In this document: piece by piece, positions 1-64,000 of the stretch | How positions within the stretch are numbered: the first letter of the stretch is position 1 | How the letters are laid out: each line of letters starts with the position of its first letter | Assembly: GCA_045605805.1 (NCBI GenBank) | Contig: JAZUQR010000027.1 | Location: forward strand, 96,001-160,000 | Direction: 5' to 3' | DNA from: Alphaproteobacteria bacterium | Lineage (GTDB): Bacteria; Pseudomonadota; Alphaproteobacteria; CAAHEQ01; UBA3637 | Length of the DNA stretch: 64,000 bases | The notes under the pieces: generated by a model | Databases searched by the model: none | What the model was told of the DNA's origin: nothing | Seen by the model: only the letters and a program-made list of their open reading frames with translations | Program-made: the position numbers and the translations under genes

Positions 1-6
1 ACGGCT

Positions 7-1104
7 GTGCCCAGAAAGGGGTGGACTTTGGGCAAAGCCACTTTAACCGCCACCAACTCGGCCAACATCCCCATTCAAGTGCTTTCCCCCTTTCAACAGC
101 CCTATACCACCCAAACAACCTTGCCAATAAGCCCTTTTTTAGCCGGCAAGTCTGTATCAAGCCTAACCGTTTTTATCACAGGACAATGGAATGCCTGTTC
201 CGATTCGGGCTGTATCAATGTGCCAATCAACCTTCAAAAAACGCTGGAAAAAGGCATGGATTTCATCACGCCCCAATGCAACAATATCACTGTGGCCTTG
301 GGCCTTACCCCCATCCCGATGCATGCCACGAAAATCAAAGGATGGGCCATACAACAAGGCGATTCGGCTCTTATTACTTTGGATTTAGAAAAAACACCCA
401 AATCCGCCCTGATTTATGACCAAAATAAACAGCCCCTTTCTGTGGACATCTCACTCAACAAAAAACGCCTTCAATTTCAACTGCCCGCAACAAATAAGGT
501 GCAATTCTATCTTCAAACCTATCATCATATCTATGAAATAGACCTGCCCCTGTTGCCAGCCGGCACATCTGTGCCACCTGCCCCCCTTTCGTGGTGGGAC
601 TATCTGAACGCTCTGGTCGGCCTGTGTATTTTATCTGCCTGCCCCATCTTTTGGGCCAGAAGCAAAGAACAAACCCAAAAACAATTTCAAAAAGAAGCCC
701 TGAAAACAGCCGTTTTAACGCTGGGGATGGGAGTGATAACAATATGCGGGCTGTGGCTGATACCACATCTGAATATCTGTCAAATACCATTTTCAAAAAA
801 CATCACCCTGATTTTAATGGCACTGGGTCTTTTAATCATTCCGGCACACCCTGTGTTGGTCATCTTTTTCTCGCTGATAGCCCCAAAGCCTTATCTCAGT
901 TTTCTCAGCACAGAACATCTGTTGAGCACATCCCTTTTGATTTTGATGGCCACGGTTATCACAGCCGGCACATTCTTGGTACAATACCGCTATGCCAAAC
1001 CGATTTATAAGACACTGCATCATAAAAAAACAGAAAGCACAATTTGGTGGTGCGCAAGAATCCCGTGGATACTCTTGATGCTCTATCTTGCCGTTTATTT
1101 ATAA
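7..1104 (+). CDS. Membrane protein, possibly a degenerate DsbD/ScsB-like protein (probably 5'-truncated by the window edge)
   Basis: [13 protein letters not shown] resembles the DsbD N-domain Cys pair; several C-terminal TM helices including ILSACP; no thioredoxin domain. Confidence 0.4.
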
Positions 1105-1532
1105 GCATCCCGCTGGGCAACTGCCAAAGCATCCACCCGTTCATTATACACATTACCCGCATGGCCCTTTACCCAATGCCATGTAATTTCGTGGGCATCC
1201 AACAAATCGGCCAAAATCTGCCATAAATCCACATTCAAAACGGGCTTTTTATCGGCCTTTCGCCACCCTTTTTCCTGCCATCCGGCAAGCCACTTGGTTG
1301 CCCCTTCCAACACATATTTGCTGTCTGTATATAAGTGAACAACACATTTTTGCTTCAAGGCTTTAAGGCCTTCAATCACGGCCGTCAGCTCCATGCGATT
1401 ATTGGTTGTCACAGCCTCACCACCGGATAATTCTTTTTCTTTATCTCCATAAACCAAAACGCATGCCCATCCCCCAGCCCCTGGGTTTCCGGAACATGCG
1501 CCATCGGTATATAAAGTCACTTCCTTAATCAT
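1095..1532 (-). CDS. rnhA: Ribonuclease HI
   Basis: [31 protein letters not shown] motifs. Confidence 0.97.
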
Positions 1533-1980
1533 CTAAATCGTATTGAATGATTAAATCATAAAGTTCTTTTTCATCGGAAGCCTTACGCAAAGCCGACACA
1601 GCCTCCTCGTTTCGTAAAAGTCGGGATAATCTGGCCAAAGCCTTTAAGTGATCAGCACCAGCTTCTTCTGGCACAAGCAACACAAAAGCCAAATCAACAG
1701 GTTTATTATCCACCGAATCAAATTCAACCGGTTCAGTTGTTGCAAACCCGCAAAAGATTTTTTTCAGCTTTGGCAAGCGAGTATGGGGCAAAGCCACCCC
1801 AAACCCAATGCCGGTTGTCCCCAAACGTTCCCGTTCAATCAAAGCATCCAAAACAACTGTTTCATCCAAACCAACCTTTTCACAAGCCAACGCAGCCAAT
1901 TGTGTCAACAACTGTTTTTTTGTCTTGGCCTTCAAATGAAACAACACGGATTCAGGTGCCAAAATATCAGAGATTTTCAT
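1525..1980 (-). CDS. ptsN: PTS IIA-Ntr nitrogen regulatory protein
   Basis: [29 protein letters not shown]; follows hpf. Confidence 0.95.
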
Positions 1981-1989
1981 AAAAACTCC

Positions 1990-2538
1990 TTATTTATTTT
2001 TTGGATCAACCCAACCAATGTTTCCATCGGCACGGCGGTAAATCATATTCAAGCCACCATGAGCTGTATTACGGAACAACAAAGCGTTTTGGCCAGATAA
2101 ATCCATACGCATCACAGCGGTTGCCACAGTACATAAAGGCAATTCTGTTTGCATTTCGGCAACAATCACCGGAGCATCGGCCACTTCTTCTTTGTCTTCT
2201 TCGGAATCAATCACAGACATATCCACCATTTCAACAGTGCTGTATTTATGATTGACAAGTTTGTTTTTATACTTATTCAATTGACGATGCATCTTACCCA
2301 ATGCTTGATCAATACAAGCATAAGCATCACCGGCTTCACCTTCTGCAAAAATCATAGCCCCACGCACAGGATGTACCACAACTTCGGCTTTTAACATATC
2401 ACCAGAACGAGACACTTTCACCGTTGCATCCAAAGCATTTGGAAAATACTTTTGAGCAATATCTGTCAATTTTTCTGTTGTATAAGTTGTCCAGCTTTCG
2501 CCCAAATCAATTTGATGTCCACTTATATTTACTTGCAT
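1990..2538 (-). CDS. hpf: Ribosome hibernation promoting factor (long HPF)
   Basis: MQVNISGHQIDLG N-terminus; C-terminal YRRADGNIGWVDP. Confidence 0.93.
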   Translation of the reverse strand: MQVNISGHQIDLGESWTTYTTEKLTDIAQKYFPNALDATVKVSRSGDMLKAEVVVHPVRGAMIFAEGEAGDAYACIDQALGKMHRQLNKYKNKLVNHKYSTVEMVDMSVIDSEEDKEEVADAPVIVAEMQTELPLCTVATAVMRMDLSGQNALLFRNTAHGGLNMIYRRADGNIGWVDPKNK

Positions 2539-2605
2539 TTTATTCCCTTTCAGTTAAAATATCTATCTATACGAATACCATACTGATTTTTTGAAGGATT
2601 GTCAA

Positions 2606-3691
2606 GTGGTCACAAAAAAAACAACACAAAATATCCAAACAGGGCTGTATATACATTGGCCATATTGTATCAACAAATGTCCCTACTGTGATTTTGCCAG
2701 CACGGTGTGTTGCCATCCCAACGAAGAAATGCTTTGGAAGGGGTACGAAAAAGATATTGATTTTTTCAAAACAACGGCAACAATCACAAGTCTTTTTTTT
2801 GGGGGCGGCACCCCCAGTTTAATGAGCCCGCAATTTTTGGAAAAGTTGTTGAACAAACTGATTCAAACTTATTCTTTGGCCAAAGAGGCGGAAATCTCTA
2901 TGGAGGTCAATCCAGACACTGTGGATAAAAATAAATTACAAGCTTTCAAATCATTGGGGATAAATCGCCTGTCAATCGGGGTACAATCCTTAAACGAGAC
3001 AGCCTTAAAAATGTTAGGCCGAACGCACAGCGTTCAAACCGCTTTGAATTGCATCCAAACCGCCCAAACATTGTTTGATAATATCAACATTGATTTAATC
3101 TATGCTCGCCCCCATCAATCATTAAAAAGTTGGGAAAAAGAATTAAAGTCTGCCCTTGCCTTAAACTTACCCCATTATTCGCTGTATCAATTGACCATAG
3201 AAGAAAAAACAATCTTTGAAAAAAAAGGCATCAAAGCGGCCTCACAATTACAAGCCCGCAAACTGTACCAATTGACCGACAACCTGATGAGCGAAGCCCA
3301 AAAACCAGCGTATGAAGTCTCAAACTATGCCAAAAAAGGATTTGAATGTCGCCATAATCTAACCTATTGGCTGGGCAAAGATTACATTGGTATCGGTCCG
3401 GCCGCCCATGGACGATTGGGTTTAACAGCCACAAGCAATCCTCGCTCTGTTTCCTTGTGGATAAAAGAAAATCCGCAAACAGAAACCCTAACACAACAAG
3501 AACGAGATTTAGAAAAACTCTTGATGGGGCTCAGATTAAGAACAATCCCATATCCGACTCAAAACCTGAATGAAACACAAATCAAAAAAGCCCTTCAAAA
3601 AAATTGGATTAAAATAACCGATAAAGGCATCTTACCCACCCAAGAAGGCACTTTAATGTTAAACAGCCTTATTCTGTTATTGGCTGAATAA
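2606..3691 (+). CDS. hemW: Radical SAM heme chaperone HemW
   Basis: YIHWPYCINKCPYCDF, FGGGTPS, YEVSNYA, HNLTYW; GTG start chosen after AAGGA (ORF track starts at 2591). Confidence 0.93.
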   Translation: MVTKKTTQNIQTGLYIHWPYCINKCPYCDFASTVCCHPNEEMLWKGYEKDIDFFKTTATITSLFFGGGTPSLMSPQFLEKLLNKLIQTYSLAKEAEISMEVNPDTVDKNKLQAFKSLGINRLSIGVQSLNETALKMLGRTHSVQTALNCIQTAQTLFDNINIDLIYARPHQSLKSWEKELKSALALNLPHYSLYQLTIEEKTIFEKKGIKAASQLQARKLYQLTDNLMSEAQKPAYEVSNYAKKGFECRHNLTYWLGKDYIGIGPAAHGRLGLTATSNPRSVSLWIKENPQTETLTQQERDLEKLLMGLRLRTIPYPTQNLNETQIKKALQKNWIKITDKGILPTQEGTLMLNSLILLLAE

Positions 3692-4898
3692 AATCACCCC
3701 ACGGATTATGGGCTTCTGATAAAGGCATAAACTCGGGCATAACAACAGGCGTTGCCCCCCGCATTTTTTTCTGCATCAATTGCAACGGGCGTTGATTGGT
3801 TCCGTCTGGATTCAAACGCACCTCACCATCCACACCATCAAAAGCACCAACCAAACGCAAATTATCCAACGATACCGGCACACCTTGCTCGGCCACATCA
3901 AACACAAGCCCCATCGCATCATACATTTGCGAAGCAATCCGTATGGGTTGTTCCCCAAAAGCAGACTTATAATTTTGAGCAAAAGAATTAAAACCACTGG
4001 CATCCAAATCGGCAAAATAAACCCCATTAGCATTGGCATCATTGATAGATTTGACCACCGTCAAAGCATATAAAGGAATATCTTTTGGACCGGCATCATA
4101 AAAGGGCATCAAACTTAAAATCTGACGCAGTTTAACCCCTTCTTCAAAAATAAAAATAGCATCCAATCCAGCCCTCTCTGTCATTGGTTTGGCCAATTCC
4201 AACTGTTCTTCTTCGGTTAAATCGGGCTTATCGGCATCAATTTCCTCAGGCAACAAGCGTTTCACAGCATTGGTAAAATTCATTGTTTCAGCATCATATA
4301 AAGAAACCTTTTCAGGGCGCATAGCCGGACAATCTGCCAAAGCGTCATTCAAAGCCTCTTTGGCAATCGCCCCAATCCGACTGTCCGAAGCCAATACCCC
4401 CAGTCTAAATTGCCCAACAGCACAGGCATAGCGCACCATCTGACGCACCTGATCAGCCACTGTCACCGCCATTGTGCCCACCTTATCATTCACTAATTGT
4501 GTATCCGAAGTAAAGGTCAACAACGGCACCGAAACACCACCGTCTTGAATAGCCGCCACTTCTTGTGAAAAAATAGGCCCTAAAACAACATCCGGTTTTT
4601 GGGCCACCGCCCAATCATAGGCCTGTTCCGCCCCTTTTTGTGTACTCATTGTATCAAAAAACAAAGTTTTCATTTTAACATCTTTATGGTCAAAAACGGC
4701 CTGTAAAGCAGCATTTTGTAAATGCTTGCCCGCTTCGGCATATTCACCGGTCAACGGCAACACAATGGCCACAGTTGGCACAACCTGCTGTGACACAGAA
4801 TCAGAAAAAACACTTTCTTGCCAAAAAATGGGCTGACGCTGAACAGAACACGCCCCAAAAGCCACAAAACTTGTCAATAATAAAACTTTTTTTAACAT
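3669..4898 (-). CDS. Penicillin-binding protein activator (LpoA-like lipoprotein)
   Basis: Lipobox-like FGAC, VAIVLPLTG, FDGVDGEVRLNPDG; divergent from rsmI as usual. Confidence 0.8.
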   Translation of the reverse strand: MLKKVLLLTSFVAFGACSVQRQPIFWQESVFSDSVSQQVVPTVAIVLPLTGEYAEAGKHLQNAALQAVFDHKDVKMKTLFFDTMSTQKGAEQAYDWAVAQKPDVVLGPIFSQEVAAIQDGGVSVPLLTFTSDTQLVNDKVGTMAVTVADQVRQMVRYACAVGQFRLGVLASDSRIGAIAKEALNDALADCPAMRPEKVSLYDAETMNFTNAVKRLLPEEIDADKPDLTEEEQLELAKPMTERAGLDAIFIFEEGVKLRQILSLMPFYDAGPKDIPLYALTVVKSINDANANGVYFADLDASGFNSFAQNYKSAFGEQPIRIASQMYDAMGLVFDVAEQGVPVSLDNLRLVGAFDGVDGEVRLNPDGTNQRPLQLMQKKMRGATPVVMPEFMPLSEAHNPWGDFIQPITE

Positions 4899-4963
4899 AA
4901 GATTTCCTTTTCTATGACTTTTATGATATACTGAAATAAAGATTATTTCAAGGAGATTTTTTT

Positions 4964-5797
4964 ATGCTTTATCTTGTTTCCACCCCCATCGGCAACCTAG
5001 GTGATATAAGCCCCCGAGCCAAAGAAGTTTTACAACAGGCCGACTTGGTTGCCTGTGAAGATACACGCACAAGCCGACAATTGTTCAATCTGCTTGGTAT
5101 AAAAGTCAAAGCAACAACAGCCTATCATGACCACAACGCAGACGAAGCACGCCCCAAACTGATTGAAAAAATGAAAAAAGGGGCATGTGTTGCCTTGGTC
5201 TCTGATGCCGGCACCCCTTTGGTTTCCGACCCCGGCTATAAATTGGTCCGAGACTGTCACAAAGAACATATCAAAGTGTCAACAGTACCAGGGGCAAATG
5301 CTGTGTTATCGGCTTTACAGCTGTCTGGGCTATCCTCTGCCTCCTTTTATTTTGGTGGCTTTCTACCCACAAAATCTGGTGCCAGAAAAGAACATTTGGC
5401 ACAAGTAAAAGACTTAAAAAGCACCTTGATTTTTTATGAATCCCCCAACCGACTTCTGAAAGCGTTGTCCGACATTTTAACAATCTATGGCAATCGGGAA
5501 ATGGCGGTAGTTCGGGAAATTACCAAAAAGTTTGAAGAAACAAAAAAAGAAACGGTGGAACATTTAATCGCTGAGTACACCATAAACGGCACCCCAAAAG
5601 GAGAGCTTGTTTTGGTGATTGAAGGAGCCACACAAGAACAAACCCACCCCGTTCACAATTGGGAAAAATTGATTCAAAGTGTTCGGCCAACCTACCCTGT
5701 AAAACAGGCCGCCCAAATCTTGTCCGAACAAACCGGACATAACAAAAAAGAAATCTATCAAATGATAGTCGCCTATGAAAAAGAAAACAAACTATAA
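4964..5797 (+). CDS. rsmI: 16S rRNA C1402 2'-O-methyltransferase
   Basis: LYLVSTPIGNLGD, EDTR, SDAGTPLVSDPG, FYESP. Confidence 0.97.
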   Translation: MLYLVSTPIGNLGDISPRAKEVLQQADLVACEDTRTSRQLFNLLGIKVKATTAYHDHNADEARPKLIEKMKKGACVALVSDAGTPLVSDPGYKLVRDCHKEHIKVSTVPGANAVLSALQLSGLSSASFYFGGFLPTKSGARKEHLAQVKDLKSTLIFYESPNRLLKALSDILTIYGNREMAVVREITKKFEETKKETVEHLIAEYTINGTPKGELVLVIEGATQEQTHPVHNWEKLIQSVRPTYPVKQAAQILSEQTGHNKKEIYQMIVAYEKENKL

Positions 5798-6140
5798 AAC
5801 CGGCCATTTTGCCGAAAAAGTTGCCTTAGTGTATCTGATGGTCAAAGGATATAAACATATTGCCCATAACCATATCACAGGCAAAGGCACAGGGGCAGGT
5901 GAAATTGATTTAATCATGTATAAGAAAAAAACCTTAGTTTTTGTGGAAGTAAAAAAACGCAAGAACAAATATGTGGCAGGCGAAGCGGTCACCCTTAAAA
6001 ATCAACAACGCACCAGCAAAGCAGCCGACGTCTTTTTGAAAAACCATCCCGCTTATCAAAACGCAGCCATACGATTTGATGTTATCCTGTTTGGCAAAAG
6101 TTTATGGCCACATCACATCAAACAAGCGTGGTATTTATAA
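5775..6140 (+). CDS. yraN: YraN family endonuclease-like protein
   Basis: GEIDLI, LVFVEVK, IRFDVI; downstream of rsmI. Confidence 0.92.
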   Translation: MKKKTNYKTGHFAEKVALVYLMVKGYKHIAHNHITGKGTGAGEIDLIMYKKKTLVFVEVKKRKNKYVAGEAVTLKNQQRTSKAADVFLKNHPAYQNAAIRFDVILFGKSLWPHHIKQAWYL

Positions 6141-7409
6141 GGGCGGCGGAATCACTTCAATTTTGGCTAACTGGTTGTGGATTTTTTCATGAATCACAAA
6201 AGTCCATCCGTTCACCACAAAAGTTTGCCCTTTGTTGGGAATGCGTTCTAAATAATACATCACATACCCTGCCAAAGTGGCCGCATGTTCATCAGAAAGA
6301 TCCCAACCAAAGTGACGATTGATATCCCGAATCGTGGTTGTTCCATCCAATAAATACCCTGCCGAAGCAGTTCTTTCATAATGGAAAGTAGAGTCGGCCA
6401 CATTGTCAGTCTCATCCGAAATATCACCCACAATTTCTTCCAAAAGGTCTTCCAAAGTCAAAATACCTTGCCAACCACCATATTCATCAACAATCACAGC
6501 AAAATGTTCACGGCGTTTTTTGAAGGCAATCAATTGATCTAACAACGAAGTGGTGTTCAAAACAAACCACGGTTTAGAACAAAAGTCCATCAACTTTAAT
6601 GGATGAGTTTTGCCATAAAAAAGAGGCATCATCCGCATCACAGATTTTGTATGTATCACACCAACGATATTATCCCGCCGACCTTGATACACAGGAATAC
6701 GGCTGTAAGGTGTTTTTGTCACAAATTGAATCACATCTGCAATAGGGGTGTTTGAATTCAAAGAAACAACCTTGGATCTGTGCATCATAATATCACTGAC
6801 CGTCACTTCATCCAAATCAAGCACACTGTTGAGCATCCCTTTTTCCTGAGGCAAAACATCTTCCTCTTGCATAGCCAAAGTTCCCCGAATTTCGGCTTTC
6901 AGCTGTTCGTCTGGCGTATGGTTCAAATCACTTTTTGGCAATAACCTCATCGCACAATGAGTCAGCCAATTCAGAGCATACACAACAGGTTTGAACAACC
7001 AAACAATTCCCATTAAAATAGGCGAAACATGCAAAGCCATAGACAAAGCATTAGAGATCGCATAAGTTTTAGGCAAAATCTCACCAAAAATCAACACCAA
7101 AACGCTCACAACAAAAGTGGAAATTAAAACACCATAATGTGGCCCAAACACTTCCACCATCAAACCGGTAGAAATAGCCGTAAAAGCAATGTTGACAATG
7201 TTATTCCCAAACAAAATCGTTCCCAAAAAAGTGCCGGAATCTTTTTTAAGTTCTAATAATTTATCGGCCCATTTATTGCCCCGCTTGGCCTGTTCATGCA
7301 ACAAAGATTTTGAAACAGCCGTCACAGCCGTTTCCGTTCCCGAAAAGAAAAACGAACAACATAACAAAAAAAACAAAACAACCCAAGACATTTTACTTCT
7401 TCCTTTCAT
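6135..7409 (-). CDS. HlyC/CorC (CNNM-CBS) family transporter
   Basis: FFSGTETA, IFGEILPK, YSRIPVY, VDEYGG, TLEDLLEEIVGDI. Confidence 0.93.
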   Translation of the reverse strand: MKGRSKMSWVVLFFLLCCSFFFSGTETAVTAVSKSLLHEQAKRGNKWADKLLELKKDSGTFLGTILFGNNIVNIAFTAISTGLMVEVFGPHYGVLISTFVVSVLVLIFGEILPKTYAISNALSMALHVSPILMGIVWLFKPVVYALNWLTHCAMRLLPKSDLNHTPDEQLKAEIRGTLAMQEEDVLPQEKGMLNSVLDLDEVTVSDIMMHRSKVVSLNSNTPIADVIQFVTKTPYSRIPVYQGRRDNIVGVIHTKSVMRMMPLFYGKTHPLKLMDFCSKPWFVLNTTSLLDQLIAFKKRREHFAVIVDEYGGWQGILTLEDLLEEIVGDISDETDNVADSTFHYERTASAGYLLDGTTTIRDINRHFGWDLSDEHAATLAGYVMYYLERIPNKGQTFVVNGWTFVIHEKIHNQLAKIEVIPPPL

Positions 7410-7962
7410 AACAAGACTTGTATGGTGAAATCACCTGTGATTCTTCCAATTTTTTCAAAAGTCTAACCACCGTTTTAGAAGGATGCTCATCAAATGAGTC
7501 AATGGTTAAATCGGCTTGGGCATACAACGGATAACATTCCGTCACCAAGCGTTCAATCACTTTTTGATTATCCATAGAAGGCACCAAAGGACGATGTTTT
7601 CTGCCCTCTGTGCGACCGGAAATCACATCCGCACCGGCTTTAATCCATATAGAAACACTTTTGTCTTTTGCCAATTCACGAGTCTTGGCCGACAAAAAAG
7701 CCCCTCCACCGGAAGATAAAACACAAGGCGGCCCATTCAACAGGCGTTCCATCACTTTTTCTTCACCTAAGCGAAACTCAGTTTCCCCATATCGGGCAAA
7801 TAAATCAGAAATAGAAAAACCCGTCATCCGTTCAATTTCTTTATCAGAATCCACAAAAGGCAACTGCAACCTGCGGGCCAATAAACGCCCCAAACTGGTC
7901 TTCCCAACACCCATCATCCCTACCAGCAACAAGATTTTGGGTTGTAATAATTTTTGACTCAT
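7393..7962 (-). CDS. aroK: Shikimate kinase
   Basis: GMMGVGKT, DSDKEIE, GETEFR, GGGA, RPL. Confidence 0.92.
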   Translation of the reverse strand: MSQKLLQPKILLLVGMMGVGKTSLGRLLARRLQLPFVDSDKEIERMTGFSISDLFARYGETEFRLGEEKVMERLLNGPPCVLSSGGGAFLSAKTRELAKDKSVSIWIKAGADVISGRTEGRKHRPLVPSMDNQKVIERLVTECYPLYAQADLTIDSFDEHPSKTVVRLLKKLEESQVISPYKSCYERKK

Positions 7963-8016
7963 GCTACATTATATATCATATTTTTTACAATTTGTCCACA
8001 AATAAAGGAGAAAAAC

Positions 8017-8166
8017 ATGAAATACTATCAAAAAAGACGCCACCTTATCAGCAAAATGATTGCGGGAATCATCCTATTCTTCATCCTCTTTTTTGCCTTG
8101 TGTGATTGTACCCCGAAAGCAACCACGACACAAACCACCATCACCTTTGAAAGAAATGGGTCATGA
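8017..8166 (+). CDS. Small single-TM protein upstream of xerD
   Basis: AAGGAG RBS, ATG at 8017; basic N-terminus plus hydrophobic helix; stop overlaps the xerD start (ATGA). Confidence 0.6.
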   Translation: MKYYQKRRHLISKMIAGIILFFILFFALCDCTPKATTTQTTITFERNGS

Positions 8167-9068
8167 TACCCAAAGAAATTGATGTTTTTTTACAAATGCA
8201 AACAGCCGAATGTGGGGCATCACCCAACACAATTTCAGCATACAAACATGATTTGGAATCGCTTCATGCATTTTTACAAACACACCATAATTCCTTAACA
8301 AGCGCCACAAGTCAAGATCTTAAAGAATATATTGATGATTTAAGTCAACACCACTATTCGCCCAAAACACAAGCCCGTCGCCTGTCCAGTATGCGAGAGT
8401 TTTATAAGTTTCTGTTTTCCGAAAAAACCATCAAATCCAATCCCACCGACTATCTGCACAGCCCCAAAACACAAAAACCATTACCCAAATACCTCAGCGA
8501 AGAAGATATTTTTACACTAATTGCCAATGGGGATAAAATCAACCACCGTCTGTCCACATTATTGGAAGTTTTATACGCATCCGGTATGCGAGTCAGTGAA
8601 TTGGTCGGTCTGCCCATGTCGGCCGTTTCACAAGAAAATAAGCGTCTGTATATTACGGGGAAAGGACAAAAAGAACGCATTGTTCCCTTAAACGAAAAAG
8701 CCTGTGAAGCATTGGAAAAATGGATCTTAAAACGAGAACTTCTGTTTCCCCGAGCACAAAAAAATAAATGGCTGTTTCCAGCGGCATCAAAATCGGGCCA
8801 TTTAACACGAGGTGTTTTCTTCAAAGAATTAAAAAAATTGGCTGTATTGTGTGATATTGATCCAACAAAAGTATCACCCCATGTATTTCGTCACTCATTT
8901 GCCTCCCATTTAATTGCCCATGATGCCGATTTAAGGTCTGTGCAAAAACTTTTGGGCCACGCTGACATCGCCACCACAGAAATTTATACGCATATTTTAC
9001 CAAATAGATTAAAAAAGGTCATTGAAAAATCTCATCCTTTGTCGTATAATAACCAAAAGGATGAATAA
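8163..9068 (+). CDS. xerD: Tyrosine recombinase XerD
   Basis: LYASGMRVSEL, GKGQKER, SPHVFRHSFASHL, LLGHADIATTEIY; next to aroK. Confidence 0.92.
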   Translation: MIPKEIDVFLQMQTAECGASPNTISAYKHDLESLHAFLQTHHNSLTSATSQDLKEYIDDLSQHHYSPKTQARRLSSMREFYKFLFSEKTIKSNPTDYLHSPKTQKPLPKYLSEEDIFTLIANGDKINHRLSTLLEVLYASGMRVSELVGLPMSAVSQENKRLYITGKGQKERIVPLNEKACEALEKWILKRELLFPRAQKNKWLFPAASKSGHLTRGVFFKELKKLAVLCDIDPTKVSPHVFRHSFASHLIAHDADLRSVQKLLGHADIATTEIYTHILPNRLKKVIEKSHPLSYNNQKDE

Positions 9069-12000
9069 ATGAAGATTATAGACAAATACATTTTTCGGCA
9101 AACATTGGTTGGCTATCTGACAATTTTAATCAGTTTAACCGTCTTGATATGGTTGACACAATCCCTGCGCATGGTGGATATGATTGTCACCAAAGGGGTT
9201 TCTGTGGGTATTTTTTTGGAAATGACCCTTTTGGTGCTGCCAAACTTTTTACAAATTTTATCCCCCTTAGCCTTGTTTGGGGTAGCCTTGTTTGTGTTTA
9301 TCCGCATGCAATCGGACAAAGAACTGATTGTCTTAAAGGCTGTTGGCATGAACGCCAAACAATTGATAAAACCCTTGTTTATGTTAGGTGGTTTTTTGGT
9401 TTTCTTTGGCTATTTGCTCACCTTATGGGTGATTCCCGCCTCATATGCCCAACTGCGCCAAATGAAATGGAAAATACAAAACAATCTGTCTCACCTTTTG
9501 TTGCAAGAAGGGCAATTCAGCTCGTTCAAAAACGGCATGACATTATACATTCGGGAGCGAGAAGATGCCGGCAAAGTCAAAGGCATTCTGGCACATGAAA
9601 TCAAAAAAGATAAAAAGTCTGTGCTTATTGCCGAAGAAGGCTCAATGATTCAAACCCCCGAAGGTATCAGTTTAACATTCAATAACGGCACCCGCCAAGA
9701 GTTTAATACAAAAACGAAAGAGTTTTCTATCTTAAAATTTGATAAGCATACCATGCTGTTTGAACATTCGGCAAACAAATCCAGCCGAAAAATAGACCCC
9801 CGTGAAATGCCCTTAAAACAACTTATCCAAGCCCAACCAAATCAAGTAAAAGATGGCCCAACCTATCGCAAATATAAGGTAGAAGCCTTCAAACGCCTAA
9901 CACAACCGCTGTACAATTTATTGTTTTTATGGTTGGCTGCCTTTGGTGTTTTAAGTGGTCATTATAACAGACGGGGTCAATCCCGCCAAATCAATGCTGT
10001 TGTCATTGCAGCTGTTTTAATTCAATCTTTATCATTGGCCTTTGAAAACATTGCCACACGCAACCTGTGGGGCATAAGTTTAATGGGATTCAACTTACTT
10101 ATGCCATTGGTAATTTTGTATTTTGTCTTATTCAAAGAACGCAAAATCGGTTGGATACATTTAATGTTGCTGCTCTCTTTAACAGGAATTGGGACAAACG
10201 CCTATGCCGGTCCGAAATTGGACTTACAAAATCATGATGCCAAGGCCCCTATTGATTTTGAAGCAGACAATATGGACTACAACATCAAAACAAACATTTT
10301 AACCGCATCAGGGAATGTGGTTTTAACACAAAATCAAATGAATGTGCAAACACCAAAAATTATATACAACCAAGATACAGACGAGGTAAAAATCCCGCAA
10401 AAAACAAAAATTACCTTGCCAGACGGCACAAAATCAACCGTTCAAAATATGATGCTATACCCCAAAAAATCGGAAGCAACAGCCAACACCATCACCAGCA
10501 TTTTAACAGACGATTCCCGCATCACAGCCGAACAAATGATAAGCACCCAGAAGGGCGATATTATTTTGTTGAAAAACGCCACATACACGCCTTGCGATAC
10601 ATGTGAAGCCAAAGCCCCCCTGTGGCAAATTGAAGCCAAAGAAGTGAAACAAGATTTCACAGACCATACCCTATCTTATAAACATATGTTTTTGGATATA
10701 AAAGATATCCCTGTGTTATACTTTCCTTACTTTCAAATGCCGGATGCAACCATCAAACGCAAATCAGGTTTTTTGAACCCCAGTATCCGCCATACAAGCG
10801 AAATGGGCCTGTCATTAGAAACACCTTTATTTGTGGATATAGCCGAAAATCAAAATCTGCTCATCACACCGGTGATTTCTGCCAAACACTTACCATTGGG
10901 GATTGTAAATTATAACGGCTTATTCACCAAAGGTATTCTGAATGTACAATTCAGCGGCACGCAAGATAAAGATAACGAAAACGAAGGTCACCTGAAAGCC
11001 AACTTTGAATATGATATGACACAAAACCTCCGTTTAACAGGGCAATACTTCCGCACGCTCAGCGACACCTATTTCCGCCGATATGATATTGAAGGCATCA
11101 ATGATTCAGATTCTTTTTTGCGTTCTTATTTAACCGCTGAATACTTTGGCACGAGATTTTATACAAAAGCAAAAACATGGCATTTTCAAAGTCTGTTAAA
11201 TGAAGTGAACAGCCGTTCGTTGCCTGTCATCATTCCAACTGTGGATATGCAGTACCACACCAAACCACTGTTTAATACCAATCTGTATGCCTTTACCAAC
11301 ATCAATACCGCCTTATATAACACCCGCAACCATTTCAAATCTAACCGTCTGTCTTTAACGCAAGGATTTACCCTTCCCTATACCACTTCGTTTGGGTTGG
11401 TCACCGAAACAAAAGCAAGCCTGCGTTTTGATGGCTATGTGATAGACAGTGGCAAAGACAATCTGGTTTCCAAACATCCGGAAGACACCTATAACAAAGG
11501 ACGCTTTACCCCTATATTCAGCACAAAAATCAGTTATCCCTTGTTCACTACAACAAAGCAAACAACTCAAGTTTTGGAACCCATTATTATGATGGTGATG
11601 TCCCCCAATACAAAGAACAGCCAAAACATTCCTAATTTAGACAGTACCGTCTTTAACTTTGACGATACCAACCTGTTTTCCGAAAACCGTTTTGCCGGCT
11701 ATGACCGCATAGAAACAGGCACACGCATCAACTATGGTTTGCAATGGACAGCCTATCAAAATGATGCCAAAGACAGATCTTTATCCATCTTATTTGGCCA
11801 ATCCTATCGCTTGAACGAATCGGAAGAATTAAAAGATGTGATGGGATACAGCCACCACCTGTCCGACTATGTGGGAAACATTCAATTAAACTATCAACAC
11901 CTGAATCTATACTATCGTTTCCGCTTAAATCGTGAAAACCTGTCCAAACGCAAAAATGACATTGGTTTTTCTGTGGGTGGCAACCCCTTGCGAGTTGGAC

Positions 12001-12302
12001 TAAATTATCTGTATCAAGGGGCATATACATTAGACAACAAACACTATGACGAAGAAAATGAAATTCGTTTTTGGGCGCAATCACAATTTCATAAAAACTG
12101 GCAAACAAGCGGTTATTACAGATACAACTTAAAAAAAGACGGAGGCCCTATTGAATATGGTGTTCAAATACGCTATGATAATGAATGTAGTGCCATCATA
12201 TTTAATTTGGAAAAATCCTATACCAAAGACAGAAACTATAAAGGAAGCACCTCGTTTATGATAAAAGTACTTTTGAAAACCTTAGGAGGAATCGGTCAGT
12301 GA
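9069..12302 (+). CDS. Fused LptF (aa ~1-355) and LptD (aa ~381-1077) LPS transport protein
   Basis: N-part has WLTQSLR, SDKELIVLKAVG and six TMs (LptF); C-part has IDFEAD, NATYTPC, PLWQIEA, KRKSGFL, LFSENRFAGYDRIE, YDNEC (LptD); no stop codon between them. Confidence 0.9.
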   Translation: MKIIDKYIFRQTLVGYLTILISLTVLIWLTQSLRMVDMIVTKGVSVGIFLEMTLLVLPNFLQILSPLALFGVALFVFIRMQSDKELIVLKAVGMNAKQLIKPLFMLGGFLVFFGYLLTLWVIPASYAQLRQMKWKIQNNLSHLLLQEGQFSSFKNGMTLYIREREDAGKVKGILAHEIKKDKKSVLIAEEGSMIQTPEGISLTFNNGTRQEFNTKTKEFSILKFDKHTMLFEHSANKSSRKIDPREMPLKQLIQAQPNQVKDGPTYRKYKVEAFKRLTQPLYNLLFLWLAAFGVLSGHYNRRGQSRQINAVVIAAVLIQSLSLAFENIATRNLWGISLMGFNLLMPLVILYFVLFKERKIGWIHLMLLLSLTGIGTNAYAGPKLDLQNHDAKAPIDFEADNMDYNIKTNILTASGNVVLTQNQMNVQTPKIIYNQDTDEVKIPQKTKITLPDGTKSTVQNMMLYPKKSEATANTITSILTDDSRITAEQMISTQKGDIILLKNATYTPCDTCEAKAPLWQIEAKEVKQDFTDHTLSYKHMFLDIKDIPVLYFPYFQMPDATIKRKSGFLNPSIRHTSEMGLSLETPLFVDIAENQNLLITPVISAKHLPLGIVNYNGLFTKGILNVQFSGTQDKDNENEGHLKANFEYDMTQNLRLTGQYFRTLSDTYFRRYDIEGINDSDSFLRSYLTAEYFGTRFYTKAKTWHFQSLLNEVNSRSLPVIIPTVDMQYHTKPLFNTNLYAFTNINTALYNTRNHFKSNRLSLTQGFTLPYTTSFGLVTETKASLRFDGYVIDSGKDNLVSKHPEDTYNKGRFTPIFSTKISYPLFTTTKQTTQVLEPIIMMVMSPNTKNSQNIPNLDSTVFNFDDTNLFSENRFAGYDRIETGTRINYGLQWTAYQNDAKDRSLSILFGQSYRLNESEELKDVMGYSHHLSDYVGNIQLNYQHLNLYYRFRLNRENLSKRKNDIGFSVGGNPLRVGLNYLYQGAYTLDNKHYDEENEIRFWAQSQFHKNWQTSGYYRYNLKKDGGPIEYGVQIRYDNECSAIIFNLEKSYTKDRNYKGSTSFMIKVLLKTLGGIGQ

Positions 12303-13189
12303 AATACCTGCTTTTAATTTTAACCTTATTATGTACCTATACCACCCAAGCGATGGAGCTGAAAGCCACCGTCAACGATGAACCGATTTCTGATTTAGAC
12401 ATCACAGAATGGGCAAACCTGTTAAAGTTCCAACAACCACAAAAATATGAATCCTACACCAACGAAGACCTTCAAACAGAAGCCCTCAACAATCTGATAG
12501 AAACAATTGTCAAAAAGCAAACGGCCCAAAATGAAGGGATAAAAGTAAGCAATAAAGAAATTCAAAATGCCAAAAATCATTTGGAACAACAAAATGGCCT
12601 GCCAATCGGAGAATTGAATAATTTATTACAAACCCAAGGCATCAATGCCGCCACACTTCAAAAGCAAATAGAAGCCGATTTATTGTGGTTGCAATACCTG
12701 CGTCATAAAACCGATGATTTATCCATTTCTGATTTGGCAGTGGATAAACGCTATCAAGCCATGAAGCAGGATTTGCAAGACCAAGGCATAACCGGCAACA
12801 GCATTACACTGTGGGAAATTGCCCAAGGAATGTTTGATGAAAATGTGGATGTCACAACAACTTTGGAATCAAAAGATTGTGAAGCCTTTTTGGAACATAT
12901 TAAAATTGGCACACATCCAGAATCTGCCCAATCCGGTTGGACAGACCCAAATCAAATTGCACCAGAACTATACAACCTGTTAAAAGATGTGGCCGTAGGC
13001 GAAACAATCGGCCCGTTGCGGGCTCCAAATGGCGTGTTGGTTTTAATGAAATGCAATGTACAAAACCAAAAAATTATGCCGGAAAAAGAACAATTAAAAA
13101 TGCAAATGGAAATGGAACAAATGGATGTGGTTTCTCGCCGTTTAATGGCCGAAGCTGTACGCCGTTCTGTCATAGAAAAAAAGGACTAA
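12299..13189 (+). CDS. surA: SurA-like periplasmic chaperone
   Basis: Signal peptide, ATVNDEPISDLD SurA N-domain, reduced PPIase remnant; directly after lptD. Confidence 0.75.
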   Translation: MKYLLLILTLLCTYTTQAMELKATVNDEPISDLDITEWANLLKFQQPQKYESYTNEDLQTEALNNLIETIVKKQTAQNEGIKVSNKEIQNAKNHLEQQNGLPIGELNNLLQTQGINAATLQKQIEADLLWLQYLRHKTDDLSISDLAVDKRYQAMKQDLQDQGITGNSITLWEIAQGMFDENVDVTTTLESKDCEAFLEHIKIGTHPESAQSGWTDPNQIAPELYNLLKDVAVGETIGPLRAPNGVLVLMKCNVQNQKIMPEKEQLKMQMEMEQMDVVSRRLMAEAVRRSVIEKKD

Positions 13190-13190
13190 C

Positions 13191-14030
13191 ATGGAAACAA
13201 AAATACTCAATGGTCGCATTTTGGCCGACCAAATTCAATTATCCTTAAAAAACGAAATCACCACCTTATCCCATATTCCTCACTTAGCAGTTGTGTTTGT
13301 GGGCAATAATCCAGCCAGCAGCGTCTATGTCAATATGAAAACAAAGGTAGCCGAAAAAGTGGGGATAAAAAGCACCATTCATCATCTGGATGAAAACATA
13401 TCAACAAAAGAGTTGCAAGACAAAATCCACCAACTCAACAACGATAAAGATGTGGATGGGATTTTGGTACAATTGCCCTTGCCGCCCCACATTGACACCA
13501 ACACCATCATAGAAACCATCTCTCCCCAAAAAGATGCCGATGGATTGACAAGTAAAAATCAAGGCGGCCTGATGACAGGCTATCCAACCTTACTCCCTTG
13601 TACACCCTTGGGATGTCTGCATCTGATAAAACAAGTACAGCCGAATCTGACAGGCCTGAATGCGGTTGTTGTGGGGCGTTCCCGCTTGGTCGGCCGCCCA
13701 ATGGCACAACTTCTGTTAAATGAAAACTGTTCGGTCACCCAAGTGCATACCTACACACAAAATCTGGCCGATATCTGTGCCACAGCCGATATTTTGGTTT
13801 CCGCCACAGGCGTTCAAGGGCTGATTAAAAGTAATTTTGTCAAAGCCGGCGCAATCGTTATTGATGTGGGCATCTCTAAAACAAAAGAGGGGCTGATTGC
13901 CGGTGATATAGACAGCCAAAACGTGATGGGCAAGGCCGGTTGGCTGACCCCTGTCCCTGGGGGAGTTGGCCCCATGACTGTGGCCATGCTGATGTCAAAT
14001 ATGGTCACCATTGTCAAAAACCAATCATAA
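13191..14030 (+). CDS. folD: Methylene-THF dehydrogenase/cyclohydrolase
   Basis: GILVQLPLP, PCTPLG, GRSRLVGRP, TPVPGGVGPMT. Confidence 0.97.
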   Translation: METKILNGRILADQIQLSLKNEITTLSHIPHLAVVFVGNNPASSVYVNMKTKVAEKVGIKSTIHHLDENISTKELQDKIHQLNNDKDVDGILVQLPLPPHIDTNTIIETISPQKDADGLTSKNQGGLMTGYPTLLPCTPLGCLHLIKQVQPNLTGLNAVVVGRSRLVGRPMAQLLLNENCSVTQVHTYTQNLADICATADILVSATGVQGLIKSNFVKAGAIVIDVGISKTKEGLIAGDIDSQNVMGKAGWLTPVPGGVGPMTVAMLMSNMVTIVKNQS

Positions 14031-14042
14031 AGGGCCAAGGCC

Positions 14043-15161
14043 ATGCTGAATCACCTGTTTCAAACACCTTTTCAAAAAATAATTTTAAGCAATAAAAAAA
14101 ATAAATCGTACGCTTATAACAAAGGGGTGATTAAACCGATTCGCCTTAAAAACAAACAAGCGTGGCAACTGACTTTATATACAGACAAACAAGCCTTTCA
14201 AGAAAACTTTTTGGAATTAGAACAAGTCATTTGTAAAACCCATGAACTGTTTCAAAATGATTACAAACAACTCAACTTTTTCGGTGAACACGAAGATATT
14301 GAATTAAAGCAATCCAAAAAAGGCAAACTCCTTCAAAGCATTCATAAACATCCCTCAAAATGCATCACACAAAGCCCCCACAATAAAGAAAAAAACTATC
14401 TTTTGAATCCCGAACAAAAAATACCGGCATTGGAAGATATGGGCGTTGTGGATAAAAATGGACAACTCCGCCCAAGTCAAATGGATAAGTTTCGGCAAAT
14501 CAATCAATTCTTAAAAATCATTGACGATACATTAAAAAATTGGGACAAAAAAGAAATCACGGTTTTGGATTTTGGATGTGGCAAATCATATTTAACCTTT
14601 TTAACCTATTATTACCTGACAGAAATCAAAGGATTAAAAGCTCATGTCATTGGCCTTGACTTAAAAGAAGAAGTCATTGAAAAATGCAATATCGTGGCCG
14701 AAAAATATGGCTATAAAAACCTGCACTTTGAAATTGGCAATATCGCAGGATACAGCCCAAAAAAAGCTGTGGATATGGTTATCTCACTGCACGCTTGCGA
14801 TACAGCCACAGATTATGCTTTATATAATGCAGTCCAATGGAATGTACCGATTATTTTGTCTGTTCCTTGTTGCCAACATGAAATCAATTCACAAATGAAA
14901 AATGCGTGGCCACTCATCACAAAATATGGGTTATTAAAAGAACGCTTCTGCGCCCTTCTGACCGATGCCATTCGGGCCGATTTATTACAGGCACAAGGCT
15001 ATTCGGTTCAGATTTTGGAATTTATTGATTTTTCGCATACTCCTAAAAATCTTCTGATTCGTGCGATTAAGACGGGGAAAATGACATCAGACGAACAAAC
15101 CCAAAAGGCTTGCGCTCAATTCAAAATTGAACCAACATTGAAAAAATTGTTAAAGAAATAA
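14043..15161 (+). CDS. Class I SAM-dependent methyltransferase (Methyltransf_32-like)
   Basis: DKFRQIN, DFGCGKSYLTF, LHACDTATD, PCCQHE, HTPKN. Confidence 0.85.
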   Translation: MLNHLFQTPFQKIILSNKKNKSYAYNKGVIKPIRLKNKQAWQLTLYTDKQAFQENFLELEQVICKTHELFQNDYKQLNFFGEHEDIELKQSKKGKLLQSIHKHPSKCITQSPHNKEKNYLLNPEQKIPALEDMGVVDKNGQLRPSQMDKFRQINQFLKIIDDTLKNWDKKEITVLDFGCGKSYLTFLTYYYLTEIKGLKAHVIGLDLKEEVIEKCNIVAEKYGYKNLHFEIGNIAGYSPKKAVDMVISLHACDTATDYALYNAVQWNVPIILSVPCCQHEINSQMKNAWPLITKYGLLKERFCALLTDAIRADLLQAQGYSVQILEFIDFSHTPKNLLIRAIKTGKMTSDEQTQKACAQFKIEPTLKKLLKK

Positions 15162-15638
15162 TTATTCTTTGGTAATAAATTCAGGTGGCACAATACCATC
15201 TTTCAGCACAATCATATAATGTGGAATTTTGGTAAAAAAATAACCATTTCCAACTTTTTCCCATGGCAACCTTTCGTCCCACAAAATTTGTTGAGGGGTG
15301 ATTTTTTCTAACTTTTTTCGCCCTGCACAACGGTAAATAGCCTTCACTAAACCCGCTTTTTGCAACGCTTCAAAATCAACGCTATACAAGCACCGATCTT
15401 TTTTAAAATCGCCATAAAAACAACACGCTTTTGTCATTGGACTTGTCAGAACAGAAATGGCCCGACTGCGTCCAGGAAATCTCGTTTCTAAATATGCCAA
15501 CACACCCTTTTTCGTTTTACTTTTTGCCCGACCAAAATAATGTGCCAGAGCTTCTCTAGGCGCCTTAATTGGTGCCCAAAGGCCCGTATTTAAAACATCT
15601 GCTTCCTTTGGCGCATAGTTATAAAGTTTACCCATCAC
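15162..15638 (-). CDS. Hypothetical protein, possible ADP-ribosyltransferase/Tpt1-like fold
   Basis: Start overlaps the lepA stop; LYNY..VL..GL..P, LYSVD..L...G and GIVPPEFI patterns. Confidence 0.6.
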
Positions 15639-17422
15639 TCTTCCCCGATTTTTAGGGCTTCAATAAAGGCATTTTGAGGGATTTCCACTTCACCGAATTG
15701 GCGCATACGCTTTTTACCCTCTTTTTGTTTTTCAAGCAGTTTGCGCTTACGAGTAATATCGCCACCATAACATTTGGCTGTCACATCTTTGCGATAGGCC
15801 GAAATATCCTCACGAGCAATAATCTTTCCGCCAATACTGGCCTGAATCGGAATCTTAAATTGATGGCGAGGAATCAAATCTTTCAATCTGGCACAAATTT
15901 GGCGTCCCCGTCTTTCGGCCTGCGAACGATGCACAAGGAAAGCCAAGGCATCTACTTGTTCTCCATGAACAAGGATATTCACCCGCACCAAATCACTGGC
16001 ATGATATTCATCAATATCATAATCAAAGCTGGCATACCCACGAGAGATAGATTTTAAGCGATCATAAAAATCAAAAACAATTTCATTCAAAGGCAAACGA
16101 TAAACCGCCATTGCCCGATTCCCTACATAGGTTAAATCTAACTGTTCCCCTCGTCTTTCCGTACACAATTGCAAAATACTGCCCAAATACTCATCGGGGG
16201 TTAAAATAGTGGCTTTCACCCAAGGCTCTTCAATTTTACGAATCGTTGTCACATCGGGCATATCAGCAGGATTGTGCATCACAAGCTCATCCCCATTTGT
16301 TTTATACACCTTATAGGCCACAGACGGAGCCGTTGTAATCAGATTCAAATCAAACTCACGGAATAAACGCTCTTGAATAATTTCCATATGCAAAAGCCCT
16401 AAAAAGCCACAACGAAATCCTTGTCCCAAAGCCATAGACTTATCCGGAGTAAATTGGAAACTGGCATCATTCAACTGTAATTTTTCAATAGCTTCTTTCA
16501 AAGCCTCATAATCACTCATATCCACAGGAAACAACGAACAAAACACAACACTTTGGCTGGGCTTAAAGCCAGGCAAAACCTCGGCACAAGGTTTTTTCTC
16601 ATGCGTAATGGTATCCCCCACTTTTGTTTCACCAATAGACTTGATACCACAAATCACAAACCCAAGTTCCCCCGCAGATAAAGAATCACTATCTTGCATT
16701 TTTGGGGTAAAATAACCCAATCGTTCCACTGTGTAATTGGCCCCCGTGGACATAAATTGAATCATCTCATTTTTCTTCAAAACACCGTCCACAATACGCA
16801 CCATCACAACAATACCCAAATAAGGATCATACCAAGAATCCACTAACATGGCTTTCAAAGGATGATTGATATCCCCTTGCGGGGCCGGCAAGCGATTGAC
16901 AATCACATCCAAAACATCTTCAATGCCAATACCAGTTTTGGCCGAAATAAGCGGTGCATCGTGTGTATCCAAGCCAATCACATCTTCAATTTGCTGTTTC
17001 ACCCGATCCGCATCAGCCGCAGGCAAATCAATTTTGTTGATAACAGGCACAATTTCATGATTCGCATCCAAGGCTTTATACACATTGGCCAAGGTTTGGG
17101 CTTCCACCCCTTGGGTAGCATCCACCACAAGCAACGACCCTTCACAAGCACTTAAACTTCGGCTGACTTCATAACCAAAGTCCACATGCCCTGGGGTATC
17201 AATCAAGTTCAAAATGTAATCCCCATACTTTAAACGAACCGTTTGGGCTTTAATGGTAATGCCCCTCTCTCGTTCAATATCCATATTGTCCAAAATCTGT
17301 GCCTTCATTTCACGATCAGACACAGCCCCACATTTTTGAATCAACCTGTCCGCCAAAGTTGATTTACCATGATCAATGTGAGCCACAATAGAAAAATTAC
17401 GAATATGAGATAAATCAGTCAT
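15635..17422 (-). CDS. lepA: Elongation factor 4
   Basis: [41 protein letters not shown]; start set at MTDLSHIR. Confidence 0.98.
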
Positions 17423-17470
17423 AGGACAAATTATACATAATTTTTGAAAAAAAATCAAGCACTCAAAGAG

Positions 17471-18064
17471 CTAAACATCCCGTCTGGACTTAAAAGCCAT
17501 CTGAATAGTCCCATCATCAAGATAATCCAACTCACCGCCCAAAGGCACACCACGGGACAAAGTGGTCATTTTCACAGGATAGTTGGCCATTCTATCCACC
17601 AAATAATGCACGGTTGTCTGTCCATCCACAGTGGCTGGCAAAGCCAAAATCACTTCATTCACACAACCAGATTGAATCCGTGCCATCAAACTGTCAATCT
17701 TCAATTCATCTGGTCCTACACCATCCAAAGCCGACAACACGCCCCCTAATACATGGTAATGACCTTTGAACAGGCCAACCCGTTCAATGGCCCATAAATC
17801 GGCCACATCTTCAACAACACAAATCTGGGAAGCATCTCGCTTAGCATCGGAACAAATACCACACGGCACTTGCGTATCCATATTGCCACACACAGGACAA
17901 ACACGCACTTTATCGGCCACTTCTTGCATCGCCTGAATCAAAGGCAAAAGCTGGCCTTCACGCTTGTTGAGTAAAGATAAAACCCCCCTTCTCGCCGACC
18001 GAGGCCCCAGCCCAGGCAAGCGAGAAAACAATTGAATAAGATGTTCAATTTCGGGGGCAGACAT
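17471..18064 (-). CDS. recR: Recombination protein RecR
   Basis: LPGLGPRSA, C4 zinc finger, YHVLGG, GGELDYLDDGT. Confidence 0.97.
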   Translation of the reverse strand: MSAPEIEHLIQLFSRLPGLGPRSARRGVLSLLNKREGQLLPLIQAMQEVADKVRVCPVCGNMDTQVPCGICSDAKRDASQICVVEDVADLWAIERVGLFKGHYHVLGGVLSALDGVGPDELKIDSLMARIQSGCVNEVILALPATVDGQTTVHYLVDRMANYPVKMTTLSRGVPLGGELDYLDDGTIQMAFKSRRDV

Positions 18065-18066
18065 AA

Positions 18067-18390
18067 TTAAAACGGCAACTTAAATCCGGGTGGCAATCCC
18101 AAAGAGGCTTGCATTTTTTCCATTTCTTCGGCCATATAGGCATCAATGTTGTCATGGGCATTTCCCAAGGCCACAACCAACAAATCTTCCAATGTTTCCA
18201 CATCAGCAGGATCCACAACAGCCTTGTCTAACTTCACAGACACAGGACGTCCTTTGCCAGTCATCACCACAGTCACAGCACCATTTCCGGCTTCACCTGT
18301 GAATTCTTGTTGTTCCATTTTGGATTGTAAGATGGTCATTTGAGATTGCACTTTTTGTGCTTTTGCCATCAATTCACCGATATTTTTCAT
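18067..18390 (-). CDS. ybaB: Nucleoid-associated protein YbaB/EbfC
   Basis: GEAGNGAVTV, LEDLLVVA, LPPGFKLPF; upstream of recR. Confidence 0.95.
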   Translation of the reverse strand: MKNIGELMAKAQKVQSQMTILQSKMEQQEFTGEAGNGAVTVVMTGKGRPVSVKLDKAVVDPADVETLEDLLVVALGNAHDNIDAYMAEEMEKMQASLGLPPGFKLPF

Positions 18391-18526
18391 AAGCATATCC
18401 TTTCATTTACAGCTTTATTGTAAGGATTTTTCAAAAATAGGCAAGAAAATTGTTAAAAAAAAGTTTTTCACTAGACGAACCAAATAAAATCTGTTATGAT
18501 TATCAATAAATAAAGGAGAATTGTTT

Positions 18527-18718
18527 ATGGAACAAATTAAACAAGCCATTAAAAATCTGGAACAATCTGTTTTGCGCTTAGAAACAGCGATTCATACGGC
18601 CAAAAAAAACAATACCCGCACAACAGAAGAAATCACAACATTAAAAAAAGTCATTCGCCAAACACACGACCGAATCGATAAGGCGATAAACCGTTTTCAA
18701 GCAAATAAGGAGGAATAA
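18527..18718 (+). CDS. Small coiled-coil protein upstream of zapA (ZauP/DUF4164-like)
   Basis: AAGGAG RBS; heptad pattern; position immediately before zapA. Confidence 0.65.
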   Translation: MEQIKQAIKNLEQSVLRLETAIHTAKKNNTRTTEEITTLKKVIRQTHDRIDKAINRFQANKEE

Positions 18719-18721
18719 CAA

Positions 18722-19030
18722 ATGCCAGTTGTCTCATTAAAAATCGGCGGTCGCTTTTATAAGTTTTCCTGCAATGACGGACAAGATGGTCATATGCGTG
18801 AATTGGCCGAACAACTAGATAAGCGGGCCGAATCTTTAACAAAATCCATCGGCTTTATGCCCGAAGGGCAACTATTGGCCATGATTTGTCTGTTGCTTGC
18901 CGAAGAAAAACATCATCTGGAACGCACCACCAACGCACAGGTTTTGGAACAAACAACCGATCAAATTGCCCAAAGCATACAAAATCTGGCCTTAAAAGTT
19001 GGTGTCTTGGCTGAAAGTTTGGAACAATGA
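18722..19030 (+). CDS. zapA: Cell division protein ZapA
   Basis: IGGRFYKFSCNDGQ, LLAMICLLLAEE. Confidence 0.9.
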   Translation: MPVVSLKIGGRFYKFSCNDGQDGHMRELAEQLDKRAESLTKSIGFMPEGQLLAMICLLLAEEKHHLERTTNAQVLEQTTDQIAQSIQNLALKVGVLAESLEQ

Positions 19031-19839
19031 AGATTCTGTTTTGCGGAGATGTTGCTGGCGAAGCAGGACGCAAAGCCATTAAAACCTACATTCCGAAATT
19101 AAAAAAAGAATGGGACATAGATGGCATTATCATCAATGCCGAAAATGCCGCCCATGGCTTGGGTCTCACCCCAAAAACTTATGCAGAACTCAAACGAGCT
19201 GGGGCCGATGTGATGACCATGGGCAATCATACTTTTGATAAGTTAGATATCACCAAAATCTGGCAAGAAGAAAATAGGCTTATCCGCCCGCTGAACTATC
19301 CAAACGATACAGCTGGCAAGGGGTATCATGTCATTCAAATCAATGGCAAACGCTTGTGCGTCACCCAATTATTGGGCCGAGCTTTTATGAACAGCAAACT
19401 GGAAATTGCCGATCCCTTCAAAACGATTCAAACCTTTATAACTGAACACCAAGCCGAATATGACTTTTTGGTCGTGGATTACCATGCTGAAACAACCGCA
19501 GAAAAAGTGGCAATGGGCTATTTTTTGGATGGCAAAGCTGTTTTGGTTGTTGGCACACATACACATATCCCAACGGCAGATGCGCACATTTTAGCCAACG
19601 GAACCGCCTACATCACCGATGTCGGTATGTGTGGCGATTATACATCGGTTTTAGGCATGACAAAAGAAACAGCCTTTTCGCATTTTGGGCTTGGCACCGA
19701 ACGCATGCGCTTTGAACCGGCCGCCAACGCTGTCACATTATCGGCTGTCTTGGTTGAAATTGACGATAAAACCTTAAAAGCCACAGCCATTCGCCAAATA
19801 ATTTTGGGCGATACCCTTGAAAATATATCAAGAATATGA
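19027..19839 (+). CDS. ymdB: YmdB/TIGR00282 metallophosphoesterase
   Basis: LFCGDV, NAENAAHG, MGNHTFD, DYHAETTAEK, GTHTH, TDVGMCG. Confidence 0.93.
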   Translation: MKILFCGDVAGEAGRKAIKTYIPKLKKEWDIDGIIINAENAAHGLGLTPKTYAELKRAGADVMTMGNHTFDKLDITKIWQEENRLIRPLNYPNDTAGKGYHVIQINGKRLCVTQLLGRAFMNSKLEIADPFKTIQTFITEHQAEYDFLVVDYHAETTAEKVAMGYFLDGKAVLVVGTHTHIPTADAHILANGTAYITDVGMCGDYTSVLGMTKETAFSHFGLGTERMRFEPAANAVTLSAVLVEIDDKTLKATAIRQIILGDTLENISRI

Positions 19840-19874
19840 TAAACTAAATCCCATAAAAAAACGAAAGGAAACTT

Positions 19875-20615
19875 ATGTCAGGACATTCACAATTCAAAAA
19901 CATTATGAACCGCAAGGGTGCGCAAGATAAAGCGCGTGCCCGTATTTTTTCAAAATTGGCTCGTGAAATTACGGTGGCCGTTAAAACAGGCGGGGCCGAT
20001 CCAAACGGCAACCCACGCTTGCGCTTGGCCATTCAAAATGCCCGCAGCGAAAATATGCCCAAGGATAACATTGAACGGGCCATCGCAAAAGGAAGCCAAT
20101 CGGCCGATACAAGCAACTATGAAGAAGTCCGCTATGAAGGCTACGGCCCTGGTCATGTGGCTGTAATTGTGGAAGCCCTCACAGATAATCGTGCCAGAAC
20201 AGCCCCCAATTTGCGTTCTCTTTTTACTAAAAGGGGTGGCTCATTCGGGGATAGTGTTTTGTTTAACTTTGAAAAAATCGGCTATCTTGAATTTTCGTTG
20301 GATGTGGCCACACCGGATGCCATGTTTGAAGAAGCCTTAAACGCAGGCGCAGACGATGTTCAAACCACAGAAACAGCCCACGAAATTATCTGTAAGCCGG
20401 AAGATTTGGGTGCTGTTCGGGAGGCATTGGAACAAAAACTGGGTACACCAAATGTGGCCCGAATTGATTGGAAACCAACCGTTGAAACCCCCATCGCTGA
20501 TTTAGAAACCGCACAAAAATTGATGAACTTCATTGAAGATTTGAACGAAGACGATGATGTGCAACGGGTGATTACGAATGCCGATATCGCCGAGGATATT
20601 TTGGCTCAGTTGTAA
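19875..20615 (+). CDS. yebC: YebC/PmpR family protein
   Basis: MSGHSQFKNI, NPRLR, YEGYGPG, TDNRART, DDDVQRV. Confidence 0.97.
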   Translation: MSGHSQFKNIMNRKGAQDKARARIFSKLAREITVAVKTGGADPNGNPRLRLAIQNARSENMPKDNIERAIAKGSQSADTSNYEEVRYEGYGPGHVAVIVEALTDNRARTAPNLRSLFTKRGGSFGDSVLFNFEKIGYLEFSLDVATPDAMFEEALNAGADDVQTTETAHEIICKPEDLGAVREALEQKLGTPNVARIDWKPTVETPIADLETAQKLMNFIEDLNEDDDVQRVITNADIAEDILAQL

Positions 20616-20627
20616 AGGATAAACGCT

Positions 20628-21122
20628 ATGCGTATTTTGGGTCTGGATCCGGGATTACGACACACAGGCTGGGGTCTTGTTGAAAAACAAGGCTCCCGTT
20701 TTATTTTTATCGCTGCCGGCGTCATCAATCCCAGCGATAAATTAGCCTTATCCAAACGACTCGGGATTTTACACGATTCGCTGAAACAAATTATAGAAGA
20801 ATACACCCCCGATACAGCAGCCGTAGAAGAAACATTCGTCAATAAAAACCCCTCTTCCACCTTAAAATTAGGGCAAGCCCGAGGCGTTGTCTTGATGACA
20901 CCCGCCCTTTATAACATAGAAGTGGGCGAATATACCCCCAATCAAATCAAAAAAACAATCACAGGGGTAGGCCATGCCGAAAAGAATCAGGTGGATATGA
21001 TGGTTCGCACACTGTTAAAGACCGTTCCGCAAGGGATTCCCCCCGATGCATCGGATGCTTTGGCCATAGCCTTAACACACGGATTTTTGTACACAACAAA
21101 CCACAATATGTTGAATCGGTAA
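20628..21122 (+). CDS. ruvC: Holliday junction resolvase
   Basis: ILGLDPG, LKLGQARG, DASDALAIA. Confidence 0.96.
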   Translation: MRILGLDPGLRHTGWGLVEKQGSRFIFIAAGVINPSDKLALSKRLGILHDSLKQIIEEYTPDTAAVEETFVNKNPSSTLKLGQARGVVLMTPALYNIEVGEYTPNQIKKTITGVGHAEKNQVDMMVRTLLKTVPQGIPPDASDALAIALTHGFLYTTNHNMLNR

Positions 21123-21150
21123 AAACAACATCTAGTGTCAAGGAAAATAT

Positions 21151-21165
21151 TTAACAAATTATTAA
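21151..21165. promoter_or_regulatory. CtrA-type box TTAA-N7-TTAA upstream of dnaA
   Basis: TTAAcaaattaTTAA, 76 nt before the dnaA ATG; the context is AT-rich, so a chance match is possible. Confidence 0.45.
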
Positions 21166-21240
21166 ATTTTCTTGTTGTTTTTTTTTCAAATAACCGTATG
21201 CTGAACTTAGGAAAATCACCATTTAATAAGAGGGCAAAAA

Positions 21241-22686
21241 ATGGAAAACATCAATACAATTCAGGTTCAATGGGCCGAAATATGCGCACAATTGTCCCAA
21301 ACGCTCAGCGACCGATTCGTGATGCGTTGGCTCAGCAAGGTTGTACCGGATAAAATTGAAAACAATCAGGTACACCTCATGGTATCCAGCCCCTGCATTC
21401 GTGAATTAATTGAACAAAACTATCTGTCCCATATTGCCTCGTTATGGAAAACAAAAAATACAAATATCCACACGGTCAGCCTGAAATTGAATCCAGACTT
21501 AAAGGAAAAAGCCCAAATGTCTGTTCAAATCAAAAAAGAAACACCGCAAACCGTGTCCCCCATTCAACAACCAACCGAATCAATAGCGGTTATCAAACCT
21601 CAAAATTTCACACCTAGCTATACGGCCATAACCCCCTCAGCTGTGACAGAGGAGATTCCTTGTTATTTGGATAAATCACACACCTTTGGAAACTTTGTTG
21701 TCGGCAAATCAAACCAATTTGCCTATGCAGCCGCCAAAAAGATTGCCGAAGAAGACCATCCGGCCTTTAATCCGCTGTACTTCCACGCAGGTGTTGGCTT
21801 GGGTAAAACCCACTTATTGCACGCCATTGCTTGGCGCATTAAAGAACGTCATCCGCAAAAGAGTGTATTATATTTATCATCTGAACAATTCTTTCAACGT
21901 TTTTTGCACGATTTGAACACGAAAAATATGGATGGCTTTCGGGCGTTGGTTCGGTCCGTAGATGTTTTACTGATTGACGATATCCAATTTATTTTGGGCA
22001 AACAACGCACACAAGAAGAGTTTTTTCACACATTCAATGCTTTAATTGCTGAACAAAAAACAATCATTTTGTCGGCCGACTCTATGCCCAGTGCCTTACA
22101 AGGGATTGATGAAAAATTACGCACGCGTATTTCACAAGGATTGGTGGTGGATATTGCCCCGGCAGATGAAAACCTGCGACTCGGCATTTTGCAAGGCAAA
22201 AGCAAAGAAATGGGATCGGATATTCCGGATGATGTACTGGCATTTTTGGCCAAAAGCATCACCACAAATGTTCGTGAATTGGAGGGGGCATTAAAACGAG
22301 TCATTGCCCATGCCGAATTGATTGGCAACCCCATCAACATGGATACAACTCAAGAAGTGTTAAAAGATATCTTACACACCTATGAACGGCCGGTCAAAGC
22401 CCCCGAAATTCAAAACTTTGTGGCACAATACTATCAAATCTCACTGGAAGATTTACAATCCACAAGAAGGGACCGTTCTTTTGCCCGTCCACGCCAAATT
22501 GCGATGTACCTGACAAAAGTTTTAACGCCCCTATCTTTACCGGATATTGCCTTGTGTTTCAAACGAGATCATACCACAATTATCCATGCCGTTCGCACCA
22601 TTGAAGGATTGATTCAACAAGACAAGAAGTTGGCCCAACAAGTCAATGAAATCACCACAAAACTGAAAGCGGGAACAAATGTCTAA
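21241..22686 (+). CDS. dnaA: Chromosomal replication initiator DnaA
   Basis: FNPLYF, GLGKTHLL, LLIDDIQF, QEEFFHTFN, NVRELEGAL, RPRQIAMYL, RDHTTIIHA. Confidence 0.98.
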   Translation: MENINTIQVQWAEICAQLSQTLSDRFVMRWLSKVVPDKIENNQVHLMVSSPCIRELIEQNYLSHIASLWKTKNTNIHTVSLKLNPDLKEKAQMSVQIKKETPQTVSPIQQPTESIAVIKPQNFTPSYTAITPSAVTEEIPCYLDKSHTFGNFVVGKSNQFAYAAAKKIAEEDHPAFNPLYFHAGVGLGKTHLLHAIAWRIKERHPQKSVLYLSSEQFFQRFLHDLNTKNMDGFRALVRSVDVLLIDDIQFILGKQRTQEEFFHTFNALIAEQKTIILSADSMPSALQGIDEKLRTRISQGLVVDIAPADENLRLGILQGKSKEMGSDIPDDVLAFLAKSITTNVRELEGALKRVIAHAELIGNPINMDTTQEVLKDILHTYERPVKAPEIQNFVAQYYQISLEDLQSTRRDRSFARPRQIAMYLTKVLTPLSLPDIALCFKRDHTTIIHAVRTIEGLIQQDKKLAQQVNEITTKLKAGTNV

Positions 22687-23128
22687 TCTAACACCATTTA
22701 GCAATCCGTTTTTGGTTGGCTTTAACGAATTGGAACAAATGTTGCTCCGAGTCGCCAAAGGGGCCGATTCGTTTCCGCCGTATAATGTGGAACAAATCAA
22801 CAACACCACATTTGAAATTACAATGGCCGTGGCAGGTTATTCTGAATCAGATTTAGAATTGGTTCAAGAAGAGAACCAATTGATTATTCGGGGTCATCAA
22901 GAACACAACCCGAATCGGCACTATTTACATCAAGGCATTGCTGCGCGCAGCTTTATAAAATCTTTTGTGCTGGCTGATGGAATGACCATTCAAGGGGCAG
23001 TACTAGAAAACGGACTGTTGATGATAACCTTGCAAAAACCGCAAAAAACACCTAATATAAAGAAAATAGAAATTAAAAAAACATCAAAAACTGTTCAACT
23101 GAATAAGAAAGGAGAAGCCGATGAATGA
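22679..23128 (+). CDS. Small heat shock protein, Hsp20/IbpA family
   Basis: FPPYNVE, MAVAG, YLHQGIAARSF, LENGLL. Confidence 0.93.
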   Translation: MSNLTPFSNPFLVGFNELEQMLLRVAKGADSFPPYNVEQINNTTFEITMAVAGYSESDLELVQEENQLIIRGHQEHNPNRHYLHQGIAARSFIKSFVLADGMTIQGAVLENGLLMITLQKPQKTPNIKKIEIKKTSKTVQLNKKGEADE

Positions 23129-23336
23129 AAAAATCACCATTACATTAGACAACTCCTTCTGTACCGAACAAGTCGGCCTAGATGAACAAGTATATATCAA
23201 AAAAGAAAAACAAAATAACGAATTGGTATGGGCAATATACAGCCCGGAAGGCGAAAGAATGGCTCAAACATTTTCAAAAGAAATGGCTTTGGCTATCGTC
23301 CGCCAAAACGATTTAACAGCTTCTTATGTTCATTAA
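23121..23336 (+). CDS. DUF1150 family protein
   Basis: VYIK..WAIYSPEGERMA..ALAIVRQNDL..VH; paired with Hsp20 as in alphaproteobacteria. Confidence 0.7.
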   Translation: MNEKITITLDNSFCTEQVGLDEQVYIKKEKQNNELVWAIYSPEGERMAQTFSKEMALAIVRQNDLTASYVH

Positions 23337-23458
23337 AAGAGCCCTATTCATCAATATATAATTTCAACAGTCACTTTAAGCAGAGGATGCCAAAAATCCG
23401 ATAAGGCAAAGAAAATACCTTGCTTCACACACAAAAAAAAATCAGAAAAAAGCCAAAA

Positions 23459-23549
23459 TGGCGGATGGGAGAGGATTCGAACCTCCGTTAGGCTTTAGAC
23501 CTAAACGCACTTTCCAGGCGCGCGCCTTCAACCACTCGGCCACCCATCC
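23459..23549 (-). tRNA. tRNA-Ser(GGA)
   Basis: GGATGGGTGGCCGAGTGG...CT-GGA-AA...long variable arm...GGTTCGAATCC...CCATCCGCCA. Confidence 0.97.
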
Positions 23550-23636
23550 ACTTCAATGGAAAGTAAAGCAATTTTACCAAAAACAAAACAAAATGTCAAG
23601 AAAATATATCAATTCTCATTAAAACTTATTTGCTTA

Positions 23637-24980
23637 TCATACTTTTCTTGCCAAGAAATACCTATCTGTATCGGTGTTTTTAATATCTCGCCCACAATAC
23701 CGTGCGCCTTCTTGGCATTTGCCACAAATAAAACAAGGAGGAGCCAACACCTTTAACAAAGTATCTGATTTTGGCAAACAGGCTAATACCTCTCTTAAAG
23801 CCACCGCCACATGATAGATTTCTTCTTGGGCACACCAACAAGAACGCTTGCCTTGCTCATGAATCAAAGCATTCAAATCAGCCATTTTTTGATAGCGCAC
23901 CATCCCCCCATAAGGCGCAACAGCCTGAATCAAACCGGCCGGCACTTGGCCTTGAAAATCCAACCATTCCTGCATATACGCAAGCGCAATATCCGCCATA
24001 CCGGCCTCTTGCAATAAAGGCGGCAAATAAAATGAATTGACAAACCAAGGGGTTGACCGTTTCACCGAACGATGCCGTTGATCTTGCCCATAGGTGGCAC
24101 AAGAAACTTGAACCTCTGTTTTGACAAAATGAACCGAGTTATTCATTGCCTGAGGATTAAAATACAAAGTATCCACACTGTCTTTACCGGCATCAGGATA
24201 AACTGATTCATCCAAATCGGCCTCTAACAAATACACATCCGGCTTCTCCTCCACAACAGCCGTTCCTTCTTTAATCGGCAAATACCAATTTTGTTCCTGA
24301 CGCATCAAAGGATTAAAAAAATCGGCCAATTCGGGATATTCTGCCACAACAGCATCCCGCATCATATCCACAATCAAGCGCATTTCACTGGTCCATGCGC
24401 TGCGCCACAAAGCCGTTAAAGCCGACAAATTCAAGGTCATATCCAATGCCGTTGGCACAAGTTGAGAAATAAACATCCGTAGTTGTTCTTGAGCCAACTT
24501 GGGGGCATTTATTTCTATATATTTATCATTCGCAAAAGGCCGTTCTGTCCGAATAGCCTTTTCGGCAAGCGGTATAATTTTTGGCAACCAGTCTTGATAA
24601 ATCTGAAAACCTTTTTGAATCCAAGGCATTACCTTGTCAATATCCTCGTCACTGTAAAAAGGGGTTAAAAAGGAAGTCATTTTTTCAAAATCAGGTTCTT
24701 CATACATTTTTGAAAAACGGCCCGACCGTTGATCAGAATTATAATAAGGGGCAGTCAAATGAAGCCCAAAGACCACGGCCGACACAGGAATGTCTTTCAA
24801 AGAAAAAGTAAAATGCGTATGTTGTAAAGTGGTATGATGGCCCGAATCAAACAAACGCCCCTTCACATCAATCGGCTTGTCAATCAAAACTGGGTCCAAA
24901 GTATAACACACCCGTGCAGCATGAGACGCCAAATCCAATGGTTTTTTGTCGGACTTTGCCAAAAGTTTAATCTGCATCAT
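23637..24980 (-). CDS. thyX: FAD-dependent thymidylate synthase ThyX, two-domain form
   Basis: GHHTTLQHTHFTF and SDQRSGRF in domain 1; QDQRHRS in domain 2; C-terminal PPC..CQEG..YCG. Confidence 0.8.
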   Translation of the reverse strand: MMQIKLLAKSDKKPLDLASHAARVCYTLDPVLIDKPIDVKGRLFDSGHHTTLQHTHFTFSLKDIPVSAVVFGLHLTAPYYNSDQRSGRFSKMYEEPDFEKMTSFLTPFYSDEDIDKVMPWIQKGFQIYQDWLPKIIPLAEKAIRTERPFANDKYIEINAPKLAQEQLRMFISQLVPTALDMTLNLSALTALWRSAWTSEMRLIVDMMRDAVVAEYPELADFFNPLMRQEQNWYLPIKEGTAVVEEKPDVYLLEADLDESVYPDAGKDSVDTLYFNPQAMNNSVHFVKTEVQVSCATYGQDQRHRSVKRSTPWFVNSFYLPPLLQEAGMADIALAYMQEWLDFQGQVPAGLIQAVAPYGGMVRYQKMADLNALIHEQGKRSCWCAQEEIYHVAVALREVLACLPKSDTLLKVLAPPCFICGKCQEGARYCGRDIKNTDTDRYFLARKV

Positions 24981-25033
24981 TTTCTCCTTTTGTTTTCTTT
25001 AAGCATACAAAAACACAAAGAAGATAGCAACAC

Positions 25034-26857
25034 TTATTTTAACAAAAGGGCCATCAATTTTTCCGTCCACAAAGCCGGATCTTTAATCGGTTCCCCCTCA
25101 ATCACAAGGGTTTGATTAAACAACACAAGGATATAATCTGTTGGATCCTCCATCTGGGCCATCTTGGCAATCACAGGATGATGTGGATTCAATTGTAAAA
25201 TCCGATCCGAAGCAAACACAGTCTGTTGGCCATGCGCCCGCATCAAGCGTTCCATATTCAAAGTCATCTGTCCCGCCCCCGTCACCAAAGCCATCGGGCT
25301 TTTTGTTAAGCGGTCGGTCACTTGAATATCCTTCACTTGATCCCCTAAAACAGCCTTCATTTTTTCAATTAAAGCATCCATCTGGGGTTGTGGCACAGCC
25401 TCTGTGGATAAATCCACCTTTTGAATCTTGTCCAATTCATCCCCTGCCTGTTGAACCGACACAAACTTCTTTCCCTGATACTCAGGATAGGTATTTGTCC
25501 AAAACTCGTCAATCGGATCTGTCAATAATAACACCTCAATACCCCGAGCCATAAAGCCTTCTAATTGAGGATTTTGACGCAAAGTCGCCAAATCAGAACC
25601 AGTTAAATAATAAATAGAGTCTTGTCCGTTTTTCATCCGACCCACATAATCGGCAAGCGAAACAACCCCCTCTCCTTGGGTGGAATAAAACCGACACAGT
25701 TCGGCCACTTCATCTCGTTGAGCAGAAGGTTCATATAACCCCTCTTTCAACACAATACCAAAAGCATCCCAAAACACTTGATATTCTTGTGGATTTTCTG
25801 CCCGTTTTTTCAAAGCATTCAAAATCTTTGTAGAAAGGCCTTGCTTGATTTTGGCCATCACAGGGGTTTGTTGCAACATCTCCCGACTAACATTCAAGGG
25901 CAAATCTTTGGTATCAATCACCCCCGTCACAAAGCGCAACCAATAGGGCAACAATTCCGGCACATCTGATGAAATAAACACTTTATTCACATACAAACTT
26001 AAACCCGATGGCCGATCTGGTTGAAACAAATTGACCGGAGGTTTTGTCGGTACAAAAACCAAAGCGGTATAATCAATCACACCCTCGGCATGGAAATGAA
26101 GCGTTTCCCAAGGCGTATCCAGCGCATGAGCCACGGTCTGATAAAAATCCTTATACTGCGTTTCTGTAATTTCAGATTTAGAACGCATCCACAAAGCCGA
26201 ACCGGCATTCACCACATCTTCTTTGCCTTCGTTGCACAACGCAATGGGTACATTCACAAAATCGCTGTATTGTTTAATCAATTGACGCACCCGAAATGGG
26301 TCAAGGTATTCTTCTGCATCTTCCCTTAAAAATAAAGTCACTCGTGTGCCTTGGGATACATCCGCTGCCTCACTTACCTCAAACGAACCGGCCCCATCAC
26401 TTTCCCAAAGCCATCCTTGCGTTTCACCGGCTTTTCTGGAATAAACCTGAACCTTACTGGCCACCATAAAGCTGGCATAAAAGCCAACACCAAATTGGCC
26501 AATCAAAGCCATATCTTTTTGTTTATCCCCCGAAAGAGCTTGAACAAACTCGCTGGAACCGGAACGGGCAATTGTTCCCAGATGATTGATTAAATCTTCC
26601 CGATTCATCCCAATGCCATTATCTGCCACTGTCAAAGTTTTCAATGTTTTGTTCAACTCCACCCGAATCTTAAACGGTTCAGGCTTTGCCAAGTCTGGAT
26701 GCAACATCTGCTCATAGCGCAACTTGTCACACGCATCAGAGGCGTTGGAAATCAATTCCCGCAAAAAAATCTCTTTGTTGGAATATAGACTGTGAATAAC
26801 AATATCCAACACCTTTGCCACTTCGGCCTTAAATTCAATTTTCTGTGTATCTGTCAT
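25034..26857 (-). CDS. htpG: Chaperone HtpG (Hsp90)
   Basis: YSNKEIFLRELISNASDA, DNGIGM, IGQFGVGFY, LPLNVSRE; AAGGAG RBS before ATG at 26857. Confidence 0.97.
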   Translation of the reverse strand: MTDTQKIEFKAEVAKVLDIVIHSLYSNKEIFLRELISNASDACDKLRYEQMLHPDLAKPEPFKIRVELNKTLKTLTVADNGIGMNREDLINHLGTIARSGSSEFVQALSGDKQKDMALIGQFGVGFYASFMVASKVQVYSRKAGETQGWLWESDGAGSFEVSEAADVSQGTRVTLFLREDAEEYLDPFRVRQLIKQYSDFVNVPIALCNEGKEDVVNAGSALWMRSKSEITETQYKDFYQTVAHALDTPWETLHFHAEGVIDYTALVFVPTKPPVNLFQPDRPSGLSLYVNKVFISSDVPELLPYWLRFVTGVIDTKDLPLNVSREMLQQTPVMAKIKQGLSTKILNALKKRAENPQEYQVFWDAFGIVLKEGLYEPSAQRDEVAELCRFYSTQGEGVVSLADYVGRMKNGQDSIYYLTGSDLATLRQNPQLEGFMARGIEVLLLTDPIDEFWTNTYPEYQGKKFVSVQQAGDELDKIQKVDLSTEAVPQPQMDALIEKMKAVLGDQVKDIQVTDRLTKSPMALVTGAGQMTLNMERLMRAHGQQTVFASDRILQLNPHHPVIAKMAQMEDPTDYILVLFNQTLVIEGEPIKDPALWTEKLMALLLK

Positions 26858-26882
26858 GTTGTTCTCCTTCTTTTGCATAAGA

Positions 26883-26911
26883 ATATAGTCACTCTTTTGA
26901 TAAAACGCAAG
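26883..26911 (-). promoter_or_regulatory. htpG promoter, alphaproteobacterial RpoD/RpoH type
   Basis: CTTGCG-N17-CTATAT on the minus strand. Confidence 0.5.
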
Positions 26912-27023
26912 ACACCCCCATTTTTTTAAGGACTCCTCTCTTGTAATTATTTGACAAAACAGCCATGCGCACAATTTGCGAATAATAAAAAGCCAAAAAC
27001 ATTTTGAAAAAACAACTTTTTCC

Positions 27024-27052
27024 TTGCAAAAAACACAAAAAAAAGCTATAAT
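27024..27052 (+). promoter_or_regulatory. Sigma70 promoter for the ORF27083-mipZ unit
   Basis: TTGCAA-N17-TATAAT. Confidence 0.65.
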
Positions 27053-27082
27053 ATATCCCACTGTTTTGCGAAAGGAATTAAA

Positions 27083-27595
27083 ATGGCTCAAAATTCAACA
27101 AAAACATCCGATAAAATATTACAAGAAATTTTTCAACCTGCCTCTTATGTCAATGGTTGTTTTGTACAACAACCTGCTTTTGAAAAAGCAACACAAACAC
27201 CTGATTCAACCATTAATACAATCAAATTTATGAAACAACACATTTCGGGCAAAGAGTTTGAAATTCACCGCAACAACTATCTTCGTGGTTCTTTATACGC
27301 AATTCAAAAACATCAATTTGATGCAAAACACACTGATTTTTTGGCTGACACAGTAAATTGGTTTATCCAAAAAAAACCAAGTCCTCACTCACAAACATAC
27401 CATACATTGTTAAAACTTTTAATAGAACAAATCAACCAAAAAGTTAAGATACCCCAAGAAAAACAACAACAATGGACAAACGCTTTAACACGCAAATCCC
27501 CGATTTGCATTCCAAATGATATTGGTTTAATTCCCGAAAATGCCGTTGAACCATCATTTACATTTGTAAAACATTTTTCAAAAAGATCAAGATAA
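27083..27595 (+). CDS. Hypothetical protein (ORFan)
   Basis: AAGGA RBS, upstream promoter, 170-aa ORF fills the gap before mipZ. Confidence 0.7.
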   Translation: MAQNSTKTSDKILQEIFQPASYVNGCFVQQPAFEKATQTPDSTINTIKFMKQHISGKEFEIHRNNYLRGSLYAIQKHQFDAKHTDFLADTVNWFIQKKPSPHSQTYHTLLKLLIEQINQKVKIPQEKQQQWTNALTRKSPICIPNDIGLIPENAVEPSFTFVKHFSKRSR

Positions 27596-27605
27596 AGGAT
27601 ATCCT

Positions 27606-28409
27606 ATGACAGCAAAAATCATCGTTTTTGCCAACGAAAAAGGCGGAACAGGAAAATCTACTCTGGCCATGCACACCATTGTGGCGTTGTTGCGTGCCGG
27701 TAAAAAAGTGGCTTCTTTTGATTTAGACCCAAACCAACAAAGTTTAACCAGATACATTGAAAACCGAAAAACTTTTGTTATGGAAAAAGGTGTCTCATTG
27801 GCCTTACCGGAACACATTTGTTGGACACCGGATGTGGCCCAGATTTACACATTAAGAAGCAAATTGGATAAGTTATCCAATGAAGTGGATGCCATAGTCA
27901 TTGACACCCCAGGGGCACACACAGAACTTGGCACACAAGCCATGGCTTTGGCAGATGTTTTAATCACCCCCATGAACGACAGTTTGGTTGATTTAGATAT
28001 TTTGGCGTTGGTAGATGGAGAAACATTAAAAATCACCGGCCCAAGCCATTTTGCCCAAACAGTATGGGAAACACGTCAACAACGCATGTTGGAACATAAA
28101 CCATCCCTAAAATGGTTGGTTGTACGCAACCGAATGTTGTTTAACAAATCCAAAAACTCACAAACCATGTCCATTTTGTTAAATGCTTTGGCAAGACGCA
28201 TCCATTTTGAATTGGTGGGGGTTATTTCGGAACGGGTTGTCTTTCGTGAATTATTCCTAAAAGGGCTAACCATGTTGGACTTTAAGGAAAACAACATTCG
28301 CATACCAACAACCGTTTCTTCAAAATCGGCCCGTCAAGAACTTTGCACACTTGTGGATAAAATTTGGGGTGACCCCTTGTTTTGTGACTCTGTTTCTGCT
28401 ATAGAATAA
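27606..28409 (+). CDS. mipZ: Division plane positioning ATPase MipZ
   Basis: NEKGGTGKST, IDTPG, LITPMNDSLVDLD, WLVVRNR, ERVVFRELFLKGLT. Confidence 0.92.
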   Translation: MTAKIIVFANEKGGTGKSTLAMHTIVALLRAGKKVASFDLDPNQQSLTRYIENRKTFVMEKGVSLALPEHICWTPDVAQIYTLRSKLDKLSNEVDAIVIDTPGAHTELGTQAMALADVLITPMNDSLVDLDILALVDGETLKITGPSHFAQTVWETRQQRMLEHKPSLKWLVVRNRMLFNKSKNSQTMSILLNALARRIHFELVGVISERVVFRELFLKGLTMLDFKENNIRIPTTVSSKSARQELCTLVDKIWGDPLFCDSVSAIE

Positions 28410-28437
28410 GGAGTGAAACACAAACAAAAGGAACCAC

Positions 28438-30060
28438 ATGGATATTACTGCCGTCAAAACACAAGCCTATCAAGATCAAACTTTTGGCACTGCTGGACTC
28501 AGACGACGGGTAAGTGTTTTTATGCAAAAAAACTATATTCACAATGTGGTTCAATCCATTTTTGACAGTTTAGAAGGTTTTGAAGGCAAAACCCTTGTTT
28601 TGGGTGGGGATGGTAGATATTTCAATGACAAAGCCATCCAAATTGTTATAAAAATCGCCACAGCAAACGGCTTTGGTCGCATTCTTGTTGGCAAGAACGG
28701 ATGGTTTTCCACACCGGCTCTGTCTCATTTAATTACACTTAAAGAAGCCTTTATGGGCATCATTTTAACCGCCAGTCATAACCCAGGGGGAAAAGAGGGT
28801 GACTTTGGCATCAAGTTTAATTTGAAAAATGGCGCACCAGCCCCCATTCACATCACAAAAAAAGTGACAGAACGAACCAAAACAATCAACCGCTATTGGT
28901 GGATAAACACACCGGATATTGAATTAAATAACACCGGCACACATCAAATCGGCAACACAGTAGTTGAAGTGATTGACCCCCTTGAAGATTACACAAACTA
29001 TATGAAAACCATTTTTGACTTTCAGGCAATCCGTCATCTGTTCAAAAGCGGTTTTTCGTTTGAATTTAACGCCATGAACGGCATCACAGGGCCATATGCA
29101 AAACACATTTTTGAAACAGAATTAGGGGCAAAAGAAGGAACTGTTGTAAATGGGACACCTTTGCCCGATTTTGGGGGATTACATCCCGAACCGAATCTGA
29201 CTCACGCAAAAGAATTGGTAAATAAAATGAACCAAGACGATGCTCCCGATTTTGGGGCAGCCTCTGATGGGGACGGTGACCGCAATATGATATTCGGTAA
29301 AAAGTTTTTTGTGGATCCGGCCGACAGCTTAGCCTTTTTGGCCGAACATTTGAATAAAATACCTTTTTATCAAAACAACTTTTATGGTGTGGCCCGTTCT
29401 GCCCCCACCTCCAAAGCAGTGGACTTGGTCGCAAAACGCAAAAACCTGCCCCTATATATCACACCAACCGGATGGAAGTTTTTTGCCAACTTGCTGGAAA
29501 ACAAACGCATCAGCCTGTGTGGCGAAGAAAGTTTTGGTACCGGTTCATCTCATGTGATGGAAAAAGATGGCTTGTGGGCCATTTTGGCATGGCTAAACAT
29601 TATGGCAATCACAAAAAAAAGCCCCGAACAACTGATGACCGAGTTATGGCAAAAAGATGGACGTGTCTATTGTATGCGACACAGCTATGAAAACATCAAC
29701 AAAGAAGAGGCAGTCCATCTGATGGATTCATTGGCTGCCCGCATTCCTGTTTTGAAAGGACAAACTTTTGGTTGCTTTACCATAGAATCAGCCCAAATTT
29801 TTAACTATACCGACCCTGTCACCCAAGAACGAGAAAGCAATCAAGGCATCATCATCCACCTGTCACAACAGGCCTCTATCATGGTGCGTTTATCTGGCAC
29901 AGGAACAGTGGGGGCAACGCTTCGGATTTATTTTGAACGGCACGAAACAAAAATAACAGAAAAACCCGAAGAAGTTTTGGCACCTGTTATTTTAGCTGCC
30001 ACAACTATTTTACAGATTCAAAAATATATCAAAATGGATACCCCTACAACCATTACATAA
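28438..30060 (+). CDS. pgm: Phosphoglucomutase
   Basis: TASHNPGG, DGDGDRN, CGEESFGTGS, RLSGTGTVGATLR. Confidence 0.96.
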   Translation: MDITAVKTQAYQDQTFGTAGLRRRVSVFMQKNYIHNVVQSIFDSLEGFEGKTLVLGGDGRYFNDKAIQIVIKIATANGFGRILVGKNGWFSTPALSHLITLKEAFMGIILTASHNPGGKEGDFGIKFNLKNGAPAPIHITKKVTERTKTINRYWWINTPDIELNNTGTHQIGNTVVEVIDPLEDYTNYMKTIFDFQAIRHLFKSGFSFEFNAMNGITGPYAKHIFETELGAKEGTVVNGTPLPDFGGLHPEPNLTHAKELVNKMNQDDAPDFGAASDGDGDRNMIFGKKFFVDPADSLAFLAEHLNKIPFYQNNFYGVARSAPTSKAVDLVAKRKNLPLYITPTGWKFFANLLENKRISLCGEESFGTGSSHVMEKDGLWAILAWLNIMAITKKSPEQLMTELWQKDGRVYCMRHSYENINKEEAVHLMDSLAARIPVLKGQTFGCFTIESAQIFNYTDPVTQERESNQGIIIHLSQQASIMVRLSGTGTVGATLRIYFERHETKITEKPEEVLAPVILAATTILQIQKYIKMDTPTTIT

Positions 30061-30069
30061 AAGTTTTGT

Positions 30070-30098
30070 TTGCAATTTACAATTTTTATCGTTAAAAT
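30070..30098 (+). promoter_or_regulatory. Sigma70 promoter for the mlaE operon
   Basis: TTGCAA-N17-TAAAAT. Confidence 0.5.
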
Positions 30099-30124
30099 AA
30101 CTCTATCATAAGGAGTGATAAAAA

Positions 30125-30913
30125 GTGACCGAAAAATTTTTGTCTTTTATCAATGCATTGGGCCGCATGGTAATCCATTTTTTCAAAGCCAGTGGTGATT
30201 TAGTTTTGTTCACAACAAACATCGTTCTGAACACATTCAAACAACCGTTTTACCTTTCCGAAACAATCCGAATGTGCCGTGAAATTGGATTTTATTCTTT
30301 GCCCGTTGTGGCTTTGACAACAATTTTTTCAGGCATGGTCATTGCCATCCAAACCTATGAGGCTGTGTCAAAGTTTTCGGCCGAAGGGGCGGTATCTATG
30401 GTTGTTTTGGTGGCCGTGACACGAGAATTAGCACCGGTTTTGGCTGCCTTAATGGTTGCCGGCCGTATTGGAGCCGCCATTGCTGCCGAAATTGGCACCA
30501 TGCGTGTCACAGAACAAATAGATGCTCTTTCCACTTTACGCACAAATCCAGTTCAATATTTGATTGTCCCACGGGTTGTAGCGGCCACATTGATGATGCC
30601 TTTGTTGGTTTTAATCGGGGATATTATCGGGGTGTGTGGTGGCTATCTGGTTGGGGTATCCAAAATGGGCTTTAACGCCACCACTTATTTGGTGAACACA
30701 TGGAACACCCTTCAAGCAATGGACATCATTTCCGGCATGACGAAAGCCGCTGTATTTGGCTTTATCATAAGTATTTTAGGCTGTTATCACGGTTTCAAAT
30801 CACAAGGGGGCGCACAAGGCGTTGGACAAGCCACCACAAATGCCGTTGTCTCATCCAGCATTTTAATTTTAATTTTCAACTATCTTTTAACCGAGCTGTT
30901 TTTCAAACTGTAA
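30125..30913 (+). CDS. mlaE: MlaE family lipid ABC transporter permease
   Basis: RELAPVLAALMVAGR, AEIGTMRVTEQIDAL, GVGQATT. Confidence 0.95.
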   Translation: MTEKFLSFINALGRMVIHFFKASGDLVLFTTNIVLNTFKQPFYLSETIRMCREIGFYSLPVVALTTIFSGMVIAIQTYEAVSKFSAEGAVSMVVLVAVTRELAPVLAALMVAGRIGAAIAAEIGTMRVTEQIDALSTLRTNPVQYLIVPRVVAATLMMPLLVLIGDIIGVCGGYLVGVSKMGFNATTYLVNTWNTLQAMDIISGMTKAAVFGFIISILGCYHGFKSQGGAQGVGQATTNAVVSSSILILIFNYLLTELFFKL

Positions 30914-30922
30914 GGGGGAGTA

Positions 30923-31660
30923 ATGAAAAATAAAAAAGTACAAATCAGCTTATCCCATGTTGCCAAAAGTTTTGGCAAAAAACAGGTTTTGAAAAATGTC
31001 ACTTTGGATATTTATGAAGGCGAATCCGTTGTCATTATTGGTGGCTCTGGCACAGGCAAATCCGTCACCTTAAAATGTTTATTGGGTCTGATAACACCCG
31101 ACAAAGGCAAATGCAAAATGGCCTCACAAAAGGTGGGTATGCTGTTTCAAGGGGCCGCTTTATTTGACAGTTTAAGCGTTTGGGAAAATGTTGCATTCGT
31201 TATGTTGCAACAAAAAAATGCTGATAAAAAAGCCGCCAAAAAATTGGCCATCCAAAAGCTGGCACAGGTTGGGCTTACCCCCGAAGTGGCCGACTTTTAT
31301 CCCGCCGACGTGTCTGGTGGTATGAAAAAACGAGTGGGCTTAGCCCGAGCCATCGCAACAAATCCCGATATTATTTTCTTTGACGAACCCACCACAGGGC
31401 TGGATCCGATTATGTCCGATGTTATCAACGATTTAATTGTGGATTGCGTTAAAAAATTAGGGGCAACAGCCCTAACCATCACACACGATATGAACTCTGC
31501 CCGCAAAATTGCCGACAGAATCGCCATGCTTTATAACGGAAAAATTATTTGGGTTGGCACCGTTCAAGAGCTGGACAAAACAACCAATCCGTATGTGCGT
31601 CAATTTGTGGCCGGCTCGGCCAAAGGGCCCATTAAAATGGAAATTAAAGAGGGCTTATAA
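30923..31660 (+). CDS. mlaF: MlaF family ABC ATPase
   Basis: GGSGTGKS, SGGMKKRVGLARA, DEPTTGLDP. Confidence 0.93.
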   Translation: MKNKKVQISLSHVAKSFGKKQVLKNVTLDIYEGESVVIIGGSGTGKSVTLKCLLGLITPDKGKCKMASQKVGMLFQGAALFDSLSVWENVAFVMLQQKNADKKAAKKLAIQKLAQVGLTPEVADFYPADVSGGMKKRVGLARAIATNPDIIFFDEPTTGLDPIMSDVINDLIVDCVKKLGATALTITHDMNSARKIADRIAMLYNGKIIWVGTVQELDKTTNPYVRQFVAGSAKGPIKMEIKEGL

Positions 31661-33045
31661 TGGCAAAAAAAACATCCCGTTTTGTCTGTCAAAATTGTGG
31701 CACAATCCACACCCGTTGGGCGGGAAAATGTGATGCATGCGGCGAATGGAATACCATTCAGGAAGAAGCCCTTCCCCAATCCGACAGCCCAACCGCCACA
31801 GGCGGACAAAATGGCCGACAAATTCAGTTTTCTGATTTACGAGGTGCCCCCGAAATTGTATTCAGATTAAAAACAGGCATTGCCGAGTTGGATCGTGTCT
31901 GTGGAGGCGGCCTTGTCCCCGGCTCGGTGATTCTTGTGGGCGGTGACCCCGGCATCGGTAAATCCACCCTATTATTACAAGCAGTGGCCTCTCTTACAAA
32001 AGGGGTCAATAAACAAGGCTCACCCACAAAATGCACCTACATTTCAGGCGAAGAATCGGTAGATCAAGTACGCCTTCGGGCCATGCGATTGGGCTTGGCC
32101 GACAATCCTGTCAATTTGGCAAGCGAAACACATATCCGAGATATCATAGCCACTTTGGACACCCCTGATTCACCCGATATCGTGATTATAGATTCCATCC
32201 AAACGATGTATGCCGATACAGTGGAATCCGCCCCTGGAACAGTGGCCCAAGTGCGTGCCTGCGGTCATGAATTGATTCGGTTGGCCAAAAAGCGTGGTTT
32301 TGTTTTGTTCTTGGTGGGTCATGTCACAAAAGAAGGCACTTTGGCCGGCCCCCGTGTTTTGGAACATATGGTAGATACGGTTTTATATTTTGAAGGCGAC
32401 AGAGGTCATCATTTTAGGATATTGCGTTCTGTAAAAAACCGTTTTGGGGCCACCGATGAAATTGGGGTTTTTGAAATGACAGATAAAGGGCTAAGCGAAG
32501 TGGCCAACCCATCAGCCCTGTTTTTGGCCGATCGTCAAGGCCATGTGTCTGGCAGTTGCGTTTTTGCAGGGATAGAAGGCTCTCGGCCATTGTTGGTAGA
32601 AATCCAAGCATTGGTTGCACCGGCAAGTGGTACAACCCCTCGTCGTTCCGTTGTGGGTTGGGATACCAATCGGTTAAATATGCTTTTGGCCGTACTGGAA
32701 ACCCGCTGTGGCATTTCACTTGGGTCAAAAGACATTTTCTTAAACATTGCCGGAGGATTAAAACTAAACGAACCGGCTGTGGATTTGGCCGCCATTATGG
32801 CCATTCTATCCAATGCTTTTAATCATCCGTTGCCTTCGGATATGGTTTTTTTTGGTGAGGTTGGTTTATCGGGAGAAATCAGAAATGTCCCTCTGTGTGA
32901 TTTACGCTTAAAAGAAGCCCAAAAATTGGGTTTTTCAAAGGCATTGATTCCAAAAAATAAAAACAAAAAATCAGATTTCAAAGCCACCGAAATCGGCAAC
33001 TTAAAAACAGTTTTAGATTTTTTTGAAAAAAGGAGAAGTGAATGA
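31660..33045 (+). CDS. radA: DNA repair protein RadA/Sms
   Basis: C4 zinc finger, GGDPGIGKSTLLLQ, KNRFG, GEVGLSGE. Confidence 0.98.
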   Translation: MAKKTSRFVCQNCGTIHTRWAGKCDACGEWNTIQEEALPQSDSPTATGGQNGRQIQFSDLRGAPEIVFRLKTGIAELDRVCGGGLVPGSVILVGGDPGIGKSTLLLQAVASLTKGVNKQGSPTKCTYISGEESVDQVRLRAMRLGLADNPVNLASETHIRDIIATLDTPDSPDIVIIDSIQTMYADTVESAPGTVAQVRACGHELIRLAKKRGFVLFLVGHVTKEGTLAGPRVLEHMVDTVLYFEGDRGHHFRILRSVKNRFGATDEIGVFEMTDKGLSEVANPSALFLADRQGHVSGSCVFAGIEGSRPLLVEIQALVAPASGTTPRRSVVGWDTNRLNMLLAVLETRCGISLGSKDIFLNIAGGLKLNEPAVDLAAIMAILSNAFNHPLPSDMVFFGEVGLSGEIRNVPLCDLRLKEAQKLGFSKALIPKNKNKKSDFKATEIGNLKTVLDFFEKRRSE

Positions 33046-33701
33046 TTGGTATCATAGATTTAATCATTTTGGGCATTATCATTATTTCTGTGTTATTTGC
33101 ATTATACAGAGGGCTTGTGCGGGAATTATTGGGCATTTCATCATGGATATTGGCCGGTTTTACCGCCATATACAGTTATGACCCACTGTTAAAGTTTGGA
33201 GAAAATCGGTTTGATAATGTCAAATTGTCCGCTATGATTGGGTCGGTGGTCTTGGCTCTCATTGTGTTGGTCATAATGACCATCTTAAACGCTATCATAA
33301 CAAAAAAATTACGCAAAAGTTCTTTAAGCGGATTGGATCGTATTTTTGGATTCTTCTTTGGGATTGCTCGGGCTTTATTGATTGTGGTACTCATTTATCT
33401 TTTTGCAACCACCATGATGCTGTCTCCAAAATATGTTCAGGAACTACACACAAAAAATTACAGCATTCATTATATTCAGCTGATGGCCGAAAAATTGCAA
33501 AATCTGTTTCCTGAAAACATCAGAACGGATTTAAGCGAATATCAAACAGCCAAAGAAGAAAAGATTAAAAAAATTGAAGAAAACATCCAAAATAAAATTG
33601 AAAAACAAGCCCAAGAAACAATTGTGAATTATAACAAATCTGACCGAGATTCATTGGAAGATATGATTGAAAATATCGTAGAAATAGGAGACATAGAATG
33701 A
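33042..33701 (+). CDS. cvpA: CvpA family membrane protein
   Basis: RGLVRE, LDRIFGFFFGIARA; follows radA. Confidence 0.9.
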   Translation: MIGIIDLIILGIIIISVLFALYRGLVRELLGISSWILAGFTAIYSYDPLLKFGENRFDNVKLSAMIGSVVLALIVLVIMTILNAIITKKLRKSSLSGLDRIFGFFFGIARALLIVVLIYLFATTMMLSPKYVQELHTKNYSIHYIQLMAEKLQNLFPENIRTDLSEYQTAKEEKIKKIEENIQNKIEKQAQETIVNYNKSDRDSLEDMIENIVEIGDIE

Positions 33702-34108
33702 CCAAAATAAAACCAGAAGACTTGATAAAAAAAACACAGGATTTGTTAAAAAAAAGATATAATCCCAGCCATCATCATGCCGTTGTTGGGGCTTGTGTTT
33801 TATCAAAATCCGGCAAAATATACACAGCCTTAAATACCGGCACCTATCAACCATCCATCGCCACCTGTGCAGAAATTATCGCCATTGGCATGGGTCATAC
33901 AGCCGAAAAAGATTTTGAAATTGATACTATTGTGGCCATGCGTGACCAACCCGCTTATTGCATCAGCCCGTGCGGCAAATGCCGAGAATACATTGCCGAC
34001 TATGGTCCAAAAGCAAAAGTCATTATGCCGGCTGACAATAAAAAAGGCTGGACATTAGAAAAAATTGCCAATTTGATACCGGATAAATATACAAAAAAGG
34101 AAAAATAA
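33698..34108 (+). CDS. Cytidine deaminase family protein, Bsr (blasticidin S deaminase)-like
   Basis: CAEIIAIG, DTIVAMR, SPCGKCRE, LIPDKYT. Confidence 0.85.
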   Translation: MTKIKPEDLIKKTQDLLKKRYNPSHHHAVVGACVLSKSGKIYTALNTGTYQPSIATCAEIIAIGMGHTAEKDFEIDTIVAMRDQPAYCISPCGKCREYIADYGPKAKVIMPADNKKGWTLEKIANLIPDKYTKKEK

Positions 34109-34569
34109 TGCACATCATCATTTCAACCATCGGTAAATTAAAAAAGAATGCACCGGAATATGAATTGATAAACACATACCTAAAACGCACAAAATGGGAT
34201 GTGGAAATTAAAGAATATGAAGAAAAAAAAGCACTCAGTGGGCAAGCCTTAAAAAATGCCGAAGCCGAATTGCTGTTATCCGCTATTCCTCCAAAAGCCA
34301 AAGTAATTGCCTTGGATGAACATGGACAAACACTGTCCTCACGAGAATTATCCAACACAATCAAAACATGGCAAACAAATGGCACAGATACAATTGCCTT
34401 TTTAATTGGTGGCTCAGACGGACATGGCGAAAAAGTAAAAAAACAGGCCGATTTAACACTGTCCTTCGGGCGTATGACCTTGCCTCACTTTTTAATGCGA
34501 GTTGTTCTGGCGGAACAAATCTATCGCACAAAAACAATTCTGGACGGTCACCCCTATCACCGAGATTAA
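34108..34569 (+). CDS. rlmH: 23S rRNA pseudouridine-1915 methyltransferase
   Basis: LDEHG, FLIGGSDG, MTLPH, EQIYR, GHPYHR. Confidence 0.96.
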   Translation: MHIIISTIGKLKKNAPEYELINTYLKRTKWDVEIKEYEEKKALSGQALKNAEAELLLSAIPPKAKVIALDEHGQTLSSRELSNTIKTWQTNGTDTIAFLIGGSDGHGEKVKKQADLTLSFGRMTLPHFLMRVVLAEQIYRTKTILDGHPYHRD

Positions 34570-34586
34570 AAAATACAAAAATATGA

Positions 34587-34615
34587 TTGACAACGCCCAT
34601 TCCTTTTGATACAAT
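34587..34615 (+). promoter_or_regulatory. Sigma70 promoter of rpoH
   Basis: TTGACA-N17-TACAAT. Confidence 0.75.
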
Positions 34616-34702
34616 AAAGGGGCTTAGTTCAAAAGACGGGCTTGTTCTTGTCTAACCAGAGGGAACAAAAACTTTATATTGCTTCAAAGAAAGGATATAA
34701 AA

Positions 34703-35578
34703 ATGGCAAATACATACGCACTTTCATTATTGGCATCAAATGCCTCATTACCAAAATATCTGGCCGAAATCAATAAGTTTCCCATGTTGGATGCGGAAAA
34801 AGAATATATGTTGGCCAAACGCTATCAAGAAACGGGGGATGTTGCAGCCGCCCATGAATTGACAACTTCTCATTTAAGATTAGCGGCAAAAGTGGCTATT
34901 TCCTTTCGGCATTACGGTTTGTCCTTGTCTGATTTAATTTCCGAAGCAAATATCGGTTTAATGCAAGCCATTAAAAAGTTTGATCCAGATAAAGGCTTTC
35001 GTTTGGCCACCTATGCTATCTGGTGGATAAAAGCCGCTGTTTCTGAGTTTATTTTGAAATCATGGTCATTGGTTAAAATCGGCACAGTGGCCACACAAAA
35101 GCGTCTGTTTTATAACCTTCACAAAATCAAATCCCGCTTGGGTCTGTATGGCGATTCATCACTGGACGATTCCACCGCCACCCAAATTGCCACCCAATTA
35201 GGCGTGAACAAAAAAGATGTTTTGGAAATGGAACAGCGTTTGGCTGGCGATTCGTCTTTGAACGCTACCTTATCACACGATTCCACCACAAATTATCAAG
35301 ATATGCTAACCGATAATGAGATCTCTATTGAAGAAAAAATCGGTGAAACACAAGAAATGCTGTTGAAAAAACAATTGTTGAAAGAAGCATTGGAAACATT
35401 ATCTGAACGGGAAAAACAAATTGTCCAAAAACGCTTTTTATCAGACAATCCGGAAACATTGGAAAATCTGGGCCTGCAATTTAACATAAGCCGTGAACGT
35501 GTCCGCCAAATTGAAACAAAAGCCTATCAAAAAGTTGAAAAGGCCATTCGTTCGGCTGCCACCCGATTCGCCTTATAA
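34703..35578 (+). CDS. rpoH: RNA polymerase sigma-32 factor
   Basis: FDPDKGFRLATYAIWWIKA, RpoH box QKRLFYNL, ISRERVRQIE; AAGGA RBS before ATG at 34703. Confidence 0.95.
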   Translation: MANTYALSLLASNASLPKYLAEINKFPMLDAEKEYMLAKRYQETGDVAAAHELTTSHLRLAAKVAISFRHYGLSLSDLISEANIGLMQAIKKFDPDKGFRLATYAIWWIKAAVSEFILKSWSLVKIGTVATQKRLFYNLHKIKSRLGLYGDSSLDDSTATQIATQLGVNKKDVLEMEQRLAGDSSLNATLSHDSTTNYQDMLTDNEISIEEKIGETQEMLLKKQLLKEALETLSEREKQIVQKRFLSDNPETLENLGLQFNISRERVRQIETKAYQKVEKAIRSAATRFAL

Positions 35579-35621
35579 TTTTTTCTTTCATTTTTTGTGA
35601 AAATCGGCTATACTTCTACCC

Positions 35622-36410
35622 ATGACACAAGAAATTATTATTCATACCCAAGCAGATTTTAAGGGGTTGCGTTTGGCCGGCCGCTTAGCTGCACAAACAT
35701 TGGATTATATCACCCCCTTTGTCAAAGTGGGCGTTTCAACCGAGTATTTAGACAACCTGATGAACGAGTTTATCCAAAAAAACGGGGGCGTGTCGGCGTG
35801 TTTAGGATATCATGGCTATCCAAAAGCCACTTGTATTTCCCCCAATCATGTTGTGTGTCATGGCATTCCAAACCCGCAAAAACTTCTTCAAAATGGGGAT
35901 ATTATCAACATTGATGTGACGGTGATTTTGAACGGATATTATGGGGATACTTCACGCATGTATTATGTTGGCAATCCGTCAATCAAAGCCAAGCGATTAG
36001 TGATGAACGCCTATGACAGCATGATGGCCGGCATCAACGCCATCACCGTGGGTGGCACAACGGGCGATATTGGTTATGCCATTGAAAAAATGGCCCAAAG
36101 CGAAGGCTTTTCCGTTGTCCGAGATTATTGCGGACATGGCTGTGGCAAAGTGTTTCATGGGGCTCCCAACATTTTGAACTTTGGTAAAAAAGGAAGTGGC
36201 ACCCGTTTAGAAGTGGGTATGGTTTTCACTGTTGAACCTATGGTCAATATCGGCACATTTGAAACCGTTGTCTTAAAAGACGATTGGACAGTGGTCACAA
36301 AAGATAAACAACTGTCAGCGCAATTTGAACATATGTTGGGCATCACAGAGGATGGTTTTGAAATCTTTACCCGTTCGCCCAACGGATGGGATTTTCCACC
36401 CTATAAATAA
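35622..36410 (+). CDS. map: Methionine aminopeptidase
   Basis: CHGIP, DVTV, GDTSR, GHG, TVEPM, SAQFEH. Confidence 0.97.
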   Translation: MTQEIIIHTQADFKGLRLAGRLAAQTLDYITPFVKVGVSTEYLDNLMNEFIQKNGGVSACLGYHGYPKATCISPNHVVCHGIPNPQKLLQNGDIINIDVTVILNGYYGDTSRMYYVGNPSIKAKRLVMNAYDSMMAGINAITVGGTTGDIGYAIEKMAQSEGFSVVRDYCGHGCGKVFHGAPNILNFGKKGSGTRLEVGMVFTVEPMVNIGTFETVVLKDDWTVVTKDKQLSAQFEHMLGITEDGFEIFTRSPNGWDFPPYK

Positions 36411-36418
36411 AACCCAAC

Positions 36419-36453
36419 AAAAAAACACCCGAAAAATATCGGGTGTTTTTTTT
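36419..36453. terminator. Bidirectional intrinsic terminator between map and uvrA
   Basis: AAAAAAACACCCGA-aaaata-TCGGGTGTTTTTTT perfect hairpin with A and T tails. Confidence 0.9.
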
Positions 36454-39235
36454 ACTTCAATATCTTTTTCAAATACTGGCCTGTATAACTTTCTTTCACC
36501 AGAGCCACTTCTTCCGGCGTTCCCTTGGCAACCACCTGTCCGCCACCAGAGCCACCCTCAGGCCCCATATCAATGATATAATCGGCCGATTTAATCATAT
36601 CTAAGTTATGCTCAATCACCACAACCGTATTGCCAGCATCCACCAACGCCTGCAACACTTCCAACAATTTTTGAATATCCGCAAAATGAAGGCCTGTTGT
36701 CGGCTCATCCAAAATATACAAAGTTTTACCTGTGGATTTGCGGGATAGTTCTTTGGCTAATTTAATCCGTTGCGCCTCGCCACCTGACAAAGTGACAGCC
36801 GATTGCCCCAAGGTGATATAGCCCAAACCAACCTTGCGTAATAAATCACATTTATCCCGAATGGAAGGGACATGGTTAAAAAACTCAAAAGCCTCATCCA
36901 CCGTCATATCCAACACATCCGCAATGGATTTTTCTTTATATTTAATTTCCAAAGTTTCCCGATTATAGCGCTTGCCATGACACACATCACACTCCACATA
37001 AACATCTGGCAAAAAGTTCATGGAGATTTGCTTGACACCATCACCTTCGCATGCCTCACATCTCCCCCCAGACACATTAAAAGAAAACCGCCCTGCTTTA
37101 TATCCTCTGGCCTTGGCTTCTGGCAAAGCACAAAACCAATCCCGAATAGGCGAAAACATTCCTGTATAAGTGGCAGGATTAGACCGAGGTGTCCGCCCAA
37201 TAGGGCTTTGATCAATATCAATGATTTTATCAATAGTAGCGGTTCCCCGAATAGCTTTACACGCCCCCGCCAATTGACGCGTTTTACCAATAATATTACT
37301 CAATCCCTTATACAAAGTTTCAATAATTAAACTGGATTTACCCCCACCGGAAACACCTGTCACACAGGTAAAAGTTCCCAAAGGAATAGAAACAGTGACA
37401 TTTTGAAGATTATGACATGTCGCCCCTTCAATGGTTAAAGTTTTGCCATTTCCTTTGCGCCGCACCTGAGGCACTTGAATCTGGCGCATACCGCTTAGGT
37501 ATTGCCCCGTCACAGAAGCAGGATTTTCTTTAATCTGTTGGGGCGTTCCTTCGGCTACCAAATATCCCCCATGTCGGCCAGCTTCCGGACCAATATCAAA
37601 AATATAATCAGCCACTTCCATGGTTTCTTCGTCATGTTCCACCACAATCACCGAGTTGCCTAAATCACGCAAACGAAACAAAGTCTCCAACAATTTATGA
37701 TTATCTCGTTGATGCAGGCCAATAGACGGTTCATCCAACACATACAGCACCCCTGTTAAACCAGAACCAATTTGGCTGGCTAAACGAATGCGTTGGGCCT
37801 CGCCACCTGACAAAGTACCGCTGATACGATTCAAAGGCAAATAACCCAATCCAACATTATTCAAAAAGCGCAACCGTTCCGTAATTTCTTTCAAAATGCG
37901 TTCTGCAATCTCTTTTTTTTCTTTATCCAACTCTGTGGGAATCTTTTGAAACCATTCAAACGAATCACTAATAGACATTTCTGTCACCTCGGCAATATTC
38001 TTACCCCCAATTTTCACAGCCAACGCCTCTGGTTTCAAACGAGAACCGCCACACGCCTCGCAAGGGGTGTTCAACATATATTTGCTCATTTCTTCCCGAG
38101 TCCAATCAGAATCCGTTTCCAAATAGCGTCTTTCCATATTCGGAATCACGCCTTCAAAGTTCACACCTTTTGCATGATATCCATATAAAACCGCCTCACG
38201 CACTTCCGCACTCAATTGATTCCATGGTGTGTTCATATCCAACTTTAAGGCATGAATCAACGGGCGCAAAGCATAATCATACCATTGATACATATCCCCA
38301 GACGAACTTGTCCATGGCGCAATCGCCCCTTGTTTAATGGATAAAGTCGGCTGTTGAATAATTAAACTTTTATCAACACCCTGCTTTGTACCTAAACCGG
38401 AACACACCGGACATGCCCCTTCTGGATTATTAAAAGAAAACAGTCTTGGCTCTAATTCAGCAATGGTAAAACCCGAAACTGGGCAGGCAAACTTACTGGA
38501 ATAAACTTTGGATTCGTTTGTGGATAAGTTTTCCACTTCCAACAACCCATCTGCCAAAGAAAGCGCCTTTTCCACCGAGGCCGCAATACGCCCGATAATT
38601 TCCTTTTTCACAACAATCCGATCAATCACCACAGAAAGATCGTGTTTTTTGTTTTTATCCAAAGTGGGTACTTCTTCAATTTCACAAAAAACCCCATCCA
38701 CTTTCAAGCGAGTAAAACCTGCCTTTTGCCATGCGGCAATTTCTTTTTTATATTCACCTTTTCTGCCCCGCACAACGGGGGCCATTAAAATCAACTTTGT
38801 TCCCTCTGGTTCAGTTAAAATACCATCCGTCATCTGGCTAACCGTCAAGGCTTGAATCGGCAACCCCGTCACAGGGGAATAAGGTGTACCGGCTCTGGCC
38901 CACAGCAAGCGCATATAATCATAAATCTCCGTCACAGTCCCAACCGTAGAGCGAGGATTGTGACTTGTTGTCTTTTGTTCAATGGAAATGGCCGGAGAAA
39001 GCCCTTCAATCAAATCCACATCTGGCTTACCCATCACATCCAAAAACTGGCGAGCATAAGCGGATAAACTTTCCACATATCTACGCTGTCCTTCGGCATA
39101 AATAGTATCAAAAGCCAAACTGGATTTGCCCGAACCGGACACACCCGTAATCACTACAAGCTGATTTTTGGGAATATCCAAATTGATGTTTTTCAAATTA
39201 TGTTGTCTTGCACCACGAATTTTAATTGAATCCAT
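36452..39235 (-). CDS. uvrA: Excinuclease ABC subunit A
   Basis: [23 protein letters not shown], two LSGGEAQR signatures, zinc fingers. Confidence 0.98.
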
Positions 39236-39330
39236 CTGCCTCTCCTTTTTTATGGGGAAGTATTATATCACTTTTTCCCTTAAAAATCAAATAGATTTTA
39301 GAATAGGTATGTATGCCACAGACCAGCCCA

Positions 39331-39352
39331 CTCCATCGGGCGTTCTCATCCC
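39331..39352 (+). repeat. Inverted degenerate copy of the tRNA-Ser(CGA) variable/T-arm
   Basis: CTCCATCGGGCGTTCTCATCCC vs tRNA sense CTCTATCGGGGGTTCGAATCCC (18/22; partner at 39392-39413). Confidence 0.7.
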
Positions 39353-39378
39353 AAAATAAAAAATATAATAGTTAAAAC

Positions 39379-39469
39379 TGGCGGAAGGGGGGGGATTCGA
39401 ACCCCCGATAGAGAAAAACCCTATAACAGATTTCGAGTCTGCCGCATTCGACCACTCTGCCACCCTTCC
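39379..39469 (-). tRNA. tRNA-Ser(CGA)
   Basis: GGAAGGGTGGCAGAGTGG...GCAGA-CT-CGA-AA-TCTGT...GGTTCGAATCCC...CTTCCGCCA. Confidence 0.97.
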
Positions 39470-39502
39470 ATATAAACACCATTTCTGCCCCATGCTGTCG
39501 CA

Positions 39503-39584
39503 TATAACAGATTTGTCCGCTTCGCGTTCTCTCCCTTCGGTCGGTAGCGAGTCTGCCGCTTCTCACGCACTCTGCCACCCTTCC
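39503..39584 (-). pseudogene. Degenerate direct copy of the tRNA-Ser(CGA) 5' half with a 33-nt insertion in the anticodon loop
   Basis: GGAAGGGTGGCAGAGTG..GCGGCAGACTCG[33 nt]AAATCTGTTATA; D-loop altered; no T-arm or 3' acceptor strand. Confidence 0.8.
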
Positions 39585-39626
39585 TTTGGGAAACACAGGC
39601 GAGTTTAGCACATTCCCCACAAAAAA

Positions 39627-40211
39627 TCAAGGATTTTGTGTTTTCAAAAAGGCCACCAATTTTTCCAACGCCCTTGCCCGATGAGAGATTTTATTTTTAA
39701 CCTCAGACGAAAGGCCGCCAAACGGTTTGTCAGAACCCTCAGGCACAAAAATCGGATCATACCCAAAATCTTCCACCGAAGCATCTGGCGTATGGGTTAA
39801 ATGGCCAAACACCTGTCCTTCAAAGAACATCGGCTCGTGGTGAGGCATCACCAAACATAAACAGCATTCAAAATGAGCCGAAGTATCATCCCCCAAGCGT
39901 CCCAAAAGCACATCAAAAACCTTTGGAAATCCCCCATTTGCCTTGGCATATCTGGCCGAAAAAAGCCCTGGTTCATTGTGAAGAGCATGCACACACAGCC
40001 CCGAATCATCCGCCAAAGTCATCATATGGGCAAACTGGGCCGCAGCCAACGCCTTTTGGGCACTGTTTTGACGAAAAGTTGTTCCTGTCTCTGGCACATC
40101 CGGCAAAGCCACATCATCTGCACCTAACACATGATAGCCCAAGGGTTCCAGCAATGTCCGAAACTCGTTTAATTTATTTTGATTATGTGTCGCAATTAAA
40201 ATATCAATCAT
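39627..40211 (-). CDS. rdgB: Non-canonical purine NTP pyrophosphatase
   Basis: IATHNQNK, ADDSGL, PGLFSARY, FGYDPIF, KNKISHR; start set at MIDIL. Confidence 0.96.
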   Translation of the reverse strand: MIDILIATHNQNKLNEFRTLLEPLGYHVLGADDVALPDVPETGTTFRQNSAQKALAAAQFAHMMTLADDSGLCVHALHNEPGLFSARYAKANGGFPKVFDVLLGRLGDDTSAHFECCLCLVMPHHEPMFFEGQVFGHLTHTPDASVEDFGYDPIFVPEGSDKPFGGLSSEVKNKISHRARALEKLVAFLKTQNP

Positions 40212-40309
40212 AACCTCATGATAACAAAAAGCCCTCAAAAACACAAGATTTTTCTTGACAGAAATCACAAATAGTGTCTATGATACAAAAAAAAGCAAAA
40301 GGAGACAAA

Positions 40310-40729
40310 ATGATACAACGCACATTTTCAATTATAAAACCTAACGCCACCGCCCGCCATTTGGAAAATGAAATCAACGAAAAAATCCAACAGGCAGGCT
40401 TAAAAATTATCGCATCCAAGCGCATTGAACACCCCACAAAAGAACAGTTTGAACAATTCTATGCCGAACACAAAGGCAAACCGTTTTATGAAGGCTTGTT
40501 GGATTTTATGACCTCTGGCCCCATCGTGGTTCAGGTATTGGAAGCCGAAGAGGCCATCCAACGCTATCGCACTTTAATGGGAAATAAAGATCCGGCCGAA
40601 GCAGACGAAGGCACATTACGCAAACTGTATGCCGAAAGCAAAACAAAAAATTCGGTTCATGGGTCTGACTCACCCGAAAGTGCTGCCCGAGAAATTGCCT
40701 TGTGGTTCACCGAAGACGAATTAAAATAA
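40310..40729 (+). CDS. ndk: Nucleoside diphosphate kinase
   Basis: [30 protein letters not shown]; GGAG RBS; TTGACA-N18-TATGAT upstream. Confidence 0.97.
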
Positions 40730-40749
40730 CCGTTCAGCGAGGGGCAACA

Positions 40750-43038
40750 GTGACACACAGAAGCAAATCAGCCCAATCCGGTCGCACCATGTTGGAAATC
40801 ATCTCTGTCATGGCTATGATCGGCGTGCTGACAATCGGTTCTATTGCCTTTTATCGTTTTGTGATGAACTATCAACAAAGCAAAGCCCTTTATAACGATT
40901 TCAAAGTGCGTTCCGCCTTAAATATGGAAGGCAAAGGGCGTATTTTTTCCACCGATATGGAAAACAAATCAACCTATGACAAAGAAATGACGGTTGCACA
41001 AAATTTCCCCCAGTATGGTTTTTTCAAGATAACCGCCCAAGGTGTTGAACAGGCGATATGTAAAAGGCTGATAAAAGAAGAATGGCCCGAACACAGCCGG
41101 ATTTATTTGGATGACAAACCATTTGGCTCGGCCATTACCGAATGTCCCCAAAAAGATGTCGCCTTTTCCGTTGTCTATCGTTCCACCCGCACCCGCCAAG
41201 AATTGCCCCCACTTTGTACACCCGATAGCACCTGTGAAGGCTGTACCTCATGTCAAAATGGCGAATGCCGTGCGGGTTGCTCATCGGGTAATGTGTGTTA
41301 TGATAACGCCTGCGTGGTTGGTTCATGCACATCCCAAGAAGACGGCACAGAATTGTGTTGCCCTGCAACACCGAAATACTGTCCGTTGAATGCACAAATA
41401 AGTGGCAACCAAACCTCCTGTGCATGCGAATGCCCCTCTCACCGCACACAAAGTGGCGGGATATGCGGTGATTGTCATTTTGACAGCGAGTTTGAACCAT
41501 TTATTGTACCACAATTCACACAAAACACCAAAGCAGGCTATGGCACCTTACAAACCGATTACTATTCAATCAACAGCGCAGATGAAGATGCATGGCGGGC
41601 TTTTGATGGGGATAAAACCAAACACTTTCTGTGGGTTGGCAACTATAGTTATGTTATATGGCATTTGCCACAACCAGTTCGGGTAAAATCCACAACAATT
41701 TGGCAAAATTTAATTGATCCGGCAAAAGATAGATTTCCAAGAATAATCACCTTGTATGGTTCTAATGATAAAAACAATTGGACAACCTTGGGAACAATAA
41801 CAAATCAAACAATTCCTCCTGAATATGTAAAACTTCAAACCGATGCCTCCCAACAGTGGACCAGCTTGAAATGGGAGTTTAATGACAATTTTGGCGGATG
41901 GTATGAACAAGTCGGCGAAATTGAAATGGAAGCCGAAATACTGGCTTCAAGTTCAAACTATACTTTTGATACAAACACATTCCAATGCACAAAAGCACGC
42001 ACCGAAAAAGAAGGGGAACCATGTCACCCATCTAACGCAGGCCGAACTGCTTGCAATCAATCCGAGGGCATATTGTATAAATGTACAGGTGGAACATTAC
42101 AAGTACTCTACACATGCAATGCATCAAATCCCACAAATATTGAAAGTTTACAACAACCGAATATCTGCCCAGAAGTAGGAAATGAGTGTTTTATAAATGA
42201 GACACAAGGGATTTGTTTGGGCGAAGAAGGGAACTTACAATGCTGTGCCGGAGCAATCAATTTAGAAACAAACACTGTTTCTGAAACATGTTGCAACGAA
42301 GCTGTTTATAACACAGCATTCTCAGGGGATTATTATGTCTACAGCTATCTTGAAGACAATATGGATGTCCCATCTGGAAACACAACTTTTTCAACATACA
42401 TCAACGGCACCCCACTTGACTTTGGCTTATGTTGTTTTAATGCCATTGATTTGGTCACAGGCACAACCGATGAACGATGTGGTCAAGCAACAGCCGAAAA
42501 AATGAATCAATGGACAAGCAGCTATCTGATATACGGTATGTCTAATGGTGAATTTTGCTATGGTCCAACCAATTTAAGCTACAAAGAACCAACCAGCACG
42601 CAACAATGTTGTGATTTTGTCAAAGAAGATTTCCAATATATGCCTGATCCGCCATCAGTGACTTGGGTTGAAACAGAATGGGGATACAATTTCTGTTGTC
42701 AAGGCCCATTTGATGCTTCATGTCCAGACTGTGGCATGACTGAAGACTGCTGCAAAAGCGCAGGCGGAACAATGGGAAGTGATTGGTGGAGCTGTTGTAA
42801 AGGCGCAGAAGACCTTGCTAATCCCGAATATGATTCATATACCTGTTGTTCGGATGTTGGGGGAGAAATGAGAACAGTAGAAGATTACTTTAACTACGGA
42901 TACGAATGGGATATGTATGATGTTTGTTTTAATCCAACAACCAATTGCCCCATTTCTCAATTTGCCTGTGAACGCTTCAGCGACAGGTATAATTGTCAAT
43001 GGAACAATGAAAATCAATCTTGCGAACCAATCTTATAA
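40750..43038 (+). CDS. Large Cys-rich type IV pilin-like surface protein with a discoidin (F5/8 type C)-like domain
   Basis: GAGGGG RBS and GTG start; class III signal SG|RTMLE followed by a hydrophobic helix; AWRAFDGD..W..LYGSND..NWTTL..VGEIE; many Cys-Cys repeats. Confidence 0.75.
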   Translation: MTHRSKSAQSGRTMLEIISVMAMIGVLTIGSIAFYRFVMNYQQSKALYNDFKVRSALNMEGKGRIFSTDMENKSTYDKEMTVAQNFPQYGFFKITAQGVEQAICKRLIKEEWPEHSRIYLDDKPFGSAITECPQKDVAFSVVYRSTRTRQELPPLCTPDSTCEGCTSCQNGECRAGCSSGNVCYDNACVVGSCTSQEDGTELCCPATPKYCPLNAQISGNQTSCACECPSHRTQSGGICGDCHFDSEFEPFIVPQFTQNTKAGYGTLQTDYYSINSADEDAWRAFDGDKTKHFLWVGNYSYVIWHLPQPVRVKSTTIWQNLIDPAKDRFPRIITLYGSNDKNNWTTLGTITNQTIPPEYVKLQTDASQQWTSLKWEFNDNFGGWYEQVGEIEMEAEILASSSNYTFDTNTFQCTKARTEKEGEPCHPSNAGRTACNQSEGILYKCTGGTLQVLYTCNASNPTNIESLQQPNICPEVGNECFINETQGICLGEEGNLQCCAGAINLETNTVSETCCNEAVYNTAFSGDYYVYSYLEDNMDVPSGNTTFSTYINGTPLDFGLCCFNAIDLVTGTTDERCGQATAEKMNQWTSSYLIYGMSNGEFCYGPTNLSYKEPTSTQQCCDFVKEDFQYMPDPPSVTWVETEWGYNFCCQGPFDASCPDCGMTEDCCKSAGGTMGSDWWSCCKGAEDLANPEYDSYTCCSDVGGEMRTVEDYFNYGYEWDMYDVCFNPTTNCPISQFACERFSDRYNCQWNNENQSCEPIL

Positions 43039-43105
43039 TTATAATAAAAACCCTTGCATTTAACGCATAAAATCCGCTATACTTATCCAAAAGAAAGGAT
43101 AACGG

Positions 43106-44011
43106 ATGCAGGCACCACACATTCCTGTTTTATTAAACGAAGTTTTAACCTATTTGGCCCCAAATGGTGGCACTTTTGTAGACGGTACTTTTGGGGCTGG
43201 TGGCTATACAAAAGCCATTTTAGAGGCCCACCCTGAAAACAAAGTGATTGCCTTTGATCGGGACCCAACCACAAAACAAACGGCACTGGCCTTACAAAAA
43301 CAATTTCCAAACCGTTTCACATTTGTCCAAGAATGTTTCAGCCAAATGCCCCAACACCTTGATGAACAAGTGGATGGCATTGTGCTGGATATCGGTGTAT
43401 CCTCCATGCAAATTGATACCCCCGAGCGGGGCTTTTCCTTGCGCTTTAACGGCCCATTGGATATGCGTATGGGAGAGTCTGGCCCCACCGCTGCCGATTT
43501 AATTAAAGTCCTGCCTGAATCACAGTTGGCCGATATCCTTTACAAATATGGCGAAGAAAGACAAAGCCGAAAAATTGCCCACGCTTTGAAACAACATCTT
43601 CCCCAAACAACTTTGGAAATGGCCGATATCATCCACCACATTATGCCTCGCCCCAAAGATGGTTCGGACAGCGCAACTCGTTCTTTTCAAGCCTTGCGCA
43701 TTGCCGTGAACAACGAATTAAAAGAATTGGAAACAACGCTTGCCAACGCCCCCGCTTTGTTAAAAGAAAACGGACGCTTGGTGGTGGTTTCGTTCCATTC
43801 GCTGGAAGACAGAATTGTGAAAGACTTTTTACAAAACAATTCCGCCAAAAACACCCATAAAAACAAATATGCGCAATCACAAGAAAAAGAAGGGCTGTTC
43901 AAAATCTTAACCAAAAAACCCATACTGGCCACACAAGACGAACTGGAACAAAATCCCCGTTCGCACAGTGCCAAATTACGGGCCGCCATGCGTACAAAGG
44001 AGACTCAATGA
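43106..44011 (+). CDS. rsmH: 16S rRNA C1402 N4-methyltransferase
   Basis: HIPVLL, DGTFGAGG, DIGVSSMQ, FQALRIAVN, FHSLEDR. Confidence 0.97.
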   Translation: MQAPHIPVLLNEVLTYLAPNGGTFVDGTFGAGGYTKAILEAHPENKVIAFDRDPTTKQTALALQKQFPNRFTFVQECFSQMPQHLDEQVDGIVLDIGVSSMQIDTPERGFSLRFNGPLDMRMGESGPTAADLIKVLPESQLADILYKYGEERQSRKIAHALKQHLPQTTLEMADIIHHIMPRPKDGSDSATRSFQALRIAVNNELKELETTLANAPALLKENGRLVVVSFHSLEDRIVKDFLQNNSAKNTHKNKYAQSQEKEGLFKILTKKPILATQDELEQNPRSHSAKLRAAMRTKETQ

Positions 44012-44379
44012 AAAAACTGTTTGTCAATTTTGTATTGCTGTCAATCGCCATCGGTATCGGCATCACATTGTTTTTAATGAAACAACAAGTGGTGGAATAC
44101 GAAAAACAATTGGCCACCCTCAGCACCAAGATTTTACAAGATAAACGCCAAATCCATACACTCAAAGCCGATTGGGCCGTTTTAACCGAACCCTCTCGTC
44201 TTAAAAAATTGCTGTCCGAAAGCCAAGTGGGCTTCATTCATGCCAATCAAGTTGTTCACGCAGAGGAAGTGGATTTAATTCCTGTACCCATTCCCACACA
44301 AAAACCATTTGAAGAAACGCAACCGCTGTCTGACGAAGAACCAGCACCTTCTTCCAACACCGAAGGAGAAAATCTATGA
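44008..44379 (+). CDS. ftsL: Cell division protein FtsL
   Basis: TM plus coiled coil, LKADWAVLTEPSRL; between rsmH and ftsI. Confidence 0.8.
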   Translation: MKKLFVNFVLLSIAIGIGITLFLMKQQVVEYEKQLATLSTKILQDKRQIHTLKADWAVLTEPSRLKKLLSESQVGFIHANQVVHAEEVDLIPVPIPTQKPFEETQPLSDEEPAPSSNTEGENL

Positions 44380-46127
44380 AGTTCTTCAAAAAAAACCCAA
44401 CCTCTTTTTATGCACCGTGCCAAGAAATCCCAACACCAAAACGGGAAAAGGAACGCTATCTGGATGCGGCCACACAAAAAAGCCTGCGCACCGCCAAGAA
44501 CCGCATTTTGATTATCGGTTTGGCTTTTTTATCCTTGCTGTTTATCATTTGGGGCCGGCTGTTTTATCTGACGGTTTTAAGCTACGACAAAACCCCCATC
44601 AAAACATCCCAATGGGATACAGACGAAAAACTGCCCCGCTATAACATTGTGGACAGAAACGGCGTGGTATTGGCCACCACACTCACCTCGTGGGATATAT
44701 CCGTCAATCCTAAAAAAGTGGAAAATCCCGAAGAAGTCGCCAAAAAAATACACGAAAAATTGCCCGATTTACAGGAAAAAGAATTGCTTCAAAAACTCAC
44801 TTCAAAAAGCAATTTCAAATACATCAAACGAGGCGCAACGCCCAAAGAATTGGAAGCTGTCAATTGGCTTGGCTATCACTTTTTAACCTATGAAGCCGTC
44901 AATACCCGAGCCTACCCACAAGGCCCTTTATTTTCGCATATACTGGGAGGTGTCAACATTGATAATGTGGGCATATCAGGCATAGAAAAAGCCTTTGATA
45001 ACGAATTAAAAAAAGCGCAACTGCAACTCTCACTAGATACTTCTGTACAAGAAGCCGTACGAAGCAACCTTTTGAAAAGTATAGAAAAATTCAAAGCAGA
45101 AGGGGCTTTTGGCTTGGTAATGGACATTCACACAGGGGAATTATTGGCAAGCGTTTCTCTGCCTGATTATGATCCGGAAAAACCAGTTGGTAAAGACCCT
45201 TCTGTACGCTTTAATATGCCCACATTGGGGGTTTATGAATTCGGTTCTGTCTTAAAATTATTCAACACAGCCATGGCATTGGAAAACAAAATCATCAAAG
45301 AAACAGACATCATAGATGCCTCTGCGCCATTAAAAATCGGGCGCAAACAAATTGAAGATTTTCGGGGGCAAAACCGCCCACTCAGCACCACCGAAGTCTT
45401 GATGCATTCGTCTAACATTGCCTCGGCCAAAATTGCTTTGCAGGCAGGCTATGAAAAACAACGGGAGTTTTTACAACGCTTTCACTTATTTGATAAATTA
45501 TCCATACCTTTACCCGAACGAGGTACGCCCATTTACAACACAAAAGAAAAATGGGCGGATATAGAAACGGCCAATGTGGCTTTTGGCTATGGTCTGGCCA
45601 CAACCGCCCTACATCTGGCAGCCGGAGTATCAGCTTTAACAAACGGTGGATTTTATAATGTACCGACTTTCCTAAAAGAAGGAAACAAAAACAAACCAAC
45701 AACAAAAGTCTTAGATACCGACATATCCCAAAAACTGCGTCATATGATGTGGGCCGTTTTGAATTGGGATATTTGGACAAAGAATGTGGCCAAACACTAT
45801 GCCGTTGGGGGCAAAACAGGCACAGCAAACATCAAAGAACAAGGCGGTTATAATACCGATAAAATTCGGGCCTCCTTTGTGGGCGTTTTTCCAATTGATA
45901 ACCCGCAATATCTTGTCCAAGTCACCTTACTCAATCCACAAAGATTAAAAGAAACCTTGATGTTGAATAATGCCGGATGGAACGCCCGCCCCACCGGATT
46001 AAATATCATCAGCGAAATTGCCCCTTATCTGAATGTGGCTCCTGTCACCGACTATCAACCACCGGAATATGTCCAACAGGCCATTGAAACTTCTTTAATT
46101 AAAAACAAAAGGAAAAAAGCACAATGA
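44376..46127 (+). CDS. ftsI: Septal transpeptidase PBP3
   Basis: IVDRNG, SVLK, SSN, KTGT. Confidence 0.95.
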   Translation: MKFFKKNPTSFYAPCQEIPTPKREKERYLDAATQKSLRTAKNRILIIGLAFLSLLFIIWGRLFYLTVLSYDKTPIKTSQWDTDEKLPRYNIVDRNGVVLATTLTSWDISVNPKKVENPEEVAKKIHEKLPDLQEKELLQKLTSKSNFKYIKRGATPKELEAVNWLGYHFLTYEAVNTRAYPQGPLFSHILGGVNIDNVGISGIEKAFDNELKKAQLQLSLDTSVQEAVRSNLLKSIEKFKAEGAFGLVMDIHTGELLASVSLPDYDPEKPVGKDPSVRFNMPTLGVYEFGSVLKLFNTAMALENKIIKETDIIDASAPLKIGRKQIEDFRGQNRPLSTTEVLMHSSNIASAKIALQAGYEKQREFLQRFHLFDKLSIPLPERGTPIYNTKEKWADIETANVAFGYGLATTALHLAAGVSALTNGGFYNVPTFLKEGNKNKPTTKVLDTDISQKLRHMMWAVLNWDIWTKNVAKHYAVGGKTGTANIKEQGGYNTDKIRASFVGVFPIDNPQYLVQVTLLNPQRLKETLMLNNAGWNARPTGLNIISEIAPYLNVAPVTDYQPPEYVQQAIETSLIKNKRKKAQ

Positions 46128-48913
46128 ACTTAAAAGAATTAGGATTTCAACACGATTTACAAATTACAGGCATCACCGAAAAAGCATCCGAAGTAAAAAA
46201 GGGTGATCTCTTTTGCGCCTTAAAAGGCACAACGGCAAACGGGGCTGATTTTATTCCTGAGGCCATCAAAAACGGAGCTGTAGCTGTTTTAACAAACCAA
46301 CCTGTCACAGCCGATATTCCTGTGATTCAGGTTGAAAATCCTCGTGCTGTTTTAACACAAATTGCCAATAAAATCTATCCTTCCGATAAACTGGAAAAAG
46401 TGGCCGTCACCGGCACAAATGGCAAAACATCCACCGTTTATTATGTGGCCGAAATTATGAACGCCCTTGGCACTTTAAGTGCCAGCATGGGAACGGTTGG
46501 TATTCAAGCCCCCACCTTTCAATTAAAGGGGAATATGACCACACCGGACGCCGTTTCCTTAAATAAAACTTTGCATCTTCTGCAAGAAAAAAACATTCAA
46601 GTCGTGGCGATGGAAGCATCCAGCCATGGGCTTCATCAAGGGCGTTTGTCGGGCAATCTTATCAAAGCAGCCGCCTTCACCAATTTAACCCGAGATCATT
46701 TGGATTATCACAAAACCATGGAAAATTATCTGCAAGCAAAAACTTTGCTGTTCACACAAAATATGGTTCCAAACGGTACAGCGGTTTTGAATGCAGATAT
46801 CCCCGAATATGAATTCTTAAAACAAATCTGTACAAACCAAAACCTGACAATGATCAGCTATGGCAAACAAGGGGAAACATTAAAACTGATAAGCCAAAAA
46901 CCCACCCCAAACGGGCAAGAATTGGTTGTCAAAGTACAAAATAAAGAACACTTGATTCCCATACAGATTTATGGTGATTTTCAAGCCTATAACATCTTGG
47001 CTGCTGTTGGCTTGTGTATGGGACTTGGCAAAACATTTGAACAAATCCTGCCAATACTATCCACATTAAAAGCCCCCAATGGTCGCTTGGAAAATGTGGG
47101 AGAAACACCCAATGGGGCCCGGATTTTTGTGGATTATGCCCATACACCGGACGCATTGGAACGAGTCCTTTGCTCTTTGCGTCCACACACAAAAAACAAG
47201 CTGTGCTGTCTGTTCGGTTGTGGAGGGAATCGGGATACAGGCAAACGCCCGCAAATGGGTGAAATTGCCAACCGCTTGGCCGATAAGGTCTATATCACCG
47301 ATGATAATCCCCGCAACGAAGAACCGGCCCTTATCCGTCAGGCTATTCAACAAGCCTGTCCCAAAGGAAAAAGTTTTAACAACCGCCAACAAGCCATTTG
47401 CCAAGCCATTTCAGAATTAGAAAAAGGCGATATTTTGGTGTTGGCCGGAAAAGGGCACGAATCGGGGCAAACCATCCAAAACATAACCTATCCGTTCAAT
47501 GATAAAATTGAAGCACAACTCTGCCTTAAATCATTAAAAGAGCCACCGTTGTGGACAAGTTCAGAATTACAAATGGCCTTGAATACAGCTGTGGATAAAA
47601 ATATCTGGGCAAGTGGGGTGAAGTTTGACTCACGCACCATAGAACTGGGGGATATATTTGTCGCCTTAAAAACCGAACAAAATGATGGCCATAACTATGT
47701 CACGCAAGCGTTGGAAAAAGGAGCCAGTGCATGCATTGTCAATCACCCGATAGAAACAGTTTTACAAAGCAAACAAATCGTTGTGCCAAACACCTTACAG
47801 GCCTTGGAATCCTTGGCCCGTTTTGCCCGTATGCGCACCATGGCACAGGTCATTGGCATCACAGGAAGCTGTGGCAAAACAAGCACAAAAGAAATGATTG
47901 CACAATGTCTTGCTAAACAAGGCAAAACACACGCCACACAAAAAAACTTTAATAATGACTTGGGCGTACCATACACATTGGCCAATATGCCAGCCGACAC
48001 ACAATATGCAGTGATTGAAATGGGTATCAGCCACCCCAACGAAATGGCTCAACTATCCGATTTTGTGCGTCCCAATGTCACCTTGATAACAAACATTGCC
48101 CCAGCTCATCAAGAGTTTTTTGAAAACACAAAAGCGATTGCCAGTGAAAAAATACACATTGTTGATTTTCAAGATAAAACAGGCTGTATTTTGCTAAATG
48201 CAGACGATGAACTGTGTCAATTTTTGGCCGATACAGCCACCCAAAAAGGTGTACGAAAAATTGTGCGTTTTGGACATTCAGACAAAGCCGATACACAACT
48301 GATAACCGCTGTCCCACAAAACGATAGCACAAAAGTGCACTTAAAAATGCAAGGCGAAAAAATAGATTTGACCTTACAATTTATCGGCCAACACTTTGCC
48401 TTAAACTGTGCGGCCGCCCTGTCTGCCATAGAAGCTGTTGGCGCAAGTGTGGATCAAGCAATTTATGACATACAAACCCTGTCTCCCGTTCAAGGCAGAG
48501 GGGCTGTTTTCACCTGTACAATTGAAGGGAAAACCGTTCATTTAATTGATGATGCCTATAATGCCAATCCGCTATCCATGCAATCCAGTTTACGGGCATT
48601 TGGCGCACGAGAAGGGCAAAAAATTGCCGTTTTAGGGGATATGTTGGAATTGGGCGAAAAATCCCTTAAAATGCATCTTGACATCTTAAACGAGTTAGCG
48701 CAAAATAACATCAGCAAATTATATGCTGTTGGTCCCATCATGAGCCAAGCTTTTGATTTGGCCCCTCCCGACATACAAGGTGCTAAAACCCTATCGGCAG
48801 AATCATTGGCCGATATTTTAAGGCACAACCTGCAAGACGGAGATTGGGTTTTATTCAAGGCCTCTCATGGAATGAACCTTTCAGCATTGATTCAAAAATT
48901 AAAAGGAGAATAA
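46124..48913 (+). CDS. Fused MurE-MurF ligase
   Basis: MurE half: TGTNGKTS, MEASSHG, DYAHTPD, DNPR. MurF half: TGSCGKTSTK, NNDLGVP, DDAYNANP, GDMLELG. Single frame. Confidence 0.95.
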   Translation: MNLKELGFQHDLQITGITEKASEVKKGDLFCALKGTTANGADFIPEAIKNGAVAVLTNQPVTADIPVIQVENPRAVLTQIANKIYPSDKLEKVAVTGTNGKTSTVYYVAEIMNALGTLSASMGTVGIQAPTFQLKGNMTTPDAVSLNKTLHLLQEKNIQVVAMEASSHGLHQGRLSGNLIKAAAFTNLTRDHLDYHKTMENYLQAKTLLFTQNMVPNGTAVLNADIPEYEFLKQICTNQNLTMISYGKQGETLKLISQKPTPNGQELVVKVQNKEHLIPIQIYGDFQAYNILAAVGLCMGLGKTFEQILPILSTLKAPNGRLENVGETPNGARIFVDYAHTPDALERVLCSLRPHTKNKLCCLFGCGGNRDTGKRPQMGEIANRLADKVYITDDNPRNEEPALIRQAIQQACPKGKSFNNRQQAICQAISELEKGDILVLAGKGHESGQTIQNITYPFNDKIEAQLCLKSLKEPPLWTSSELQMALNTAVDKNIWASGVKFDSRTIELGDIFVALKTEQNDGHNYVTQALEKGASACIVNHPIETVLQSKQIVVPNTLQALESLARFARMRTMAQVIGITGSCGKTSTKEMIAQCLAKQGKTHATQKNFNNDLGVPYTLANMPADTQYAVIEMGISHPNEMAQLSDFVRPNVTLITNIAPAHQEFFENTKAIASEKIHIVDFQDKTGCILLNADDELCQFLADTATQKGVRKIVRFGHSDKADTQLITAVPQNDSTKVHLKMQGEKIDLTLQFIGQHFALNCAAALSAIEAVGASVDQAIYDIQTLSPVQGRGAVFTCTIEGKTVHLIDDAYNANPLSMQSSLRAFGAREGQKIAVLGDMLELGEKSLKMHLDILNELAQNNISKLYAVGPIMSQAFDLAPPDIQGAKTLSAESLADILRHNLQDGDWVLFKASHGMNLSALIQKLKGE

Positions 48914-48914
48914 A

Positions 48915-49958
48915 ATGTTTGTATTATTAGATTGGTTGAACACCCCCTTGTCTCGCATGGGATTTGCCTTTTTCACTGCCTTGATTTTAACGCTGTGGAT
49001 GGGGCCGAATTTAATCGGCTGGTTAAAGAAAAAACAAGGCGAAGGACAACCCATTCGGGAATGTGGTCCTGAAACACATCTGGCCAAAAAAGGCACCCCC
49101 ACTATGGGCGGGATTATGATTTTACTGGCGGCCACCGTCTCAGCCTTGCTATGGACAAATCTGACCAACGCTTATGTCTGGATTTTATTGGGAACTTTGT
49201 GGGGCTTTGGTCTGGTTGGTGCTGTGGATGACTATCTTAAACTCACCCATAACAACAGTGCAAAAGGTGTCCCCGGTCGCACCCGATTAGTCATAGAGTT
49301 TACCTTATCATTACTGGCCTGTTTGGGCATGATGTACTTTGGCCACGCAACCACACAAACAACTTTAACAATTCCATTTTATAAAAACATTTTAATAGAT
49401 TTATCCATTTTTTATATTCCCTTTGCCATGTTTGTCATGGTAGGGGCGGCCAATTCTGTCAATTTAACAGACGGATTGGATGGATTGGTAAGTGTTCCCG
49501 TTATCATGACACTGATTGTTTTTGGTCTCATCGCATGGAGTGTTGGTATACCTGATTTAAGCCACATTTACTTACAAGGCACACAGGAACTAACAGTTCT
49601 TTGTTGCGCCTTAACAGGGGCAGTTTTGGGTTTTTTATGGTACAACTGTCATCCAGCAAAAGTGTTTATGGGAGATACAGGCTCTTTAGCATTAGGTGGT
49701 TTTATCGGGGCAATAGCTGTGGCCACAAAACACGAAATTATATTGGCTATCACAGGGGCTATTTTTGTTGTGGAAGCCTTGTCTGTTATGATTCAGGTAG
49801 CCTCATATAAATTGCGTGGCAAACGGGTGTTTTTAATGGCGCCTATTCACCATCATTTTGAAAAGATGGGCTGGCACGAAACAACAGTTGTGACACGATT
49901 TTGGATTTTGTCCGTTTTCTTGGCCGTCTTGGCTTTAACAATTTTGACTTTAAGTTAA
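48915..49958 (+). CDS. mraY: Phospho-MurNAc-pentapeptide transferase
   Basis: KGTPTMGG, NLTDGLDGL, FMGDTGS, MAPIHHHFE. Confidence 0.97.
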   Translation: MFVLLDWLNTPLSRMGFAFFTALILTLWMGPNLIGWLKKKQGEGQPIRECGPETHLAKKGTPTMGGIMILLAATVSALLWTNLTNAYVWILLGTLWGFGLVGAVDDYLKLTHNNSAKGVPGRTRLVIEFTLSLLACLGMMYFGHATTQTTLTIPFYKNILIDLSIFYIPFAMFVMVGAANSVNLTDGLDGLVSVPVIMTLIVFGLIAWSVGIPDLSHIYLQGTQELTVLCCALTGAVLGFLWYNCHPAKVFMGDTGSLALGGFIGAIAVATKHEIILAITGAIFVVEALSVMIQVASYKLRGKRVFLMAPIHHHFEKMGWHETTVVTRFWILSVFLAVLALTILTLS

Positions 49959-49977
49959 AAAAAGGCATAAACACACC

Positions 49978-51099
49978 ATGAAATGGATCAACAAACTGAA
50001 AAAAAACATCACAACACAATACCGCAGCTTAGACAGAGGTATTTTGTACAGTGCTTTGCTGTTGATGTTTTTCGGTTTATTTTTAACCTTTGCAGCCGGC
50101 CCTGTTGTGGCCGAAAGACGCAACTATGAATGGTTTCATTTCATCTATAAACACCTTATTTTTATGCCCATCGGTATCGGTCTTTTAATCAGTACAGCAC
50201 TGTTGCCGTTAAAATGGGCCAGAAGGGTTGGCTTTTTGGTTTTTGTCGGGGCAATTTGTGGTATGATTGCAGTTCTTCTGTTTGGCACACGATTTCAAGG
50301 GGCTTCTCGCTGGATAAACATTGCCGGCATCTCGGTTCAACCTTCCGAATTTATCAAACCTGCCTTTGCCATTGTGGCCGCATGGTGCTTAGCACGAGGC
50401 AAACTGATTCGGCAATCTCATGGCTATCTGTGGGCATGGGGCCTATGGGGAATAATTGTGCTTTTATTGGGGGCTCAACCTGATTTTGGAATGATTATCA
50501 CCATCACCGCCATCTTTGGCACCGAGATATTTTTGTCCGGCCTGCCATGGGCAATTATTATTGCAATCGGCACATTATTTGCCTCCCTTGTCCCTACAGC
50601 CTATTTTATGTTTGAACATGTCCGACACAGATTTGATGTCTTTTTCAATCCCACAACCGAAAACGCCTATCAAGTGCGTCAGTCTATGGAAACATTAAAA
50701 AATGCCGGTTGGTTTGGCAAAGGGCCAGGGGAAGGTGTGGTGAAATACACTCTACCAGATGCACATACAGACTTTATCATGGCTGTATCAGCCGAAGAGT
50801 TTGGTTTTATTTTATCCAGCGTTATTATCATAACATTTATGTATATCATCTTCAAAGGCATGCGACAAATTCGGCAAAACAACAACTATTTTGTCCAACT
50901 GGCTATTGGGGGTTTGATCACCCAAATTGCCGTTCAATCCATCATCAATTTGGGATCCACCTTAAATCTATTGCCCACCAAAGGCATGACCTTACCGTTG
51001 ATTTCATATGGTGGTTCGTCATTGGTATCCATGGCCTTTGCGTTTGGCCTGATATTAGCTTTTACAAAACAACAAACTTTCTCAAGGGGGTTAGAATGA
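49978..51099 (+). CDS. ftsW: SEDS peptidoglycan polymerase FtsW
   Basis: GASRWI, QPSEFIK, QPDFG, PDAHTDF, PLISYGGSS. Confidence 0.96.
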   Translation: MKWINKLKKNITTQYRSLDRGILYSALLLMFFGLFLTFAAGPVVAERRNYEWFHFIYKHLIFMPIGIGLLISTALLPLKWARRVGFLVFVGAICGMIAVLLFGTRFQGASRWINIAGISVQPSEFIKPAFAIVAAWCLARGKLIRQSHGYLWAWGLWGIIVLLLGAQPDFGMIITITAIFGTEIFLSGLPWAIIIAIGTLFASLVPTAYFMFEHVRHRFDVFFNPTTENAYQVRQSMETLKNAGWFGKGPGEGVVKYTLPDAHTDFIMAVSAEEFGFILSSVIIITFMYIIFKGMRQIRQNNNYFVQLAIGGLITQIAVQSIINLGSTLNLLPTKGMTLPLISYGGSSLVSMAFAFGLILAFTKQQTFSRGLE

Positions 51100-52193
51100 C
51101 ACAAAAAACAATCGTTTTAACAACAGGTGGCTCTGGTGGCCATATTTTTCCGGCCCAAAGCGTGGCAACAGAACTGTTAAAGCGGGGCTATAAAGTAATT
51201 TTTATCACAGATAAACGGGGCAACGCTTTTCAAAATCTGCCCGAAGTAAAAACCTATCGTTTGGCGGCCGAATCTGTGACAGGGCGTTCTGTATTTGGTA
51301 AAATCACCGCCTTATTCAAACTGTGGCTTGGATCGGTTCAGGCCATGAAATTATTATTTCAAATCAAACCTGATTTGGTCATCGGCTTTGGTGGATATGC
51401 CTCCATTCCAACAGTTTTAAGCGCCCACATGATGCGCCTGCCGGTTATCTTGCACGAACAAAATGCCATTTTGGGCCGAGCGAATCGGATTGCCGCCAAA
51501 GGCACACGCATGATTGCCACCTCGTTCGCTCATGTACAACGCATTCCCAATAACATTCCGTCCATTCATGTGGGACAACCGGTACGCCAACCAATTTTGG
51601 ATAAAGCAAATGCCCCTTATCCACAAAGTGAGACATTCAATTTGTTGATTTTTGGGGGCAGCCAAGGGGCCCGTTTTTTCAGCGAACACTTGCCCCAAGT
51701 TTTAATGGACTTGCCAACAGAATATCGCCAGAAAATCATCCTAACACAGCAAGTGCGCCCCGAAGATGAAGAAAAGGTAAAACAAGCCTATGAAAAGGCT
51801 CAATTCAAACAATTGACATTGGCCCCATTTTTCAAAAATATGCCTGATCTTTTTGAACAAGCCAATTTAGTCATCGGACGAGGTGGAGCCGGCACATTGA
51901 CCGAAGTAATGGTGGTGGGTCGCCCTGCTTTGATTATTCCTTTGCCATCCGCTGCCGATAATCATCAAGCAGCCAATGCCAAGGAATTGGAACAAGCCAA
52001 GGCCGGTTGGGTTTTGGAACAAAAAGACTTTGATGCAAAAAAATTAACCCAACAGCTCAAAGAATGGATAGACAATCCAACCCTTCTGAAAGAAATGGGC
52101 CAAAAAGCACATAATGTTGCCATCATCAACGCCGCCGAACGCATGGCAGATATTGTGGATGATATCACAAAAGGGGTCAACAATGACATCTAG
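51096..52193 (+). CDS. murG: Undecaprenyl-PP-MurNAc-pentapeptide GlcNAc transferase
   Basis: GGSGGHIFPA, GFGGYAS, HEQNA, GGSQGA; ATG at 51096 overlaps the ftsW stop. Confidence 0.96.
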   Translation: MTQKTIVLTTGGSGGHIFPAQSVATELLKRGYKVIFITDKRGNAFQNLPEVKTYRLAAESVTGRSVFGKITALFKLWLGSVQAMKLLFQIKPDLVIGFGGYASIPTVLSAHMMRLPVILHEQNAILGRANRIAAKGTRMIATSFAHVQRIPNNIPSIHVGQPVRQPILDKANAPYPQSETFNLLIFGGSQGARFFSEHLPQVLMDLPTEYRQKIILTQQVRPEDEEKVKQAYEKAQFKQLTLAPFFKNMPDLFEQANLVIGRGGAGTLTEVMVVGRPALIIPLPSAADNHQAANAKELEQAKAGWVLEQKDFDAKKLTQQLKEWIDNPTLLKEMGQKAHNVAIINAAERMADIVDDITKGVNNDI

Positions 52194-53562
52194 TTTTGAT
52201 TTTAAGCGTGTCCATTTTGTGGGCATTGGGGGCATCGGCATGAGTGCCATTGCAGAAATGGTTCAAGCATTGGGCATTCCTGTGCAAGGTTCGGACAAAA
52301 GTGAAAATGACAACATCAAGCGGTTAAAGCAAAAAAATATCCGCATTTTTTCAAATCATAGTCCCGAAAATCTCTTAGGGGCTGATGTCGTGGTCTATTC
52401 CACCGCCACCAAAAACAATATAGAAGTTTTAACAGCACAACAACAAGGCATTGCCATTGCTCATCGTTCTGAAATGTTGGCCGAATTATTAAAATTAAAA
52501 AAAAGCATTTGCGTGGCTGGCACACATGGAAAAACCACAACCAGTTCTTTAATCGCAAGCATTTTAATGGCAGCCGACTTAGATCCCAGTTTCATCATTG
52601 GGGGCATCTTAAACAGCAACCATTCTAACGCCAAAATGGGCAAAGGTGATTGGGTTGTGGCCGAAGCCGATGAATCAGACGGTTCTTTTTTGCGACTGCC
52701 ATCCACCATTTCTGTTGTCACCAACATAGACGCAGAACACATGGACTATTACAAAACATTTGACCACGAAAAAAGTTGTTTTTTAACCATGCTCAACCAA
52801 ACGGCTTTTTATGGCATCAATGTGGTGTGTATGGACCACCCTGTCATACGGGAATTATTACCGAAAATCAAAGACCGTCCAACCATTACCTATGGGTTAA
52901 GCCCCTTGGCAGATGTCTATGCCACACAAATAACACCCACACAAACCGGATCATGTTTTAACCTTTGTGCAAAAATCAACAACACTTCTTTTACAATTGA
53001 AAATGTGTGTTTGAATATGATGGGCGAACATAACATCCAAAATGCTTTGGCAGCCGTTGCTGTGGCATTGCACTTAAAAATCCCACCGCAAATAATCAAA
53101 AAAGCACTGGCCGAGTTTCAAGGCATTCAACGACGGCTAACTTTGCGTGGTTTTTTTCATCATGCACTGGTTTATGATGATTATGCCCATCATCCAAACG
53201 AAATAAAAGCCACCTTATCTGCCTTAAAAGCACATTCCAGTGGTCGTTTAATTGCTTTGTGGCAACCCCACAGATGGTCACGCTTTAACGATTTATACTT
53301 TGATTTTTTGAACGCTTTTGAATTGGCAGATGAAGTTTGTGTCACACCAATTTATGCAGCCGGAGAAACACCTCCCGAAAACAGCCAAAACCCAACTGAT
53401 TTTACCGCAACATTGGGAAAAGTGAAACCAACCCATTTTGCCAAATTGGAAGAAATGGAAGAACACTTACAAAACATCTTAAATCCAAATGATACTTTGG
53501 TCTGTTTGGGCGCAGGCTCTGTGTCTTTATTTTCAAAAGAACTTGTGAAAAAGGAAAAGTAA
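52183..53562 (+). CDS. murC: UDP-MurNAc-L-alanine ligase
   Basis: GIGGIGMS, AGTHGKTTT, EADESDGS, DDYAHHP. Confidence 0.97.
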   Translation: MTSSFDFKRVHFVGIGGIGMSAIAEMVQALGIPVQGSDKSENDNIKRLKQKNIRIFSNHSPENLLGADVVVYSTATKNNIEVLTAQQQGIAIAHRSEMLAELLKLKKSICVAGTHGKTTTSSLIASILMAADLDPSFIIGGILNSNHSNAKMGKGDWVVAEADESDGSFLRLPSTISVVTNIDAEHMDYYKTFDHEKSCFLTMLNQTAFYGINVVCMDHPVIRELLPKIKDRPTITYGLSPLADVYATQITPTQTGSCFNLCAKINNTSFTIENVCLNMMGEHNIQNALAAVAVALHLKIPPQIIKKALAEFQGIQRRLTLRGFFHHALVYDDYAHHPNEIKATLSALKAHSSGRLIALWQPHRWSRFNDLYFDFLNAFELADEVCVTPIYAAGETPPENSQNPTDFTATLGKVKPTHFAKLEEMEEHLQNILNPNDTLVCLGAGSVSLFSKELVKKEK

Positions 53563-54468
53563 ATGGCCACAACTTCTAAATTAAACATCATCGGATTAAA
53601 AGCCCCCATCCAACACCACAAAGAATTGGCCCCGCAAACATGGCTGGGCGTGGGCGGTCAAGCCGAATTTTACATTGAACCGCAAGATATCACAGATTTA
53701 CAATTGATTTTAAGTCAAAATCCAAATCTGCCTATCACACTGCTGGGCGCAGGAAGTAATGTTTTGATTCGTGACGCAGGTATTTCAGGCCTAGTCATTC
53801 ATTTAGCCAACGGATTCAAAAATTACACTGTGGATAAAAATAAAATCACAGCCGGTGCGGGTCTGTCCCTAATCAAATTGGCCACCATTGCGGCCGAATG
53901 TGGGATATCTGGGTTTGAGTTTATGTCTGGCATCCCCGGATCGTTGGGCGGAGGGCTGAAAATGAATGCAGGGGCTTACGGATCGGATTTATCCGCCCTC
54001 TGCACCCAAGTGGTCTTTATGGATAAAGAAGGGAAAATCAACAAAATAAACCCTAAAACAACCGATTTTTTTGCCTATCGTCACAGTGATTTGCCTCCTG
54101 ATGGCATTTTCATTGAGGCCACCCTTGAAGGAACGCCCAAAAATAAAAACGAGATTTTACAAACCATGGCTGAATTAAAACAAAAACGCCAAAGCACTCA
54201 ACCGCAAGGCGTAAAAACAGCCGGTTCCACATTCAAAAATCCACCCGATTGTGCCGCATGGAAATTGATTGACGAAGCTGGATTAAGAGGCTACACTCAT
54301 AACGGGGCAAAAATAAGCGAAAAACATTCAAACTTTATGATAAACGCCAACAATGCCACCGCCACTGATTTAGAAGAATTGGGCGAATTTGTCCGTCAAC
54401 AAGTAAAACAAAAAACAGGTCATACACTGGAATGGGAAATAAAAATTATCGGAAAAAAGGAAAAATAA
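53563..54468 (+). CDS. murB: UDP-N-acetylenolpyruvoylglucosamine reductase
   Basis: GSNVL, GIPGSLGG, MNAGAYG, GSTFKNP. Confidence 0.97.
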   Translation: MATTSKLNIIGLKAPIQHHKELAPQTWLGVGGQAEFYIEPQDITDLQLILSQNPNLPITLLGAGSNVLIRDAGISGLVIHLANGFKNYTVDKNKITAGAGLSLIKLATIAAECGISGFEFMSGIPGSLGGGLKMNAGAYGSDLSALCTQVVFMDKEGKINKINPKTTDFFAYRHSDLPPDGIFIEATLEGTPKNKNEILQTMAELKQKRQSTQPQGVKTAGSTFKNPPDCAAWKLIDEAGLRGYTHNGAKISEKHSNFMINANNATATDLEELGEFVRQQVKQKTGHTLEWEIKIIGKKEK

Positions 54469-54469
54469 A

Positions 54470-55390
54470 ATGAAGAAAATTGAAAAAGTTGCAGTCGTCA
54501 TGGGCGGTCTTTCTTCGGAACGGGAAATCTCGTTTCAATCAGGCAAAGGCGTGGCGCAAGCATTAAAACAAAAAGGCTATACCGTTTTGGAAATTGATTT
54601 AACAAACAATATCGCCTCATTTGTCCAACAATTAAACACCTTTAAGCCGGATGTCGTTTTCAATGCCCTTCATGGACGCTATGGCGAAGACGGTTGTATT
54701 CAAGGAATGTTAAACCTGATGCAAATCCCCTATACACATTCTGGCGTTCAAGCCTCTGCCATAGGAATGGATAAAAACAAAACACGGCAATTAGCCGAAA
54801 GTTTACATATTCCCGTGGCCAAAGGCGGATTAAAAAGCAAACAGGATTTACAAAATCAAATGCCCGATTTGCCCTATGTTGTCAAACCCAACGATGATGG
54901 GTCATCCTTTGGCGTTCAAATCATCCGCACCCCACAAGAACATGAACAACTGTTAAAAGATTGGCCGGATGTGGAATACCAATTGGTGGAAGAATATATT
55001 GCAGGGCGAGAATTGTCATTTGCCATCTTAAACAACCAATATCTTGGGTCTGTGGAATTGGTTCCCGAATCCGGTTTTTACGACTTTGAAAACAAATATA
55101 CAGCTGGCAAAACACAACACCTGATTCCGGCCCCACTGCCCAAAGAACAAGAAGAATTGGCCGCCCAATACAGCCTTCAAATTCATCAGGCATTGGGCTG
55201 TCGTGGCACAACTCGTTGTGATTTCAGGTATGACGATACAAATCCATCCCAGCCCAAATTGGTCTTTTTGGAAATCAATACGAACCCAGGGATGACACCA
55301 TTTTCTTTGGTTCCAGATATTGCCAAATCAAAAAAAATTGCGTATGATGAACTTGTGGATAAAATTGTAAGGGAAGCGCAATGCGATTAA
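54470..55390 (+). CDS. ddl: D-Ala-D-Ala ligase
   Basis: GGLSSEREIS, LHGRYGEDG, FYDFENKY, EINTNPGMT. Confidence 0.97.
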   Translation: MKKIEKVAVVMGGLSSEREISFQSGKGVAQALKQKGYTVLEIDLTNNIASFVQQLNTFKPDVVFNALHGRYGEDGCIQGMLNLMQIPYTHSGVQASAIGMDKNKTRQLAESLHIPVAKGGLKSKQDLQNQMPDLPYVVKPNDDGSSFGVQIIRTPQEHEQLLKDWPDVEYQLVEEYIAGRELSFAILNNQYLGSVELVPESGFYDFENKYTAGKTQHLIPAPLPKEQEELAAQYSLQIHQALGCRGTTRCDFRYDDTNPSQPKLVFLEINTNPGMTPFSLVPDIAKSKKIAYDELVDKIVREAQCD

Positions 55391-56190
55391 ACTATAACTT
55401 TTTGAAATGGTCTTTGAAAGCCCGCACCTTCATCGCAGGTGGGGTTTGGCTGATTGTGGGCATCATTGCCTTTTTCTGTTCCCACACAGGGCATCAATTC
55501 ACAAATTGGGCCCAAAACGGCATCAATACCATTTTTCAAAAAGGAAATTGCCACCTTCAACAAGTACAAGTGGTTTGGCAAAACGAATTTCATTACACAA
55601 AAACCGAAACAATTTTGAAAACAATCGGTCTGCAACAAGGCAGCCCCATGGCGGACATTCACTTAAACGAAATCCAATCAAAGGTTAAACAACTGCCTTG
55701 GGTGCGTATGGCAGTTGTGGAAAGATATTGGCCAAACGAAATCAAAATCACCATTGAAGAAAAAATACCTTTGGCCTTGTGGCAAAATAACCATAAATAC
55801 CATCCATTAGATGAACAAGCCGAAATCATCAAAACAAACACCCAATTACCGGCCGACCTGTTGTTGGTTGTCGGGCCAGATGCGCCAAAGCACTTGATAG
55901 AATTGATAAAAAATCTGGAACAAGTTCCCCAAATCTATCAATATGTGCGGGCAGCGGTACGTTTTGGCGAACGCAGATGGAACCTGAAACTATTCAATGC
56001 CGAACATGGTTTAGAGATTCTGTTGCCCGAAAAAGATGTTTTACAGGCCTTACAGCGTCTGGACCAACATAACAAAGAAGAAAAAATAATCAAACGCCAA
56101 CTGGCAGCCATTGATTTACGCACGCAAGATAAAGTCATCTTAAAACCCATACCCACTCCATCAAAAAAACCGAAAGCAAAGAAAAAATGA
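55381..56190 (+). CDS. ftsQ: Cell division protein FtsQ
   Basis: TM, POTRA LPWV..VER.WP, ERRWNL, IDLR. Confidence 0.9.
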   Translation: MRLNYNFLKWSLKARTFIAGGVWLIVGIIAFFCSHTGHQFTNWAQNGINTIFQKGNCHLQQVQVVWQNEFHYTKTETILKTIGLQQGSPMADIHLNEIQSKVKQLPWVRMAVVERYWPNEIKITIEEKIPLALWQNNHKYHPLDEQAEIIKTNTQLPADLLLVVGPDAPKHLIELIKNLEQVPQIYQYVRAAVRFGERRWNLKLFNAEHGLEILLPEKDVLQALQRLDQHNKEEKIIKRQLAAIDLRTQDKVILKPIPTPSKKPKAKKK

Positions 56191-57431
56191 AATCCAACAA
56201 AAAATCAATTTACACTTTTTTGGATATAGGCTCGTCAAAAATATCGTGTCTAATGGCCCGTATGCCCGAAGGCCATGCCCCTGAAATTATCGCCCATAGC
56301 TCAGTTCAATCCAAAGGGATTCAAAATGGGGCAATATGGGATATAGAAGCCGCCAAACTGTGTGTGGATAATGCCTTGCGTCAAGCCGAAAAAATGGCCG
56401 GACGCACAATTACAAGCGTGTTTGTCAATGTATCATCCAGCCAATTAAAATCCGTTCAATTATATGATGAAATGGATATTCCAACCGGTCGCACCATCAC
56501 AAGCGAAGATGTCCAACAACTGGTCAATGGCATCATCACATCACAAATCCCCGCAGATGAAGAAATCTTACATGCCATTCCTGTGGGTTATACAGTTGAT
56601 CAAGAACACGGACGAAGTGATCCTCGAGGGATTCACGGCAAAACATTGGGGGCAAGAATCCATGTCATCACCATTCCACAAACACAGATATTAAACCTGT
56701 TAAAAGTGTTAGATTGGTGTCATGTCACTGTGGCTGGCAAAGTAGCCACCCCCTACGCAAGTGCCTTGTCTGTTTTAACGGAAGATGAAATGGATTTAGG
56801 GGCAACGGTCATAGATTTTGGGGCCGGCACAACAAGCTATGCCATCATCATTGCCGGTGGCTTGATGCAACTAGGTCTTATCCCGCAAGGAGGCAATGAA
56901 ATCACCCGAGCCATTGCCCAAACATTTAATACCGACTTACAAAATGCCGAGCGCAAAAAAGTATTAAACGGAGCCGCCACCCTGGTCCCACGAGATGAAG
57001 TAGAACCGGTCATCATCCCTGTGTTGGGAGACGATACAGGCACAAACATCCAAATTATGCGATCAAATCTTATCAGTTGTATTCTGCCACATTTGGAAGA
57101 TATCCTGACAAAACTCAACGCTTTTTTAACACAAGATATCACCTTTTCTTCTGTGGCAAACCGTTATGTTTTAACAGGAGGCAGTGCCGGTTTTGACGGT
57201 CTTGTGGAAAAAACAGGCCAATTTTTGGGCGGCATCGCCCGCATGGGAAAAATAAAAGAAATAAAAAACTTGCCAAAAGAGTATGATTCGTGTACATTTA
57301 ATATATGCGTTGGATTATTGGTCTATGCCAAAATGAGAATGCAAAACAAAGTGTTGGATGATTTTCAAGAAAAACCAACTGTCATCGGTTGGCTCGGAAA
57401 GGTAAAAGAATGGCTGAAACAAAACCTATAG
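56187..57431 (+). CDS. ftsA: Cell division protein FtsA
   Basis: [24 protein letters not shown]. Confidence 0.93.
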
Positions 57432-58915
57432 ATACATTACAAATCGGATTGGCAACCCCACCACCGGAAGTTTTATTAACCCCAAACATTGGTGTAATTG
57501 GTGTGGGTGGTGCCGGTGGAAATGCCGTCAATAATATGATTGCCTCTAATTTAACAGGGGTCAGCTTTTTTGCGGCCAACACAGATGCACAAGCCTTGTC
57601 AAAATCTTTATGTTCCGAACGCATCCAACTGGGCATTAAAACCACCCAAGGGTTGGGGGCAGGCGCTCATCCCGAAGTTGGCAAGGCCTCGGCCGAAGAA
57701 TCTGCCGATAAAATTAAAGAAGAAATCACAGGTCTGCATTTACTGTTTTTAACGGCTGGAATGGGGGGAGGAACCGGAACCGGTGCTTTACCTGTCATCG
57801 CAAAAATGGCTCATGAAATGGGTATTATGACGGTTGCCGTTGTGTCTACACCTTTTATGTTTGAAGGCCAAAAGCGCATGAAAACAGCCCAAGGCGGTAT
57901 TGAAGAATTAAAAAAATATGTGGATACAATGATTATCGTACCCAACCAAAACCTGTTTCGTGTGGCAAAACCGGATACAACATTTATGGAAGCCTTTAAG
58001 ATGGCAGACGATGTTTTGTGTCAAGGGGTGCGGTCCATTACCGATTTAATTATGAACCCAGGTATCGTGAATTTGGATTTTGCCGACTTGACAACCGTCT
58101 TAAAATCCATGGGGCGTGCCATGATGGGATCGGGCATAGCCTCAGGCGAAAATCGGGCAACTATTGCGGCTGAAAAAGCCCTGTCTAACCCCTTATTGGA
58201 TGATGTATCCATCAAAGGCGCACGCAGCGTTCTGATCAACATTTCTGCCGGCATGGATTTAACATTGGCCGAAGCCGATATCATCAACCAACGCATCACA
58301 GCCGAAGTTGACCCTGATGCCAATATCATCTCTGGCACCACTTTGAATCAAGATATCACAGGCTCTATTCAAGTTTCTGTTGTGGCCACAGGGCTTGACC
58401 CAAAAACACAACCCGTTGGCACACAATCAACAATTGCCATCAACACACAAACAGAAACATTGGTCACACCACCCCAAAACCCAATTCCAACGGCCACAGC
58501 CACTGTTTCACAACCCGAGCCCCCAAAAGAAGAACAACCTTCTTTAATTCCAACGATGGACTTTGGATGCACACCGTTTGTTAAAGTGGCTGCCACACCT
58601 GCCGAAGATTTGGTGGTTGAAGGGACAGAACAGGCCGAACCCACACAGGAAACCTTATTGCCAAATCCTGTACCACACATTGATGCTGTGCAGGAAATAC
58701 CGCAAAGTATCCCCCAAGAACAACCCATCAATTTGGATCATAAAACAGCCGAAGCCAATGTCACTTCTGTGAAACCGGATTTATTCAAATTGGTACCTGG
58801 GTTATGGAATCTGCGCAATACAAGTGGCACAAAAGCCCCGCAAAAATCAAAGGAAAAAGAAAAAGAAGCCCCAATTCCCGAATTGGATTTATCTATCCCA
58901 AGTTTTTTCAAATAA
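57410..58915 (+). CDS. ftsZ: Cell division protein FtsZ with a long C-terminal linker
   Basis: [29 protein letters not shown]-terminal LSIPSFF. Confidence 0.98.
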
Positions 58916-58918
58916 ACC

Positions 58919-59854
58919 TTAAATAGATAAAAAGCGTTTGTGACGACTTTCTACCAATTCTTCTGGGGATTGTTTTATCAACTGTGCCAAGTATTTTTCA
59001 ATCACTTGTGCCACCGAACGCATCGTTTCTTCGGTAAAGCGGTGAGCCCCCCCTAACGGTTCAGGAATCACCTCTTCCACCACCTTTAATTTCAACATAT
59101 CATGGGCAGTCAAATGCAAAATCTCCGTGGCCTTTTGAGCATATTTGAAATCTTTCCATAAAATGGAGGCACACCCTTCCGGCGAAATCACCGAATAAAT
59201 GGCATGTTCAAGCATCAACACAACATTTCCGCTGGCCAACGCCAAAGCCCCTCCACTGCCCCCTTCACCAATCACACAACTGATAACAGGTACTTTCAAG
59301 TTCAAACAAGTTTCAATGCAAGAAGCAATAGCTTGCCCTTGCCCATGGGCTTCGGCTTCCACCCCAGGGAAAGCACCGGCCGTATCCACCAAAGTAATCA
59401 CAGGCACACCATATTGTTCGGCCAATTTCATCAAACGAATAGCCTTACGATAACCTTCTGGCCGAGCCATACCAAAATTGTGTTTCAAACGAGTATCAAT
59501 ATCATGGCCTTTCTCAGTTCCAATCACCATCACAGTGCGTCCATTAAACTTAGCCAATCCCCCTACAATAGCCGCATCCTCACCATTCAAGCGATCGCCA
59601 CATAACAATTCAAAATCGTCAAAAATAAAATGAATATAATCCACTGCATGAGGGCGTGATTCATGCCGAGCCACCTGAGCTTTTTGCCAAGGGGTCAATT
59701 TTTCATAAGCCTGTTTAATCACCCGAGAACGCTTAGAGGTCAACCGTTTTATTTCCAGTTTATTTTTTTCACTAACGGCTTTTTCGCCCGTTGCCAAACG
59801 AGCCAATTTTTCATCCACCTCTTTAATTGTGCGTTCAAAATCAAGATATTGCAT
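58919..59854 (-). CDS. accA: Acetyl-CoA carboxylase carboxyltransferase alpha subunit
   Basis: YLDFE, ARHESRP, PEGYRKA, GEGGSGGA, SVISPEGCASILW. Confidence 0.97.
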   Translation of the reverse strand: MQYLDFERTIKEVDEKLARLATGEKAVSEKNKLEIKRLTSKRSRVIKQAYEKLTPWQKAQVARHESRPHAVDYIHFIFDDFELLCGDRLNGEDAAIVGGLAKFNGRTVMVIGTEKGHDIDTRLKHNFGMARPEGYRKAIRLMKLAEQYGVPVITLVDTAGAFPGVEAEAHGQGQAIASCIETCLNLKVPVISCVIGEGGSGGALALASGNVVLMLEHAIYSVISPEGCASILWKDFKYAQKATEILHLTAHDMLKLKVVEEVIPEPLGGAHRFTEETMRSVAQVIEKYLAQLIKQSPEELVESRHKRFLSI

Positions 59855-59934
59855 CTTTCATCCTTTTTGTTTGCTTTTTATAATTATACAAGGTATAATT
59901 CAAAAAGTCCAGCATAAAAAGAAAGGCAAAAAAA

Positions 59935-60264
59935 ATGACACCGTACTTATTTTGGGAATTGATGATTTTAATCACAGGGGTTTGGCTGATTGCTATTTTG
60001 TTTTTCATCTATGGTTGGGTGTTGATAAAAAAACAAAAACAAATGCTTCATGATTTTTATCAATTTTTGGCCACCCAATCTCCTTTACAAGAAACACCCC
60101 CCTTTCAACAGAACGAACAAACCATACCAGAATCAGACCGTGAACCTGAAACCGAACAAGAACCGATGCACATTGAAATATCAAAAGAAGAACTCATTGC
60201 AAAATATGAAAATATGAACCCGCAAAATCCTGTGGATATTTCTTTTATAGACGAGGAAAAATGA
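59935..60264 (+). CDS. Hypothetical single-TM protein with an acidic tail
   Basis: N-terminal hydrophobic helix; stop overlaps the next ATG. Confidence 0.55.
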   Translation: MTPYLFWELMILITGVWLIAILFFIYGWVLIKKQKQMLHDFYQFLATQSPLQETPPFQQNEQTIPESDREPETEQEPMHIEISKEELIAKYENMNPQNPVDISFIDEEK

Positions 60265-62009
60265 AACTTTTCTTTTTTCTTTTTTGCTTTTGTGCATTCC
60301 CTGTTTTTGCCGGACACGGTCTTGCCCTACATGGCGAACCAAAATTACCCCAAGGCTTTAAGCATTTTGATTATGTCAACCCAAACGCCCCCAAAAAAGG
60401 CCATTTAACAAACGCTATGTCACATGGTTTTGATACATTAAACCCTTTTTCAATCAACGGCATAGCCCCAAGCGGGATTTTTTTAACACACGATACTTTG
60501 ATGAAGCAAAACGCCAACGAAGCCTTTACACAATATGGTTTAATTGCCCAAGAAGTTTTTCTGTCTAAAAACAAAAAAACAGTCACCTTCAAATTAAATC
60601 CCAACGCCCGTTTTAATGATAACAGCCCGATTACAGCCGAAGATGTGCTGTTTTCCTTTAACACATTAAAAGAAAAAGGCTTACCCATTTATCGGGTTTA
60701 TTACCAAGATGTTGAAAAAGCAACGATTGTGAACCCACACACAATTCAATTCACTTTGAAAACTGATAAAAACAAAGAACTCCCTTTAATTTTGGGGCAA
60801 TTGCCCGTGCTATCAAAAAGCTATTGGCAAAACAAAGACTTTGAAAAAACAACCATGCAAATCCCCGTCACAAGTGGCCCCTATCTAATTCAAAAGATAA
60901 CACCAAACCGAAGCATCACCTATCAACGCAACCCAAATTATTGGGCAAAAGACCTCAATGTCAATCAAGGATTTTATAATTTTGATACCATTCAATATGA
61001 CACCTATCTAGACAGCACTGTCACATTGGAAGCCTTACGCAAAGGCATGATAGACCTACATCAAGAAAATGTGGCCAAACGGTGGCAAAATGAACTGCAA
61101 TGGCCTCAATTGAAAGACGGCACTTTAACCGCCACCCAAATCCCCCATCAATTACCAAGTGGCATGCAAGGCTTTGTGTTTAATTTGCGAAACCCTTTAT
61201 TTCAAGATATAAAAGTGCGCCAAGCGCTGACAAAAGTGTTGGATTTTGAATGGATAAATCAAAACCTGTTTTATAATATGTATCAACGCACAACAAGTTA
61301 TTTTGACAATTCTTACTTAAAAGCCCCACCTTTACCGTCAAAAGAAGAATTAGCTCTCTTAAAACCATACGAAAGCGACTTACCGCCCAACACCTTAACC
61401 ACAGCGTTTGAATTAAAAAATCTTCCACCTCGCCAAGCCTTGCGAGAAGCGTTAGATTTGTTGGAACAAGCCGGATGGTCCGTTCAAAACAACATCCTAC
61501 AAAAAGAGGAAAAACCCTTTCAATTTACTCTATTATTGGATGCCAATTCGGCACAAGTGTGGGAACGCATTGCCCTGCCTTTTGTGGCAAGATTAAAGCG
61601 ATTGGGGATTCAGGCCGATATACAGGTGATGGATTTATTACAATATAAAAACAAAATAGATAACTTTGAGTATGATATGATTGTGTTTGTGTGGGGCAAC
61701 TCGTTATCCCCCGGCAATGAACAGATGGATTATTGGGGCAGTCAAGCCGCCCAAACAAAAGGCAGCACAAACCTAACCGGCATTCAAAATAAAGCGATTG
61801 ATGCGATAATTGAAAAAATTAAAAATGCCCAAACCAAACAAGAACTAATAACAGCTACCCACGCACTGGATCGGGTGTTGCTACATCATTATTTGGTCAT
61901 TCCGCACTGGTACAGCGCAACCACCCGCCTCATACACAAACCAGACCTACAACGCCCTAAAACTATTCCCATGAACGGCTTAGATTTAATGACCTGGTGG
62001 AAAAAATAA
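60261..62009 (+). CDS. yejA: YejA-like ABC peptide-binding protein
   Basis: HGLALHGEPK, FKHFDYVNPNAPK, RNPNYWAKDL, SLSPGNEQ..YWGS, ALDRVL. Confidence 0.9.
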   Translation: MKLFFFLFCFCAFPVFAGHGLALHGEPKLPQGFKHFDYVNPNAPKKGHLTNAMSHGFDTLNPFSINGIAPSGIFLTHDTLMKQNANEAFTQYGLIAQEVFLSKNKKTVTFKLNPNARFNDNSPITAEDVLFSFNTLKEKGLPIYRVYYQDVEKATIVNPHTIQFTLKTDKNKELPLILGQLPVLSKSYWQNKDFEKTTMQIPVTSGPYLIQKITPNRSITYQRNPNYWAKDLNVNQGFYNFDTIQYDTYLDSTVTLEALRKGMIDLHQENVAKRWQNELQWPQLKDGTLTATQIPHQLPSGMQGFVFNLRNPLFQDIKVRQALTKVLDFEWINQNLFYNMYQRTTSYFDNSYLKAPPLPSKEELALLKPYESDLPPNTLTTAFELKNLPPRQALREALDLLEQAGWSVQNNILQKEEKPFQFTLLLDANSAQVWERIALPFVARLKRLGIQADIQVMDLLQYKNKIDNFEYDMIVFVWGNSLSPGNEQMDYWGSQAAQTKGSTNLTGIQNKAIDAIIEKIKNAQTKQELITATHALDRVLLHHYLVIPHWYSATTRLIHKPDLQRPKTIPMNGLDLMTWWKK

Positions 62010-62067
62010 AATTTCTTCTTGATTTTCTTAAAAAAAAAAGTAAAACTAATATCAAGAGGGTGAGTAA

Positions 62068-62682
62068 ATGAAAAAAATACTGTTATTCGGACTTTTATCT
62101 TGGAGTATTCCCATAAACGCACAAAACCTTTTTTGGTCTTTTGATGATAATCAACAGCCCTTAACAATTGCCCCAGAATGTGATGCCCGTTTTGATGAAG
62201 TGCGTGGCGGTGTGTACATGCCATCTGTGGAAGATGTTTATCATTACGGTTCTATTTTTTTAGAAAACCAATCTTATGAAATTAAACGACAAGCCCCATA
62301 TTGTTTTTTGATTGCAGCCTTTAATGGCCATGTGGATGCCCAATTTAAGCTGGCACAAATGTATAATAAAGGCGATGTCTTGCCACAAGATGATTTAAGT
62401 GCCTATAAGTGGGCGTTCATTGCGGCCTTAAACGGCAAAAAAGAAGCCGAAGATTTTGTTTTAACTTTGGAACAATTTATCACAACCGATGATTTGGAAA
62501 TCACAAACGAAGCCATCCAATCCACTCGCACAAAAATCCAGCAGAACATGGAAGCACAACTGGTGGCTTTAACAGCAGAAAATCAGCAATATCAATCCAA
62601 GCAAGAAACGCTAAGCAATCTCAAAATACCAACACCCACACCTGTGACAAATATCTTTAACAATCAGGATCACTTTGAATGA
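62068..62682 (+). CDS. Exported Sel1-repeat protein
   Basis: Signal peptide; GHVDAQFKLAQMYNKGDVLPQD..AYKW. Confidence 0.8.
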   Translation: MKKILLFGLLSWSIPINAQNLFWSFDDNQQPLTIAPECDARFDEVRGGVYMPSVEDVYHYGSIFLENQSYEIKRQAPYCFLIAAFNGHVDAQFKLAQMYNKGDVLPQDDLSAYKWAFIAALNGKKEAEDFVLTLEQFITTDDLEITNEAIQSTRTKIQQNMEAQLVALTAENQQYQSKQETLSNLKIPTPTPVTNIFNNQDHFE

Positions 62683-63020
62683 AAAAAAGCCTTTTAATTT
62701 TCTTGCTTTTTTTTGCCCTAACAACACAGGCCAAGTTTATTCAAGGCACCGACATTCCGCTGATGGACAACTTTCAAATCAGCGAAAGTGAAAGTTTTTC
62801 GTTTGATACACCGGCCGGTCAAATTATGACCATCACCGCAACCACAACCTTATCCGAAAAAGAAATCTATAAGTTTTATCAAGAAAGCCTAACGGCATTG
62901 GGCTGGCAAAAAACATCTCCCACTGCTTTTAAGCGAGAACAAGATGTCCTCAACATTAAAATCACCCCACAAAAACAAAACATGCAAATCACAATTCAAC
63001 TGACATTTTCCAATAAATAA
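62679..63020 (+). CDS. Conserved exported hypothetical protein
   Basis: Signal peptide; DIPLM, FDTPAG, FY..SL..LGW. Confidence 0.7.
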   Translation: MKKSLLIFLLFFALTTQAKFIQGTDIPLMDNFQISESESFSFDTPAGQIMTITATTTLSEKEIYKFYQESLTALGWQKTSPTAFKREQDVLNIKITPQKQNMQITIQLTFSNK

Positions 63021-63028
63021 AAAAACTA

Positions 63029-63057
63029 TTGACTTTTTGATTTTATTTTGATACAAT
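63029..63057 (+). promoter_or_regulatory. Sigma70 promoter of rpsT
   Basis: TTGACT-N17-TACAAT. Confidence 0.7.
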
Positions 63058-63102
63058 AAAGTCCTGTTATAACAAACCAATTACTTTAAGGATTAAAAAA
63101 AT

Positions 63103-63369
63103 ATGGCAAATTTACGTTCATCTAAGACCCGTGTTGGTCGCAATAAAAGAAGAGAAAAAGTGAACAAAGACCGTTTGGGTTCTGTTCGCACAGCCGTAAA
63201 ACAGACACGTGCTGCAATTGCTGCCGGCGATAAAGAAACAGCACAAAAAGCATTTGTAAAAGCCGAAGGATCTTTGGCTCGTGCTGCAAACAAACGCACC
63301 ATTAAAAAACGCACAGCTTCTCGTTTAACATCTCGTTTGGCTGCTGCTGTAAAAGCTCTTTTCAAGTAA
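63103..63369 (+). CDS. rpsT: 30S ribosomal protein S20
   Basis: MAN..SS, VRTAVK, ASRLTSRL; basic 88-aa protein. Confidence 0.93.
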   Translation: MANLRSSKTRVGRNKRREKVNKDRLGSVRTAVKQTRAAIAAGDKETAQKAFVKAEGSLARAANKRTIKKRTASRLTSRLAAAVKALFK

Positions 63370-63386
63370 GAAAAGTTGATAATTTC

Positions 63387-63416
63387 AAAAACCCGCCTCA
63401 AAAGGTGGGTTTTTTT
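63387..63416 (+). terminator. Intrinsic terminator after rpsT
   Basis: AAAAACCCGCCT-caaa-AGGTGGGTTTTTTT. Confidence 0.85.
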
Positions 63417-63493
63417 ATTGTTTTTTTAAGCGAAACACTTGACACAAGCACAAAAATCTGCTTTATTCAAAGCAAAGAACTGAAAGGAAAAAA

Positions 63494-64000
63494 ATGCATT
63501 CTAATTTATTTTTAAGAATTATCTCCTCAATCGTCTTTGTTCCTGTGGTTTTGGGGGCAATCTGGTATGGCCGTGGAGCTTATGAAGAATACTCCATTCC
63601 ATTATTTTCCATTTTTCTGGCTTGCCTTGGGGCTGGATTGTCATGGGAATGGGATACAATGTTCAACAAAAAGAACACAACAAACGGCATTTTACTAACA
63701 CTCTTTGCAGTTTTAACTTTATTTTTAACCGAAGCCAAACCGGCCTTTGCCCTGTGGATGATTTTGGCCGGCACTACCGTTTTGTTTTATAAAACGAAGG
63801 GGAATCTTGCCTTTTCGCTTGGCACAGCATACATTTGTCTGCCTTTAACAGCACTCAGCTATCTGTACCACACAAACGGACATGTCAGCCGTGAAATTGT
63901 GTTGTGGTTATTTTTTGTGGTCTGGGCAACAGATGTAGGCGGTTATGTGGTTGGCAAAACCATTGGCGGCCCGAAATTAGCCCCCAAAATAAGCCCCAAA
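63494..64000 (+). CDS. cdsA: Phosphatidate cytidylyltransferase (3'-truncated by the window edge; absent from the ORF track)
   Basis: My translation gives MHSNLFLRIISS...VVWATDVGGYVVGKTIGGPKLAPKISPK; AAGGA RBS. Confidence 0.92.
   Translation, partial: MHSNLFLRIISSIVFVPVVLGAIWYGRGAYEEYSIPLFSIFLACLGAGLSWEWDTMFNKKNTTNGILLTLFAVLTLFLTEAKPAFALWMILAGTTVLFYKTKGNLAFSLGTAYICLPLTALSYLYHTNGHVSREIVLWLFFVVWATDVGGYVVGKTIGGPKLAPKISPK

Follow-up and report, generated by a model that had tools for sequence, protein, structure and literature searches.

The LPS bridge has LptF at one end and LptD at the other, each in a different membrane. In the 64,000-nucleotide stretch of alphaproteobacterial DNA analysed here (the window), both are encoded by a single reading frame, which raises the question of whether such a gene is genuine and, if it is, how one translation product could supply both membranes.

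A single reading frame encodes complete LptF and LptD

According to the list of open reading frames (ORFs) and its translation, the frame of 1077 codons starts with ATG, has no internal stop and encodes, from N- to C-terminus, a full LptF, a linker of 25 residues and a full LptD (Table 1). A preliminary description of this DNA had reported both proteins in one frame of this length, and the ORF, its translation, Pfam, NCBIfam and an AlphaFold2 model all bear it out; the linker positions given there are exact, with K356 at 10134, M366 at 10164 and the end of K383 at 10217. The upstream xerD-type gene is a conserved neighbour, found also at five other loci (L046, L038, L061, L059 and L066), and the SurA-like gene is the conserved neighbour downstream. 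The SurA-like protein itself begins with an ordinary signal peptide that ends in TQA. As a group, the bacteria carrying the fused gene are uncultured inhabitants of gut and rumen, and their clade may be the GTDB order RF32, on whose gut members the literature yielded microbiome surveys and reviews only.

Table 1. Features of the fused locus and its neighbours (window coordinates)
Feature	Residues	Position	Strand	Remarks
xerD-type tyrosine recombinase gene, upstream neighbour		8163..9068	+	stop abuts the ATG of the fusion
lptF::lptD single ORF		9069..12302	+	1077 codons plus stop; one frame in 53 complete loci
LptF module	1-355	9069..10133	+	six transmembrane helices, periplasmic beta-jellyroll between helices 3 and 4
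Basic cytoplasmic loop KERK	356-359	10134..10145	+	putative n-region of internal signal peptide
Putative internal signal peptide core or seventh membrane segment	360-380	10146..10208	+	hydrophobic run IGWIHLMLLLSLTGIG, then TNAYA
Predicted signal peptidase I cut, AYA/GPK	Ala380/Gly381	10206..10211	+	predicted from linker rule and alignment columns
Predicted mature LptD	381-1077	10209..12299	+	Pfam LptD_N and LptD; PDB matches to LptD chains
LptD N-terminal beta-jellyroll	about 394-530	10248..10658	+	from invariant P394-x-x-F397-E-A-D400 to near invariant C509 and C512
LptD beta-barrel	about 534-1069	10668..12275	+	invariant C1040 near its end
SurA-like chaperone gene, downstream neighbour		12299..13189	+	SurA_N domain only; 4-nt overlap with the stop of the fusion

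By family criteria the N-terminal half is an LptF and is closer to LptF than to LptG. Pfam LptF_LptG (PF03739) matches residues 6-351 over profile positions 1-349 of 353 (E 1.3e-65; 222.2 bits against a cut-off of 27.9), and the NCBIfam LptF equivalog TIGR04407 scores 233.2 bits, above its cut-off of 230, whereas the LptG model TIGR04408 reaches only 87.4 bits and stays below its cut-off of 240. The permease chains among the PDB matches are all LptF, for example 6s8g_F and 6mhu_F. The other half is matched by Pfam LptD_N (PF03968; residues 398-529, 32.7 bits, cut-off 20.4) and LptD (PF04453; residues 648-1011, E 4e-46, 158.5 bits, cut-off 22.4), and its PDB matches are the LptD chains 8h1r_A, 5iv9_A and 4n4r_A. 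Two NCBIfam LptD equivalogs fall below their cut-offs (NF002997 with 155.7 bits against 683, NF003358 with 84 against 944), which we read as divergence rather than as membership of a different family because both cut-offs are very high. The LptD half has no N-terminal Sec signal peptide, its signal peptide lying internally, behind 355 residues of LptF. An AlphaFold2 model of the whole fusion (pLDDT 79.2, pTM 0.54) has LptF helices at residues 2-42, 46-82, 96-138, 263-295, 305-331 and 334-354 and a beta-sheet domain with strands at 150-232; past LptF, residues 360-373 form a short helix, the chain then loses its structure, with pLDDT under 50 from 369 to 389, and beta strands continue from there to residue 1069.

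The fusion is conserved across deep divergence

The preliminary description had suggested searching relatives for LptF_LptG and LptD on one chain, and 119 of the 120 homologues among the matches listed (40-98% identity) do carry both PF03739 and PF04453. At 53 genome loci the gene is complete as one frame of about 1072-1102 codons; at four more (L006, L044, L050 and L064) it is in frame across the junction. The junction is in frame in all 57 other loci that span it, which come from different records and range in identity from 98% down to about 37-40%, and both halves keep many invariant residues and full-length domain matches. Two genes can also be joined by mistakes in sequencing or assembly or by a recent mutation that inactivates them, and an error of one nucleotide in an ATGA overlap would yield just such a frame; a frame break does occur in L006, though in the lptD part and away from the junction. 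The number of two-domain homologues, the recurrence of the same continuous frame in 57 loci of independent assemblies and the conservation of both halves nevertheless refute an artefact or pseudogene for the window and the main clade, and we give that reading practically no credence. It is possible for two singleton fusions, P0265 and P0273, which sit on long branches and are of unsure placement.

The linker has the character of an LptD signal peptide

That the linker resembles a signal peptide had been claimed from the window alone, and comparison across the family supports it. Linker sequences are variable, but their layout is kept: basic residues first, then a short run of hydrophobic ones, and an alanine at -1. 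All 57 fused linkers have at least one lysine or arginine just ahead of the hydrophobic run, the charged loop being 4-20 residues long across the family, and the uncharged run itself measures 10-18 residues (median 14). Small residues occupy -3 and -1, the latter being Ala in 50 linkers and Ser in seven by a cut-site picker that favoured Ala, and the predicted cut lies 10-17 residues ahead of the jellyroll. Unbiased MAFFT columns give the same picture: of 34 rows, 28 have Ala at -1 and 28 have A, S, T or V at -3, while the columns flanking the -1 Ala are highly variable. In the AlphaFold2 model the linker contains only a 14-residue helix, followed by disorder. A rule-based signal-peptide detector passes all 57 linkers, which is little proof on its own because the same permissive rule also accepts about six further sites in each protein (5.98 on average), most of them where LptF transmembrane helices end; the detector was dropped as proof in favour of positional ancestry and the unbiased columns. 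Both fused groups described below have sister lineages with a stand-alone LptD, whose N-terminal signal peptide occupies the position of the linker, and by nature and ancestry alike the linker can be identified, at the level of sequence, as the apparent original signal peptide of LptD. The LptF C-terminus is cytoplasmic, as established from LptB2FG structures, so that the next hydrophobic segment is oriented from inside to outside, and the topology argument made earlier for the linker holds.

A signal peptide at this place could also belong to an LptD made mainly from its own start within the linker, as before the fusion, with the read-through product minor or tolerated. In the likely ancestor a coupled lptD start stood here, 43 of the 57 fused genes have some in-frame ATG between -25 and +5 codons of the start of the hydrophobic run, and the window gene has Met366, which had been put forward as an alternative start. 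These ATGs, however, are not positionally conserved, many lie within LptF helix 6, and one gene (L033) has neither ATG, GTG nor TTG in the stretch examined. An ATG combined with a Shine-Dalgarno core is present in only 4 of the 57 genes, and such cores accompany 14 of 241 start-like codons in the linkers (5.8%), no more commonly than the 392 of 4217 inside genes (9.3%); at real gene starts the figures are 31/41, 30/52 and 32/50 (about 58-76%). Met366 is not conserved and has no core, and a signal peptide beginning there would lack a basic n-region. Moreover, the 57 genes have 20 different linker lengths, every one in frame, a uniformity that selection would have no reason to maintain if read-through did not occur. 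The linker contains no conserved internal start codon or ribosome-binding site, Met366 is abandoned as a candidate, and we judge internal initiation to be quite improbable.

The fusion derives from an adjacent gene pair

Quick IQ-TREE reconstructions (LG+G4) recover the fused genes as one clade of 53 sequences with an SH-aLRT of 100, and as one clade still when representatives were added to give 55. The first tree omitted L002 (fused, but missed by the motif pattern), L006 (because of its frame break in lptD) and fragments at contig ends, and its outgroups L074 and L072 were labelled 'canonical', yet profiles detect LptF in neither of them, nor LptG in L074. Sisters of the fused clade are L059 and L065-L067, in which lptF and lptD are separate and adjacent with no lptG between them. 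The stop of lptF and the start of lptD overlap as ATGA in L065, L066, L067 and two loci of Haematospirillum sp. (L070 and L073), the lptD ATG lies 2 nt past the lptF stop in L059, and L071 has a TAA-ATG junction with both genes in the same frame. In all seven of these relatives LptD begins with a plain signal peptide just before P-V-D-F-S-A-D. The adjacent pairs resemble the fusion in gene order, in their neighbours (xerD and surA), in having no lptG between and in the position of the signal peptide, and differ from it in that a stop codon still parts lptF from lptD. Their LptF keeps a basic C-terminal tail, which, counted from the proline of helix 6, measures 33 residues in L059 and 55 residues in L067 and is shorter in Haematospirillum. 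The comparison clearly points to an adjacent gene pair as the source of the fusion: in an ancestor with adjacent, translationally coupled lptF and lptD, usually overlapping in ATGA, the lptF stop would have been lost, joining the LptF C-terminus to the LptD signal peptide.

A second, independent fused group (P0247, P0391, P0392 and P0393, with 43-100% mutual identity) is nested among more than 100 stand-alone LptD clusters. Its linkers end in AGA/K, ANA/Q, TQA/Q and AFA/E, and past the predicted cut the sequence lines up with the point at which mature LptD is predicted to begin in the unfused sisters.

lptG is missing from its usual place

The usual alphaproteobacterial order is lptF-lptG-lptD-surA, and the succession lptF-lptG-lptD on which the preliminary description relied is present at L068, L069 and L075. 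Its statement that the window has no lptG also stands: neither Pfam on 65 ORFs nor LptF and LptG profiles run on all frames of at least 100 aa found a second gene of the LptF/LptG family in the 64 kb. Pfam likewise detected no LptA, LptC or LptE domain in the window, and there is no lptB there, the sole ABC ATPase adjoining MlaE. A hydrophobic ORF of 367 aa without assigned family, at window positions 1-1104, was considered as lptG and is not LptG-like by profiles. No lptG or lptB lies within 10 kb of any fused locus, and in frames of at least 100 aa from 75 loci and the window the LptG profile matches only at L068, L069, L072 and L075. A database search with an LptG alignment gave 4519 matches, the best 120 of which are all of marine Rhodospirillaceae type, with none from the fused clade or Haematospirillum. 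The loss of lptG from this place was not caused by the fusion, since the ancestor already had lptF adjoining lptD. With lptG gone from beside lptF in 58 junction-spanning fused genes and 7 adjacent-gene relatives, the permease might be an LptG-free LptF homodimer, as the preliminary description proposed for the case that lptG is absent genome-wide.

A polyprotein probably cut by signal peptidase I

From the ancestry of the linker we consider it probable, with some reserve, that the fusion is a polyprotein cut by signal peptidase I. This was the first suggestion made for the locus, and it becomes the preferred reading now that the linker site is seen to coincide with the N-terminal signal peptide of LptD in the nearest unfused relatives. 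The ribosome would release one chain of 1077 residues, whose six LptF helices would enter the inner membrane and leave residue 355 on the cytoplasmic side. The KERK loop, together with the hydrophobic run, would then act as an internal inside-to-outside signal that threads the LptD part of about 700 residues through Sec, and signal peptidase I would cut behind Ala-Tyr-Ala380. Mature LptD would be freed into the periplasm and assembled in the outer membrane with the help of SurA and BAM, while LptF would keep the signal peptide as a seventh helix and acquire a new, periplasmic C-terminus. LptF and LptD would thereby be synthesised in equimolar amounts and at the same place, which may be the benefit of the arrangement.

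Polytopic proteins of bacteria are rarely cut by signal peptidase behind their last helix, and the uncharged run of the window protein, at 18 residues, is long by the standard of cleaved signals and approaches a membrane anchor in length. A run of up to this length, and a frame that is continuous in the window and the 57 other loci spanning the junction, would also suit an uncleaved chain, held in the inner membrane by the linker as a seventh transmembrane anchor and extending without a break to its barrel in the outer membrane, possibly shortening or replacing the LptC/LptA bridge. Cleavage is itself a prediction, and a Thermotoga fusion with LptF/G-, LptA- and LptD-like parts is described, in the passages devoted to it, as envelope-spanning and uncleaved (PMC10160955). 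An anchor, however, has no need of the -1 alanine, which forms a conserved island in an otherwise variable linker, and over the family the hydrophobic run (the median and the modelled helix both 14 residues) is still of signal-peptide rather than anchor length. The first jellyroll strand follows the predicted cut at a distance comparable with that in unfused relatives (about 5-17 residues), and no tether was therefore added after the fusion. Judged from the known dimensions of the periplasm and of LptD, an uncut chain would pin the N-terminal edge of the jellyroll to the inner membrane with the barrel in the outer. We regard an uncleaved tether as unlikely. Its furthest form, an uncut seven-helix LptF-LptD conduit crossing a locally narrowed envelope with little or no LptA and served by an LptG-free LptF homodimer, is a bold speculation to which we attach only slight probability.

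Significance and comparison with known systems

LptF and LptD on one chain have persisted across deep divergence, in at least 57 species-level genomes, and the arrangement was invented at least twice; it shows that one bacterial translation product can supply both a polytopic inner-membrane protein and an outer-membrane barrel. If cut as predicted, it would be a rare bacterial membrane polyprotein and a natural experiment on whether equal amounts and co-located synthesis aid assembly of the bridge. The absence of lptG from beside lptF raises the question of an LptF-only permease in these bacteria, the cultured Haematospirillum included. Fused genes are currently named either LptD or LptF, which hides the other half in surveys of gene presence.

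A published counterpart is the 'fusion pABC permease' of Thermotoga maritima (G4FGC1), which combines LptF/G-, LptA- and LptD-like domains in one chain and for which a link between the inner membrane and an outer layer has been proposed (PMC10160955). Thermotoga has no LPS, however, and that protein is drawn as an uncleaved, envelope-spanning chain in a text whose account of it mentions neither an internal signal peptide nor an LptD barrel, so that the two are likened by description only (PMC10160955). The opinion that no such system had been described must be narrowed, a Thermotoga Lpt fusion being in print (PMC10160955), and for the proteobacterial form we found no report among the papers listed on LptF/LptD fusions. 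Nor did the literature on LptF/LptG homodimers yield an LptG-less system among the matches listed. In a Bacteroides preprint, 'fused' refers to two-hybrid constructs only.

Set beside the canonical machinery (E. coli LptB2FGC-LptA-LptDE), both halves of the fusion are clear homologues: LptF has its six helices and jellyroll, LptD its N-terminal jellyroll, barrel and conserved cysteines, and surA follows downstream as in the alphaproteobacterial order. Canonical LptF pairs with LptG in a heterodimer that acts with two LptB. The fusion departs from this system in being one polypeptide instead of two, in the internal position of the LptD signal peptide, in having lptG neither between nor near the joined halves, and in an LptF that would gain a seventh helix and a periplasmic C-terminus. 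The one bacterial precedent known to us for such processing is the cytochrome b/c1 precursor of Bradyrhizobium (FbcH), reportedly a membrane polyprotein that is split at an internal signal sequence. Like the fusion, FbcH is said to unite in one chain a polytopic inner-membrane protein and, behind an internal signal peptide, another exported protein, and its chain is reportedly cleaved, as is predicted here. The proteins are unrelated, and the second product of FbcH reportedly stays anchored in the inner membrane, whereas that of the fusion is an outer-membrane protein.

The fused gene and its conservation

As the preliminary description had it, a complete LptF and a full LptD are encoded in one frame: the ORF starts with ATG and is translated without a stop, and Pfam finds three domains in it (see table). 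The first part scores as LptF (TIGR04407, 233.2 bits against a cut-off of 230) and falls below the threshold for LptG (87.4 bits versus 240; NCBIfam). An AlphaFold2 model, made with 34 family members as input (mean pLDDT 79.2, pTM 0.54), begins with three long helices, which a beta-sheet domain separates from three further helices ending at residue 354; it then has a short linker helix (360 to 373) and coil with pLDDT below 50 at 369 to 389, and is all-beta in its C-terminal part up to residue 1069. Solved structures matched by sequence were solely LptD and LptF chains (25 distinct sequences). The linker and Met366 lie exactly where they had first been placed.

Coordinates of the fusion, its domains and other features
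Sequence	Position	Strand	Feature
Window	1-1104	+	367-aa hydrophobic ORF, runs off window start; no Pfam match above noise (E up to 1)
Window	1525-2538	-	hpf and ptsN (EIIA-2)
Window	9069-12302	+	lptF::lptD, 1077 codons
Fusion	residues 6-351		LptF_LptG (Pfam), profile positions 1-349 of 353
Fusion	residues 398-529		LptD_N (Pfam)
Fusion	residues 648-1011		LptD (Pfam)
Window	12299-13189	+	SurA-like, 296 aa, SurA_N domain only
Window	23637-24980	-	ThyX-like, 447 aa; Thy1 domain at residues 10-216 only
Window	40702-43038	+	778-aa ORF; no Pfam match above noise (E up to 1)
Window	46124-48913	+	929-aa frame; two Mur_ligase_M and two Mur_ligase_C stretches (Pfam)
L046	15446-23127		six consecutive ORFs without Pfam family, then two VirB8-domain genes
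L070	9674-11137		frame containing lptF
L073	9365-11137		frame containing lptF

Relatives carry the same arrangement. A database search gave 165 matches, and both the LptF_LptG and LptD families were found on one chain in 119 of the 120 homologues listed, with identities from 98% down to 40% and lengths mostly of 1065 to 1096 residues. Stop-to-stop frames read in 75 loci from species-representative genomes include a complete single frame of 1072 to 1102 codons in 53 loci; three more (L044, L050 and L064) are cut short by the end of their contig, yet are in frame across the junction, a frame change breaks the fusion late in the lptD part of L006, and the remaining contig-end fragments stop short of the junction. 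We regard the chance that the fusion was produced by error as negligible. Where named, the sources are uncultured Alphaproteobacteria MAGs, many from the rumen or gut of ruminants. Two contigs of a MAG labelled 'uncultured Lactobacillales bacterium' (L054 and L064) each hold, at their ends, one half of an alphaproteobacterial-type lptF::lptD; in this record the contigs were probably misbinned or mislabelled.

Origin of the fusion

Separate genes in all close relatives had been named as grounds for refuting the fusion; the closest relatives are fused, and it is the next ones by identity (26 to 34%) that are not. The usual order lptF-lptG-lptD is indeed present in L068, L069 and L075, while in seven other loci (L059, L065, L066, L067, L071 and two cultured Haematospirillum strains, L070 and L073) lptF is directly followed by a separate lptD with no lptG between. 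At the DNA level these two genes are joined by a 4-nt ATGA overlap in L065, L066, L067, L070 and L073, the lptD ATG of L059 lies 2 nt past the lptF stop, and L071 has TAA-ATG in the same frame. All seven unfused LptD proteins start with an ordinary signal peptide, and within a few residues of it comes P-V-D-F-S-A-D, the conserved opening of the LptD jellyroll. In a maximum-likelihood tree built from the mature part of LptD (65 rows), the 53 complete fused genes all group in a single clade (SH-aLRT 100), and L059 and L065-L067 are the nearest outgroups. Fused (window, L046, L038, L061) and unfused (L059, L066) loci have a common gene order, namely aroK on the opposite strand, an unknown gene, xerD, lptF and lptD, surA, in some cases rsmA, and then folD; in Haematospirillum the order is pepA, acyl-CoA dehydrogenase, lptF, lptD, surA, pdxA, rsmA. 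The main-clade fusion thus arose once, from a gene pair that stood side by side and was coupled beforehand, and has been retained since.

The surA genes of L046, L038, L059, L066 and L070 encode SurA_N and rotamase domains (393 to 468 aa), and that of L061 has SurA_N only, as in the window. In the Haematospirillum lptF frames the LptF domain begins at residue 116 of 487, and the reading frame is open for at least about 110 codons ahead of it. The L046 stretch of ORFs without Pfam family and VirB8-domain genes lies downstream of folD and may belong to an island for conjugation or type IV secretion.

When 1.84 billion representatives were searched exhaustively, 12,597 matches were obtained, the best 150 of which include three main-clade members, two more full-length fusions (clusters P0247 and P0265) and a fused fragment (P0273), all confirmed by Pfam. 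In an 82-row tree the main clade (55 rows) still has an SH-aLRT of 100 and these three lie outside it, P0247 as sister of stand-alone LptD (support 99) and P0265 and P0273 on long branches with unsure placement. The P0247 group comprises four fused clusters (43 to 100% identity, 1103 to 1134 aa) nested in a set of over 100 clusters of stand-alone LptD (49 to 56% identity). Its linkers run from a basic stretch through a hydrophobic run to AGA/K, ANA/Q, TQA/Q or AFA/E, and what follows this motif can be aligned with the point where mature LptD is predicted to begin in the unfused sisters. The fusion has thus been made at least twice, the signal peptide being kept each time.

The linker and the route to LptD

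The linker is barely alignable across the family and constant in layout. In the 57 junctions analysed (56 loci and the window) there is at least one Lys or Arg, an uncharged run of 10 to 18 residues after it (median 14), Ala (50) or Ser (7) at -1, where the site picker favoured Ala, and A, S, V, T or G at -3, with the predicted cut 10 to 17 residues ahead of the jellyroll motif. Between the helix-6 and jellyroll prolines, 20 different spacings (45 to 66) occur among 57 genes, all in frame. L002 was missed by the motif search, though fused, and its linker ends VKA/A. The signal-peptide rule is permissive, with a mean of 5.98 other matches per protein, mostly at LptF helix ends. Better evidence is that in plain MAFFT columns, without site picking, Ala fills the -1 position in 28 of 34 rows, with near-random columns on either side, that the linker occupies the position of the N-terminal signal peptide in stand-alone LptD of sister lineages, and that its model helix has 14 residues and no more. 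We therefore read the linker as a signal peptide.

LptF helix 6 ends in the cytoplasm, as established from LptB2FG structures. The fusion product is reasonably likely to be a polyprotein cut by signal peptidase I, for which we infer the following steps after translation. LptF would insert so that helix 6 ends on the cytoplasmic side; the loop of basic residues, together with the hydrophobic run, would serve as an internal signal, and the LptD part would be exported; signal peptidase I would cut after Ala380, and LptD would be handed on to SurA and BAM, leaving LptF with a seventh helix.

Alternatively, LptD could be made from its own start, for which Met366 had been suggested; this residue is not conserved and has no Shine-Dalgarno core (4 nt or more). 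Start-like codons are present in the linker region, none at a conserved position, and in L033 none were found there. Cores precede 14/241 of these codons (5.8%) and 392/4217 in-frame start-like codons inside genes (9.3%), against 31/41 of the fusion's own starts, 30/52 downstream gene starts and 32/50 window gene starts. With start codons unconserved in position and cores rarer than background, internal initiation is not a conserved feature; it may occur in single species, and as the source of LptD we consider it quite unlikely.

lptG and other features of the window

With Pfam and our own LptF and LptG profiles, no second LptF/LptG-family gene was found in the 64-kb window, in agreement with the initial reading, nor within 10 kb of any fused or adjacent-gene locus; the same profiles recover LptG in L068, L069, L072 and L075. 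Among the best 120 matches listed from an LptG profile search of the database there were solely marine relatives. Should lptG be missing from these genomes altogether, the permease could be an LptF homodimer, as first suggested. The ORF at the window start, considered as lptG, is not LptG-like.

The 929-aa frame joins MurE and MurF, a second adjacent-gene fusion in the same genome. No family was found for the C-terminal half of the ThyX-like protein. In Proteobacteria rpoN and lptB usually precede hpf/ptsN; in the window hpf and ptsN stand together without them, and a radical-SAM gene adjoins instead.

Comparison with known systems

The lptF::lptD fusion is real, it is conserved, and it has arisen repeatedly; in it two known Lpt components of different membranes are joined by a retained signal peptide. 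The closest mechanistic precedent known to us is the Bradyrhizobium cytochrome b/c1 polyprotein. Our literature search found no report of an LptF-LptD fusion in Proteobacteria, and to that extent the preliminary statement that no such system had been described stands; it does not extend to Thermotoga maritima, for which one paper describes a 'fusion pABC permease' that combines LptF/G-, LptA- and LptD-like domains and is depicted as envelope-spanning (PMC10160955). An uncleaved chain spanning the envelope in this manner is unlikely for lptF::lptD, in which the two parts are joined by a linker of signal-peptide character.
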